Part shown: piece by piece, positions 1 through 64,000 of the stretch
How the letters are laid out: each line of letters opens with the position of its first letter
Position numbering within the stretch: the first letter of the stretch is position 1
Assembly (NCBI GenBank): GCA_001643675.2
Contig: LSRY02000027.1
Coordinates: 1,248,185-1,312,184, forward strand
Direction of reading: 5' to 3'
Length of the DNA stretch: 64,000 nt
DNA from: Monocercomonoides exilis PA203
Taxonomy: Eukaryota; Protista; Preaxostyla
Notes under the pieces: generated by a model
Databases searched by the model: none
The model's input: the letters and a program-made list of their open reading frames with translations, nothing else
What the model was told of the DNA's origin: nothing
Position numbers and translations under genes: made by a program

Positions 1-130
1 ATGACGTTGCTGTCGAGAGGAAGAAAAGGAAATGACTAATTGATAGTGGGTGTATCAATCTTTTGAAAAACCAGCTTTTATGCATCCGAAGGTGGATGGT
101 CTGCTCCTGCAATATAATTGAAGAAATATG

Positions 131-682
131 TTTGAAGAAGAAGAAAAAGAAGATGATGATAATGAGATAAAAGAAGATGAGGAAAAGGTAGAAGAAGAAG
201 AAAAAGAATAGGAAGAAGAAGAAGAAGAAGAAGAAGAAGAAGAAGAAGAAGAAGAAGAGGAGAAAGAGGAGAAAGAGGAGAAAGAGGAAGAAGAAGAAGA
301 AGAAGAAGAAGAAAAAGAAGATGATGATAATGAGATAAAAGAAGATGAGGAAAAGGTAGAAGAAGAAGAAAAAGAATAGGAAGAAGAAGAAGAAGAAGAA
401 GAAGAAGAAGAAGAAGAAGAAGAAGAAGAGGAGAAAGAGGAGAAAGAGGAGAAAGAGGAAGAAGAAGAAGAAGAAGAAGAAGAAAAAGAAGAAAAAGAAG
501 ATGATGATAATGAGATAAAAGAAGATGAGGAAAAGGTAGAAGAAGAAGAAAAAGAAGAAGAAGAAGAAGAAGAAGAAGAAGAAGAAGAAGAAGAAGAGGA
601 GGAGGAGGAGGAGGAGGAGAAAGAGGAGAAAGAGGAGGAAGAAGAAGAAGAAGAAGAAGAAGAAGAAGAAGAAGAAGAAGAA
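131..682 (+). repeat. About 3 tandem ~180-bp units built on a (GAA)n microsatellite
   Basis: The unit gaagatgatgataatgagataaaagaagatgaggaaaaggtagaagaag recurs at ~149, ~317 and ~497. The right IR arm carries only one unit. Confidence 0.85.
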
Positions 683-699
683 GCATCAAAGGAATGTTG

Positions 700-3600
700 A
701 GAAAAAGGTGTTAATCGTGATTGACTCTGCAATTATGATGACACAAATTACTCAAGCACAATTAACTGAAAAATAACAATAGGGATTAAAGTGGAATGAG
801 GGAAGAGATATAAGAACAGTATATGAGAACAAATTACATGTAGAATGCTTATTGAAGATGTTTTGGATAAAGGAGATGCATTGGAATAAACAGAAAATGT
901 TAGCAGGGAGGGAGAGAAGGAGGAGGAAGGAGAAGACCATTGAACCATAAGTGGCGATATGGCAAATGAAAAAGAGGATAATAAAGCAGAGGATAAAGAA
1001 GAAAGTGATGAAGATGAATGAAAAATTTGTCTTCTTCTTTCCTTCTTTCCTTATTTTTATTTTTCTCATGAAACTTTATCTTTGTTTTCTTCATCTTCTT
1101 TTTCCTTCTCCACGTCATCTTCCTCAATCATCTCCTCTCCTCTTCTCGAATTTCCAGAATGAAATATCTCTCTTTCTAATAATTCGCACATCTCAATAAA
1201 TCATGTAGCATCCAATGCAGAACCAGCCAACTTTCCAGCGATCAATACAGATCATCTAATTGCAACTGCTCCTTTTTAATTCAAGCAGCCACACTAAATC
1301 CGCCTTCTGCGACAATCCTCAACCCGAACGAAGCTGGAAAGCACTATTACAAGAGAACAGAGATAAACAAAAAGAGATTTGTGTATAATCAGCAGCAACT
1401 GAAAGCATAAAAAGTCCAGAAACCTCATAATTCACTCTCATCCTTCAATCATACTCAATAAGCAAGAGAGAGCTGTATTGCCTCCAAGAAAATGAGCGTT
1501 CTCTGCGTATGTCCTTCTCAGAAGCATCTCCTTCAACACCTCCCTCATCTTCTCTTTCGTTCGTGAGTACTCATAAACAACTCCAGTTTAATTCCAAGCC
1601 TTTGTAGTCTGACAAATTTCCCTCAATGACCTATCGGTAATTTCTTCTTTGATGTATTTACCTTCTTCTTCTTCTTCTGGTGCTGCAGCTGTTGCTGCTG
1701 TTCATCTGTCTTTATCCTCTTCACAGAATATCCACTCCTTTCATCTTCCTATTCCTTATCTTCTTCATCTTCTCTGCTTCGGAATCTTCCTTTGCTTCTT
1801 CTTCTTTCTCGTCTGGCACTTCATATCTTCATTTTAATCCTTCTTTTTAACATATATATCCGAATAGGCTAAGATCTTCTTCTTTAATATAAACCTCTTC
1901 CTTCTCTTCAACTTCTTTTTCATTTGACTCCCATCATCTCCAGAGTGTTTCTCCAATTTAATCATATATACACAAATAACCAAATATTTCCAGCTCTCAG
2001 CGCTCTTCTCTCTCTGACTATCCGCTTTCCTCCACCCCTCATTGTCTCTTCCTGTTCGTCATCTACTCCTTTCTCTTCTTGTCCATTTGGCGATTTCTCA
2101 ATTTCAAACGAATATTCTTCTTTAAATTCTGATATTTCAAGAATAAACCCTTCTTTTTTTGAAATTCATCAATTGTTTTAAATAGAATTCTTGTGGCATC
2201 AAACAACAATACTGAAACTCCGATTTCTTCTTTGCTCATCAAGCAACATTTTCTTCAACAACAAAAACAGCAACACAAAACATACTATTCTCCACTCATT
2301 AATTAAAAATTCTCAGTCAGACTATTCCATTTATTTCTTCTGCTTATCCTTCTCCTCTTCCTCTTCTTTATTTTTCTTCTTTCTTCTTCTTTTTCATCCT
2401 CTTCATTTCCCCTGCTCCTTTCTGCTTTCTTCCACATTTTGTCATTCATCCAGTCATCTTCCCACTCCGCCACTGGCCTTTCGTCGATCACAATATTTTC
2501 CATTCAGAAACTTTAAACAACAATTGAATAAGCTAAGGCGGAGGATGAAGAAGTGAGCATGTATTTTGAGTGTTGCTCCCTCGTCTCTAATTCCGGATAC
2601 ACTCATTTCTGCATAGCTTAAACATCCCATCCTAAATAACGAATCCCTCTTTTCACTCGACTTCAACTAATCCTCTCTCTTTCTCTTTCTCTTTCTTTCT
2701 CTCTCTCCAAACTCCCGTTTCTACTGCCTCGATTACTCCCATCCCTGCCTATGCCTCTTCTTCAACCTCTTCTCAATCATCACCTTCGATCGTACTACCC
2801 GATTATTCATTAATCAAAGAAGACGCTCCCCACTTGCCCCCTGCTCCTCCATCTCCACAGCTGTTCTATACATCTGCTGCTCTATCGGAAACACCTTCTG
2901 AATCTGCTCCTCCGCCTCCTTCCATATCCCAACTTCCCTTGCTGGCATCCTAGTCAAGTCCGTCTTGGGGAGTCTGCTCTCCATTAATTTTACCATCTAT
3001 TCATAGCTATTTCGCTTCTCATCAGCTGCAACTTTTCCTTCTATTCCTCCTTCGCATCTGTCAACTCTTCCGTCTTCTCCCTCCTCGACGGATCCCTTGC
3101 TGCGTCCTCCTCCATCTTTTCTCAAGCCAACTAGCACACTCACCTCATCCCGATTGGATATTTTGCTCACATGGGAAATCTGCCCCTTTCAGTCTGCTCT
3201 TCGAACTTTCAGGAATCCAGGCGTTAATCTTTAGCACATCGGCTCTCCGCTTCAAATGCTGTTTCAGCCATGTTTGCATTCGGCTATATCTCCCAGGAGC
3301 TTCATTGAATAACTATTACGACAGATCTCTCCATAGAAAATGATAGATTTTTCCTTCTTTTTCCTTAAAACCAAATCAATCTGAAAGCTCCTGCAGCATA
3401 ATAAACTCCATCTTCACTTCCATATCGCTCGACCAGCTCGGTAGTTACTTGATCGATTAAAAACTGCAGAAATTCTTCAGTGTATCTCGCCAACTGCACC
3501 ATTGTTTAAAGGGGGACTCCCTCATCCCTTTTGAATACAACTGTGCTCCGCATCGCTATTCAACGGCATTTGAAAAACACTCAATAGATGAAAGAGACCT

Positions 3601-5074
3601 ATCGTCAAAATAAGATACCATTTTGCTATGTTCTTGTTCACCTGAAAATGTCTTCGAATGGCATATCTCGTTGATTTATTCCTTGAGCAATCCAGCTGCA
3701 CGAACTTTCCACAACAGTCAGAGGTGAGGTTATCAAACACTGCAAGATCATCAACAACAACCTCGCCATCCCGAATGTTCCCTCCGCTGGCAGCTTCATC
3801 ATCTGCCCAAACGCCAACTTGCTCTTCATCTCCTTGCTCAAGGAAGTCGACAGTTAGCTCCCCAGCACCTCCACATGAATTCTCAACAGTATATGTGCTC
3901 TTCACTGCGACATGTTCCAGCTCTCTCCCTTCCTCTTCATAGCTGTTCCCTAGCTCGTTCAAGAAAAAGAGGCAACAAATAAAATGGAACCCAAATTAAT
4001 CTGTGGTTCTCTGTTGTGAAGAGGAAACCAGAAGAAAAGGAGATTCTAAACCACGATTTTGATGTTGATGAATTATTGTTCAAATCAGACAAAGAAGAAA
4101 ATCTATCAAAAGGTTTTATCAGCAACTTTGGAAAGGATTGAGGTGAGCGTATATGTCCTGTTACGGGATTCGGATTGTCCATCTTTAACAAACACTTTAT
4201 TCCAAAATGAGTCTTCGCTTTTGCCAAATATCAAAAAATGAAAAATAAAAAATAAAAAATGAAAAATGAAAAATGAAAAATGAAAAATGAAAAATGAAAA
4301 ATGAAAAATGAAAAATGAAAAATGAAAAATGAAAAAACCTTTAAAATAAATGGTGTAAAAGCCATCTTCTTCATTTGCTCTTCTTTAATCTTCAGCACAA
4401 TTTGAGTTTCTTCGTCATCTTGTAAATCTTATTCTATCCAATCGACCCGATCGACATAGGCTTGACATTTTATTCTCATCCTTTTTTCTTTTTGATATCG
4501 TTCTTTTTCTTCTCATCTTGTTTTTCCAACATCTTCTTCTTCTTCTACAGCTGTTTCATCTTCCGAATAATCAGCCGCTTAATCATCACTTCTTCGTAGT
4601 TTTTGTCTTCTTCCATCTCGCAAAGGCACTCAGTATCTGTCTTCATATGATCAAAGCGCTTTTTTTTTCCTTCTCCTCCAACAAAAATTCTATTTTCTCA
4701 CTTTCTTCAGTTGTTCTTGTCTTCGAATGAAAATGTTCTGCTCCAATTATATTCTGTAGGTGAGTGGCATGTGTTGAAATTTCAGCTTCTTCAGCATTAT
4801 AAAAGGTGTAACAATTGAAAGAGATTGCCACTGCTGAACGGGCAGTGCTTCAACAAGCGCATCGCTGTCTGTGGTGAAAATAGGCTGGGACAATAACTGA
4901 ACTTCTATGTGGTTTAATAAATATCAAGAGAAGATATATGTATTTGCAGAAGAAAAAAAGAAGATGTTGAAGCTTTTGAATAAGTAAAACGAGAAGGGAC
5001 TTTGAAAGAAATTGAAAAAATTGTTGATGTGGTTTGTGAATGAGGTGAAAGTGAGGAATAGGAAGAAGAAGAAA

Positions 5075-5106
<32 letters not shown>

Positions 5107-5330
5107 GAAAAAGAAGAATCATGCTTGACGCATTTCTTAAAGTGTGAACTATCTTTCTTTTATTCGGTTGATATTGATAAATTATCTGCATGACTGCCTC
5201 TTTTCTTTGCTGCTTCCGAAAATGACTATCATTTCCTTGTGCTTCTTTTAGCTGTGATGATAAGGCAGCAATCAACAAATTCAAAATGAATGCATTCAAG
5301 TTTTCCGAAATTTTCACTTTTATTATGGTA
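700..5330 (-). pseudogene. Decayed host protein-coding gene inside the IR arm (mirror copy on plus strand ~18100-22700)
   Basis: Coding-like purine-rich stretches (e.g. MVQLARYTEEFLQFLIDQVTTELVERYGSEDGVYY) broken by many stops and frameshifts; no recognisable domain. Confidence 0.5.
4236..4335 (+). repeat. (GAAAAAT)n heptamer tandem repeat (mirror at 19092-19191)
   Basis: Direct reading of the sequence. Confidence 0.9.
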
Positions 5331-5739
5331 ACATTTTTGATCCAAAGATGCAGATTCTAAGACGCAAATTTTTTTGTTCGGAACGATTGACTATTATGTA
5401 AATAAACTATTAGTAGCAAAAAAAGCAGGTGTTGGAATCTGTTCTATGATCATGAGTTGATACATTATTTTTTGTTGAATTTAGCTTTGGGGTTTTTTGT
5501 TCAAACAAAAAAAATTTTTATGTTATTGTGAAATTAATAAATGCAATGTAAAACACACTTTTAAATATTTATTTTGCTAGTGAGTACATTTTCACATTTT
5601 TGTTTAATTTATTCGATGAAACTTTTTTGTGATATGATTAAAAAAATGAGTGTAGTAATTGTTATTTTTATAAATATTCTATGAAAAATAGATATTTTTT
5701 CAAATGTGATCTGAGAAAACCAAAAACTGAACAAAGATG

Positions 5740-7826
5740 TTAAAAATAAAGTCTTTTGAAAAATCCAAGTGTTGCATTCCATCCTTCATCACGCATTGCT
5801 TGCCAATATGAACTCCAATTTTCAGCATTGATTCGATGTATTTTGCTATCATCACATTCAAGAAATTGAAAATCATCCAATTTTGCATTCTCATTTTCCA
5901 GAACTACAGAAATGAAGTGACCTTTTTCGTGGATTTCTGTGGAATGAAGAATATATCCGATTAATTTGTAATTAAATGAAGGCTTATCAACGTGCGAAAA
6001 TGAAGATGGTAAAATGTTTGTGTTTTCAATTTCAATTGAATTTTGTGTTGATCCAATACCTTTAAATGTCAAGAACAATGAAGGAATAGACAGTGTTTTG
6101 GGTTGTGGATTGCTGTGAAAGATGCACAAGAATTCAGGAAATTTTTCTATTTGAAGCCATCTGTGAATGAATGAAGGACAACGACAATATTCATCCACGC
6201 ACAATTGAGTGTGACTTGTAAATGAAGAAGTCAGAACCAACTTTAATCCATTTTCGAGTGTGGAACCATTAATGGTGATAAATGATGATGCTTTCTGATT
6301 TTTAATTCGCAAATGTTTGCAAGATTCACATTGATAGAAAGTTGATAGATGAGGATCAAATTGACGAATAGAAAAAAGATCATCACTATAAACAGTGTGC
6401 AATAATACTGCGTCAATCACATCCTGAATAACTTTTTCCTCTGTTGGGCTTCCACAGTACTTGGAAATGAAATTGTTCAGCTTTTTCTCGTTCCATTCTT
6501 TTTCTGTGACTTCATTCGCTCGCAGTGCGTCAAACAGCATACCAAACTGTAAACTATATCGTTCCTTTTTGTACGAAACACATTTGACACCAAGAGAAGC
6601 AAGGCATTGGCAAACACTAGCTAATGCACATGACTTTTGAAAATTAGGCAACTGCCGACCGCTGGAGGAAGAGGCAGAAATGAACGAACGCGAATTCTTA
6701 CTGCTGATGGACGCAGATATTGATGAAGATAGAATTTTTTCGTCCTCGCATCTTTGAATGTGATCCATCACAACCTGTTGTATCATACTGCAATTCGAAA
6801 ATGTCTATTAAAATGGAAGTTTTTTTGTATTATGAAAATACGATTCAAAAACATTGAAAATTTTTAATGAAAAAAAACTTTATTTCATACTTCTTTTTCA
6901 TCAAGTGATTTCTCTTCCATAATTGATTCCTGTTCATCTTCTTCAATGTCTTCACATGATAAATCATTTCTAATTTGAAAAATAAGGAAAAAACGTTAAA
7001 AACAATTCAATTATCGAAAATCAGAAATAAGAAAAAACCAAAGAAAAATCACACTTCCAAGAAAAGAACGTTTGGTTTAATGTTTTTTCATTAATTGAAA
7101 TAGTTTCTGATTCATTTTCTTTTTCATTCCTTTTGAATGAAGGTGTTGAAACGGGAGAAAAAACAGAGATTGGATTTGTAACAATGGTCTGAGGTGCAGA
7201 TGGGAAATCGTTCGACACGGTAATTGGAGCAGAAACTGATATTGGAGTTGAAATAGAAACAGAAGCAGATGCAGGCAATGGAACTGAAGAAGAGAAGTGA
7301 TTTGTGGAAGAAAATTGTGTTGATGCGAAGAACGGCTGTGATATTGTTATTGGAGATGATACGGTTATTGGAGCTGAAACCGTAATTGATGCAGAAGAAG
7401 AAGCAGACGATGAAATTGAAATAGGAGCAGACACAGACACAGGAGCAGACACAGATACAGGGGTGGGCATAGAAAATTTAATTGCTGATTCGAAACTTGA
7501 AGAATGTGAATTTTGTTGTTGTTTTACATTCAGTTCGTTTGAATCTTTTTGTACAATTAAACAATTTAAAATAAAATTTTAATAAGAAATATTGCTATAT
7601 ATGTTATATAAATAAACAAACTTCCTGTATTTTTATTGAAGCGATCCAAGATTACTCGGCCAATTGCATCATTTATAAAAAAGTCGCGTGCAACACGGTC
7701 AGCATGTTCTGTAGTCATGTTTTCAAAGAATTTGGACAATTTGTAAACGTCTGCCCGAATGCTGCTTTGCCGGAGGCTGCTATGTAATTTTGTGCGCTTA
7801 TCATTTCTAGTCATAAACATACTCAT
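5740..7826 (-). CDS. Multi-exon USP/peptidase C19-like deubiquitinase with small N-terminal helical exon and S/P/V-rich linker
   Basis: Cys box LPNFQKSCALASVCQCLASL, zinc pair CESC and CVDEYC, His box HSTEIHEKGHFISV, and FLECDDSKI. Inferred exon 1 (7826-7622) splices in phase 1 (GT..AG) to 7544, in frame with the 7021-7470 ORF. Further probable introns lie at ~7053-6970 and ~6890-6806. Confidence 0.72.
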
Positions 7827-8099
7827 TATTATGATTTTTATTATGGTTACCCATTAAAAAAATATCTTTAAAACCTCGATAACTTATTTTTTTTTTCTTA
7901 CAAAACTCAAATTTGAAAAATAGATATGGTTAGGCAATTTTGAATTAAGCAATTAAGGTATGTCGCAATATTCATTTAACTGTTTTTTTCGCGTACAAAC
8001 TGATACTTGTAGAAACTATTGTAAAAGGAAAATGATGGAAAAATTTTGAGAAACAAAAAAAATCAAATATATTTAACTCTTATTTCCCAAACGCTAAAT

Positions 8100-8700
8100 G
8101 CTTGCCTTTCAAGATGTTGATGCACAAGTGGAAAAACTTATTGTAAGTAGTTCAGTAAAATTGTTTCGGTGTAACTTCAAATTGTAATTTTACAAGATAT
8201 CCCACTGCTCATGGACGAGGAGACGATTCTCCTTATCCACTATTTAATTCAATTTGCACATTCTCAGATAACAGAGTGGATGGTTGTTCAATATCAGATT
8301 GGAGTGGAACTGGTGGTATTCAAATGCGTATGATATGACGTCAAACTGAAATTTTTTGTTTTCGAACTACAAGCGCTTTACAGATTAAGACGGAGATTCA
8401 ACTAGATCACTCACATTTCGTTGGACTCCAAATGATAAGCCAACTTAGTTTTCAATAAATGATTGCCAATTTATAAACAATAAGTTGACAAATTTTTCTA
8501 CTAACAAAGGCACCTGACCTTGTTGCACTGATGCTTTCACTTGGATGAGCGGGGCAAATTTCAACACGTTCTGTTTATTCGATGGTAATTCCACAACTAA
8601 CGGAAGCTGAGACGATATGTTTTTCAATGGCAGCTTAATCCCATCTTCATTTGAGAAACGTTAATCAACAAGTCTAACAAAAAGAGTGTGAAATTGAAAG
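8100..8700 (+). pseudogene. Decayed fragment of a beta-repeat (surface-protein-like) gene
   Basis: Coding-like text (FSINDCQFINNKLTNF, CLFDGNSTTNG) with internal stops. Confidence 0.3.
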
Positions 8701-8761
8701 CAACTAATAACTTCGAGAATGATAGTTGGCTTCTTTTCGTTTCTTTTTCTTGCTTCTTTAA

Positions 8762-8931
8762 ATGAAATATTATAATTCTTTTTCCTATTTCTCTTCTTCC
8801 TCTTCTTCCTCTTCTTCTTCTCATAACCAAATGACAACAGTGGCTCAGCTTTTAATAGAAAAAATGGAATTAAATCAAAATAATAAATATTATTATTATG
8901 ATCATATTGAAGATAAATCTTCTTCTTCTAT

Positions 8932-8967
<36 letters not shown>

Positions 8968-11900
8968 TTCTTCTTCTTCTTCTTCTTCTTCTTCCTTTCG
9001 ATCATCCTCTTCTTCTTATCCTTCTGCCGCTCCACCTGTTCTGTCTAACCAACCACAAGGCGGATCCCTTTCAAAAAGATCGCACAAAAGAATAAAGGTG
9101 CTCTTCATCCCTGTGATTTACACATTACGCACGTGTGTTGTTCTGTGTGCGATTGAAACAGACAAAGAGAAAAGAGGTGGATGTTCAGAGAAATTCACTT
9201 CTGATGGAGACATACACGGACAGTTGCAGTCAGTTCGTTCTTCTCCAACATCCTCAATGATGCCGCAGAGACGAGAAGAAGAGCAAGAAACAAACGAGAT
9301 GCAACGAATGCAGTCGAAAAGCAACGCAACTGCATTGCATGTGGTGATTGGCCTGGGGATCCTTCCCTCTGCAACTGTTGTGATGTGCACAGTCACAACA
9401 CGGAGAAGGCAATTGCGAGAAATGATCTTTCTCTGAGCCAGCTGAACCACGCGTTTGCCCACGAGTTTGCACAAGCAGAAGAGGCTCACAACCGCAACGA
9501 TGGACTGCTCCACACAGAGGCTGGCACAAGCTTGCTGCAGAATCTGCTGCATTTGCCGTTCTATTTGGGTGCTGCTCCGCTGGGAAGCACGACGTTTTGA
9601 AGATCGCGTACCAGACTCTAAGTCTAATTGATGCTCATGCTGTGTTTGAGATCGGGCGAGGAGCACAGACGACTGCGATGCATTTTTTGGAACACGTGCT
9701 AATCTGCGAGGTGAATGTGCAGATTCAGTCAATCGTGCTTCAGAATGAAGGAGGGACAAACGTTGACTGCTGACTCAACCTGACTGAAGTGGAGCGTCTG
9801 AATGCGTAGGCAACTGATTTCACTCTGTTTGAGTGCCCTGCCATGAGAGGGATTGCACCGGCTTTTGGGAAGCAAATGATATTCTGGAGCTTCCATTCGC
9901 TGACGAAAATAGGTCATTTGGTTAGGATTCCGATCAAGCTGGGAATTACATACAGCGCAATGAATGGGATGAATATATGCGCAGTTGGAGGAGGCTCAGG
10001 TGAAGAGGAAGAAGCAATGAAATAGAAAGCATCGTAGGCACATGGAGCCAGTGCTGCAAGCGCTGTTGACAAGCGACGACTTTATCGCAAAGAAAGACGT
10101 TGAGCCGCTTGAACATGAAAAAACGACAACAATTCTAGGCTCCTCATTTTCCTCTTTCTGCTCTGTAATATTTATAGCAGCATGAGCGAATTGACTTTAT
10201 GAGTATGGAGGGTTGGATCATGGAGAAGAGGCTGGTGTGTCTGGTGTGTCTGCGCATGAAACTACATCTAGCGCCGCAGAAGAGGGCGAATGAGAGAAGA
10301 GAGAAGAGAGGCATCCTGTTTGACTAGTAAGAGAGCCATCCGCTGATCAAGTCGCAGATTGAGACGATTCAGCCGATCAGAGGAGAGGTTGCAGAAGGAG
10401 GGAAATGTGTGTGTATTGTGGAGCTGCATGCACCAATAGCTGCACAATTCGTTGACACTTCACTTCAATTCCACATCAGAGATGCAATTTTCACTTCCTC
10501 CATCTAGAATTCTTCAATTGAAAATCAGAATTCTTCATCGTCTTTTTCCATTAATGGTGTTTGTGCAAGTTCAGAAGTTAATCAGATCTTTTCCAATCAT
10601 CTTTTCCCTCCAACATATTGTTCTTCTTCTGTGAATGGCGCTTCTTCTTCTTCATCTTCTGTTGTTGCATCCAACTTTAACTCAGGCAGCTTTGATGATC
10701 ATTCCATTATCGCCTCACTATCCACGCAGCACTCTCAACTGGGAAAAATCAAAGGACTTCCTTCTTCTTCGTATCCTGTACCTTCTCAGTCTTCATCTTC
10801 CTCCTCACTTGCAATTGCCCCGCATCAACCAAGCATCCGCAAGCAGCCACCGAGAGTGAGCGTCATTGAGCGCATGACGAAATCAAGGGGCATTCAGACA
10901 GCCTCTCGACTTGAGCAGTTCCACCATGTCCTGGAAAAAGCGAGAGACGAAGAGAAGTCGTTTCTGTTGGTGCTGGCGAGGCGGTCTGTTGATCCCCTTT
11001 CGGCAACTGCTGCATTGACGCTGCAATTGCGAAAAACGATCAGCAGCATTCTGCTTAATGAGGTCACGAAGCAGGAGCAGAAGATAGCAGCGCAGGCAAA
11101 AGAGGAGCAAAAGATCAGGATTTTGCAGAAGGAGAAGGAAAGAGAAGAACAATATGAGAGATAAAGAGAGGCGTTTGGGATGTACAACCTCACTCCAACG
11201 ACGTAGGCCATGAAAGAAACATTTAGAGAGAACAAAAGAAACCTGATCATGCTGAAGGAGACTCGAAGAAGTCGCAGTGTTGGAGGAAGAAGGATGACTG
11301 ATGCAGAAGAAGTGAGCGGAGTGAATGTTTCTCTTCCTCCTTTGTTGAATACGTCATCAAGCTCTTCTTCTGGTTCTGGTTCAGTTTCAGATTCATTGTA
11401 TTTTCAGCAGGGAATTGTGCTTCTCGGGTCTATGCAATCACAAGGGATTCAGTGAATTCAAAGGCTTGTGCGAATTGGAGTTATGAATAAGCAACGCAGT
11501 GCATTTCGTCTGCCTTATATGGGGATACAAGATCCAAATGAAGGAGGAAGAGTACATGAAAGATAAATGCCTCCGAAGAAAGAGTAGTTAAGGGGTTGGA
11601 AAAGCTGTAGGATTTGGAAGGAGATGATTTGGAACGAGGGATGAGGAGGATTCTAGCGAAAGAAAGGAAGACAGAGAATGGGATGACGGTTTTAGGGAGC
11701 CATACCAGAAGATATTTTTGAGAGTTTCATTAAAAAACAGCTCGGCTATCAGATTTTCGGAATGCATGGGGTTTCTTCCCTTTTGTCGATATTTCTGTTT
11801 CAGTCTCCGCTCGGTGCAAACAGAAATGGAGCTATTTCTTCTATTTCTGCTTCTTTATCTTTTTCTTCATCACATTCTTCTTTCATTACCTACACTTCAA

Positions 11901-12274
11901 ACAACACGCAGATCACAACTGTCTCAACTTTCTTTCTTGACCCGTCTGAAAGAAGGCCCCGCAGAGCAACTGAGTCTGTTCCGGGCAGCGTCAGAGGAGC
12001 TTCTGGAGGAGATGATGAAAGAGCTGACAGGAACATATCCCTTCCTTCAGCAGGCACACGAATGCCTCTCCTTCAAGAAGCCCTGCCAGTTTGCAGGTCT
12101 GTATTCTTCGCATGCATTACCGCTGAAGCTGATGAAAGTGAGCTAGTTTGCCTTTGCAAAGCTGCCCGCGCTGCCAGGGTCTCCGCAGGTGTTTGCGAGC
12201 AGAGCAGAAAGAGAAGGAGAAATATGTCTTGGCAAAAGAATAGAAAAAGTCAGATTGTGGCTTTATCTTGGTAA
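8762..12274 (+). pseudogene. Fragmented hypothetical host gene (Ser-rich, coiled-coil segments)
   Basis: Chain of plus-strand ORFs (8762, 9385, 10631, 11210, 11718) with coding-like GC, separated by stops and frameshifts. Confidence 0.45.
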
Positions 12275-13189
12275 CAATTTTCCAAGATTGATCATGAAAC
12301 ATTCTTCAGAGTTACTCGTAGCTCCATTCTAATTCTTGTTTGATTTTTTTCACTTCTTTATGCCAGCAGAAATAATATCATATCTTTGTTAATTGTTTCA
12401 TCATAAAGAAATAAATGTTTGTTTCAACTCTTCATTATTGAACTCAAACACTTTCATTTATTAATTCTTCATCGTTGACAGTGTGTGAATATGAAAATAA
12501 AATAATTACAAGTTTCTTTGTTTTCATTCATATTCAAGTTTAAAAATATCAAAAAAATTCAATAAAGAGTCAAAGCCTTCTTGTTTTAACAGCATTTCTT
12601 TATCACAATTGAACAAATGAAATATTCAATTTTAAAGGAAGAGTGTCAACACAAATAAGGAACAGGAAATATCTGATAAATGAATATGCAATAACAAACA
12701 AAAAACAAAAAATAAAACGCTCACTCAATCATGTTAATGTGCTAATATTTTCTTTTATTAATGAATTCCCAAAATATTCAAACAAAATCTTATCGCACAA
12801 ATAAAAATAATAATCTAAATAAAAAGATAACAAAAGATAACTTTTATTCTGGGAAGTATTTGATCTCATGGTGCAGAATCTATCACCCAAATATTGATAT
12901 CATATATGCTTATTTATCTTATAAAGATTCCAATGTGAGTCAAAAAAGAGGATGATAGAAACTGCATATGCGGATCAACAATTGACCATTATGAACTTGT
13001 TTTTTCAACTTTTGCAAAAAACAACATGAAAATTTTTGCTTAAATAGATAAATGAAATTATTATTGTTCTGTATTTTTCAATTTTTGCTTTAATTATTTC
13101 AAAGAAAATAGAAACTATATCTTTTCTGATTCATCTTTTCTCATTCTTTTGATTAAATTAACCATAACAAATATCTTCGATTCTTTTTG

Positions 13190-16100
13190 ATGTCATTTTC
13201 CAATCCAAATTCAACATTATCATCTCGATGCAGCATTTTATGGAAAGAAATACAACGCATCGGTGGAGATGACGTTGATTCTTTGCTTGCCTATTTGTTT
13301 TACAATTATAGGCAATCGTCTTCTGTGATTAATGATTTACTGAAATCCTTGAATGGTATAGACTTCAAAATTTTTTGATTGTGAATAACTTATATTAATA
13401 TTTAATAATATTTATTTATTAATTTAACTTATTTTTTTGTTATTATGAAAACTTAGAATATTACGAAATACTTCTGAAAGATCTCTCAGTTGTGTACAAG
13501 CATGCACAATTGCACACGCAAACGATGATCCTACAAGCACTGACGCGCAACGCATCATTATCTGAGCTTCTGGACTATGGATTTGATATCACAGAAGGAA
13601 AATATAATTACGCCAAACAAACTCTCACAAGAAACCAAGGATTTTTAATTCCAGCACAATTGCCTCACCCACCATCATGCAAAAGTGGTTTGTATAAAAT
13701 TTTACAATAATTTCTTTTTTTTCTTCTTTAATATTTATTCATTATTTTTTTATTTTGTTTAGGTCTTAATGAACAAGATTGGGAAAAGGGCAACAATTGG
13801 ATGTTGGCCCATTCCACAGAAGCATCAACGTCATTGCAATCAGCCAAGAAAAAACCAAAAAGGGTTCCTGAATACGCGCAGTTCATAGATGAATCTGCAT
13901 GGGATGATATAATTATTACAGAAAAAAATAATTCAAGCAATGAACAATATTCTCCATCAAAAAAATCTCATCAACAAAATAAAAAATCAAATTCCATGTC
14001 AGAAAATAAATCCTCTTCATCAAAATCTTCTTCATCTCACGTGGTTAGTGATCCAATTAGCACACCACTTAGAGCTGAAAGAAGTTCAACAAAAATCAAA
14101 CAAAGAAATGCACTTCATCATCGTCATTCTTCTCCATCACCTATTCCAATTTATAAACTTTTCAAACAAAAAACTTCCATTTTATCTTCCTCATCTTCCT
14201 CTTCCTCTTCCTCTTCCTCTTCCTCTTCATCCAAAAAGCAACAAAAAGAAACAACAAACACTTCTTCCTTCAGCAACAATGATGTATGGGTTAGTGATCA
14301 ATTGCTTAATTATGTCACTTCTCCAACACTTATTCCTCCACAGGCATATCGAGATTTTCTGTCTTCATTTGCAAAAGACAGCAACACTTCTCTGTCTCCA
14401 CAAAAAACGCATTCAAATGAAAGTGATAATTCAAATCATGAAAGTCATTCGAATATCATTTCAAATAATAACACAATGGATCTTCATCCTTCAAATTGTT
14501 CTTTCTCTCCATCGACCTCTTCAAGCATCAAAGCCACTGCAATCGCCTCATCAAAAACTCAGAAAGGATTAAAAAACCTTGGAAACACTTGCTATCTTGC
14601 CTCTCTCCTTCAATGCATATCTTCAATCACTTCACAAAAACAATCAATTATTGAAACCATTTCATTAAAAAACAATTTATCTTCTCGAGTATTGAGTGTT
14701 TGTCAACAATTGGCAAAAGATGGAATGGCAGTGCGTTCATGGTCCCCATCGCTGATCAACAAATGGGAGACATTTTGCGAATACGGAAGCAGGCAACAAC
14801 AGAATGTGATAGAGTCATTTGAAAATCTTCATCAACTTCTGCAAAATGACAAGATAATTAAAAAGGACACCTTCAATCCAGTGCTCATCACTCATTTCAA
14901 ATGTCAAAAATGTCAAAAAGTTTCAAATCATTTTAATGAATCTTGTTGCAATGTTATCATAAATTCATCCTCTCCTCAAAAAGGTCTATCTTCTATCTTT
15001 TCAACTGAGATATTGAACGGAAAAAATGCTGTCTATTGCAACGATTGCAAAGAGAAATGCTGTGCTGCGAGATGGGAGGAAATGGTTGCATTTCCAGAGG
15101 TTCTAGCCCTCTGTCATGAATGCACTGGCACAACAAGCTCTGCACCTTCAAGAATACTTATGATTGAAACTGATCGTGCCAACAAGCGCACATTTATCAA
15201 AGGGTTTATAAACGAAAAAGAAACTCCGCTTCAATCAAAAAACAAAGAAATAGTAATCTATCATCTTGCTGGACAAATAATCTACAAACGCTTGGATCAG
15301 AGCAATGGCCACTTCATTGCTGTTGTGAAAAAAAAGAGTGATATTTGCAGTTGTTGGAGAATTTGCAACGATGCTGATGTCAATGATTTTGATAGTGACA
15401 ATTGGATAAAGTCCTGGAATAATCTATATGCCCAGGGTTTTACTCCTTGCCTAACATTCTACACAAAAGAAAAAACAAAACCGACATTTTCAACGCTTCA
15501 ATTTGGTGGTGCTTTTTCTTCTTCAAAAGCATCGAATATAAACACTTCAAATAACAGATCGTCTTCATCGTTATCATCAACATCACCTTCACCATCCTCA
15601 TCACCATCCTCATCCTCATCATCATCATCTCTTTCTTCTTCTTCGTCGTCGTTGTCGTCGTCTGTCACACCACCTCATTGTGCAACTTCCATTCCTCCAC
15701 TCTCTTCTTCAATTTCAACAAGTTATGGATTGGAAGCCTTAAAGGAAAGAAGAAAGAAAACGGGCATCTTTTCTCCCAATGAAAAGAGATTAATCTTCAA
15801 GCCCAAGACTAAATTATGGAAAGAGTTTTCAGAAGAAACGAATATCACAGTTTCTCTTTCCCATTTCTACAAACTCACCACCAATTTCTCCAAAGCGAAA
15901 AGACGAACGGATCTCTGCGGCATGTGTGAGAAGTTGGACTATCTCGAGAACAAACTTAAATCTTCTCAAAACAAAAATGGACTTTCTTCTGCCGAGTTTC
16001 ACACACTCAAACTTCTTCGTCAACATCGTCTTGTTGCAGAAATGCAACGAAAACATTATCAATCAACTGTCGACAATCTGAAAGAGGGAGAAGCAGCCTT

Positions 16101-17025
16101 CGTCTTCGACTTCAAAGAAAAATGGAAACTCCCCATCAGAAAGAACCAACTTCAACAAGAATTCTTCAATTATCAACAGGTTTCTCAATTCACAATCATC
16201 TCTCTTCAAAAAATAAATAATCAACAAATAAAAAGAACTTTCAACTTCTTCTCTGACTGCCTTTCAAATGATCACAGATTTGTTATTGAGTGTCTGGAAT
16301 CTGTGATCAAAAGGCACTTCTTCTCAGACACTCACACTTTTAAGTTCTTCTGCGATTCGGGTCCTCATAACCGAAATCGCTTCCTTCTTCACTTCATCCT
16401 TTCAAAACAATCAAAACTTCTTAAAAAGAAAAATACTCAACTCAACTTCTTCGCTGAGCATCATGGAAAAAATATATGTGATAGTGAATTTGGTGCGCTA
16501 GTGAATGCAATCGACAACAATCTTTCGACAGAACACATCACCACACTTCATGACTTGATCAACTTCTTCGAAAACAATATGAACACTTCAACATCAGCTT
16601 CTTCAACTTCTCGATCAAACATTTTCTCAACATCATCATCAAACTCTTCACCATCTTCAACATCTGTCAATAAGTTTGAGCATGAGAGGTTCTTTGAAGA
16701 GTACGTACCATCTCAGCAAATTTCATGGCCATCATTGTCAGTTCCACACATGAAAGATTACTTGTATTTTGAGCGCAAGGGCTCATTTGTCTGTGCTTCA
16801 GCTGTTGGATATCTTCCTCAACGCTCTCTGGTTGCCCTCGAATCTTCGACAATGAAAGAAAAAGTCCAAAGATCAAGAAAGTCATTTCACTCTGATATCA
16901 CATCATCAAACTCTTCTCTTCTTTCTCAATCTTCTCAAGATCTTCTTTCAAGGAGATTTGAGCTTCTTCTTGACTCTTCTTCTATTTGTGAATCTCAAAA
17001 TTGTTCTTTTGGTGTCCCCTATTAA
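13190..17025 (+). CDS. Sola-like (Sola2-type motifs) DDD transposase with in-frame USP/C19 deubiquitinase domain; 3 exons 13190-13355, 13457-13687, 13763-17025 (~1219 aa)
   Basis: Both GT-AG introns are phase 1 and keep the frame. Transposase motifs: ILQAL..SLSELLDYGF, VSLSHFYK..KRRTDLCGMC..H, DFKEKW (D 16108), SDCLSNDH, FFCDSGPHNRN (D 16354), NFFAEHHGKNICDSEFG (D 16480). USP ~14560-15470: GLKNLGNTCY (Cys 14590), CQKC/CNDC, GHF (His 15310), CNDADV. Confidence 0.85.
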
Positions 17026-17031
17026 GAAACT

Positions 17032-17166
17032 AGTTGTTGTGTATGCTTAGCTGGCACTCTATCGGAAGGGTGCTGGACATGACTGTTCGTATAAGATACT
17101 ACAGCCTTCTGGCTGCAATATCCGGACCTGGATACGACGAACAGCCTCCCAGGTGCTCAACAGTTA
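17032..17166 (+). ncRNA. Putative structured RNA element, copy 1 (unknown family), immediately 3' of the transposase stop
   Basis: Closing stem GTTGTTG-T-GTAT/GTGC-T-CAACAGT, then GCTTA, hairpin GGCACTC/GGGTGCT, GGACAT, stem CTGTTCGT/ACGAACAG, an inner hairpin, and a pseudoknot-like ACCTGG/CCAGGT pairing. Homologous to 55894-56052. Strand is inferred from G-U pairs and is not certain. Confidence 0.55.
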
Positions 17167-17821
17167 GAATCCGATTGTTTTCTTGTGCTTTTTGTCCCTA
17201 TAATGTCCCTATTATTTAATTGGTTATTGTCCCTATTATTTTTGTATATATTGAGATTCATTAATAGAGAGAGTTGTGAGGGAATTCATTGATCTTTGGG
17301 TAAGGTTTTTGGAAGGGAGAGTTGACGAGAGTGTGAAATGTTGTTTTATCATTGTGTCTGTCTTTTTTCTTTGTTGGATTTGATCTTTTTGAGTCAAAGT
17401 GAGAGAAATATCAGAAAGGGGAGAGTGGATGGAAAACAGAGGGAAAATAGACAAGTTAGTTTTTGAACTTTTTATATAAGTATTCTTTTTTGTTTGGAAT
17501 TGTCTTTGATACCACGTATTTGTTGAAATAGTGCTATTTCTTCTTATATTTTTCATTGTTCAAAATTGTTGATATTTAGTTGATATTTGGTGATTGTTTT
17601 GAGATTATGTGATAGAATTATGTTTTTTTGAAAGTTATTGAATCTGATTTGAAATATTCTAATTGTTTTCTATTTTTTATCAATGATTAATATCGTGAAG
17701 TTCTATTTATTTATTTATTTATGTAATTTTGATTGGTGAACGATTGATTATTTTTTTCATTTCATCAAAATTTCAATTCACAATAAATATCCAGCTTGTC
17801 TTAAATGAAAATTACAATTAA

Positions 17822-18320
17822 AAACAAAAATGTGAAAATGTACTCACTAGCAAAATAAATATTTAAAAGTGTGTTTTACATTGCATTTATTAATTTCACA
17901 ATAACATAAAAATTTTTTTTGTTTGAACAAAAAACCCCAAAGCTAAATTCAACAAAAAATAATGTATCAACTCATGATCATAGAACAGATTCCAACACCT
18001 GCTTTTTTTGCTACTAATAGTTTATTTACATAATAGTCAATCGTTCCGAACAAAAAAATTTGCGTCTTAGAATCTGCATCTTTGGATCAAAAATGTTACC
18101 ATAATAAAAGTGAAAATTTCGGAAAACTTGAATGCATTCATTTTGAATTTGTTGATTGCTGCCTTATCATCACAGCTAAAAGAAGCACAAGGAAATGATA
18201 GTCATTTTCGGAAGCAGCAAAGAAAAGAGGCAGTCATGCAGATAATTTATCAATATCAACCGAATAAAAGAAAGATAGTTCACACTTTAAGAAATGCGTC
18301 AAGCATGATTCTTCTTTTTC

Positions 18321-18352
<32 letters not shown>

Positions 18353-21300
18353 TTTCTTCTTCTTCCTATTCCTCACTTTCACCTCATTCACAAACCACAT
18401 CAACAATTTTTTCAATTTCTTTCAAAGTCCCTTCTCGTTTTACTTATTCAAAAGCTTCAACATCTTCTTTTTTTCTTCTGCAAATACATATATCTTCTCT
18501 TGATATTTATTAAACCACATAGAAGTTCAGTTATTGTCCCAGCCTATTTTCACCACAGACAGCGATGCGCTTGTTGAAGCACTGCCCGTTCAGCAGTGGC
18601 AATCTCTTTCAATTGTTACACCTTTTATAATGCTGAAGAAGCTGAAATTTCAACACATGCCACTCACCTACAGAATATAATTGGAGCAGAACATTTTCAT
18701 TCGAAGACAAGAACAACTGAAGAAAGTGAGAAAATAGAATTTTTGTTGGAGGAGAAGGAAAAAAAAAGCGCTTTGATCATATGAAGACAGATACTGAGTG
18801 CCTTTGCGAGATGGAAGAAGACAAAAACTACGAAGAAGTGATGATTAAGCGGCTGATTATTCGGAAGATGAAACAGCTGTAGAAGAAGAAGAAGATGTTG
18901 GAAAAACAAGATGAGAAGAAAAAGAACGATATCAAAAAGAAAAAAGGATGAGAATAAAATGTCAAGCCTATGTCGATCGGGTCGATTGGATAGAATAAGA
19001 TTTACAAGATGACGAAGAAACTCAAATTGTGCTGAAGATTAAAGAAGAGCAAATGAAGAAGATGGCTTTTACACCATTTATTTTAAAGGTTTTTTCATTT
19101 TTCATTTTTCATTTTTCATTTTTCATTTTTCATTTTTCATTTTTCATTTTTCATTTTTCATTTTTCATTTTTTATTTTTTATTTTTCATTTTTTGATATT
19201 TGGCAAAAGCGAAGACTCATTTTGGAATAAAGTGTTTGTTAAAGATGGACAATCCGAATCCCGTAACAGGACATATACGCTCACCTCAATCCTTTCCAAA
19301 GTTGCTGATAAAACCTTTTGATAGATTTTCTTCTTTGTCTGATTTGAACAATAATTCATCAACATCAAAATCGTGGTTTAGAATCTCCTTTTCTTCTGGT
19401 TTCCTCTTCACAACAGAGAACCACAGATTAATTTGGGTTCCATTTTATTTGTTGCCTCTTTTTCTTGAACGAGCTAGGGAACAGCTATGAAGAGGAAGGG
19501 AGAGAGCTGGAACATGTCGCAGTGAAGAGCACATATACTGTTGAGAATTCATGTGGAGGTGCTGGGGAGCTAACTGTCGACTTCCTTGAGCAAGGAGATG
19601 AAGAGCAAGTTGGCGTTTGGGCAGATGATGAAGCTGCCAGCGGAGGGAACATTCGGGATGGCGAGGTTGTTGTTGATGATCTTGCAGTGTTTGATAACCT
19701 CACCTCTGACTGTTGTGGAAAGTTCGTGCAGCTGGATTGCTCAAGGAATAAATCAACGAGATATGCCATTCGAAGACATTTTCAGGTGAACAAGAACATA
19801 GCAAAATGGTATCTTATTTTGACGATAGGTCTCTTTCATCTATTGAGTGTTTTTCAAATGCCGTTGAATAGCGATGCGGAGCACAGTTGTATTCAAAAGG
19901 GATGAGGGAGTCCCCCTTTAAACAATGGTGCAGTTGGCGAGATACACTGAAGAATTTCTGCAGTTTTTAATCGATCAAGTAACTACCGAGCTGGTCGAGC
20001 GATATGGAAGTGAAGATGGAGTTTATTATGCTGCAGGAGCTTTCAGATTGATTTGGTTTTAAGGAAAAAGAAGGAAAAATCTATCATTTTCTATGGAGAG
20101 ATCTGTCGTAATAGTTATTCAATGAAGCTCCTGGGAGATATAGCCGAATGCAAACATGGCTGAAACAGCATTTGAAGCGGAGAGCCGATGTGCTAAAGAT
20201 TAACGCCTGGATTCCTGAAAGTTCGAAGAGCAGACTGAAAGGGGCAGATTTCCCATGTGAGCAAAATATCCAATCGGGATGAGGTGAGTGTGCTAGTTGG
20301 CTTGAGAAAAGATGGAGGAGGACGCAGCAAGGGATCCGTCGAGGAGGGAGAAGACGGAAGAGTTGACAGATGCGAAGGAGGAATAGAAGGAAAAGTTGCA
20401 GCTGATGAGAAGCGAAATAGCTATGAATAGATGGTAAAATTAATGGAGAGCAGACTCCCCAAGACGGACTTGACTAGGATGCCAGCAAGGGAAGTTGGGA
20501 TATGGAAGGAGGCGGAGGAGCAGATTCAGAAGGTGTTTCCGATAGAGCAGCAGATGTATAGAACAGCTGTGGAGATGGAGGAGCAGGGGGCAAGTGGGGA
20601 GCGTCTTCTTTGATTAATGAATAATCGGGTAGTACGATCGAAGGTGATGATTGAGAAGAGGTTGAAGAAGAGGCATAGGCAGGGATGGGAGTAATCGAGG
20701 CAGTAGAAACGGGAGTTTGGAGAGAGAGAAAGAAAGAGAAAGAGAAAGAGAGAGGATTAGTTGAAGTCGAGTGAAAAGAGGGATTCGTTATTTAGGATGG
20801 GATGTTTAAGCTATGCAGAAATGAGTGTATCCGGAATTAGAGACGAGGGAGCAACACTCAAAATACATGCTCACTTCTTCATCCTCCGCCTTAGCTTATT
20901 CAATTGTTGTTTAAAGTTTCTGAATGGAAAATATTGTGATCGACGAAAGGCCAGTGGCGGAGTGGGAAGATGACTGGATGAATGACAAAATGTGGAAGAA
21001 AGCAGAAAGGAGCAGGGGAAATGAAGAGGATGAAAAAGAAGAAGAAAGAAGAAAAATAAAGAAGAGGAAGAGGAGAAGGATAAGCAGAAGAAATGAATGG
21101 AATAGTCTGACTGAGAATTTTTAATTAATGAGTGGAGAATAGTATGTTTTGTGTTGCTGTTTTTGTTGTTGAAGAAAATGTTGCTTGATGAGCAAAGAAG
21201 AAATCGGAGTTTCAGTATTGTTGTTTGATGCCACAAGAATTCTATTTAAAACAATTGATGAATTTCAAAAAAAGAAGGGTTTATTCTTGAAATATCAGAA

Positions 21301-23005
21301 TTTAAAGAAGAATATTCGTTTGAAATTGAGAAATCGCCAAATGGACAAGAAGAGAAAGGAGTAGATGACGAACAGGAAGAGACAATGAGGGGTGGAGGAA
21401 AGCGGATAGTCAGAGAGAGAAGAGCGCTGAGAGCTGGAAATATTTGGTTATTTGTGTATATATGATTAAATTGGAGAAACACTCTGGAGATGATGGGAGT
21501 CAAATGAAAAAGAAGTTGAAGAGAAGGAAGAGGTTTATATTAAAGAAGAAGATCTTAGCCTATTCGGATATATATGTTAAAAAGAAGGATTAAAATGAAG
21601 ATATGAAGTGCCAGACGAGAAAGAAGAAGAAGCAAAGGAAGATTCCGAAGCAGAGAAGATGAAGAAGATAAGGAATAGGAAGATGAAAGGAGTGGATATT
21701 CTGTGAAGAGGATAAAGACAGATGAACAGCAGCAACAGCTGCAGCACCAGAAGAAGAAGAAGAAGGTAAATACATCAAAGAAGAAATTACCGATAGGTCA
21801 TTGAGGGAAATTTGTCAGACTACAAAGGCTTGGAATTAAACTGGAGTTGTTTATGAGTACTCACGAACGAAAGAGAAGATGAGGGAGGTGTTGAAGGAGA
21901 TGCTTCTGAGAAGGACATACGCAGAGAACGCTCATTTTCTTGGAGGCAATACAGCTCTCTCTTGCTTATTGAGTATGATTGAAGGATGAGAGTGAATTAT
22001 GAGGTTTCTGGACTTTTTATGCTTTCAGTTGCTGCTGATTATACACAAATCTCTTTTTGTTTATCTCTGTTCTCTTGTAATAGTGCTTTCCAGCTTCGTT
22101 CGGGTTGAGGATTGTCGCAGAAGGCGGATTTAGTGTGGCTGCTTGAATTAAAAAGGAGCAGTTGCAATTAGATGATCTGTATTGATCGCTGGAAAGTTGG
22201 CTGGTTCTGCATTGGATGCTACATGATTTATTGAGATGTGCGAATTATTAGAAAGAGAGATATTTCATTCTGGAAATTCGAGAAGAGGAGAGGAGATGAT
22301 TGAGGAAGATGACGTGGAGAAGGAAAAAGAAGATGAAGAAAACAAAGATAAAGTTTCATGAGAAAAATAAAAATAAGGAAAGAAGGAAAGAAGAAGACAA
22401 ATTTTTCATTCATCTTCATCACTTTCTTCTTTATCCTCTGCTTTATTATCCTCTTTTTCATTTGCCATATCGCCACTTATGGTTCAATGGTCTTCTCCTT
22501 CCTCCTCCTTCTCTCCCTCCCTGCTAACATTTTCTGTTTATTCCAATGCATCTCCTTTATCCAAAACATCTTCAATAAGCATTCTACATGTAATTTGTTC
22601 TCATATACTGTTCTTATATCTCTTCCCTCATTCCACTTTAATCCCTATTGTTATTTTTCAGTTAATTGTGCTTGAGTAATTTGTGTCATCATAATTGCAG
22701 AGTCAATCACGATTAACACCTTTTTCTCAACATTCCTTTGATGCTTCTTCTTCTTCTTCTTCCTCTTCTTCCACTTCCTCTTCTTCTTCTTCTTCATCTT
22801 TCTCCTCTTTCTCCTCTTTCTCCTCTTCTTCTTCTTCTTCTTCTTCTTCTTCTTCTTCTTCTTCTTCTTCTTCCTATTCCTTTTCTTCTTCTTCTACCTT
22901 TTCCTCATCTTCTTTTATCTCATTATCATCATCTTCTTTTTCTTCTTCTTCTTCTTTTTCTTCCTCTTCTCCTCCTCCTCCTCCTCCTTCTTCTTCTTCT
23001 TCAAA
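17822..23005. repeat. Right arm of large inverted repeat (partner 131-5605)
   Basis: Reverse complement of the left arm; differs mainly in the number of GAA-rich units at the outer end. Confidence 0.95.
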
Positions 23006-23299
23006 TGGAAAGTTTTCCTCTTCATTTTCTTTTTCATTATCTTTTCCTTGTTCTCCTTCTTTTTCTTCCATCCTCTTCTTCCCTCTCCCTCAACATTCCA
23101 CATTCTTTTATCTTTTTCCTCTACGCTCTTTCCTCTACCTCTGTGACTTTCTTCGCATTCAGCTGGTCTTTGATGGCTTGTTCGAAAATGATCTTTTCCT
23201 GCATAGCCCTCATCTTTGTTGTTTCAAACTATTTTTCTTTCTTATTCCTCAGCTGCTCTGCCTCGTATGCTGCTTCTCGCTCCTGAAGAGAGAAGAGAG

Positions 23300-24650
23300 A
23301 GAGAGTCGACGGCAGAAAAGCGAAAGGAGAAAGATGCACAGGAGGAGGACGATGTGAAGAAGAAGAAAAAGTGAAATTGCTCAGAAGATTGAGAAGCACT
23401 ACGTTACAAATTGCAATGACGAGATCTATGGAAATGAGATGCTCGACAGAGTCACTGGAGTCAGCATTGAACACAAAGATGGGAGAGGCAACGCCGAGTG
23501 TGGATAGTTTGATGTGGGAGAGTTTGAAGAATAAAGCGGGGAGAACGCAGAAGCAAGAAGCTGAGGTTGACATAAAAATGGTGGAAAAATAGAGGGAGGA
23601 GTGCACATCGAGAAATAATTCAAAACGGTATAAGAACGAGGAACAGGTTGATTAAAACAATAGATGTTAGGAGATAGCAGTTAATGAATATGCAATCGTT
23701 GAGAAACACAGTAATAGCAAGAAAATGTTGACAAAAGGATCTCAAACAAGAATTGCAGGGACAAAATAGACTTCAGGTGGAAGCCTAATGGTGGAAAGGT
23801 TTTAGAAAGAGGAATCGTTGGAGGATGAAGAGTGAGAAGAAGTGGAGAAGATTGGATACGATGAAGAAGCTGAAACAGAAGAAGTCGGAATCTCTGATGG
23901 GGGTTTTGTGGAGAGAGAGCGTTGAGTGAAATCGAGTGAAAAAAGAAATTCGTTGATTTTGAAGCGAATCCTGGAAAACTAGAGAAAGACATATTTGCTG
24001 ACAAAAGCATCACTCAAGGCGAAGCGGTGGTTGAGGATAGAGAAAGAGGAATGGAAGGAACATTTGCAAGTTTGGAGCAATCGAGACAAACAGTCGCAAT
24101 TTCTTGTTGTTAAGGCACACAATTGCAGCTTCAATTGCGTCAGAATAGTAGACTGCAAATCCTCTATCAGCATTCACACGGGCATTGGCCCGTTGTATGT
24201 GTATTTAACGTTGTGGATGTTAGCATTGTCCAGAGCGATGGCTGTTCTGGGGTGTGTGACAAGTTAAAACGAAGCAGCGGAGCTAGCCAAAGCAAATGAG
24301 CAGAAGGCAACGAGTGCAGTGACAGAATTCATAGAGAACTGGAGAGAGAGGGATGAGAGTGTTGAGGAAGTGGATGGAGCAGTTATCTGGAGAAAGTGTA
24401 GCGAAAAGAAAACAGTGATGTTTATGCAGTGATAAAGAGATGTATGCCTTTTTGATGAGTCAGCTGTAGTTTGAGCAGTTTTCGTAAGCAGATTATATCT
24501 CGAAAAATAGCAGCCTGCAAAACCAGGCAACTTAGGAGACAGATATCAGGATAAAGGATGAGAGACGAGGAAGAAAAAAGGAGAATAAAAGAAGCACAGA
24601 TGATTTAAAGATGAGAAAGATGAAACGAGGATATCCGTGCTGTTGAAGCC
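23300..24650 (+). pseudogene. Decayed coding sequence, unknown product
   Basis: Purine-rich coding-like composition broken into short ORFs. Confidence 0.3.
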
Positions 24651-25352
24651 ATAAAAGAAAAAAAAAGTAGAAATTTTTGAATTTCATTTTATTTATTCAT
24701 TATTTCATTGCATTTTTTTTAACTTTGTTTTATCAATTTATTTAAATGACTTTTTTAAAGTATTATTTATTTCCAAGCTAATGTCAACTACAAATTGTTG
24801 AATATCTGATAAATATCTTGTTATGCTATCATATTTTTCTATCTGTGTTAATGTGAATTGTTAAATTTCAACGAATATTTTATGATCTTCTATTTCAATT
24901 TTAAAATTTCTTTGCAATAACATCATAAAATTTATATTTACATAAAAAATAAATTTATTGAGTGTTATTAATTATTGTTTTCATGTTATATTAGCGATTA
25001 AGCAAGTATCTTGTTCGATTTATTTTAGTTTCGATATTTTCAAAAATTTTTTAATGTTTTTTTTCAAATTTTGTAATAAAAGCTATAAAAATCAAGTTAA
25101 AATCAACATATAAATAATAGTTATTATTAATTAAACTTTAATTTCATGTTATTTCAAATAAAAATTTTCTTATTAACTCCAACCTTAATGAAAATTTTTT
25201 ATGATCAAACGTCGAAATTTTTTATGATATCAAAAAAAATCACCCATGTTCAAATTGTCACATTTTCATCTGCTTTGGCTTCATCTATTGTTTCTTTGAG
25301 ATTTTGTCAACAAGTTCATAAAGTTTTTTATTTTTTATTTTTTTTTTCATTT

Positions 25353-25609
25353 GTGTGATTATTTTTGAAATCATATATTTTTTCGGGGTGTTGATTTTTC
25401 AAAGATTGTTTGTTATTGAATAGAGAATTTGAATTTTTATGAAAAATTCCATCAAAACCATATTAAACACAAATGTTTAAACTATAACAATAAAGAAAAT
25501 ATTTTTTGTTAAATTTTTAAATTTTTAGTGTTTTGTTGTTAATATTTTTGGAAATTTTTCGAATCGAATTTTTTGAATGAAATAATATTTTATTCAAAAA
25601 TAATCAACC
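25353..25609. mobile_element. Sola-type MITE (degenerate), ATTT TSD
   Basis: attt|GTGTGATTATTTTTGAAATCATAT...TTCAAAAATAATCAACC|attt; 257 bp. Confidence 0.65.
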
Positions 25610-25899
25610 ATTTATTTATTTAGATTAATTTTTAATTTTTTTTTAATTTTTTTATTTTTTTTCTAATGAGAAAAGTTTTTCTTTTTTTTTGATGTTTTCT
25701 TTTCTTTACTTTAATTTTTATTTTGAAAATTTAAATTTTAAAACACTTCAATAGAATAATAAAAAATTAGCGATTGAGAAAATATTAATTTCCACATGTA
25801 TCGAAACATAATAAACTCGATGAATGAAGGGAAAATGTTTTCTATTTTGAATAATAATTTTCGATGTTGAATTAAAGTTTTTCGATCAAGAAAACTTTT

Positions 25900-26720
25900 T
25901 TGTGTTACTCCCCAAATAAGAAGTTGTCGTTCCTTGAACTGACAATAAAGAGCATTTTGCTGATAATGATATTCACAGCCTGCATGTTCCTTGAGCAAGC
26001 ATACCTCTCAATGACATCATCGATTGTGGATTCAAGTGCAGTGCACATCCAAACGAAGCTCGAGATGACAAACAAACCTTCCTTCACAACAGTGCCTTTC
26101 CTCGACGAGCCAAATGTGAAGATTTGCCCAGCTTGAATTTTGTTGTGCCAATGGGAACCCATAAAAATGAAACACCTTGAATGTGACACATTTCTCCTGA
26201 ACACAAGGGACTTCACCCCGCTGATAGTGGAGCGGATTAGGAAGCTTGCAAGAATAGGCTTTTCTTTGATAGGAGTTCCCAAACACAACTACCCTTGAAC
26301 CATAAAGTACACTTCCATTTCAACGCTTATGCTCAACAAAGTTCCAGAAGTGCTCGTTGCAAAATATGCTAGACTCTCACCGACAGCACACACACCTTCA
26401 AGGTTTTATCTATCCTCAAATTTCTCCCATCAAATGGCACACCAACTTATCTCAGCATTGAACACACAACCAAGCAATTCCTCAGAAATTATCAGATTTG
26501 TTCTGCCACCACTCAAAGAAAGCACAGAGTAAGATCCAGAGGTCGCGCATCCATTAAAGATTGAGGAGCCAGGAGACCAAGAATCAGAAGGCAGTGAAAC
26601 GATCGGAATCGAGGACATTTTACGCACAATCAGGCATTTACTCGGCACATGAGTAGACACCAAGGAACAAGTGAAAAGCCCAATTATTATCACTCCCATA
26701 ATAGAGAGGTGTCGTAGATA
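25900..26720 (+). pseudogene. Decayed coding fragment, unknown product
   Basis: GC-richer island with consecutive short plus-strand ORFs in otherwise very AT-rich DNA. Confidence 0.3.
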
Positions 26721-28303
26721 GATTGTTCTTGACGAACTTTTTTGTTTTTATTTCTATTTTTTTTTTATATTGAAATCATTTCATATTTTTCAAAAAAAAA
26801 TAAACCAGAAACTTATCCCTCAATTTTTATTATTTTTATTGCCAGTGAAAAGACAAGCACTAAAAACGAAACTTGTTCATATACGTTGAAAAAATACAGA
26901 TTTCCATGTGCATCACCAAAATGTGGTCTTATTTGTTCTTTTCTTTTTCTATAAAGAATATTTTCGATATTTTTTGTATAATGTTGAATAATGATGGGCT
27001 TAAATCCATGTTTATTTATTTTTGAATCGTAAAAAAATGCAAAAAATGTATTGACAGAAAATTTGACATTTTTATTTTCTTATAAAAAAATTTTTTATTT
27101 TGATTGATTTGTAGTTTTTTGTTAAATTTTCTTTCTTTTTCATTCTTTCAATAAACAAAACGAGATGAAACAAAGGATTTCATATTTCCTTCATTCAATA
27201 TTTTCAAGTTGTTTATTTCTTCTTATTTTTGAAAAAATGCAGAAACATTGGAAATCTGTAACTTTTTCGTTGATTAGATTGATAAATAATCTCTTAATGT
27301 TTCTCTTCAATTATAGAATTGTTGTTTTTGATGATGTGTTCTTCAAAGGATAAGATAAATTTCTATAAATTTTTCAATTTCTCTTCATTTCAATTTTTTG
27401 AATTGTTAGGTATGAAGTATTTATTGCATTGAATTTAGATCAAATAATCACAAAAATAACACAGCGCTCATTCATTGAATTTGAACTTTTTGATAAAAAA
27501 TAATTGATAGTATTTTTTTTAGAAAATAGAAATGATAATATGGATTATGCTGTAATAGCAAAAAAAGCACACATCATTAGAAATAAACACAAAAAACCTC
27601 AATATTCCATTTTCATCTGAGAATATTTCAATCAACTATGAACCATTGATGTATTTCACGAAATATTCATTTTTGTTCTGGTTCACAAAATTATTTGTTC
27701 GTCGTTGATTTCTTTAATTCAAAAATTAAAAATCAAACAAAATTGAAATTTGTATATATAACTCAAATCAATGTGCAAAAATTTTCTTCTATCAAATGAA
27801 ACAAACACATTTTAAATGAAAAGCTTATTTATTAAAAACCAACGTAATGATAATAATAATAATAGTCTGTTCTCGCATTGTGCCAATATTGAAATACTAT
27901 ATGTGAATAACAACCATAAAATAAATACATCTGTTTTTTCATTCCTAAGAGTTTTTGTTTAATTTAAAATAAGATAAGATACGATTTGCCATAAGAACAA
28001 AGGCTTGTTTTTATTGTCTTTTGATTGCATCATTATTCAATTGGTTGCTGTCAATGATATTAATTCTGGATCATCATAAGTTTTATTTTGCAGTGTTTTC
28101 TCACTGATTTTCAGCATTAATTTTGTTTTTTCCTATATTTTCAGATTCAAATTGCATTTTGATCCTTATGAAATAGAAACTGATGCAAATGTGAAAATAA
28201 AATTTACTTTTTTTTCACATCAAAACATGATTTTTGAATATTCATTTCTAACAACGATTTCTATATTAATTTTCGTTAAATAAAATAGATTTATCAAATA
28301 TAT

Positions 28304-28558
28304 GGGTGAATATTTTTGAAATCATATCTTTTTTCGGAGTGTTGATTTTTCAAAGATTGAAAGTTTTTCGAAATAAATTTTCATTACAAAAAAAAATGCA
28401 TGATAATTGTTTTGAATATCAAGTGTTTTTCCAAAATCAAAGATTAAAATGCATTCAATAAGCCTTTTAACTTTTCAATTTTTTTTCATTGATATTAAAG
28501 AAATATTTTTTCACCGAAATTTTTGAACGAAAAAATATGATTTCAAAAATAATCACCC
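28304..28558. mobile_element. Sola-type MITE, ATAT TSD
   Basis: atat|GGGTGAATATTTTTGAAATCATATCTTTTTTCG...CGAAAAAATATGATTTCAAAAATAATCACCC|atat; 255 bp. Confidence 0.85.
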
Positions 28559-28984
28559 ATATTCTCACATATATATAGTTCAAAAAAAAGTTAAATATGT
28601 TTTGAAAGTAATTTAAATATTTGATTATGTTTTCCATAAAAATGAATTTCTTCAAAAAATAAAAAAAAATAAAAAAAAAAAAAATGAAAAAAACACATTA
28701 ATGCATTCCAAATATTTTCAAATGAACTCTGTTCCAAATAATTGCAATTGATGAAATATTTTTGAAACCATAGTGAACAGGTATTTTTAACTGAAGAGGG
28801 TTTTTTCCCCAACCATTTGAATTTTTATTTATTATTTGTTTTTTTGTAAATTTAATAAACACATTTTGAATCGAACACGATTTCAAATGTCAGGTAGATG
28901 GGAGTGTTAAGCCCCTTCATTGAACTTCTGTGTGGAATTGGAGGGTGACATGGGGCATAAGACCTATGGTTTGTTTTAAATGTT

Positions 28985-30727
28985 GGCATAGGTTCAAACA
29001 CGTTCCTTTTGCAATTTGCGTTTTTAAACCCTCAAATAATAACGAATTAATAGATAATAATTATTTAAAAACTTTTTATGGACCAATTTTTCGAAAAAAA
29101 TTTTTCTTGTTGAAAAAAATGACTTTTGAAAAATGACCCATAAAAACATGAATTTCATAAAAAATTATTCAAATTTAAAAGAAAACGTGATTTTTACACA
29201 TAAAAAGTGTTTGCATTATTATATAGACTTATTTTATTTGTTAATTTTCATCAAAAAAATATAAATCTTAAATAAAAAATTTAATTAAATATCTTTGATC
29301 TAACCCACAATAAAATTTTTAATATCTGGAAAATTTGAATATGCTGTTTTGGTTTAAATAGAACCTAAAAGTGTGTAATTCATTCACTTTTATATGTTAA
29401 TATAAGTATATTATTATATGCACACTTGTATAATATTGAAAACAGATTTTATTCACAGTTTCATTAAAGTGTGCTTTTTGACTTTAATTTTCATTAGCGT
29501 GCAGATATTAATTTCAAAATCGGTTGCAATGGAACGCAAAACGTATTATATGATTCATAATATCAAATAAATATTCATTTTGTTTTTATCTTTCAAATAT
29601 TTTCTTTTCCTTTGATATGTTAATGTATTTTTTTATTAGACTCGATCAAAACATGCATTTATGAATAAATCTTGCAAAAATTTACAATAATCACACAAAA
29701 TAATTCAATGTTGTATTATAAAAACAATGAAGTTTATAAAAGTTTCTCATTTTTATGTTTTTTTTAAAATAAAATGAAAAATGAGATTGATTTTGTTCTT
29801 CAATCTGAATTATTTTCATATCATATCCCATTTTCATATTTTCCATTTATTTCCACATCATTTGGCATGGTTCTTCTTCACTTCCACATATTTCAACATC
29901 TTATCCACATGAATAACTAAATCAATCTCATTTTTCATTTTATTTTAAAAAAAACATAAAAATGAGAAACTTTTATAAACTTCATTGTTTTTATAATACA
30001 ACATTGAATTATTTTGTGTGATTATTGTAAATTTTTGCAAGATTTATTCATAAATGCATGTTTTGATCGAGTCTAATAAAAAAATACATTAACATATCAA
30101 AGGAAAAGAAAATATTTGAAAGATAAAAACAAAATGAATATTTATTTGATATTATGAATCATATAATACGTTTTGCGTTCCATTGCAACCGATTTTGAAA
30201 TTAATATCTGCACGCTAATGAAAATTAAAGTCAAAAAGCACACTTTAATGAAACTGTGAATAAAATCTGTTTTCAATATTATACAAGTGTGCATATAATA
30301 ATATACTTATATTAACATATAAAAGTGAATGAATTACACACTTTTAGGTTCTATTTAAACCAAAACAGCATATTCAAATTTTCCAGATATTAAAAATTTT
30401 ATTGTGGGTTAGATCAAAGATATTTAATTAAATTTTTTATTTAAGATTTATATTTTTTTGATGAAAATTAACAAATAAAATAAGTCTATATAATAATGCA
30501 AACACTTTTTATGTGTAAAAATCACGTTTTCTTTTAAATTTGAATAATTTTTTATGAAATTCATGTTTTTATGGGTCATTTTTCAAAAGTCATTTTTTTC
30601 AACAAGAAAAATTTTTTTCGAAAAATTGGTCCATAAAAAGTTTTTAAATAATTATTATCTATTAATTCGTTATTATTTGAGGGTTTAAAAACGCAAATTG
30701 CAAAAGGAACGCGTTTGAACCTATGCC
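28985..30727. mobile_element. Foldback element: 809-bp arms (28985-29793, 29919-30727), 125-bp spacer
   Basis: Near-perfect palindrome GGCATAGG...CCTATGCC. Flanks taaatgtt / aaaatgtt match at 7 of 8 positions, consistent with an 8-bp TSD. Confidence 0.88.
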
Positions 30728-30813
30728 AAAATGTTATTTTTCGATTTTTATAATTTCATTTCAATTAAAAAAAAATAAAAAAAAATTATGATAAAAAAAA
30801 TAAAATTAAAAAA

Positions 30814-32750
30814 ATGAAAATATCTTCAGAAACAAAATTAAAAGAAGGTCAGAAAAAACTGTGGTGCACAATGTCATCGCGCAAGTGCAGGAAATACCAC
30901 AGCCTGCTGGAGCGAATGGCTAACATTGTTGAAGATGGAGTTGTTCGCATTACGGATTCTATCAATTCCAAGGAATTTTGTCGCACAGGCATCAAAAATG
31001 CAGTTAGAGCGCTGAAAAAAGGAAGGCTAGTTGGAAAAGTTGGCAGACCTGCAGCAGTAGTGGGCTAAAAGGAACAAAGAGCAATGGACATTATTCACAT
31101 TGAAGCAAAGTCTGGAATATTTCTCCCTTAAAAAAAAAAAAAAAACAGAGAATTGGATTGTTTAATTTTTATTAATATGTTTTAATCATTTGTTTTTCAG
31201 ATGGAAAATGTTTTTAACGATAATGATGATGAAGATGCGCCATTTACCGAAGTTTCAATGTATACGGCATATGAACTTGTCAAGTATCATCCGGAGCTGA
31301 AGACTGAAACTCCGAAGAATTTGGATATCAACCGACTGGATGTTTCGTGCAGAAGTGTTTGAAAACCATGGTTTAAAACATTCGATGAGCTGAATGAAAA
31401 ATATCATTTCAATCCAGTTTTAATTATAAATATCGACGAATCTTCAACGAGCGTTCCTTCAGACACAAAACAGCTTGTTGTGCATACTACAGACACAAAA
31501 GCAGGTTTTTCGAAAGAACCACCAAGAATGATTAATTCCACATTCGTGGCAGCTGCTGCAGCGGACGGATATGCCTTTCCTTCAGTCATTTTGTGGCCAA
31601 GTGCAAAGCTGCCAGAAGAGCTGAAAAGCCTGTTATCTCCAACGCTTGAGATATGGGCAAATGGAAGCGGCTGGATGGGCAACGAGTGCTTCAAAAGGGA
31701 TGCTCTCACAGTTCTTCTTCTTTCTGTCATCGAAAGAAGAAAGCGCATGTCACTTGAAAACGAACACATTCTTCTCCTCCTTGATTCTCATGAATCACGC
31801 GAAGATCCATCGATCTTGCGAGAATTCCATCATCAACAAATCGACGTTTTAACATTTGTGCCACACAGCACACACCTCTGTCAACCACTGGACAGAGGAG
31901 TGTTTGCTGTGTTCAAATCTGAACTGACAAACAGATTTGAGGCTCCATCTTCTTCTTCATCTTCCTCCAAACGAGCAGCAATTTCCGACGTTCTGCCTCA
32001 AGCCATCCACACTGCATTGTCTCCTTCTGTAATTCAGAAAGCTTTTGTCTGCAGTGGTGTTCTGCATAATACTTCTGGGCCAGTTCTTTTGAAACTGCCC
32101 GAATCTTCAATTTACACTCTTCCATCCAGAAGAAATAGATTCAACTTTTATGGAAAAGTTATAACCGACGAAAATCTTTTAGAGAAATGGGAAAATCATT
32201 TGAAAATGAATATTGAAAGGAATAATGAAACGGATGAAAAGGAGAAAGATGAAGTGAAGACTGTTGTGGATGAAAACAAAAAAATAAAAAGAAGATATTT
32301 CCATGTTTATAACGATGGTTCTTACGATGAAAAGAAAGATCATTCATTAAATCGAGGTGAAGGAAAAAGGAAAGTTATCAAAAGAATTAATTCTGATTTT
32401 GTTTTCTTTCAATCATGTTGTTTTTTTGAATTTTTTTCTCTTCATTTTTTTGGGTCAGAATAAAGAAAAAGCGTCAGGATAAAATAATAATCCAACTTAT
32501 CCCGAAAAATACCCAGTGATAGCGCATGCGGAGTCTGCGGGATGCACACACAATGGAAAGACTTTTGTTGGAATATGTGATTACTCACCAAGCTTTGTGT
32601 GAAGATGATGATGAAAAATTCAATGGATCGCAGCCACATATTGCTTCGTGAAGCGCCTTTGTCACATTTTTTCAACTTCATTGCCTTCACTTGGTTGAAG
32701 TTCTTCAAAGACCTCAGAAACACAGACTAGTCTGCCTCTTCCTTCTCCGA
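30814..32750 (+). pseudogene. pogo-family (DDE_1, DD35D) transposase pseudogene with N-terminal HTH-like region and Cys-rich tail
   Basis: Motifs GRPA, INIDES, NGSGWM, LLLLDSHESR and FVPHSTHLCQPLDRGVF (35 residues between the 2nd and 3rd Asp), plus CGVC at ~32527. In-frame stops at 31066 and 31360; probable intron ending at 31200. Confidence 0.88.
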
Positions 32751-32772
32751 ATAAAATCCCTCAAACTCCTCG

Positions 32773-32832
<60 letters not shown>

Positions 32833-33049
32833 ATCTCGACTTTTTTCTCAAAATCCTCTTTAACCGCTGTATTGATTCACCTCCAAAACATCCTGCACAA
32901 AGCCATCAGGAAGATCTAGCTCTCTTCTGCAAATGGCTTCAACTGAAAACCTTCAAATGGCACATTGCAGTTGTCATGAAAATCACAACTTGTCTCCTTT
33001 GCACTCCTCCCGCGCAAACTTCCCTAACAACAACACATCAGCAAAGTCA

Positions 33050-35250
33050 TTTAGAAACAGCTCCACAACGAAGATCATCTTCAATATTGCTACCTCGCTC
33101 ATCTTCTGCACTGCATGCTTCACCCACAGCCACATGATCACAAAATACCCAAACTAATGCCTCGTAACCACGACTCCCGCTAACACAGCACTGCCCTCTC
33201 CCAAGTCCGCTGCGATCTTGTCTCCGGATATCCCCAGAATCTACGTCAGCTTCCACACCAGCGATGATTTCAGCCCTATCTTATGATGCTTCAACAAACG
33301 CTTCATCTGCACAGATGACTGCAACGTTATCGGTATCAAAAGCTCAACACAGTTTCGTGCGCCACATGTTCCGTTGATTCAAATTCTGTGCTAGTCATCC
33401 GCTCCATCGGAAAAGACTCCACCAAAGGCACTGAACCGGAAACATTTTCCTCCTGCTAAAATTCCTTCTCCCACAAAAATTCCCTCATTCCATCTTCTCG
33501 TTCAGCTTCTTCGCTTTTTCAGTCAGCTGCTCATCTGTCTCTTTATATAACTCCTTCTTTTTCTTCTGCTCCAACTTCTATTGCACAACCTCCGTCCGCA
33601 GCTCTTATTCATCAATTGAACAGCGCCTTCGACATGTGAATTATTTTTTCCTGTTCTTTCGACAGCACATTTCTTTTCATATCTTTCTCTGATCCCAGAT
33701 CTCGTTCCCTAACTTTCACCTCAGTCGAAACTCTTTCCATCGACCGTTGTCTTCTTCCCACAACACTTATCCCGCTCTTCACTTTTACAACATCCCCCTT
33801 CCCGCTCGTTTCTGTCCCAACCAACACATCGCTGCCATCCCCGATGCAAACTGCAAACTTCTCCTGGCACTTTTCACACAGCCCCGACAGCAGGATCAAC
33901 GAAGCTGAAGACGGAATCACCAAACCTCCCGCAGACGACAACGAAGAAGGCGTTGCAAGTGGCACCCCTGCCCCTGCTCCAGAACCTGCTCCCTCGCTGT
34001 CCTCGCTCACCACCCCGCCCTGCTGCGTCCACAGCTTCTTCTCCTTCTCAATCCACACATCAATCAGCTCTGCCTTCTCCTTCATTTCTACCAGCTGCTG
34101 TAGCTCATTCACATCTGTATTATTCTTCTCGTTCAGCTCCAGAATCTTCCTCTTTCGCATCCGGATGATCTTGTCATTCTGCCGCAGCTGCTCCACCAGC
34201 CCGTTCGTCAACTTCGAGATCCGCTCGTCGTCCCGGATCTTCTGCAGCAGCATGTTGAACTCCGAATACAGCTTCTCCATCTCCTGCTTCGCCTCCTCAT
34301 GCAGCTCCATTAGCTCCGGAATCTGCCACTCCAGCTCCTCCTTCTCCACCCCCAGCTCCAAAACATGCCCCTCGAACTTTCCGTCTATCTTGATAAGTGT
34401 CTGAGCAGCATTCGCCTTCATCCTCTGCAAATCTTCTTTCTAGTTCTTCAGCTCTTCACCTCTTCACACGCCGCAACTCTTAGCCTCTTCACTTCTTCGT
34501 CCAATTTCACAACCACACGCTTCAACAACTGCGATTTCCATATCTGCGACAAAGGATGAAAATTGATTGAAGATCGACAATAATTCATTAATGACAGCCT
34601 ACTCAAAGATGCACTTGCCTAACGACTTCTTTCACACAAAAGCTGTAAGTTATAGAAGTGGAGCTGCCAGCGGAACAGAAAACATAGCCGAAAGCACCAC
34701 ATCGTATGCACACACAACACCCCCCACACAGCACAGCCCGCAGCGCCACAACATATCCCTACATCATCTGCAGCTCCCGCGGTGACAGCAGCAGCTGCTG
34801 CGACAGAGGCGTGTTCCGCCCATACACCCCAGCCGCCTCTCGATGTCGTCCATCGCTTCTTCCGAGGTGCATGACTCCGCCACCACCTATGCATCCGAAG
34901 GGTCAATCGCAGGTGCTGATGAAGATGACTTATCATCTCCTTCCGCCTTTTTCTCTTCGCTTCTCCGCCTCCTGAATGGAGAAGTTGATCGGTTTGCTGC
35001 TCCTGTTGAAGAAGAAGAAGACAAAGGTGCTGAGCGAAGAGACAACTGAATCGCTTTTACTCCCACAAGAATCTTTTTGAGACAACTCATCACACAAAAT
35101 TGCAGCGCCTTTCGTGTAACAAACACAAAGTCCACGTTCAAATTAGAAACGTCAACCATCACTGAAATCTCATCTTTTCTGATCAAATGGAAATGTTTGA
35201 ACAAAGTTTTTTGGATGGGAATTGAAATGAGAAGAAAAGTTTGAAGCAAA
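33050..35250 (-). pseudogene. Fragmented coiled-coil hypothetical gene
   Basis: A 272-aa E/K/L-rich ORF (33612-34430) flanked by broken ORFs on the same strand. Confidence 0.45.
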
Positions 35251-35641
35251 AAAGCAAATGAGTTGTTGAAAGCTGTTAAAGATATGATTCATGATTTGAC
35301 ACAAAAATTGGGATATCATTTCCCTTTTGAATTTTTTTTCTGAAATGGTAATTTAACATAAACTAATTATAAGTTGTTTTTCAAATTATTTATTATGAAA
35401 TTAATAACTGCTCTATGCAAACAACTTTTTGAATTTCTTTCAATTCAATAAGGACAGTATCGATGAAATTTTCTTGTTTAATAATTTCAAACAATAAATA
35501 CACGAATTATGGCAAGTTATTATGTATTTGTTTTTCAACATAAGGAAATATTCAAAAAGAAGTCTCAATTCAAAAAATCAAAACGTTGATTTGAACAATT
35601 GAAATGAAAACAACGAAATATGAACAAATCATTTTGTTGCG

Positions 35642-35703
<62 letters not shown>

Positions 35704-37279
35704 TTAAATTATAAAAGTGATTAAATAGTTAATTGGGTATTTGAAATCTATTTTATTAAAACGCAATATGTGGGGAAAGGGTGGCAAAACTCAATAGAAT
35801 AACATTCAGCAATAAATGATGGGTACAAAATTTTCAACATTTTTTGCTCATCTATTTGTTCATATTCTGTTCAACAATTAATATTGCAATATAAATTTAA
35901 ATATTAAAAATAATAATAAAAAATATCATAATAATGAAAATCGAAATTTTTATGAAAAACTGTTCATATTTATATATTTAGCATAAAACCATTAATCAGT
36001 TTCAAAATAGTTAAAATTTTAACAATAAATTCTATTAAAAATTTAAGAAAAATAAATAATTATTCAAATGCAAAAATGAATGAAAATATATTATAAAATT
36101 AATTAAAAAAATCGAATTTTTGTTCAGATGCATTTTATATCTAGATTTTTTAATTTCAAAAATCTTAGTTTTAAACAAGTGTTTTTGATGTTTTCTCTGA
36201 TCAATAACAAAAAATGTTTTCAAAAAGAAAATTCAAATCATAAATAATAAGTATAATTAATTTTGTGATAATTAATTCATTTATTCTATTATTTCAAAAA
36301 CATATTTTTTAACTCACATTAGAAAATTTCATATTTAAGTTATCTATTTTTGGAAAATCATTTCTGGTATCTGGAAAAACAAAGATTGAAAGTTTCAATC
36401 AAATATAAGATTATTTATTGATAAAACGTGTAATTTTTATTATAAATGTGATTAAGTGTTCTTAGTTATGTAATTCTTTTTGATAGAAATTGAATGATAA
36501 ATTGGAAAAAATATAGGTTCTTAGAAATGTGAGATTATTTTAGAGATTGACAATATTTAGTGTGGTTATTTCATGTTTTGATAGTATTTAAAAAATGTTT
36601 TTACATGTTTATTATTTTTTTGAAAAGTCATAATATATTGATTAATATGAAAATTGGTTCATATATGATCAGTAAAATTGATCATTCTTTTCACATCATG
36701 ATGTTGTTCATTATTTCTTTTAATTGTTTTATTAGTTAGTTATCAAATATTGATTTTTAGTAAAAAACATCTGAATCACATGATTTCTGACGGTGATATT
36801 TTTTGAGTGAAGTGATGTGATTGAAAAAAATTTAATTCAATTTTTTTTAAAAAATATTTCGATCATCAAAAATGAAAATTAATGCAATAATTGTATTTTT
36901 TTGCAATTTATTTTTTATTTCATTGGAATTTTTAATAATAATTTTTGAAAATTATTCAATGGATAATTTTCAATTAATTAAGAAACTGTGGGTTGTGTCG
37001 TGATCAATTTTTTCCAGAATAAATACCACGGAACTCAAGTTACTGTCTATTACTGAAGTGATTTAAGTCAATAGTCCATTTAACAAATGTTTGTGTTTTT
37101 TTCTTGTTGAAATATCTTTTATAAAGTTTTCAACTTGTCAAAATTTTTGTATTTATTTGTTGTGAATAATTCTAATTGTTTCGTTTTTACAAAAATTTTT
37201 TCTCACTCATATGTATCATATTCGCATGTTCTTCGTTTTGATATGGAGGAATAAAGATGTGCTTTTCAAAATAAAAACA

Positions 37280-38820
37280 ATGGCAGGAGTTTTGAGGCTG
37301 AGGATCAGAAGCGATTGACTGTTCGGAGAAGATTGTGCACGCTGTTGGATGGGTGCTGTGGAGAACACTTTGCTATAGGAATTTGTAAGCAGGCAGGGGA
37401 TGTTGAAAAGTACAGTGCAGCAGCAGGTCTGGTGGTGATAGAGTCACAGTTATTTGCGTTCCAATAACATTCGAAAACGGGAACGGGAGATTGAGGAGGA
37501 ATTAGGAGGCATAGGTACATCTATGCTTCTTTTGCAATTTGCGGTGTTTGAAATTAACTTTATGATGAAATAATAGTTAAAAATAAATTGAAACTTTTGG
37601 GTGGACGAATTTTTTGAAATTGTTTTTTCTTGTTGCAAAAAATCAATATTGAAAAATCACCCATAAATATGGCTAATTTTATTTGAAAAGTTCCTTTTGT
37701 TTAATTTTCAAATAAAATTAGCCATATTTATGTGTGATTTTTCAATATTGATTTTTTGCAACAAGAAAAAACAATTTCAAAAAATTCGTCCACCCAAAAG
37801 TTTCAATTTATTTTTAACTATTATTTCATCATAAAGTTAATTTCAAACACCGCAAATTGCAAAAGAAGCACAGATGTACCTATGCCAAAGAGGAATGGAT
37901 TCTTGTGGTTGAGGAGTGTGTGGCGAGGGGCCAAAACAGAGCAAAAACAAACCGAATGCGATCATTGGCTAAGAGGGTGTCTGGAGGGGAAGAGTGGAGG
38001 TGACAACCGGTGAGTCCTTTCTTCCAGTGCAGAGCTGTTAGATAGTTCAGGGGGGGAGGGGGGGGGGGGGGGGGGGGGGGGTGTTGGGATGCAGCTGTTG
38101 TTCGTGTAGAGGTTACTGGGCAGATCTGCCTGCACTCCCATTTACTTGTGTGTGGAGCCAATAGAGGAGAATGGATGATTACACACTGTTTTTAAAATAC
38201 AAGGCAGATCACTGATCGGAGAGGAAACAGGGGGATCGGGAAGAAGGTTATTGAGAAGATCGTATCAGAAGAGGAGGTGCTGGAGAGGGTTGTGTATTAG
38301 AAAGAGAAGCTTGCTGTGGAGGAGCGGGGAGACGTGAAAGGAGCAGAGGGGAGGGCAGGAGAGGAATCAGATGAAGGAGGTTAGTTCAATGTCTCAACAG
38401 CGACTGTGCAGAAACTTAAAGGGGAAAGGGCTGGAAGGAGGCTGAGCCTGTTTGTGCTGTATGTGTGGGAGATCATCCTGTTTATTGGGATGAGTGAGGC
38501 GGGGATGGTGATGGTTGTGATTGTGTGGTACTGTGAATGGAAGAAGAGGACTGTGGAGTCTGGCGAAAACGCACGATGGCAGAACCGAGAGATGCAGGAA
38601 GCTGCGTTTGAGCTTGTGAGGCGGTTCGGAACAGATTGGGCATAGAGTGAGGAAGTGGATGCCGATGTTGTGGAGTAGCTGAGTGAGCTAGCACAGGAAA
38701 ATGAGGTGGAAGAGACAAAACTGAAGATCAAAGCGGAGAAAGTGGAAATGGAAGTGGAAAATGAAGAGGAAGAAGAGGAAGAAGCAGAGAGATGGCTGTG
38801 GAGAAATCTGCTGTTTCAGT
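37280..38820 (+). pseudogene. Decayed gene interrupted by the foldback element
   Basis: Coding-like purine-rich sequence either side of the insertion, with a transmembrane-like segment at 38450-38535. Confidence 0.35.
37508..37886. mobile_element. Short foldback/hairpin element (182-bp arms, 15-nt loop), same terminal family as 28985-30727
   Basis: Termini GGCATAGGT-N12-CTTTTGCAATTTGCG. Flanks aattagga / aaagagga match at 6 of 8. Interrupts GC-richer coding-like DNA. Confidence 0.85.
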
Positions 38821-39328
38821 GATTTTTATTCAAACATTTTCATTATAAAGAATACTAATTTATATTCTTATATAATAATTCTCTCATGTCAATGATAAAC
38901 CTAACAACATATTAAGTATTCTTTTTGCTTTTATAAACAATTGTTGTATTAAAAGGACAAAATTAACTTATGAGAATTGCATAAAAGGAATAATTAAGTC
39001 AATATGATAATTATGTCAATTTTTGTAAAAACTTGTTAACCATTAAAAATATGGAAAGTTGTTATTTTTAAAAAAATGATAAATAAAAATAATGCGAAAA
39101 TGAAAACTGAACTTCAAATGCATCAACGAACGAAGAGAAGAATATTGATATTAATTTTCATTGAATGATATGACTTCTGTCAAAGCGTAAAATAGTATCA
39201 AAAATTAAAAAGATTTAATTATTGTCTGTTTATGGAAAATCTATTTTATCTGAACCATCAAAAATGTTTTTTATATTTGGTTATTTTTTTATAATCGATT
39301 AAAGACTTATATCAATAAGTTTGTTTTT

Positions 39329-39396
<68 letters not shown>

Positions 39397-41831
39397 ATGT
39401 GCAGTGCACTGACTGACGTGCATTGACATTTACGAAGGTGACGCAGATGTTGATGTTATCAATTTAAATTTTTTGATTTTCTTTCGTTTCTTTAAACTTT
39501 GTGATTGAATTGGACATTTTCAATTTGGATGATTTTTTTGTTATCATGAAAAAAGATCATAAATCGAAAAAGAAATAAAATTATGGGCTGTTGTGATCAA
39601 TCAATTTTTATGAAAAGGATAAATTGTTTTTCGAAGATATACAAAAACATCAAAAAAATATCCCCTATGCATATTTTTCAAGTTAAATATATTTTTCCTG
39701 AACATCTTGGCATGATTTTTTTTGTTAATAAAAGAACAGAAAAATATTTCTTAAAAAGTGTTTTTCTAATTTTTTCATCATTTGATGTTTTTCAAACGAT
39801 GGTTATTAATGAATAAAATATAACTTTATATATTTATTTAAATTCTTACACAGAAATGAATTGTTTTTTTTTTAGTTAAGATTTTGTTTATTCATTAAAA
39901 ATCTATTTTTCTTTTTCATTTGTTCTCATTGAAGGAAATATTTTTTTTTTAAAACAACTATAAACCTATGATTGCTGTTAATCAAGGAAAAAATAAATAA
40001 TAAACGGTTATTCACAGAGTTGAATTAGTTTTCGATTGTGAATTGTCCATTTATTTGAAAAAAAAGAGTTAGAAAAAAATTTCAAACAATGATTAATTAT
40101 AATTATTTGGAAAAAAACAAAAAAGAATTGAAAAGAATTGAAAAGATGGAATTTTTTTTTATTGAGACAATACTCGAATATTAAAATAGAAAATAAAATT
40201 AATGAGCATTATGATTTTTCAATTTTTTTGAAAATACAAATAGAAGGATGCTAATTTTCTGAAGCGAGATAATTCCAATAATCATTCCATTTTTCAGGAA
40301 TAATTTCTGAAACATCATGATCATTACACTCAATAAACTTTGAAATGGAACTAGATTTAGAAACATCTTCTTTCACAACTGCCAAAAAATGCCCTTGCTT
40401 ATAAAGAACACTTGAATGAATAACACATCCAACTAATTCATAAACAACAACATCATCAACAGAACCAGAAGTTAATAATGAATCTTCAGAGGAAATTCTT
40501 TGATCAAATATTCTAAACTCCTCAGGCCCTAACACTGAATCAACAAAATGAATAGAAAGAGGAGGAGCAATTACAGTGAAAAATATCACCAACGTTGAAC
40601 AAAACACTTAACACTTTTGGAAAATATAAAAACGAACATATTTCAAAAATTGTCTATCTTTGTGACATGATACACACTCTCGTTCTCTCTTTTCAAGCAA
40701 AAAAAGAATTACAAGTTAATAAATCTTGAAGACCAGAAACAACATCTGATCCTCTAATTGAAACAAAAAACTGATCATCCCTTCTTGAAATGGAGTAATC
40801 ATTACAATGAACACACATTAAAATATTTTTTGACATGATAGAAAACATATTATTTATTTCATTAAAATTTTTAGAAAGAACTTTGAGAAGTCTTTCAAAA
40901 ACAACAGACAATTCTTTTGGCTGATTCTTCCCTCCAAGATAAGTTTCGTAAAATTTATTTATTTGTCCTCCTTCCCACTCATAAAAATTAAACGAAGAGA
41001 TTCGAAGAAGATAAAACAGATGCATGAATGTTTTAATTATACTGTTCATTTTTGAAATGTCTATAAATTCAAGATCAAGAGAAGCCATGCATTGACAAAT
41101 GGCAGAAAGAGAGCACACACTGCCATTGTTTTTCAATCCTCTTTGAGAAGAAAGAAGAATTGACACGCACGATCTTGAATTAACTTTCGAAGATAATGAA
41201 GAAGAAGAAGATGAAGAAGAATTTTGCTTTTTTGATTGTTTTGTAATTTTGGATGAAAAAGTCGAAGGTTTTTTGCATTTCTTTGCTTCTTTTTTATTCA
41301 TGTGAAATGAAGAAGTGGCTTCAAAAGAAATATAAAAATCATTGATATGATGTGCAAATGAAAAAGAATCATTTTCTTCACTATCTTTGAATATGTTTGT
41401 GGAAATTTGAAGAGAAGGTTGTTGCTGTTGCTGTTGCTGTTGAGTTTGGAAATTCTGCATTGATGTGCTGGATGAAGGAGAAAAATTTGAGAAAGAAGAA
41501 GAAGAGAGAGAAGAAGAAGGAATTGATAAAATCAGATTGATTGGATGATGCAACGTGTTCTATTTGTGTAGTCTCTGAGTGATTTGGAAAAGGTGCCTGT
41601 GTTTCTGTTGGAAATGAACTTGTTGTTGAAGTCTGAGACGAACTGGGCAATGGGAGTGAAGCATATGAAGCATTTGCATTGGAAAGTGAAGGTTGCAATT
41701 GCAATGCATCAGAAGGAGCAGATGAATAAGATGGAGCAAATGGAGAAGAAGACGAAGAAGAAGATGATGATGAAGCAGAAGAAATAGAAGAAGCTAATTG
41801 AAATGAATGAGAGGATGCTGAGAGGATATAT

Positions 41832-42086
41832 GGGTGATAATTTTTGAAATTATATCTTTTTTCGGGGTGTTAATTTTCAAAAATTGCTTGTTTTTTTGAT
41901 AGAAGTTTTTAGTCCAAAAGAAAAAAAGAATGATAATTGCTTTTTTAACAAATGTTTTCACCGAATAAAGGATTAAAATGCATTCAATAAGCTTTTTCAA
42001 TTTCAATGTTCATATGTCAATATTCAAGAAAAGTTTTTGAACAGAAAATTTTGTATGAAAAAATATGATTTCAAAAATAATCACAC
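41832..42086. mobile_element. Sola-type MITE, ATAT TSD, inserted in the USP pseudogene
   Basis: atat|GGGTGATAATTTTTGAAATT...TTCAAAAATAATCACAC|atat. Internal gattaaaatgcattcaataagc is shared with the 28304 copy; 255 bp. Confidence 0.85.
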
Positions 42087-42216
42087 ATATGGAGAAGAAG
42101 AGGGAAATGTTAATGTCGAATTTTTCTTTTGCATTGTTTTTTCCACTTCACAAATAATTTTGATAACTGGAGCTAATGAATATGAACAAAATTCGCATTT
42201 TTTATTTGTTTTAAAT

Positions 42217-42473
42217 GGGTGATTATTTTTGATGTGATATTATTTCTTATTAAATTTTCGGTTTGAATATTTCTCCTTTATATAAACAAAAGAACACTTA
42301 AAAGAGAAAAGGCTAGAAAAACAATATCATGATTTTTATTTCTGCTTTTGCATTTGTTTTTTAAACAGTTGTTGTAAAAATTCTCAAATAGAATACAAAA
42401 TCTCTTCCCAACGACAAATGAAAATGAAAAATTGACACCCCGAAAAAAGTTATGATTTCAAAAATAATCACCC
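42217..42473. mobile_element. Sola-type MITE, AAAT TSD (opposite orientation)
   Basis: aaat|GGGTGATTATTTTTGA...GACACCCCGAAAAAAGTTATGATTTCAAAAATAATCACCC|aaat; 257 bp. Confidence 0.8.
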
Positions 42474-43049
42474 AAATGAATAGTTTAAATACATAATTTT
42501 TGAAAATAAAAATAAAATAAATTATCAAAGAAAATCAAAAAGAAAAATGCAAACAGTAACACGATTTAATATAATCGCGGAAAAGAAGATTTCCAAATTT
42601 TTCATCAAGCACAAAAGCTTTAAATAATAAAACAGTGCGCTCGTAAGGCATTTTTTTAAAAATGTTAGCAATATATATTGCTTCTGATTTTATCAGTCTT
42701 TTTCGCGTGCTTCGATGTTCTTTGGTCGTGCCAAACATGAAAAAAAGATAAAATTTCCAGAAAATGAAATTATAATGGAAAGCAAACAATATTTTGTAAA
42801 AGCCAATATATTAAAAATAGTTCAATTAATCACTCGTCATAATTTGCAGAACTTATGAAGAAACAAACATGAAAATGCAAAAACAAAAATCAAAAGATCT
42901 TTTCAAAAAATAATTTTTATGATAAAAAAAACAACTGTTTCTTTAATTGTTTCATTGAATCTTTTTCATCTTTTTGTTGTTGAATGGAAGAAAGAAGAGA
43001 TTTTGAACGAAAATCAGAATTTGATTGATTTTCAGCAGTTGAAAGAGAA

Positions 43050-46000
43050 GTTAGATGATAATTTGAATGAGGAAACTGATAAAAAATAAGTGGAAAGAAT
43101 TAAAAGAGAAAGAGAAGAAAAGGAGAGAAAAATCAAAGAATAAGAAGAGAAAAGAAAGAAAGAAGAGAGGAAGGAGAGATGAAAAAGATGAAGAAAAATA
43201 GGAATAAGAGAAAATAGAAGAGGAAGAAGAGGAAGAAGAGGAAGATGTAGATGAAGAGGAAGAGGAAGAAGAAGAGGAAGAAGAAGAGGATTTGCCATCT
43301 AATTCATTCTCCTTCCATCCTTTATCAATCGGAGACTGCTTCTCCTCTGATGAGTGTGGAAACAAAATTGAGTCATACACTCTTGACTGCACGGATGAAG
43401 CAGACTTTTCAGATGGCTCAATAGCACTCGAAATTGATGGTACTGAAGGAGATGAGCTGTCAATCGTTGAAGTCGTAGGGTCTTCCGTCTGAAACTGAGG
43501 AAACGAAAGAACAGGACTCAACAATGAAGAGGAAAATCTTTTGTCATTCGGAGACGATGTTGTCTTTGTGCAGACTTTCTTCGAGCCAATAGAAGTTGGC
43601 TGAATATTCGACAACTCTGAAGGGAAGAAATTGATGTAATCAATGTTTGAGCCACACTCCTGTGCTCTGGCAGCACTCTCTCAAACGAGAAGGCGGAAAT
43701 GATTTTAAATCACTGTTGAACAGAGTTTCGAGCGAATGCACCTCTCCTGATGGATGCAAAACTTTGTTCGTAGGAGAGTTTTTGTTTGAGGCAAGAGAGT
43801 GCAGCGAGGAAGGAGGAGTCGCAATCGCGCTTGACGGAGAACATGCCAGCAACAGCGGAGATGCTGACATGGAAGGGCTCAGCGATGATCCCCGTGCATT
43901 ACACAAATTCTGTATGCTCAACTTTTTGCTCAATACATTCGAAGAAAAAGAAGACGAAGACAAAAGAAGATTGCAAAGCGATGCTGAAGTAGAATAATTC
44001 GAGAGGGGGGTGTTTGGTTGCAATGATATGCCCGACTGCAAAGGCGATTACATTTGCAAAAGAAGAAACAATGTTTTTGGTAATGCTGCTTCTGCTGCTC
44101 TCAGATTGTCAATGGTGGAGTTCGACTGGCTCTTTTGCTTTGGCAAAGGAAGCAAGCTCAAAGTCGAGTTTGGTGAATGTGTTTGCGAAGTGGATGGTGT
44201 TGCTGGATTTACTGGTGTTGCTGGGGAAGTTGGTGCTGATGAATGAAGAGATATTTGAGGAGTTGTTTTTGAGGCTGTTTGATGTGTTCCCTGAGGAGAT
44301 GGCCTCTCTGATCCTGTGAAACTTCTGCTGCCTGAAGCATTCGGAGACTGTGTGCTATCATTTCCTTTTCTATTATCCAAGAAACGCTTTGATTCAAAAA
44401 CATTTATTAGATCAGATGATTGCCAAACTACATATGAATTAATCATTGGATCATTTATCATGATTTTCTTTTTCCCTCTTTTCTTTTTCTGCTTTTTCTT
44501 CTTTGTCGGCTTTGCTTTTCTGCATCCTTTTCCCGATGCACTATTCACACTTTCTGTGCAACCTGAAGGAGAAGAAGACGCAGCTATCGCTATAAAAAAA
44601 TGTCTATGGTTGAAAAATTGATTCAATTTTTGAAGGAGATTGCTGACACGAAGGAAATGAAGAAAATGAAGATGAAGCAGAAGAAGCAGACAATGATGTT
44701 GGAGATGTGTGCGGTTGATGCGATTTGGAATCAGATGTGGATGAGATGGATGTTTGGACTGCCGAAGACTCAGCTGAAGAATGATTTAACTCTTAAGCTG
44801 ATGAGTTTGATAGAGTTGTGTTTTGTTAGGATTTCTCTGTGCTTCGCATCTGCTCAGTGCTGCCATCGCTTTGTGGATGGTAAGACAGAGTGCAACCATT
44901 TTTGTGTTCTTCCTCATCCATCCGCACATTGAACAGCTCATCCACAAAATTCAAATGAAAAATTGGATCTCTTGCACTTTGCCCAACTCCTCATCATCAA
45001 ATGCCCCTCCAGCTGACATTCCATCTTGCTCCATATCTGCTCTTTCATCTCTTTTCTCCCTATTACACTTCAAACAATCAATGTTCTTTGAAAACGAAGA
45101 AGACGATGATGCAGATGATGAAGATGACGACTGGTTCAAAAGAGATTCCAACTTCTGACTGGTTTCATCGCACTTCCTCTTTGCTTTATGTTCTTCTCCA
45201 AATTCCTTCACGAAGTGTTCAGATTTGTCCTCCAACAAAGTTGTCTTTGTTTGCTCAGATGGCAATTGCTGCGAATCTGCCTCTTTTGCTTGTGAAGATC
45301 CCTCAGCACTTTCTCTCTTCCCATCTTAAAAAATCGAATTCTTCTCTGTTGAAATAATATATGATAGAGTCAAGCTTTTTCTGAGAATTTAATTGTTTTT
45401 AGTCTTCAATGTTATCAAAGATGTGGATAAATTGTTAGAGGAAGAAGAAGAAGATGATGAAGATGAAGAAGAAGAAGAAGAGATGGAGGAGAAGAAAGGA
45501 GGAGGAGGAGAAGAAGAATTAGATTTGTTTTCAATTGATGTGTTTGAAGAAGTTGCAGATAAAACTTGTTTTGTTGGGAATACCATTTTCCTTCCGGCAA
45601 ACTGAGTTTTGTTGTTGAACGATGAAAAAAAAGGAGAAGACAATAAAACAAAAGAAGAATCAGAAGATGTTAAACGAGATGTTGAAATTGAAGAAAAACG
45701 AGAAGAAAAAGTAGAAGAATAAGGAGAAATTGAAGAGGAATAAGAGGAAGAGGAAGAGGAAGAGGAAGAAGAAATAGAAGAATTAGAAGGAGAAGAGAAA
45801 AACGAAGGAGAAGAAAAAGATTGTGGATAAGCAGCAGAAAAAGGATGAGAGTGAGGTGAAGTCGGAGATGTTATCATTGGGCTGAGTGAGCGAGCAGATG
45901 AAGTGATTGTTGCTGGAGAAGAAAGACGAGGAAGAGGAAAAGGGAGAGGGAGAGGTAGAAGAAAAGGGTAAGAAGGAGAAGAAGAGGAAGAAGAGGAAGA

Positions 46001-46200
46001 AGAAAAAGAGAATGATTCGTTGCATTCACTGAATCTGTGAATGACGAAGAAGAAGGAGATGATGAAGATGAAGAAGGTGAAGAGGAGGAAGAAGAAGAAG
46101 AAAAAGATGGAGAGGAAGAAGAAATGGAAGAAGTTTTTAAAAGAGCAGTCAATGCAATGAGTGGTTGAAGTGCTCGTTCATTGAATGAAGAAGACTGTTT
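43050..46200 (-). pseudogene. Ser-rich low-complexity gene, fragmented
   Basis: Succession of minus-strand Ser-rich ORFs separated by single stops or frameshifts. Confidence 0.4.
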
Positions 46201-46233
46201 TCGTGTGGAAGATGAAGAAGGTGCAAAATTAGA

Positions 46234-48500
46234 TTATGCTTCATTTTCTTTTAATGAAGAAGAAGAAGATGATGATGATGATGCTGATGACAATGATGAA
46301 GCTGTTGTTGTTGTTGGATGAGAAAAGAAGGATATCTGACCGAGTGAAATTGTATTCACAATCATCGCCTTTATGCTAACTTCAGCTGTTTGTGACAAAG
46401 CAAAAAGAGAAACAGAAAACTCAAAGTTACTAAAGGAAACATCATCCACAATCACTTTTCCACTCGGTAAAGCAACCAAAGAGAAAGAAACAGCTGTGCC
46501 GAAATCAGTCTGCTTGGCAAAACTGCAATGAGAAAGAGTTAATTCACTAGCAGTAGTGGTGGATAAGATCAGCACATTCACAAAATTCACAAAAAAAGCA
46601 GGAAGTGTATATGAAATCTGCTCAAACTTAAGTGATCCAACTGTCTCCATTACAATTCCCGTGGAAGAAGAAATCGAATCATTCAGAATTAAACCTGCCT
46701 TCACAATCACAGCTTCTCCTCCTTCACTTCCTTCTCCTGTCTTTTCCACCTCGCTCTTCACCACACGCTGATCCATCTCCGCTTCTACCTCCAGCGGTGA
46801 ATAGCCCGTCAGCACAACCGTCCTTTCTCCTTTTCTCCCAAACAGAGAAAGCGCATAATCAACAGATAGGCACTGCACCGTGTCTCCACAGAACACCCCG
46901 TTTGTCCTGCTTTCCCCGTTGATTGCGAGTGAATGCAGATTCAGCCCAATGATGAAGATAAACAAGTCAGTATTTACTGTGAATCCTGCTCGATCGATTC
47001 CAATTAGAGAATTTGCTCTTTGTTCTTCGTCGATGTCTAAAGCGAAGGCGAATGAGGTGCTGCTGACTCTTGTTGTCAAGTCAGCAAACGACAAAAACAG
47101 GTCTTTCCCTGCAAATGCATTGTTTGACAAGAAAGTTTTCCCACTCAGTGCAAAATCATCGTTGTTTGTTGGACAAATCAGTTATAAAAATCCTCATTTT
47201 CCTTCATATTCGGTTTCGCATGTGCATCCGGATGTTGTAGTAGTGCCATTCACAACAAGAGCTCCTGTTTCAGAAAGAGAAATTAATAACGCACACCCAT
47301 TTGTGCTTAAAATGGAAGAAGAGGAGGTTATATCGCAGGAGTCAATGCAAAGAGCTGTTGAGAGCTGAGAAGAAGAAAAAAAAAAGAAGAGGAAGAAGAT
47401 AAAAGCGCTTCCTTGTTAATACCAACAACACTTATATCAGAGAAGCTGCATGATTCGAGAGTGAATGATGGTGCAACTGCGTTTGAAAGAGAATTTGAGT
47501 TAGAAATAGAAGAAGATAAAGGTAAAGATAAAGAGGAAGAAGTTGTAGTTGTTGAAGCAGATGTTAAGCTAAATTGCTGTTCAGCACTCAACGTCACTTT
47601 CGATACAATAAATGAGTTTAGTGTAATTTCAGCTAACTGACTAAACAAAAACGGCTGAGATTCAAATGAAGCAAGAGTCAGATAGCAATTGTTGATTTCG
47701 AACTTGCCGGCATCCACTAAAACCAACGAAAAAGTGATGGGAACGGAATTTTGAGGGGAAAACTCGCAATCTCAGAAGGAAAGCACAGCATCTTCTGTTG
47801 ATGAAGCAACAAAAACTGCTTCTTCTGTTGTAAAAGACGAAGGAAGAGACAAAACAATCCTTGCAAATGACAAGGAATTTGTGGTTGTCAGCACATTTGT
47901 GTGTGAATCACCAGAAAATTCAGCTTTGAACGAAAGAGTGCATTTGGCGCTCGCGTCACTGGAAGCCACGGAGCAGAGCGGCAAGTCAAACGAGTCTTCG
48001 ATTTCTGCATTGCCAATGATGGATACTTGTATTGTGGTGTCAGAAGTCATATCAGTGTTCTGCATGCCCTGCCAGAATGAATAGCACAAACCTTCTTTGC
48101 TTCCACAGCCAATTATATCCGCTGCAGAAGAAGAAGAAAAAAAAAACAAAAACAGAAGTCTCTTTCCTCAGCACAATGAACAAAAGCTGGCTTTTCTCTG
48201 AAAGTTCCGTGTCGCTGCAAACAAAAGCGTTTCTTTGGGTCGAAAATTCCGTCAAGTCAAAATTCAAGTGTTCCGTAGAAATCGTCCCGTTCACCCCAGA
48301 CGATAAAACAAACAGATTCGTCCCAATGAAAGCAGAGCAATCTGTGAATGAAACCTCTTTCTGCTCAAAGTCATGTGTTCCCGCTGAGCAGTCAATGAAA
48401 ACACTGTCTCATTTTCCTTCTGTTGCTTCTAACGAGTAGCTGCGAAGGAGATAACAGCATCATTTATGTTTAATGGCAGAGAAGTGAATTGGGTGTACCT
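46234..48500 (-). pseudogene. Fragment of an expanded large surface/beta-helix-like protein family
   Basis: Repeating modules such as CGS..LCYSF, LTLSHCSF, F..N.AF.GKDLF and SLIGID...TDLF. Frameshifts at poly-A tracts near 47376 and 48138. Confidence 0.55.
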
Positions 48501-48629
48501 TTTAAAGAATCTAACATAAGAAGAAAAATTAAATTAATTATTGAGTAATGCATAAATTGATTTTTCCAAAAAAGAAGTCTTTCATAAGATAATCAAATTT
48601 TATTTTTCTTACCATAAACCCATTTCAAA

Positions 48630-49255
48630 TATCAAATTTTTTGTTGATCTGCAATTTGCAGAAATGATTATTTTTTAATTGTTTATGGTAAAAATTGGCA
48701 AGATGCTACTTTAAGGGTACCCGATTTTTTCGTTAAATCCATGAATAAATAGCTTAAAAATGCAATGTAGAGATATTACAAATATATTAGGTTTATAATA
48801 ACCAATTGATCAAAACTAAAAATGATTGAATGTTTTTTTATTATAATCTTGAGTTTTACGAGACTTTTTTCAAACTTCATTTAAATACGTAAATTGAGTT
48901 ATTTTTAACCCAAACAATTGGAAATAGCAATAATATTCGAAATTCAAAACCTAAAAATGTATTTTCATTGTTTTTTGATGAATTTATCAAAAAAAATTAT
49001 TCAAGATTTCAATAAGGGGACAGTTGTTTTTGAGAACGAAAACACTTAAAAAGAAAAATGATAAATAAAACATATAGCCAACACCAAAGAGTGTTAATGA
49101 AAGTTCACTTGAAAACATTAAGCCTTTTCATAAAGGTTATTTTTAATTTTTTTAGGTACCCTTAAAGAAGCCCTTTGCCTTAAAATTTTATAAAGAAGTG
49201 ATTAATAAGCATTAAAACGATTTCTGCAAATTTCCAAGTAATAAAAATCTTTGAT
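48630..49255. repeat. Degenerate inverted repeat with core TTAA|GGGTACC...GGTACCC|TTAA (48715-49161)
   Basis: ctttaagggtacc / ggtacccttaaag, plus an outer pair aatttgcagaaat / atttctgcaaatt. Confidence 0.55.
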
Positions 49256-52200
49256 TGATCGAAAAGATCAAATAAAACATTTGGGGCAAAATTTTTTCAT
49301 TTATAAGAAAAACTATGTTTTGTTCCAAACTTATTCTGCAATTATATCACAATGTTTATAACATTTATAAACAAAAAGAGAAATTAAGAGTTGTTCCATA
49401 ATATATATATTTTTTGAGTTTTGTGAACAAATGCTGTTTTTGTGGAAATATCCGGAGAATATCGTGGAAAGTTTGACTTTGATAACAGATTTTATTAAAA
49501 AAAAAATATAATGAATAGGTATAGAACTTATATAGAATTGCCAATACTGCTCATGAAGATATGATATTATTCGAGATAATATGCACATAATAGCTGTAAT
49601 TGAAAAAGAAATAGTTTCTCATTCAAAAAGAAAATTGAAGTTGAAGAAGATTTTAAAGTGGAAATAGGTATTGCATTGTTCAAAAAGAGAAAAGAAGAAG
49701 AATATGTTTTCGTGAGTATCTCTGTTTCAAAATCATATATATAATGTTCTATTATACCTTCAACAAACACTTCGAAAAGTGTTGATGTGTGTTGGAGACA
49801 ACAGCGGACTGAAGATTGAAACAGTGAGGATATACATTTGATGACCATTGCAAGCCCTTTTGCACACTTTCTTCATAAGATTAATACCTAGAGATGTGAT
49901 GCCTTTCAACATGTGAATGCCACAATCAAAAAGAAGAAAGATCTCGTTTCAAACAACTCTCATTGCTTGGTATTTTTCTCTTTTACCAATAATTTTCTTA
50001 ACACCTCAAACCTTGGATTAACATTAGGAGGGTCTGGAAGAGAGGCTTCTCTATCCGCTGCCTGTTTTATTGGTGCTTTTCAGTCTCAGTCCAAAAATGA
50101 GTGAAATTCCGGGCGCCACAAAGCTTCAAGCTTTTATCTGTGAGGAAAAGCGATACTGGGTTATGTGATGAATCAAAAGGCAGATATCGAGGAGATGGGG
50201 TATTTGGCCTTTCACCTGGTGAATGAGCGAGCTATGTTTCAAGTGAGGAAAAACAAAGAGATACTCTTATTAATTCTGAAGGCAAAGTGAGCACATGGAA
50301 TAAACCAAGGAATGAATAAGACGGGCTAAAAGGAGACAGACACATTCACAACAGCATGAATTTTTTGATCACATTTTTGATCCAGTCATGAAGATCAAGA
50401 TCACAAATGTGGTTGCCTATTCGCTCACTGCACTACCAATCTGCAAGATGTTATTTGATGCAGCGCATTCTTTTCTTCTCTCAATGTCGTCTAGTGGAAA
50501 GCTCCTCTGATACGACAAGCAAGCAGATCAAAGAAGACGAGCTACTGCTGAGCGATCTAGCATCAATTATAGATTGCTGCCTATCGCTCAATCCATGCAA
50601 GCTCATGAAAACTGAAGAGGTAGTATTCCACGCGTTTTGGTAAAAAATAGCAAAGCAACAGTCAACTCAGCAGAAGACTGCAAAAAAGACGGCTTACGGA
50701 TCAGAATATTCTTCGACCTCACACAGTTTGTCTTCTTTTTTGTCTTGTTATTATCTTCATCTTATTCCTGTTCCTCTTTTTCTTCGAATTTTGCAAATTT
50801 ATCAAATTCTTGATTATTTCTCGAGCATTCAGCTAGCAACAGACTTTGCTTCTCCTCTTCAATACCACAACAATCGTCGCTTTCTTTTTCCTCCCATTCC
50901 TTCTCCATTATATTCCAATATTCCATTTCATTATTTCTCGAATCTTTGTCTTATTGACCGTCCAATCGAATGTTTCTGGCAATGGATGTTTATTCTATAG
51001 TTATCACTTCAATGATCTATGTGGAAATAATGCAATATTCGAACAGATCATGTTACGACTCTGTTATGAAGAAATGGATTATTTTCACATTGGAAGTGAA
51101 AAGGCACCTCAAACAAACAGTGGGAGAAAGAAACAGAACTGTAAATGAAACGAACACTTGTGATAAAAGTATTGTTGATAGTAACAGAAAGAGAACAAAA
51201 GATAAAATCAAAAAGGTTAACAACACATATCCAGGTCTTCATTCTTCATCTTCAATTATCTCTCTAACCACTTGCAGAAGAGGCGCGCTTTGTGCAGCTT
51301 ATCTTGAAAAGGCCAACCTATTAACGATAGCTGGATTTGTTGTATCAAATCTTCCATCTGCCCTGAACAAATTCCATTTGATTGGAGAGCTGAAGCAGTA
51401 CAGCGGGAAGAGAATGAGGATTATCTTGTTCCTTTTTTTTTCGACAGAATAAAAAAAATAAAAGACTATCGTTCGCAGCAGCTTGTGCAGAAGATCTTAT
51501 AATGTAACAGAGCATCGCAGTTGTTCATCGCTTCAATTACACTATTCAAACTCTTTCGTTTTTTATTTTCAAAAAATCAAATCTGAATCTGAAGGTTTTC
51601 AAATACTGGATTGTTGTTTTAAATTTTGAATGTGCTTTTCTATAAATTTTGATTGAAAATTTTTTGTTTACGAATTTCGTTCTCCTATGAGTGAATAAGT
51701 ATTGTTTTCCAAATTTTGCACATTTTGTTTCAAACTTTTCAGATTGACATTTATGAATAAATAACTGTACTGAAAGAGGAAATAAAAATTTTTTAAGCAT
51801 TAAAATAAGTGAAAGTTAATTCAGTTTTCAAAGATGAATGAGGTGAAAAGACAAAATTTCTTTGAATAAAAAAGTGATATTTGCAACAAAAAAAAAATAA
51901 ACAGAAAAAATTTCAACATTAATGAACAAAAAACATTTATCTCTTGCCGATACGTGCAATGGTTCAATCCTTCATAATCCTCATGTGCTTTTTCTATCTT
52001 TTCACATTACTTCATTTTTATTGATTTTGAAAAAGCTTCATTGTTTCACAGTCTCGTTGTTTGTGTTTCCTTTCACTCATCTTGAAGTTGTCAAACAGAA
52101 CCAAAACAATCAAACTTTGTTCCATTCCCCTATGTTGATTGTATCAATTTATCTGAACACAGATCGAAAAAATTTCCTTTTTCCAATGCTTCAATTCCTC

Positions 52201-52787
52201 CATTTTCCCGTTCTTCCAGTTCGAATCTTGAATTTCTCACGAAATGAATCCGTTCACAATCACTTATTCCAATTTTTAATCGTCGAATTTGTTTTTAATC
52301 AAAAACTGAAAAGCAGACTGATTCATAAGTTTTGACGTTGTTTAAAATCTATAATATAGACTGATATCTTATTAATCATCCATGGAAAGTTCTTGTCCAA
52401 TTTTCAATTTTTGAATGAACATAAACAATAAAACACTCATTTATTGCAAAACAAAAAATCACACATCAAATTGTTAAATGTTGCACAACCCAAGTCAAGT
52501 TATTAACTCTTCATTTGAAGCTTCAAAATGTTTCTCCTTGTTCATCATTGCTTTTTTTTAAAGATTAGCAAATTGAAAATGATTGTTCAGTTATATTTCA
52601 GAAAAACGAAAAACAAAACGCATTCGCATGTATCAAAGAGATAAATTTTGATATTTAATTTGTTCCTCGCAAATATTTCTTCTTGATTTATCAGTTGCGG
52701 TGTTTTATCAACATATTTCATTCTTTTTCATTTTGCCCTTAATTTATCCTTTTCACTACCATTACAAAAGAAAAAAGATCCGTTGAA

Positions 52788-55700
52788 ATGAATTGCTATT
52801 CTGACGCTCCGCGTTCGACAAAAAGTCGACATGCATCTCAAATAGATGAATATCTGTTTGAGCTATCTCTAAAGGACCCAAAAGGGTGCTTATTTTCTTT
52901 CTTGTTTCACAGCAATAAAGGAAAACCCTTTCTTTCAGTGCTCGAGGCTCATTTTGATGGTTTGTCCTCTCTTTATTTAAACAAATATCTTATTGCTTTG
53001 TGATGTTTTCATGTCTATTTTGTTTAAATTTTTAATAAATAATTGCATTTGGGGATGCGATTCTCTCTTTAGTGTTGTTTTTTGTTTGATTCTTTTTGTT
53101 GCTATTTTTTTATTGTGAAAACTTCATGAGAAATTTTCGTTGATTAATAAGAAATTATTTTCATTATTTATTTCTTGTTATTAATCATCTTGATTATTTT
53201 TTTTTCATTTATTATTATACATTTTATTTTGTTATCGTATGAAAGTCATAAATGAAAATGACCTTTCAATGTTTGTTTGCTTTTTGAAGAACACTTCTTG
53301 AATGTTGTTTGAGAAAAAGATGTTAATGTTATCATTTTTTTTTGAAAAATGTTCTTTTCTAATTTAAAAGATAGCACCCCAATGCAATTATTTGAAAAAA
53401 TTAACAAAATTCACAAAAAAACTTCACTAAAAAGAAAAGCTAAACAAAATCATAGCAAACTTGTCTCGATTATACTAAACACTTCAGAGAAACGACAAGG
53501 TTTCTCTTCTATCCTCGGTTTCTTCTGAGATTTCTTTGAAAGATCTCAGAAGATTTGGCTGGGACGTTTCCAATGGAGAATATTTCTACTCCAGAGAAAA
53601 GCAATCAAAAAACCAGAACCAAAAAAATTCAGTGACAAACAAAATGAACCGAGCAATGAAATGTTTGATAATAATATTTAAACTTTATTTATGTTCAATT
53701 TTCTATAGCAAACGAGCAGTTTCATAAAGCTGAAAACTGGCTCTTGAAAAATTGTTCTGCCAGTTGTTCCAATGGAAGACGATTAAAAAAGAGTTTGATT
53801 CAAATATTCCTATTCTCAAGCTTTATTCGAATGAAATGTTGATGAATTGAATAATAATTATTCTTTTCTATTAAGGAAAAAGTGAAATGCGCACAAAGTC
53901 CATCTTTTCTTCGGCTGGTCCTTTGCCTCCAGAAAACGAAGGAGATGATGTAATGCAACGATCTAATGTCGAAGCATGCTCGTCCATCGATGGATGTACA
54001 TCATCGGAGTATGGATCTTCAATTGAAACATCAAACGTTTCAATAAAACCCCCAGATGATCAGGGAAAAAAGCAAGAATTGAAAAAAACAAAAGATGAAG
54101 AAAAAGAAGAAAAAAAAATAAAAAAGATTATAATGAAAATTATACACACAAAATAAATAATCCAAGAAAACAAACATATCAAATTTCAATAGCAAATTTG
54201 ATTGACAAGGTCTCCAATGTGCTTGTCGAAGAAAATAGTTCAGAATCTGAAATGGAGGAATGTGAAAGAGAAAAAATGTTTTTTGGAAACAAGACAAATT
54301 CAAATAACAAAGAAATAGAAATATCTGAAGAAGAAAAAGAAAAAGAAGACAAAGAAAAAGTTGAAATAAAAATTAAAAGAAATGATAACGGTTGTATCAA
54401 TAACAGTATTTTTTCTTGTAATGAAAAAAAAATTATTGAGAAAACCAAGAAAGAATTATTTAATGAAATGAAGAAAGAAGTAGAAGTCAAGATGTCATAT
54501 TCGACATTTTGCAAGAAAACAAAAAATTTTATAAAATCAAAGAAAAGGACTGATTTATGTGAAATCTGTGAAAGAGGAAAATATCTAGAAAAGAAAAAAT
54601 TAGAAACGGAAAGAAACGAAAAAGAAATAGGCCAAAAAGAAAATGATGAATTGAATTTAATAATTCAGCATAAAAAAATGGCCCAACATCAAAGAAATTA
54701 TTTTTATGAAAAGAAAGAAAAGCTGAAAAAAGATGAAGTGATTATTATCATGGATTTTAAAGAAAATTGGTGTTTGCCAATTTCCAATAACGAAACGGGA
54801 AGATCTTTCTTCAATAAAAAAACAAATTTCACATTAATGTTTTGTTGTTTATTATCTTGATTGTTTTGGAGCTTTACAAAAATGTTGTTTCAATTTTTTT
54901 TCAGAAATTTTATCTCATGATTATCTTTTTGTTTTGGAGTGTTTGAATAAGTTATTACGTTTCGATATTTTTTCCAATATTTATTCTTTCCATTTTTTCT
55001 GTGATAATGGTCCTCATTTTCGTAATTCACAAATTTTTCATTCATCGTTTTCTCCTAATTCTTTGTTGTTCTTTAATAAACACTGCTCACTTTCATTCTT
55101 TGCCGAACACCATGGAAAGAATGATTGTGACAGTGAATTTGGTTATTTAACACAATTATTGAACAATAATCTAGGAGATCGTACTTTAAATAATGTGTTC
55201 GATCTCATAGATTTTTTTTGTTCACAGTGTAATTCTTATCTTTTTGGTTCTCATGATTCAAATTCTCCAATTTTTGTTTCTTCTTTTATATCTGATATAT
55301 CTAATAATTTATTAGGGCGAATGAATGAAGTTTCAGATTCTAGCGAGCAGAAAGAAAAACAGAACAAGACAAAGCACTTCTTTTTGATGTTTGATCTTTA
55401 ATTTTTATTTTTTTTTCTAATGATTTTAATTGAACTTTTTTCTAAAATGTTTTCTTTTTCATTTTCTAGGCATGAAGAGTTACCGAATAAATGTTGGAAT
55501 AAATTAATTATTAATGGAATGAAACAATACTTATTTTTCGAATCGAATGGCGACAAAGTGCTCGCATCTCCGCTGAGTTGCAACGAAAAGGTTTGTATGA
55601 AAGAGTTATCATTTAAAATAGAAATGAATTTGGATGAGAAGAAAAGAAAAGTTTATAAAAGAGTAATTTAAACAAATAATGAAATAGAAGAAAATGAAAG

Positions 55701-55800
55701 TTTAAATATAAAGAAAAGGGTTATAAACGGACTTGAAAAAAGAATAGAGTTAATAAATAGTTTTTCCACAATTTATTTTTCAGAAATACTCAGAAACTGA
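52788..55800 (+). pseudogene. Sola-like DDD transposase pseudogene without the USP domain
   Basis: Motifs SLKDLRRFGWDVS, MSYSTFCK..KKRTDLCEICE, MDFKENW, FFCDNGPHFRN and FFAEHHGKNDCDSEFG. Frameshift and stop at ~54820-54837; probable introns after 52959 and at ~55389-55469. Confidence 0.85.
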
Positions 55801-55893
55801 CAGGTATGCTTTTTTTTTTAGAATTATTATGTTTTTAAATAATTATTTCATTAATTATTTTTTTTTTTTTTCAATCGTTGACTTTTTATTGAG

Positions 55894-56052
55894 AAAAAAT
55901 TGTTTATTCTTGCTTATCCGATGAAATTTGGTTCAATCCAGATTGAGGACAAGACTGAATCCATCCTGTTATTGCTTTAATTAAACGATTATTGCAATAA
56001 CTTGCAGGCTTTGGGTCCAGATTCAGTTTCCCAGGAGAATAAGCAATTTTTT
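55894..56052 (+). ncRNA. Putative structured RNA element, copy 2
   Basis: Closing stem TGTTTATTCTT/GAGAATAAGCA, then GCTTA, hairpin AATTTGG/CCAGATT, GGACAA, stem GACTGAATC/GATTCAGTT, hairpin GTTATTGC/GCAATAAC and TTTGGG/CCCAGG pairing. Followed by T tracts. Confidence 0.55.
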
Positions 56053-56061
56053 CACATTTTT

Positions 56062-56099
<38 letters not shown>

Positions 56100-56356
56100 T
56101 TTTTAATTTTTTTTAATTTTTTTTAACAAACAAACTTTTTGGAAATTATTAGAATTCTTTCATTTAAGAAAGGATTCAAACCGGAATTTTTCAGAAAAAT
56201 TATTGAATGTGGAAAAATATACAAAAATGTTGGGTGGAACAAAATTCTTAAAGCAAAAAATTTTGCCCCACTTTGAATAATAAATGGTGTGCATGTTTGG
56301 AACTTGATCATATTTCGTTAAAATTTTATGTTTTCAAAATACTTAGAATTGTTGTA

Positions 56357-56752
56357 CAGACATCGCATAAAATACCAGACATCGCACAAAATACCGGACA
56401 AGATCGATATCTCAATAACCACAAGAAGAAAAATTCTGTTAATTTTCCTCAAAATACATCTCATCAATACAAACTCAGTTGATAAACGAGTATTTCAAAA
56501 CAGCTTCATTTGTGCTCAGGAGAAATTTATATCGAAATCTCGGAGAAATAGGATTTTGTGTTTCTCCGAGATTTTAAAAATATTTTATTCTGAGCGCAAA
56601 TGAAGCTATTCATTAAGCCTCGTTTATCAAATGAGTTTGTATTGATGAGATGTATTTTGAGGAAAATTAACAGAATTTTTCTTCTTGTGGTTATTGAGAT
56701 ATCGATCTTGTCCGGTATTTTGTGCGATGTCCGGTATTTTATGCGATATCTG
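56357..56752. mobile_element. Tc1/mariner-pogo-type palindromic MITE with TA TSD
   Basis: ta|CAGACATCGCATAAAATACC...GGTATTTTATGCGATATCTG|ta. About 135 bp of near-perfect TIR, with imperfect symmetry continuing to the centre; 396 bp. Confidence 0.88.
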
Positions 56753-57415
56753 TATTTCGATTTTCAAATTAATTATTTTTGTTATTAAGAATTGTGGAAT
56801 CGTCATAAATAACCATTTTTGATAAATCAAAAATATCTTGTCAGACATTTTGTCATTTTTTCAATTTTCTCTTTTCATGTCACAGATGTATACTTTTCAT
56901 TTTTGATTTTCCGATGCTGATTTATTTAATAGTTTCTTTTAATCGAATTTTTTCTGTTTAGGAAAAATATTTCTTAAATGTCATGAAAGGAAAAGTGTGC
57001 ACTTGTTGAGAAAACTCTCCCACCCTTTCGCATTTCACAATAAGTGTAACTTTTTGATTCTTCTACTCGTTTTGTTTCACACCAGCCTCTGTGCACTTTG
57101 TTTTTTGCACAGTTCTTCTTTAATATTTTCTTTTTTTCATTATTTCAATTTTTTCTCACATCCACAATTTTAACATCAATTTGTTAGTGACAGAGCCCTT
57201 AACATAGATTCAACTCTTTTCACAAGAAGTGCAGTGGTTTTGCATGTTCTTTTTTGAATTATGACAGTAACCATAATAGAATATAACAATAATTTATTTG
57301 TTATGTTTGTTGTTTTCTAATTTTATTAAAGAACATTGTTTTAATTTTATTATTATAAATGTTCATATGTGATGTTTTTCCCCCCCGAACAACAAGAATT
57401 CTTTCATTTTTAAGC

Positions 57416-59393
57416 ATGTCAGAAGGAAAAAATCACAACATAACTGTTGTGGCAAGAGTTCGTCCTTTGTCAATGTTTGAAAAGCAAAAAAACGCGATTG
57501 AATGCACAAGAATTGCAAATGATAACAAAACAATAAGTATTTCCGTTTGATTTTTCATTTTGCAATTTTTTTAAATATTTGAATTTATTTTTGAAAAAAT
57601 TTTTTCGCTTAATCAGACAAAAACAGAAAATCATTGTTGGACATTTGATTATGCATTTGAAAAGTCATCGAAACAAAGTGATGTCTACTTCAGAATTGCA
57701 GAACCTTTGTTGAAAGATGCTCTTAACGGGATAAACGGAGCGATAATGGCTTTTGGACAAACAGCATCTGGAAAGACTTATACAATGATGGGTCCAAATA
57801 CATCAAATAGCGAAATGCATGGAGTTATTCCACGACTTGTTAAAGGAATTTTCCAAGAAATTGAGAATGCACCAACAACGGACATTTTTATAATCAGTTG
57901 TACTTTTGTGGAGATTTATCAGGAGCATGTTCAAGACCTTTTAAATCCTTCGAAGAAAAATTTAAGAATTTTGGAACGAACTAACGAAGGAGTTTGCATT
58001 GAAGGCGTGACTGAAGAAGTTATAGAGAATGAGGAGAATTTTTTTGAAGCAATAAATTATGGCAATCAATATCGTGCACTTGCCTGCACCACAATGAATG
58101 AGCGGTCATCTCGGTCGCATGCCATTTTGTCTGTCTCTGTCCAGAGGACAAGTGAAGTGAACAAGACAACGAAGCGGTCGACGTTCCATCTTGTCGATCT
58201 CGCCGGCTCTGAAAGAGACCTGTTCAGCGGCTCAGCGATCGACGAGAAGATTCTGGGGGAGTCCAAAAAGATCAACCAGTCCCTGCTGGCGCTGGGGAAC
58301 GTGATCAACACGCTGACCGAAGGGCGGGCGCATGTGCCGTACCGAGACTCGAAGCTGACGCGGCTGCTAGCCGAGGCGCTGGGAGGAAACTCGAAGACAA
58401 CGCTGGTCATCTGCGTGTCGTGTGCCTCTTCGGCAGCGGCCGAGACGACAGCCGCGCTGAACTTTGGGAGGCGGGCGAAGCAGGTGAAGAACTGGGTGCG
58501 GCGGAACACGGTGCTGTCGGTGGCGGAGTATCAGAGGAGGCTGGAGGCGGCGGCGGAGAGAGTGAGCGAGATGAGAAAGGAAATGGCAGTGCTAAGGGCG
58601 GATAATAGAATTTACAGGGGGATGTTTGAGAGGAAGAAAGAAGGGGAAGGAGAAGGGAAAAGAGAAAGAGAAGGAGAGGAAGATAAAGATTGTTTCAATG
58701 AGAAATTATTTAAAGAGGAAAGAGAAAAAGAAATGGCTATTGCTTTGAAGGAAATAAAAAGTTCTATTTGGAAGAAAGGAGCTAATTTTGATGAAGACGT
58801 TGAAGAAAAATCAATTTCATCAAAAAATGCCAGTTCTCCTTCTTTGAATTCTGTGTCTTCTTTGGAGCTTAATGAAAGAACACACATTTCATCTGCAACA
58901 TCTTTTCCTTCATCTTCTTTAAATTCCTTTTCTTTTTCTTCTTCTTCTTCCTCTTCTCCTTCTCCTTCTCCTTCTTCTCCTTCCTCTTTCTCTTTCTCTC
59001 TCACCTCTTCATTCCCCACTCCTTCTTTGTGTCTTCCTCTGCTTCCTTCTTATTCGATTCCCCCAAAACCAGCCGATTTCTCTGAGCGTTCTTTGAACGA
59101 GCAGAACATCTGGCTCAATCAGCAGCTGGCTATCGCCGAGAACAAACTGGCTTCACAAAGAAATCAGTCTCAGGTTGAAGGAAAATTATTTATTTTCAGT
59201 TTTTTGTTTAATTTTATTATAATTTTTTTATTGTATTTTTTTGATGTTTAATTGAAATTTTACATTTTTTTTTCTTTTTCTTTTCTTTTCTTTACTTTTC
59301 TTTTCTTTTCTTTTCTTTTCTTTTCTTTTCTTTTCTTTTCTTTTCTTTTTTTTACTCAAAATTTAACTTTGTTTATGATATTATATTTATTTT

Positions 59394-59430
<37 letters not shown>

Positions 59431-61071
59431 TATTTTATTCTTTCTTTCTTTCTTTCATCTCAACAAACACACCAGGAGCTTTCCGTCTTGTATTCGTCTC
59501 TTTCTTCTCTCCGCTCACAAGTGGAGCATCTGCAAGCCAAACAGAACGAAACGTCTGTTGATTCAGAGCAATTGAAAGAGGAAAACGACGCAAAAGACAC
59601 AGAAATACAGCAGCTGGAGATAAAATGCCACAAAATGGCGCATCGCATACAGGAAATGACGTTTGCGCTGTTGGGCGCAAAAGCAGAGATTGTTCAACTG
59701 AAAGAGAGGAATAAACATTTGGATGCCGTTGAGAGGGGGAAAATGAAGGAGAAGGAGAAGGAGAAGGAGAAGAAGGAGAAGAAGGAAAACAAGGAGAAAA
59801 TGGAGAAAATAGAAAAGAAAGAACAAAAAGAGATGAAGAAAGAAGAGGAAAAACAGATTTCACCTGCTCCTTTGCAGTATGATTCTCTTAATAATTCAGC
59901 CATTTTGAGTGAAAAAAGAGGAAATGAACAAAATTCTGAATCGAATGCTTCAAATTCACAGGTTCACAATTGTGGCTCATCTGATCATGATATTTCACCT
60001 TCTTCGTCTCCTTTTTGTGAAATGCAATCTTCAAGTTCTTTTTCTTCTTCTTCTTCTTCCTCCTCCTCCTCTTCTGTTTCTTCACCTTCACCTTTATCTC
60101 CCTCTCCTTCTCCTTCTTCTTCCTCTTCCTCTTCATTCTCTCCCCTTCTTTCGCTGTACTCTTTGACATCCAAACCAGATCCCATTCATTCCTCTTCCAT
60201 TCTCCTTTCCTCTCATCCTCTCCAAAACGACATCGAATTCATCCAATTTCAACTTAACCAAAAAACAAGAAATTTTCTTGCAGAAAGCGAAAAATCGGAA
60301 AATTTGACGGAAAATAGCTCAAATTCTTCTTCCTCTTCTTCTTCTTCTTCCTCTTCCTCTTCCTCTTCCTCTTCTTCCTCCTCTTCCTCTTCCTCTTCTT
60401 CTTTTTCTTCTTTTTCTTCTCTTTTGCCATTTCCAAGTTCAAATGGCGAAAAAGAAAGCGACAAAAATTCAGCACAACTTTCTTTGATTTTGAAGTTTCT
60501 GAAGACGCTGGGAAATGAAGAAAAACTGATGAAAGACAAAAAAGAACTGGAAGAACAGATATATTCATTGTACAGAGAGATGAAAATAGAAAATGATTCA
60601 CAAAATTCGAATTCTTCATCGTTATCATCATCGTCTTCTTCTTCTTCTCCTTCTCCTTCTTCTCCTTCCTCTTCCTCTTCTTCTTCTTCTTCCACTTCTT
60701 CACATTCATCATCATCGTCTTCTTCTTCTTCATTCAATTCACTTCTGAATTTATCAGCAACTCCATCTTCTTCTTTTTCCTCGCTTCAACCAAGTTCAAT
60801 TGCTTCTTCTTCAAGTTTTTCATCAAATTCTTCATTCAATGACTCCTTTTCCCCTCTTTATTCTCTTTCTCTTTCTGCCCAAAAATGGCAAGAGAGATTT
60901 CATTTGATGCTTTATTTCTTCAATCAACTCGAACAACTGCTCAAAAACCAGGTTGATCTTCAAAAACAACCTTCTTCTTCTGATCTTCTTCCTTTTCCCT
61001 TTGGCTTTTCCTCAAATCATCCAATTTTGACAAGCAAAGCTACTTCTTCTTCTCCTTCCTCTTCCTCTTCC

Positions 61072-61103
<32 letters not shown>

Positions 61104-61283
61104 CTCCTCCTCCTCCTCTTCTTCTTCCTTCAATGCATCTTACACTCCTCTTTCGCCTTCTTTTTCTCCTTCTCTGGTGAATATTCCGTTGTCTGATCCA
61201 ACTACGCCTCCTCCTGCTCCCTTACTGCCATTTCAGTCTCCTTCTCTTCTGTCTTCTGGAACAAAAACAAAAGGAAATAACAT

Positions 61284-61329
<46 letters not shown>

Positions 61330-62787
61330 CCTTCTTCTTCTTCTTCTTCTTCTTCTTCTTCTTCCACCCCACAAACTTCTGCTTCACTTCGCAAAACACC
61401 CACAAAACCACGTTCAAAACGACAATCCAATTCAAAATCAAACCATTTCGCTTCCTCCTCCTCCTCAACAGCAACATCATCATCATCAGAGCATTATGCC
61501 TCTTCTCAATCTTGCAATGTCTTTTCATCATCTCCACAATCTTCTCCATCAACAACACCAAAATTATCATCGTCTTCATCAACTTCCTCTTCTTCCTCTT
61601 TCTCCTCTTCTTCCTCTCCTTCTCCTTCTCCTTCTCCCTCTCCCTCTCCCTCTTCATTTTGCCCTCATTGTGCAGCAATGGCGCAGAAAGTGAGCCATTT
61701 CGAGCAGACGCGGCAGATGCTGAGTGACTTCTATCAGATCCGCCAGCAGCAGATGGAGAAGCAGAACACGACGTTAACACAGACAGCGCTGAATGCGATG
61801 AAAGAGCTGAGAAGAGTCGACAAAGTGCTGGAGAAGTTTGTCGAGCGAGGAATCTCTCTTTTCGGGGCGGCGCTGCCAAGCGAAGAGGAAAAAGAGAATG
61901 AAAAGAGCCAACAGAATGAAGATAACAAGCAATTGTCTTTGCAAAATGCCCACTCAGCAAAAGCACAGTCAGTTCGTTCTTCTTCTCCTTCTGTCACATC
62001 TTCGTCTTCTCCTTCTTTATCTTCTCAGACACCTCCTTGTTCGTCAACGCCTTCTCTTTCAACTGAAGAATTGCCCCAGCAAACAATCGACAAAACATCA
62101 AAGGCGATTCACAGGAAACTGAAGGCTATTTATTTGCATCTCTCCACAATCAAAAAGCAGTCTTTGAATGAAAGCAACAGGCAGCTTGTGGAAGAAGCGC
62201 GGAATGAAGAGAAGAAAGACAAAAGCAGCACAACATCTGCAAAGAGAACAGAATTTGGAAGAGAAAATTCTCCGAAGAGAGATGAGAAAGAGCAGCATGA
62301 TGAAAAAAGGGATGAAATTGTGTGGCTGGCAGCCGAGGCGGAATGCCTGCGGAGAGACAACATTTCACTCAAAGAGCAACTGGGAGAAGTGAGCAGGCAG
62401 CTGCAGAACGAAAAGGACAAACGCAAAATTTCTGTTGGAAGCAGAGGGGTTGGCAATGAAATGGAAGCAGATGAATCCAAAAGCTGCTCTGGAGACAGAA
62501 TTCAGAAGAGGGCAGAAGAAAGTGTTGATGTGCAGTTTTTCGATGACTTTGGGCAAATCTTTCACGAAAGGAACCATTTTGCGCATCCTCACATGCTTCG
62601 CGGTGGAACGCCTTCGACTGCGAAACTGCCTCAATTTCATCGAGCCCAGTCGTTCGTGTTTCCTCGACAGAGAGAAGCAATGCTGTGCAAAAGCGATGAT
62701 GTGTTCAATGAAATGAACTTTTCTGATGCGAATGAAGGAAAAGCGAAAAGCGGAACAGAAGCAGAAGTGGATAATAAAACGTCTTGA
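57416..62787 (+). CDS. N-terminal-motor kinesin (kinesin-1-like) with coiled-coil/poly-Ser tail; exons 57416-57544, 57617-59173, 59476-62787 (~1665 aa)
   Basis: Motifs VVARVRP, FDYAF, P-loop GQTASGKT, switch I NERSSRSH, switch II DLAGSE and HVPYRDSKLTRLL. Both GT-AG introns are phase 0 and preserve the frame. Confidence 0.93.
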
Positions 62788-63185
62788 TTTCCTGTTGATT
62801 TATGAGGAGACTTGTTTCAAGTCATTCTTTAAATAAAAATATTGTTTTACTCAAAAGAATTTGGAGAAACATGTTTAGCAGAATGGAATTATTTCATTAC
62901 AAAAAGGTTTTTGAACAAGTGGAAAATTGAAGATTGGAGAGCTTCTTTATCTCTCTCTCTTGTTAATAATATTTTTGCTTTGCTTTTACTTTATTTTTCA
63001 TGCGCTCCTGAAATTTTCCGTTTTTTGAAATTTTTTCTGTTTAGTTTTTCACTATTGAAAAATCATTTTTCAGAAAAGCATTTTCTTAAAAATATCTTCT
63101 GGTGCTAAAACAATGAAACTGTTGAATAAATTAACAACTCGAAAATTTTTTTAAATTGTTTCATTGGCAATCCAATTGAAAAAAC

Positions 63186-64000
63186 GAAAAGAAAAGAAAA
63201 GAAAAGAAAAGGAAAGAAAAGAAAAGAAAAGAAAAGGAAAGGAAAGAAAAGGAAAGAAAGGAAAAGAAAGGAAAGAAAAGAAAAGGAAAGGAAAGGAAAG
63301 GAAAGGAAAGAAAAGGAAAGAAAAGAAAAGAAAAGAAAAGGAAAGGAAAGAAAAGGAAAGGAAAGGAAAGAAAAGGAAAGAAAGGAAAAGTAAGGAAAGG
63401 AAAGGAAAAGAAAGGAAAGGAAAGAAAAGGAAAGAAAAGAAAAGGAAAGGAAAGGAAAGGAAAGGAAAGGAAAGGAAAGGAAAGGAAAAAAAGGAAAGAA
63501 AAGGAAAGGAAAGGAAAGGAAAGGAAAGGAAAGGAAAGGAAAGGAAAGGAAAGGAAAGGAAAGGAAAGGAAAGGAAAGGAAAGGAAAGGAAAGGAAAGGA
63601 AAGGAAAGGAAAGGAAAGGAAAGGAAAGGAAAGGAAAGGAAAGAAAGGAAAGGAAAGAAAAGGAAAGGAAAGAAAAGGAAAGGAAAAGGAAAGGAAAGGA
63701 AAGGAAAGGAAAGGAAAAGAAAAGAAAAGGAAAGGAAAGGAAAGGAAAGGAAAGGAAAGGAAAGGAAAGAAAAGAAAAGGAAAGGAAAGGAAAGGAAAGG
63801 AAAGGAAAGAAAGGAAAGAAGAAAAAAGAAAAGGAAAGGAAAGGAAAGGAAAGGAAAAGGAAAGGAAAGGAAAAGAAAAAGGAAAGGAAAGAAAAGGAAA
63901 GGAAAGGAAAGGAAAGGAAAGGAAAGGAAAGGAAAGGAAAGAAAAGAAAAGGAAAGGAAAGGAAAGGAAAGGAAAGGAAAGGAAAGGAAAGGAAAGGAAA
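63186..64000 (+). repeat. (GGAAA)n/(GAAAA)n pentamer satellite running off the window end
   Basis: Direct reading; an almost pure purine strand. Confidence 0.97.

Follow-up and report, generated by a model that had tools for sequence, protein, structure and literature searches.

Two transposase genes in one stretch of the Monocercomonoides exilis genome are each followed by a compact structured island, which raises the question of whether these islands encode an RNA, on which strand, and what such an RNA would do for a cut-and-paste transposon. The stretch analyzed here (the window) spans 64,000 nt and is the end of contig C22 in the 82.3-Mb, 101-contig assembly of this protist, which lacks a mitochondrion. 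The contig end itself (63000–64000) is a long purine-only GGAAA-type repeat and not a telomere repeat.

Two Islands Carry One RNA Motif Behind Transposase Genes

An initial annotation had placed an unrecognized RNA motif 3′ of two Sola-like transposase genes, and both islands were confirmed on the + strand. Copy 1 (17030–17166) begins 5 nt past the TAA stop at 17023–17025; copy 2 (55900–56046) lies ~100 nt past the TGA at 55798–55800. The islands share the same order of parts, and every named motif and stem was found in each. A transposase gene does precede both copies, the one at copy 2 being broken by frameshifts. The features of the window are as follows (all on the + strand except the palindrome, which is unstranded).

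13190–17025: type-A transposase gene (UCH domain, E 4.7e-13; DUF7869 clusters; 110 genome matches)
15739–16860: transposase core with motifs TDLC..C, DFKE.W, CDSGPH.RN and FAEHHGKN.CDSEFG
17030–17175: RNA motif copy 1, type A, with the 3′ tail of a second pseudoknot (from fold and stem comparison)
17030–17044: P1 5′ strand, pairing with 17153–17166
17044–17049: conserved junction UGCUUA, candidate cleavage region, with an RNA contig end at 17049
17050–17077: P2 hairpin, whose loop AUCGGA (17061–17066) pairs with tail UCCGAU (17170–17175)
17081–17090 with 17137–17146: P3
17095–17122: P4 hairpin
17123–17136: near-invariant loop CGGACYUGGAUACG
17147–17153: near-invariant UCCCAGG, whose CCAGG would pair with loop YYUGG as the putative core pseudoknot
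17176–17755: conserved 3′ flank common to type-A copies (from copy comparison)
54198–55800: type-B transposase gene, frameshift-broken, 5′ limit provisional
55900–56046: RNA motif copy 2, type B, with P1 at 55900–55911/56035–56046
55912–55916: GCUUA
55917–55949: P2 with a canonical kink-turn (3-bp C stem, 3-nt bulge, tandem G-A/A-G)
55953–55961/56020–56028: P3
55968–56001: P4
56007–56018: loop region
56029–56035: UCCCAGG
56355–56754: long palindrome, 194-nt arms at 90% identity, 300 nt downstream of copy 2

The motif is not confined to these two loci. An exact-pattern search of the whole genome (GGACAWGACTG..CAG..TCCCAGG) returned 107 matches against 0 with a reversed control, ~97 of them type A, and a genome search with a model built from diverse copies returned 118 type-B/C copies at E < 1e-7; of our two models, R1 encodes structure for P1 alone and R2 for P3/P4 alone, which makes both partly sequence profiles that distant versions could escape. 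The two sets together give more than 200 copies of three types, well beyond the two on which the motif was originally proposed.

Copies range from 130 to 200 nt and share the order P1, UGCUYA, P2, CWA, P3, P4, a loop with YYUG, P3′, UCCCAGG, P1′. In type A, which includes copy 1, P2 is a plain hairpin and the loop reads CGGACYUGGAUACG; in type B, which includes copy 2, P2 contains a kink-turn; and in type C an additional hairpin separates GCUCA from P2. Almost no variation is seen in the loop YYUG or in the junctions UGCUYA and UCCCAGG. Of the motifs initially described as invariant, GGACAW-GACTG varies family-wide and sits in covarying stems.

Stems Covary on the Sense Strand

To quantify pairing, we counted stem pairs in 24 representatives, one per subfamily, with positions set by sequence anchors and a null in which strands were swapped between sequences. 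Pairs were kept far above this null in P1 (138/144 vs. 72.5), P3 (152/153 vs. 125.6), and P4 (102/102 vs. 70.3), although strand-swap permutations ignore relatedness and the effective number of sequences is ~11. Type A alone gave 59/70 pairs in P3 (40.7 expected) and 49/56 in P2 (36.1 expected; P = 0.0004). A register shift lowered P3 to 33–67 of its 153 pairs. Independently of the anchors, stem pairs took nine of the top ten places when all 3,579 column pairs of a plain MAFFT alignment were ranked by MI-APC, and RNAalifold recorded double changes at 20 of 25 pairs. Compensatory changes are many and of several types despite the ~11 effective sequences; the initial observation that stem sequences differ but still pair extends to strong covariation of P1–P4 in the larger alignment.

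The strand, initially left uncertain, is settled as +. G-U pairs number 27 and A-C oppositions 3, which identifies the + (mRNA) strand as the functional one; a cUUCGg loop occurs in 20 of 30 type-A copies, and the kink-turn of type B also reads on +. Fold z scores of the + strands were −2.2 (copy 1) and −3.8 (copy 2). Selection acts on this fold as RNA and on the sense strand, and the motif has descended together with a single branch of Sola2-like transposases.

Tertiary contacts differ in how they are supported. The proposed pseudoknot between YYUGG and CCAGG is compatible with all sequences, its first four pairs being formable in 24/24 representatives, but it lacks proof by covariation: CCAGG is almost invariant, its partner shows only one-sided C/U changes, and compensatory changes number zero. 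For this reason we infer the core pseudoknot from compatibility. RNAalifold favors a rival CCU/GGG pairing in types B and C; CCU is missing from type A, which leaves YYUGG/CCAGG as the sole pairing available to every type. A further pseudoknot, particular to type A, joins the P2 loop to the tail 3′ of P1. Loop–tail helices of 4–8 Watson–Crick pairs occur in five of seven type-A subfamilies with differing sequences (AUCGGA/UCCGAU, UGUGG/CCACA, AGUG/CACU). The kink-turn (C stem, 3-nt bulge, tandem G-A/A-G) was parsed in six type-B subfamilies and seen by eye in three more, and its C stem covaries (UCC/GGA, CCC/GGG, CUC/GAG, UCU/AGA); it is absent from types A and C and from the metagenome copy described below.

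The RNA Follows One Branch of Sola2-Like Transposases

The type-A gene consists of an intron-containing 5′ part, a USP/UCH protease domain, and a Sola2-like DDD transposase; its start codon (13190) is placed where similarity between copies begins, and its exons were examined one by one, not as a joined spliced model. The nearest language-model clusters of the DDD core bear DUF7869 (PF25273), and its catalytic motifs resemble what we take to be those of Sola2 transposases. Beyond this likeness in motifs and language-model neighbors, the genes described here differ from other Sola2-like DDD transposases in the USP domain fused in type A and in an RNA confined to one branch. No homologue of the transposase was found in the PDB, and Pfam assigned the gene neither a TnpB/Fanzor nuclease domain nor an extra RNA-binding domain. 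A second USP-like protease gene lies upstream of one type-A group in divergent orientation (L081:1–1146, minus strand). One type-B subfamily (L041 and L042, on contigs C18 and C17) has an intron with long expanded AT-rich microsatellite arrays and tandem peptide repeats in the N-terminal region.

Linkage between gene and RNA was strong. Among 18 loci picked by protein similarity alone, 15 bear the motif downstream, and most type-B matches sit 3′ of listed transposase matches. Thirteen motif matches had no listed protein match: seven have transposase coding sequence within 1 kb, two have ~200 nt of common flank, and four have neither and look like fragments. Such placement does not fit a SINE or MITE that stands apart from the transposase. 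In the protein tree, RNA-bearing proteins form one branch (support 95/93), and RNA types track protein subfamilies, with 38–45% protein identity between types; the type-C label of protein P0012 comes from its contig and divergence.

The branch extends outside M. exilis. In JGI metagenome sample 3300010163, a contig codes for a transposase of 39% identity, and the motif follows ~45 nt past its stop. P3 of this copy is wholly re-sequenced, and the copy scored 48.6 bits though outside the training set. Relatives at 27–35% identity (Blattamonas, Streblomastix, Smittium, and two metagenomes), judged on contigs long enough to show the motif, gave no match; the flanks of the three named genera and of an ENA contig were scanned with both models. 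A YYUGG/CCAGG spacing match in Streblomastix falls inside another gene and is due to chance. Searching viral contigs and 185,579 prokaryote genomes with the exact pattern gave no exact match. Protein-seeded scans returned nothing from viral contigs and, outside these, one marine contig, from which the motif is absent. Distant transposases keep the same core without the RNA, which argues that the RNA is not needed for transposition chemistry generally.

Other structured sequences follow some of these distant genes. Past the transposase stop of a marine metagenome locus (L090:2490–2620), short GC-rich hairpins stand in a row and constitute a different motif. In Smittium angustum (L096:2565–2690), a GC-rich structured island (z −2.5) lies right past the stop; its plan is loosely similar (a stem, an inner hairpin, a 13-nt loop with AGGA, and UCCU after the stem), and neither model matches it.

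The Motif Is Internal to the Element

The motif lies at least 600 nt inside conserved element sequence, and more than 2 kb inside in type A. Type-A copies share ~600 nt after the motif and then divide into groups that continue for kilobases, often with 400-bp palindromes; one group has 1.9 kb of further common sequence 3′ of the ~600 nt. Palindromes like that at 56355–56754 flank many type-A copies; the one in the window has no upstream partner within 51000–58000. One group has its gene-plus-RNA cassette bracketed by two 400-bp palindrome copies, in either orientation, within larger multicopy flanks (C8:602600–612300, comprising L085, L007, and L086; also on C24, C63, C87, and C91). Cassette-free alleles with one palindrome occur at C33:729580–732426, C17:510074–513141, and C80:917366–920358. 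The occurrence of both cassette-bearing and empty alleles points to palindrome-mediated recombination or to a composite element of larger size. The Sola2 superfamily is defined by short terminal inverted repeats and a 4-bp target duplication; here long palindromic inverted repeats flank some copies, but no limits of the mobile unit were located.

This internal position bears on the initial comparison with the omega RNA of TnpB and Fanzor. The two are alike as structured RNAs at the 3′ end of a transposon ORF, but the analogy did not survive: the motif is internal to the element, the sequence 3′ of it is conserved and not a variable guide, and no RuvC nuclease is present by Pfam.

The Fold Matches No Known RNA Class

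The initial annotation regarded the motif as unrecognized and proposed an Rfam scan, which bore this out. Rfam 15 at gathering threshold gave no match in the window, and at E up to 10 none for copy 1 or 13 diverse loci; weak miRNA-type matches fell mostly in the flanks. The literature we searched contained neither a description of the motif nor any catalytic or partner RNA assigned to a eukaryotic transposon of the cut-and-paste kind.

Individual ribozyme folds were compared directly. HDV-like ribozymes form a nested double pseudoknot (P1/P2/P3/P1.1/P4) with a catalytic C in J4/2. Those of retrotransposons resemble our motif as compact pseudoknotted RNAs in mobile elements; here, unlike there, P1 encloses the whole fold, and the RNA follows a DNA-transposase ORF instead of preceding a retroelement. 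A relaxed nested double-pseudoknot descriptor, run without a positive control, matched 1/14 representatives in sense and 0 in antisense, and the sole match has a 4-bp P2 and breaks the covarying P3. The hammerhead core (CUGANGA plus GAAA) was found in 0/14 on either strand. Twister is the closest in plan. In its type P1/P3 form, the loop of a distal hairpin reaches the 3′ strand of the loop next to P1 through a pseudoknot, the 5′ strand contains a U-A step, and peripheral helices can be dispensed with; the predicted fold of our motif shares all of these features. In twister, L4 makes one pseudoknot with L1 (T1) and another with L2 (T2) (PMC6154101). Our motif differs in its extra hairpin P2 and three-way junction, only a T1-like contact and no T2 is predicted, the conserved letters differ, and no Rfam twister match appeared at E up to 10; a twister assignment was rejected.

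The ENE/dENE elements of plant and fungal transposons offer a precedent for the setting. The transposase gene of the rice hAT element TWIFB1 is followed by dENEs (PMC13541005), so the initial remark that no eukaryotic DDE transposon is known to have an RNA of this kind was too strong. ENE/dENE and our motif are both structured RNAs on the mRNA strand, located after a DNA-transposase ORF; ours has no U-rich internal loop (its conserved loops are UGCUYA, CWA, YYUGG, and UCCCAGG), being instead a multijunction pseudoknot with conserved G/C-rich junctions. The setting thus has a precedent in dENEs; the fold has none.

Candidate Functions

Expression data come from one RNA run, assembled into contigs at depth 2–4, its strandedness not given. 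RNA contigs span 16673–17049. One of them stops exactly on the final A of UGCUUA (17049), and none covers 17050–18000. The bin depth of 0.33 equals 12 bases of the contig ending at 17049 alone; that contig has a depth of ~4, and its variant letters agree with real paralogues. The stop at 17049 is a hint of an RNA end, not proof, as library DNA or priming could mimic it. The host's poly(A) hexamers are AAUAAA and AAAUAA (PMC8767320). Neither occurs within 600 nt downstream in 23 of 30 type-A copies, a weak signal given the U-rich flank (shuffles match only ~25% of the time in 300 nt) and one not seen in types B and C.

We read the motif as a structured RNA that acts in cis at the 3′ end of the transposase mRNA, and our leading, still tentative, prediction is a self-cleaving ribozyme of a new class. 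The small conserved core of the motif (P1, UGCU..UA, the base of P2, CWA, P3, loop YYUG, and UCCCAGG) carries freely varying peripheral helices and subtype helpers, namely the type-B kink-turn and the type-A loop–tail pseudoknot. The YYUGG loop would dock on CCAGG, stack on P1, and set the unpaired UGCUUA strand against it, and the backbone would be cut in or just after UGCUUA. Such a cut could set or limit the transposase transcript ahead of the long downstream palindromes, and may thereby tune transposase output and avoid long dsRNA. Small nucleolytic ribozymes likewise combine a small invariant junction core with an interchangeable periphery and subtype tertiary helpers. Self-cleavage is favored by this unpaired core and dispensable covarying periphery, by the contig end at 17049 with none beyond, by the hexamer-poor flanks of type A, by the long palindromes downstream, and by distant transposases that do without the RNA. 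The twister-like plan, with a loop docking beside P1 and a U-A step, points the same way (PMC6154101). Against it, the motif matches no known ribozyme consensus, the RNA end is a single contig that random priming at the sole unpaired stretch of an intact fold would explain equally well, a cut 3′ of the ORF would take off the poly(A) tail and needs explaining, and the core pseudoknot shows no compensatory change and competes with CCU/GGG in types B and C.

The position directly behind the ORF, like that of the hAT dENEs (PMC13541005), also suits a noncatalytic stability, export, or decay-blocking element, ENE-like or similar to exonuclease-resistant RNA but with a new fold, and possibly acting through a host L7Ae/Snu13-type protein on the kink-turn. 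We consider this rather unlikely, as our second choice: the compact pseudoknot closed by P1, the type-B kink-turn, and RNA contigs gathered just upstream agree with it, but there is no U-rich internal loop, types A and C have no kink-turn, and no RNA contig lies in or past the motif. An RNA bound by the transposase or its USP partner, as a feedback regulator, cis-preference signal, or transposition scaffold, would account for the tight linkage (15/18 loci, one branch at 95/93, RNA types following protein subfamilies); physical inheritance alone predicts that linkage too, relatives without the RNA keep the same core, neither an extra RNA-binding domain nor a variable guide is present, and motif–flank complementarity does not exceed 10- to 11-nt AU-rich matches, all of which makes this third prediction improbable. 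The last-ranked readings are very unlikely. GCUYA resembles a branch point (GCUUAY) and YYCCCAG|G a 3′ splice site, which the fold could bring close to each other and so regulate a 3′UTR intron or spliceosomal 3′-end formation, and the host has 218 annotated 3′UTR introns (PMC8767320); yet host introns here end in long U tracts and UAG, P3 pairing takes up the motif pyrimidines, the would-be junction is bridged by P1, an RNA contig continues without splicing from the ORF to GCUUA, and no conserved upstream 5′ splice site was noticed. Slimmer still are the chances of a DNA-level hairpin or recombination signal, or of a readthrough signal: the type-A fold begins 5 nt past the stop and the element bears other palindromes, but the excess of G-U over A-C, the UUCG/GNRA loops, and the kink-turn point to RNA, the stop-to-motif gap varies from 5 to ~100 nt, and no downstream frame is conserved.

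On balance, we think it slightly more likely than not that a eukaryotic cut-and-paste DDE transposon here employs an RNA for its own life cycle, either as a ribozyme of a new class or as a partner bound by the transposase. The initial proposal of a transposon-encoded functional RNA of unrecognized class is well supported by covariation, strand asymmetry, linkage, and the Rfam result, apart from its omega-RNA analogy. About ten classes of self-cleaving ribozyme are known, and to our knowledge those in mobile elements all belong to retroelements. One paper counts nine classes (PMC6154101). The motif is a previously uncatalogued RNA class tied to one branch of eukaryotic cut-and-paste transposases, with a function that is predicted only. 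Its two likeliest functions, self-cleavage and 3′ stabilization, have precedents; a transposase partner RNA, if true, would be categorically new. Whatever the function, the strong covariation and transposase linkage reveal long-term selection on RNA structure in cut-and-paste elements, in a transcript of testable size (150 nt).

The three subtypes provide a compact natural alignment for structure work. At type-C loci such as L098, L102, L106, and L108, the P4 loop keeps a self-complementary GACCGGUC, a possible kissing or dimer contact, and a small palindromic hairpin (GUCGAC/GUCGGC) recurs ~60–90 nt downstream.
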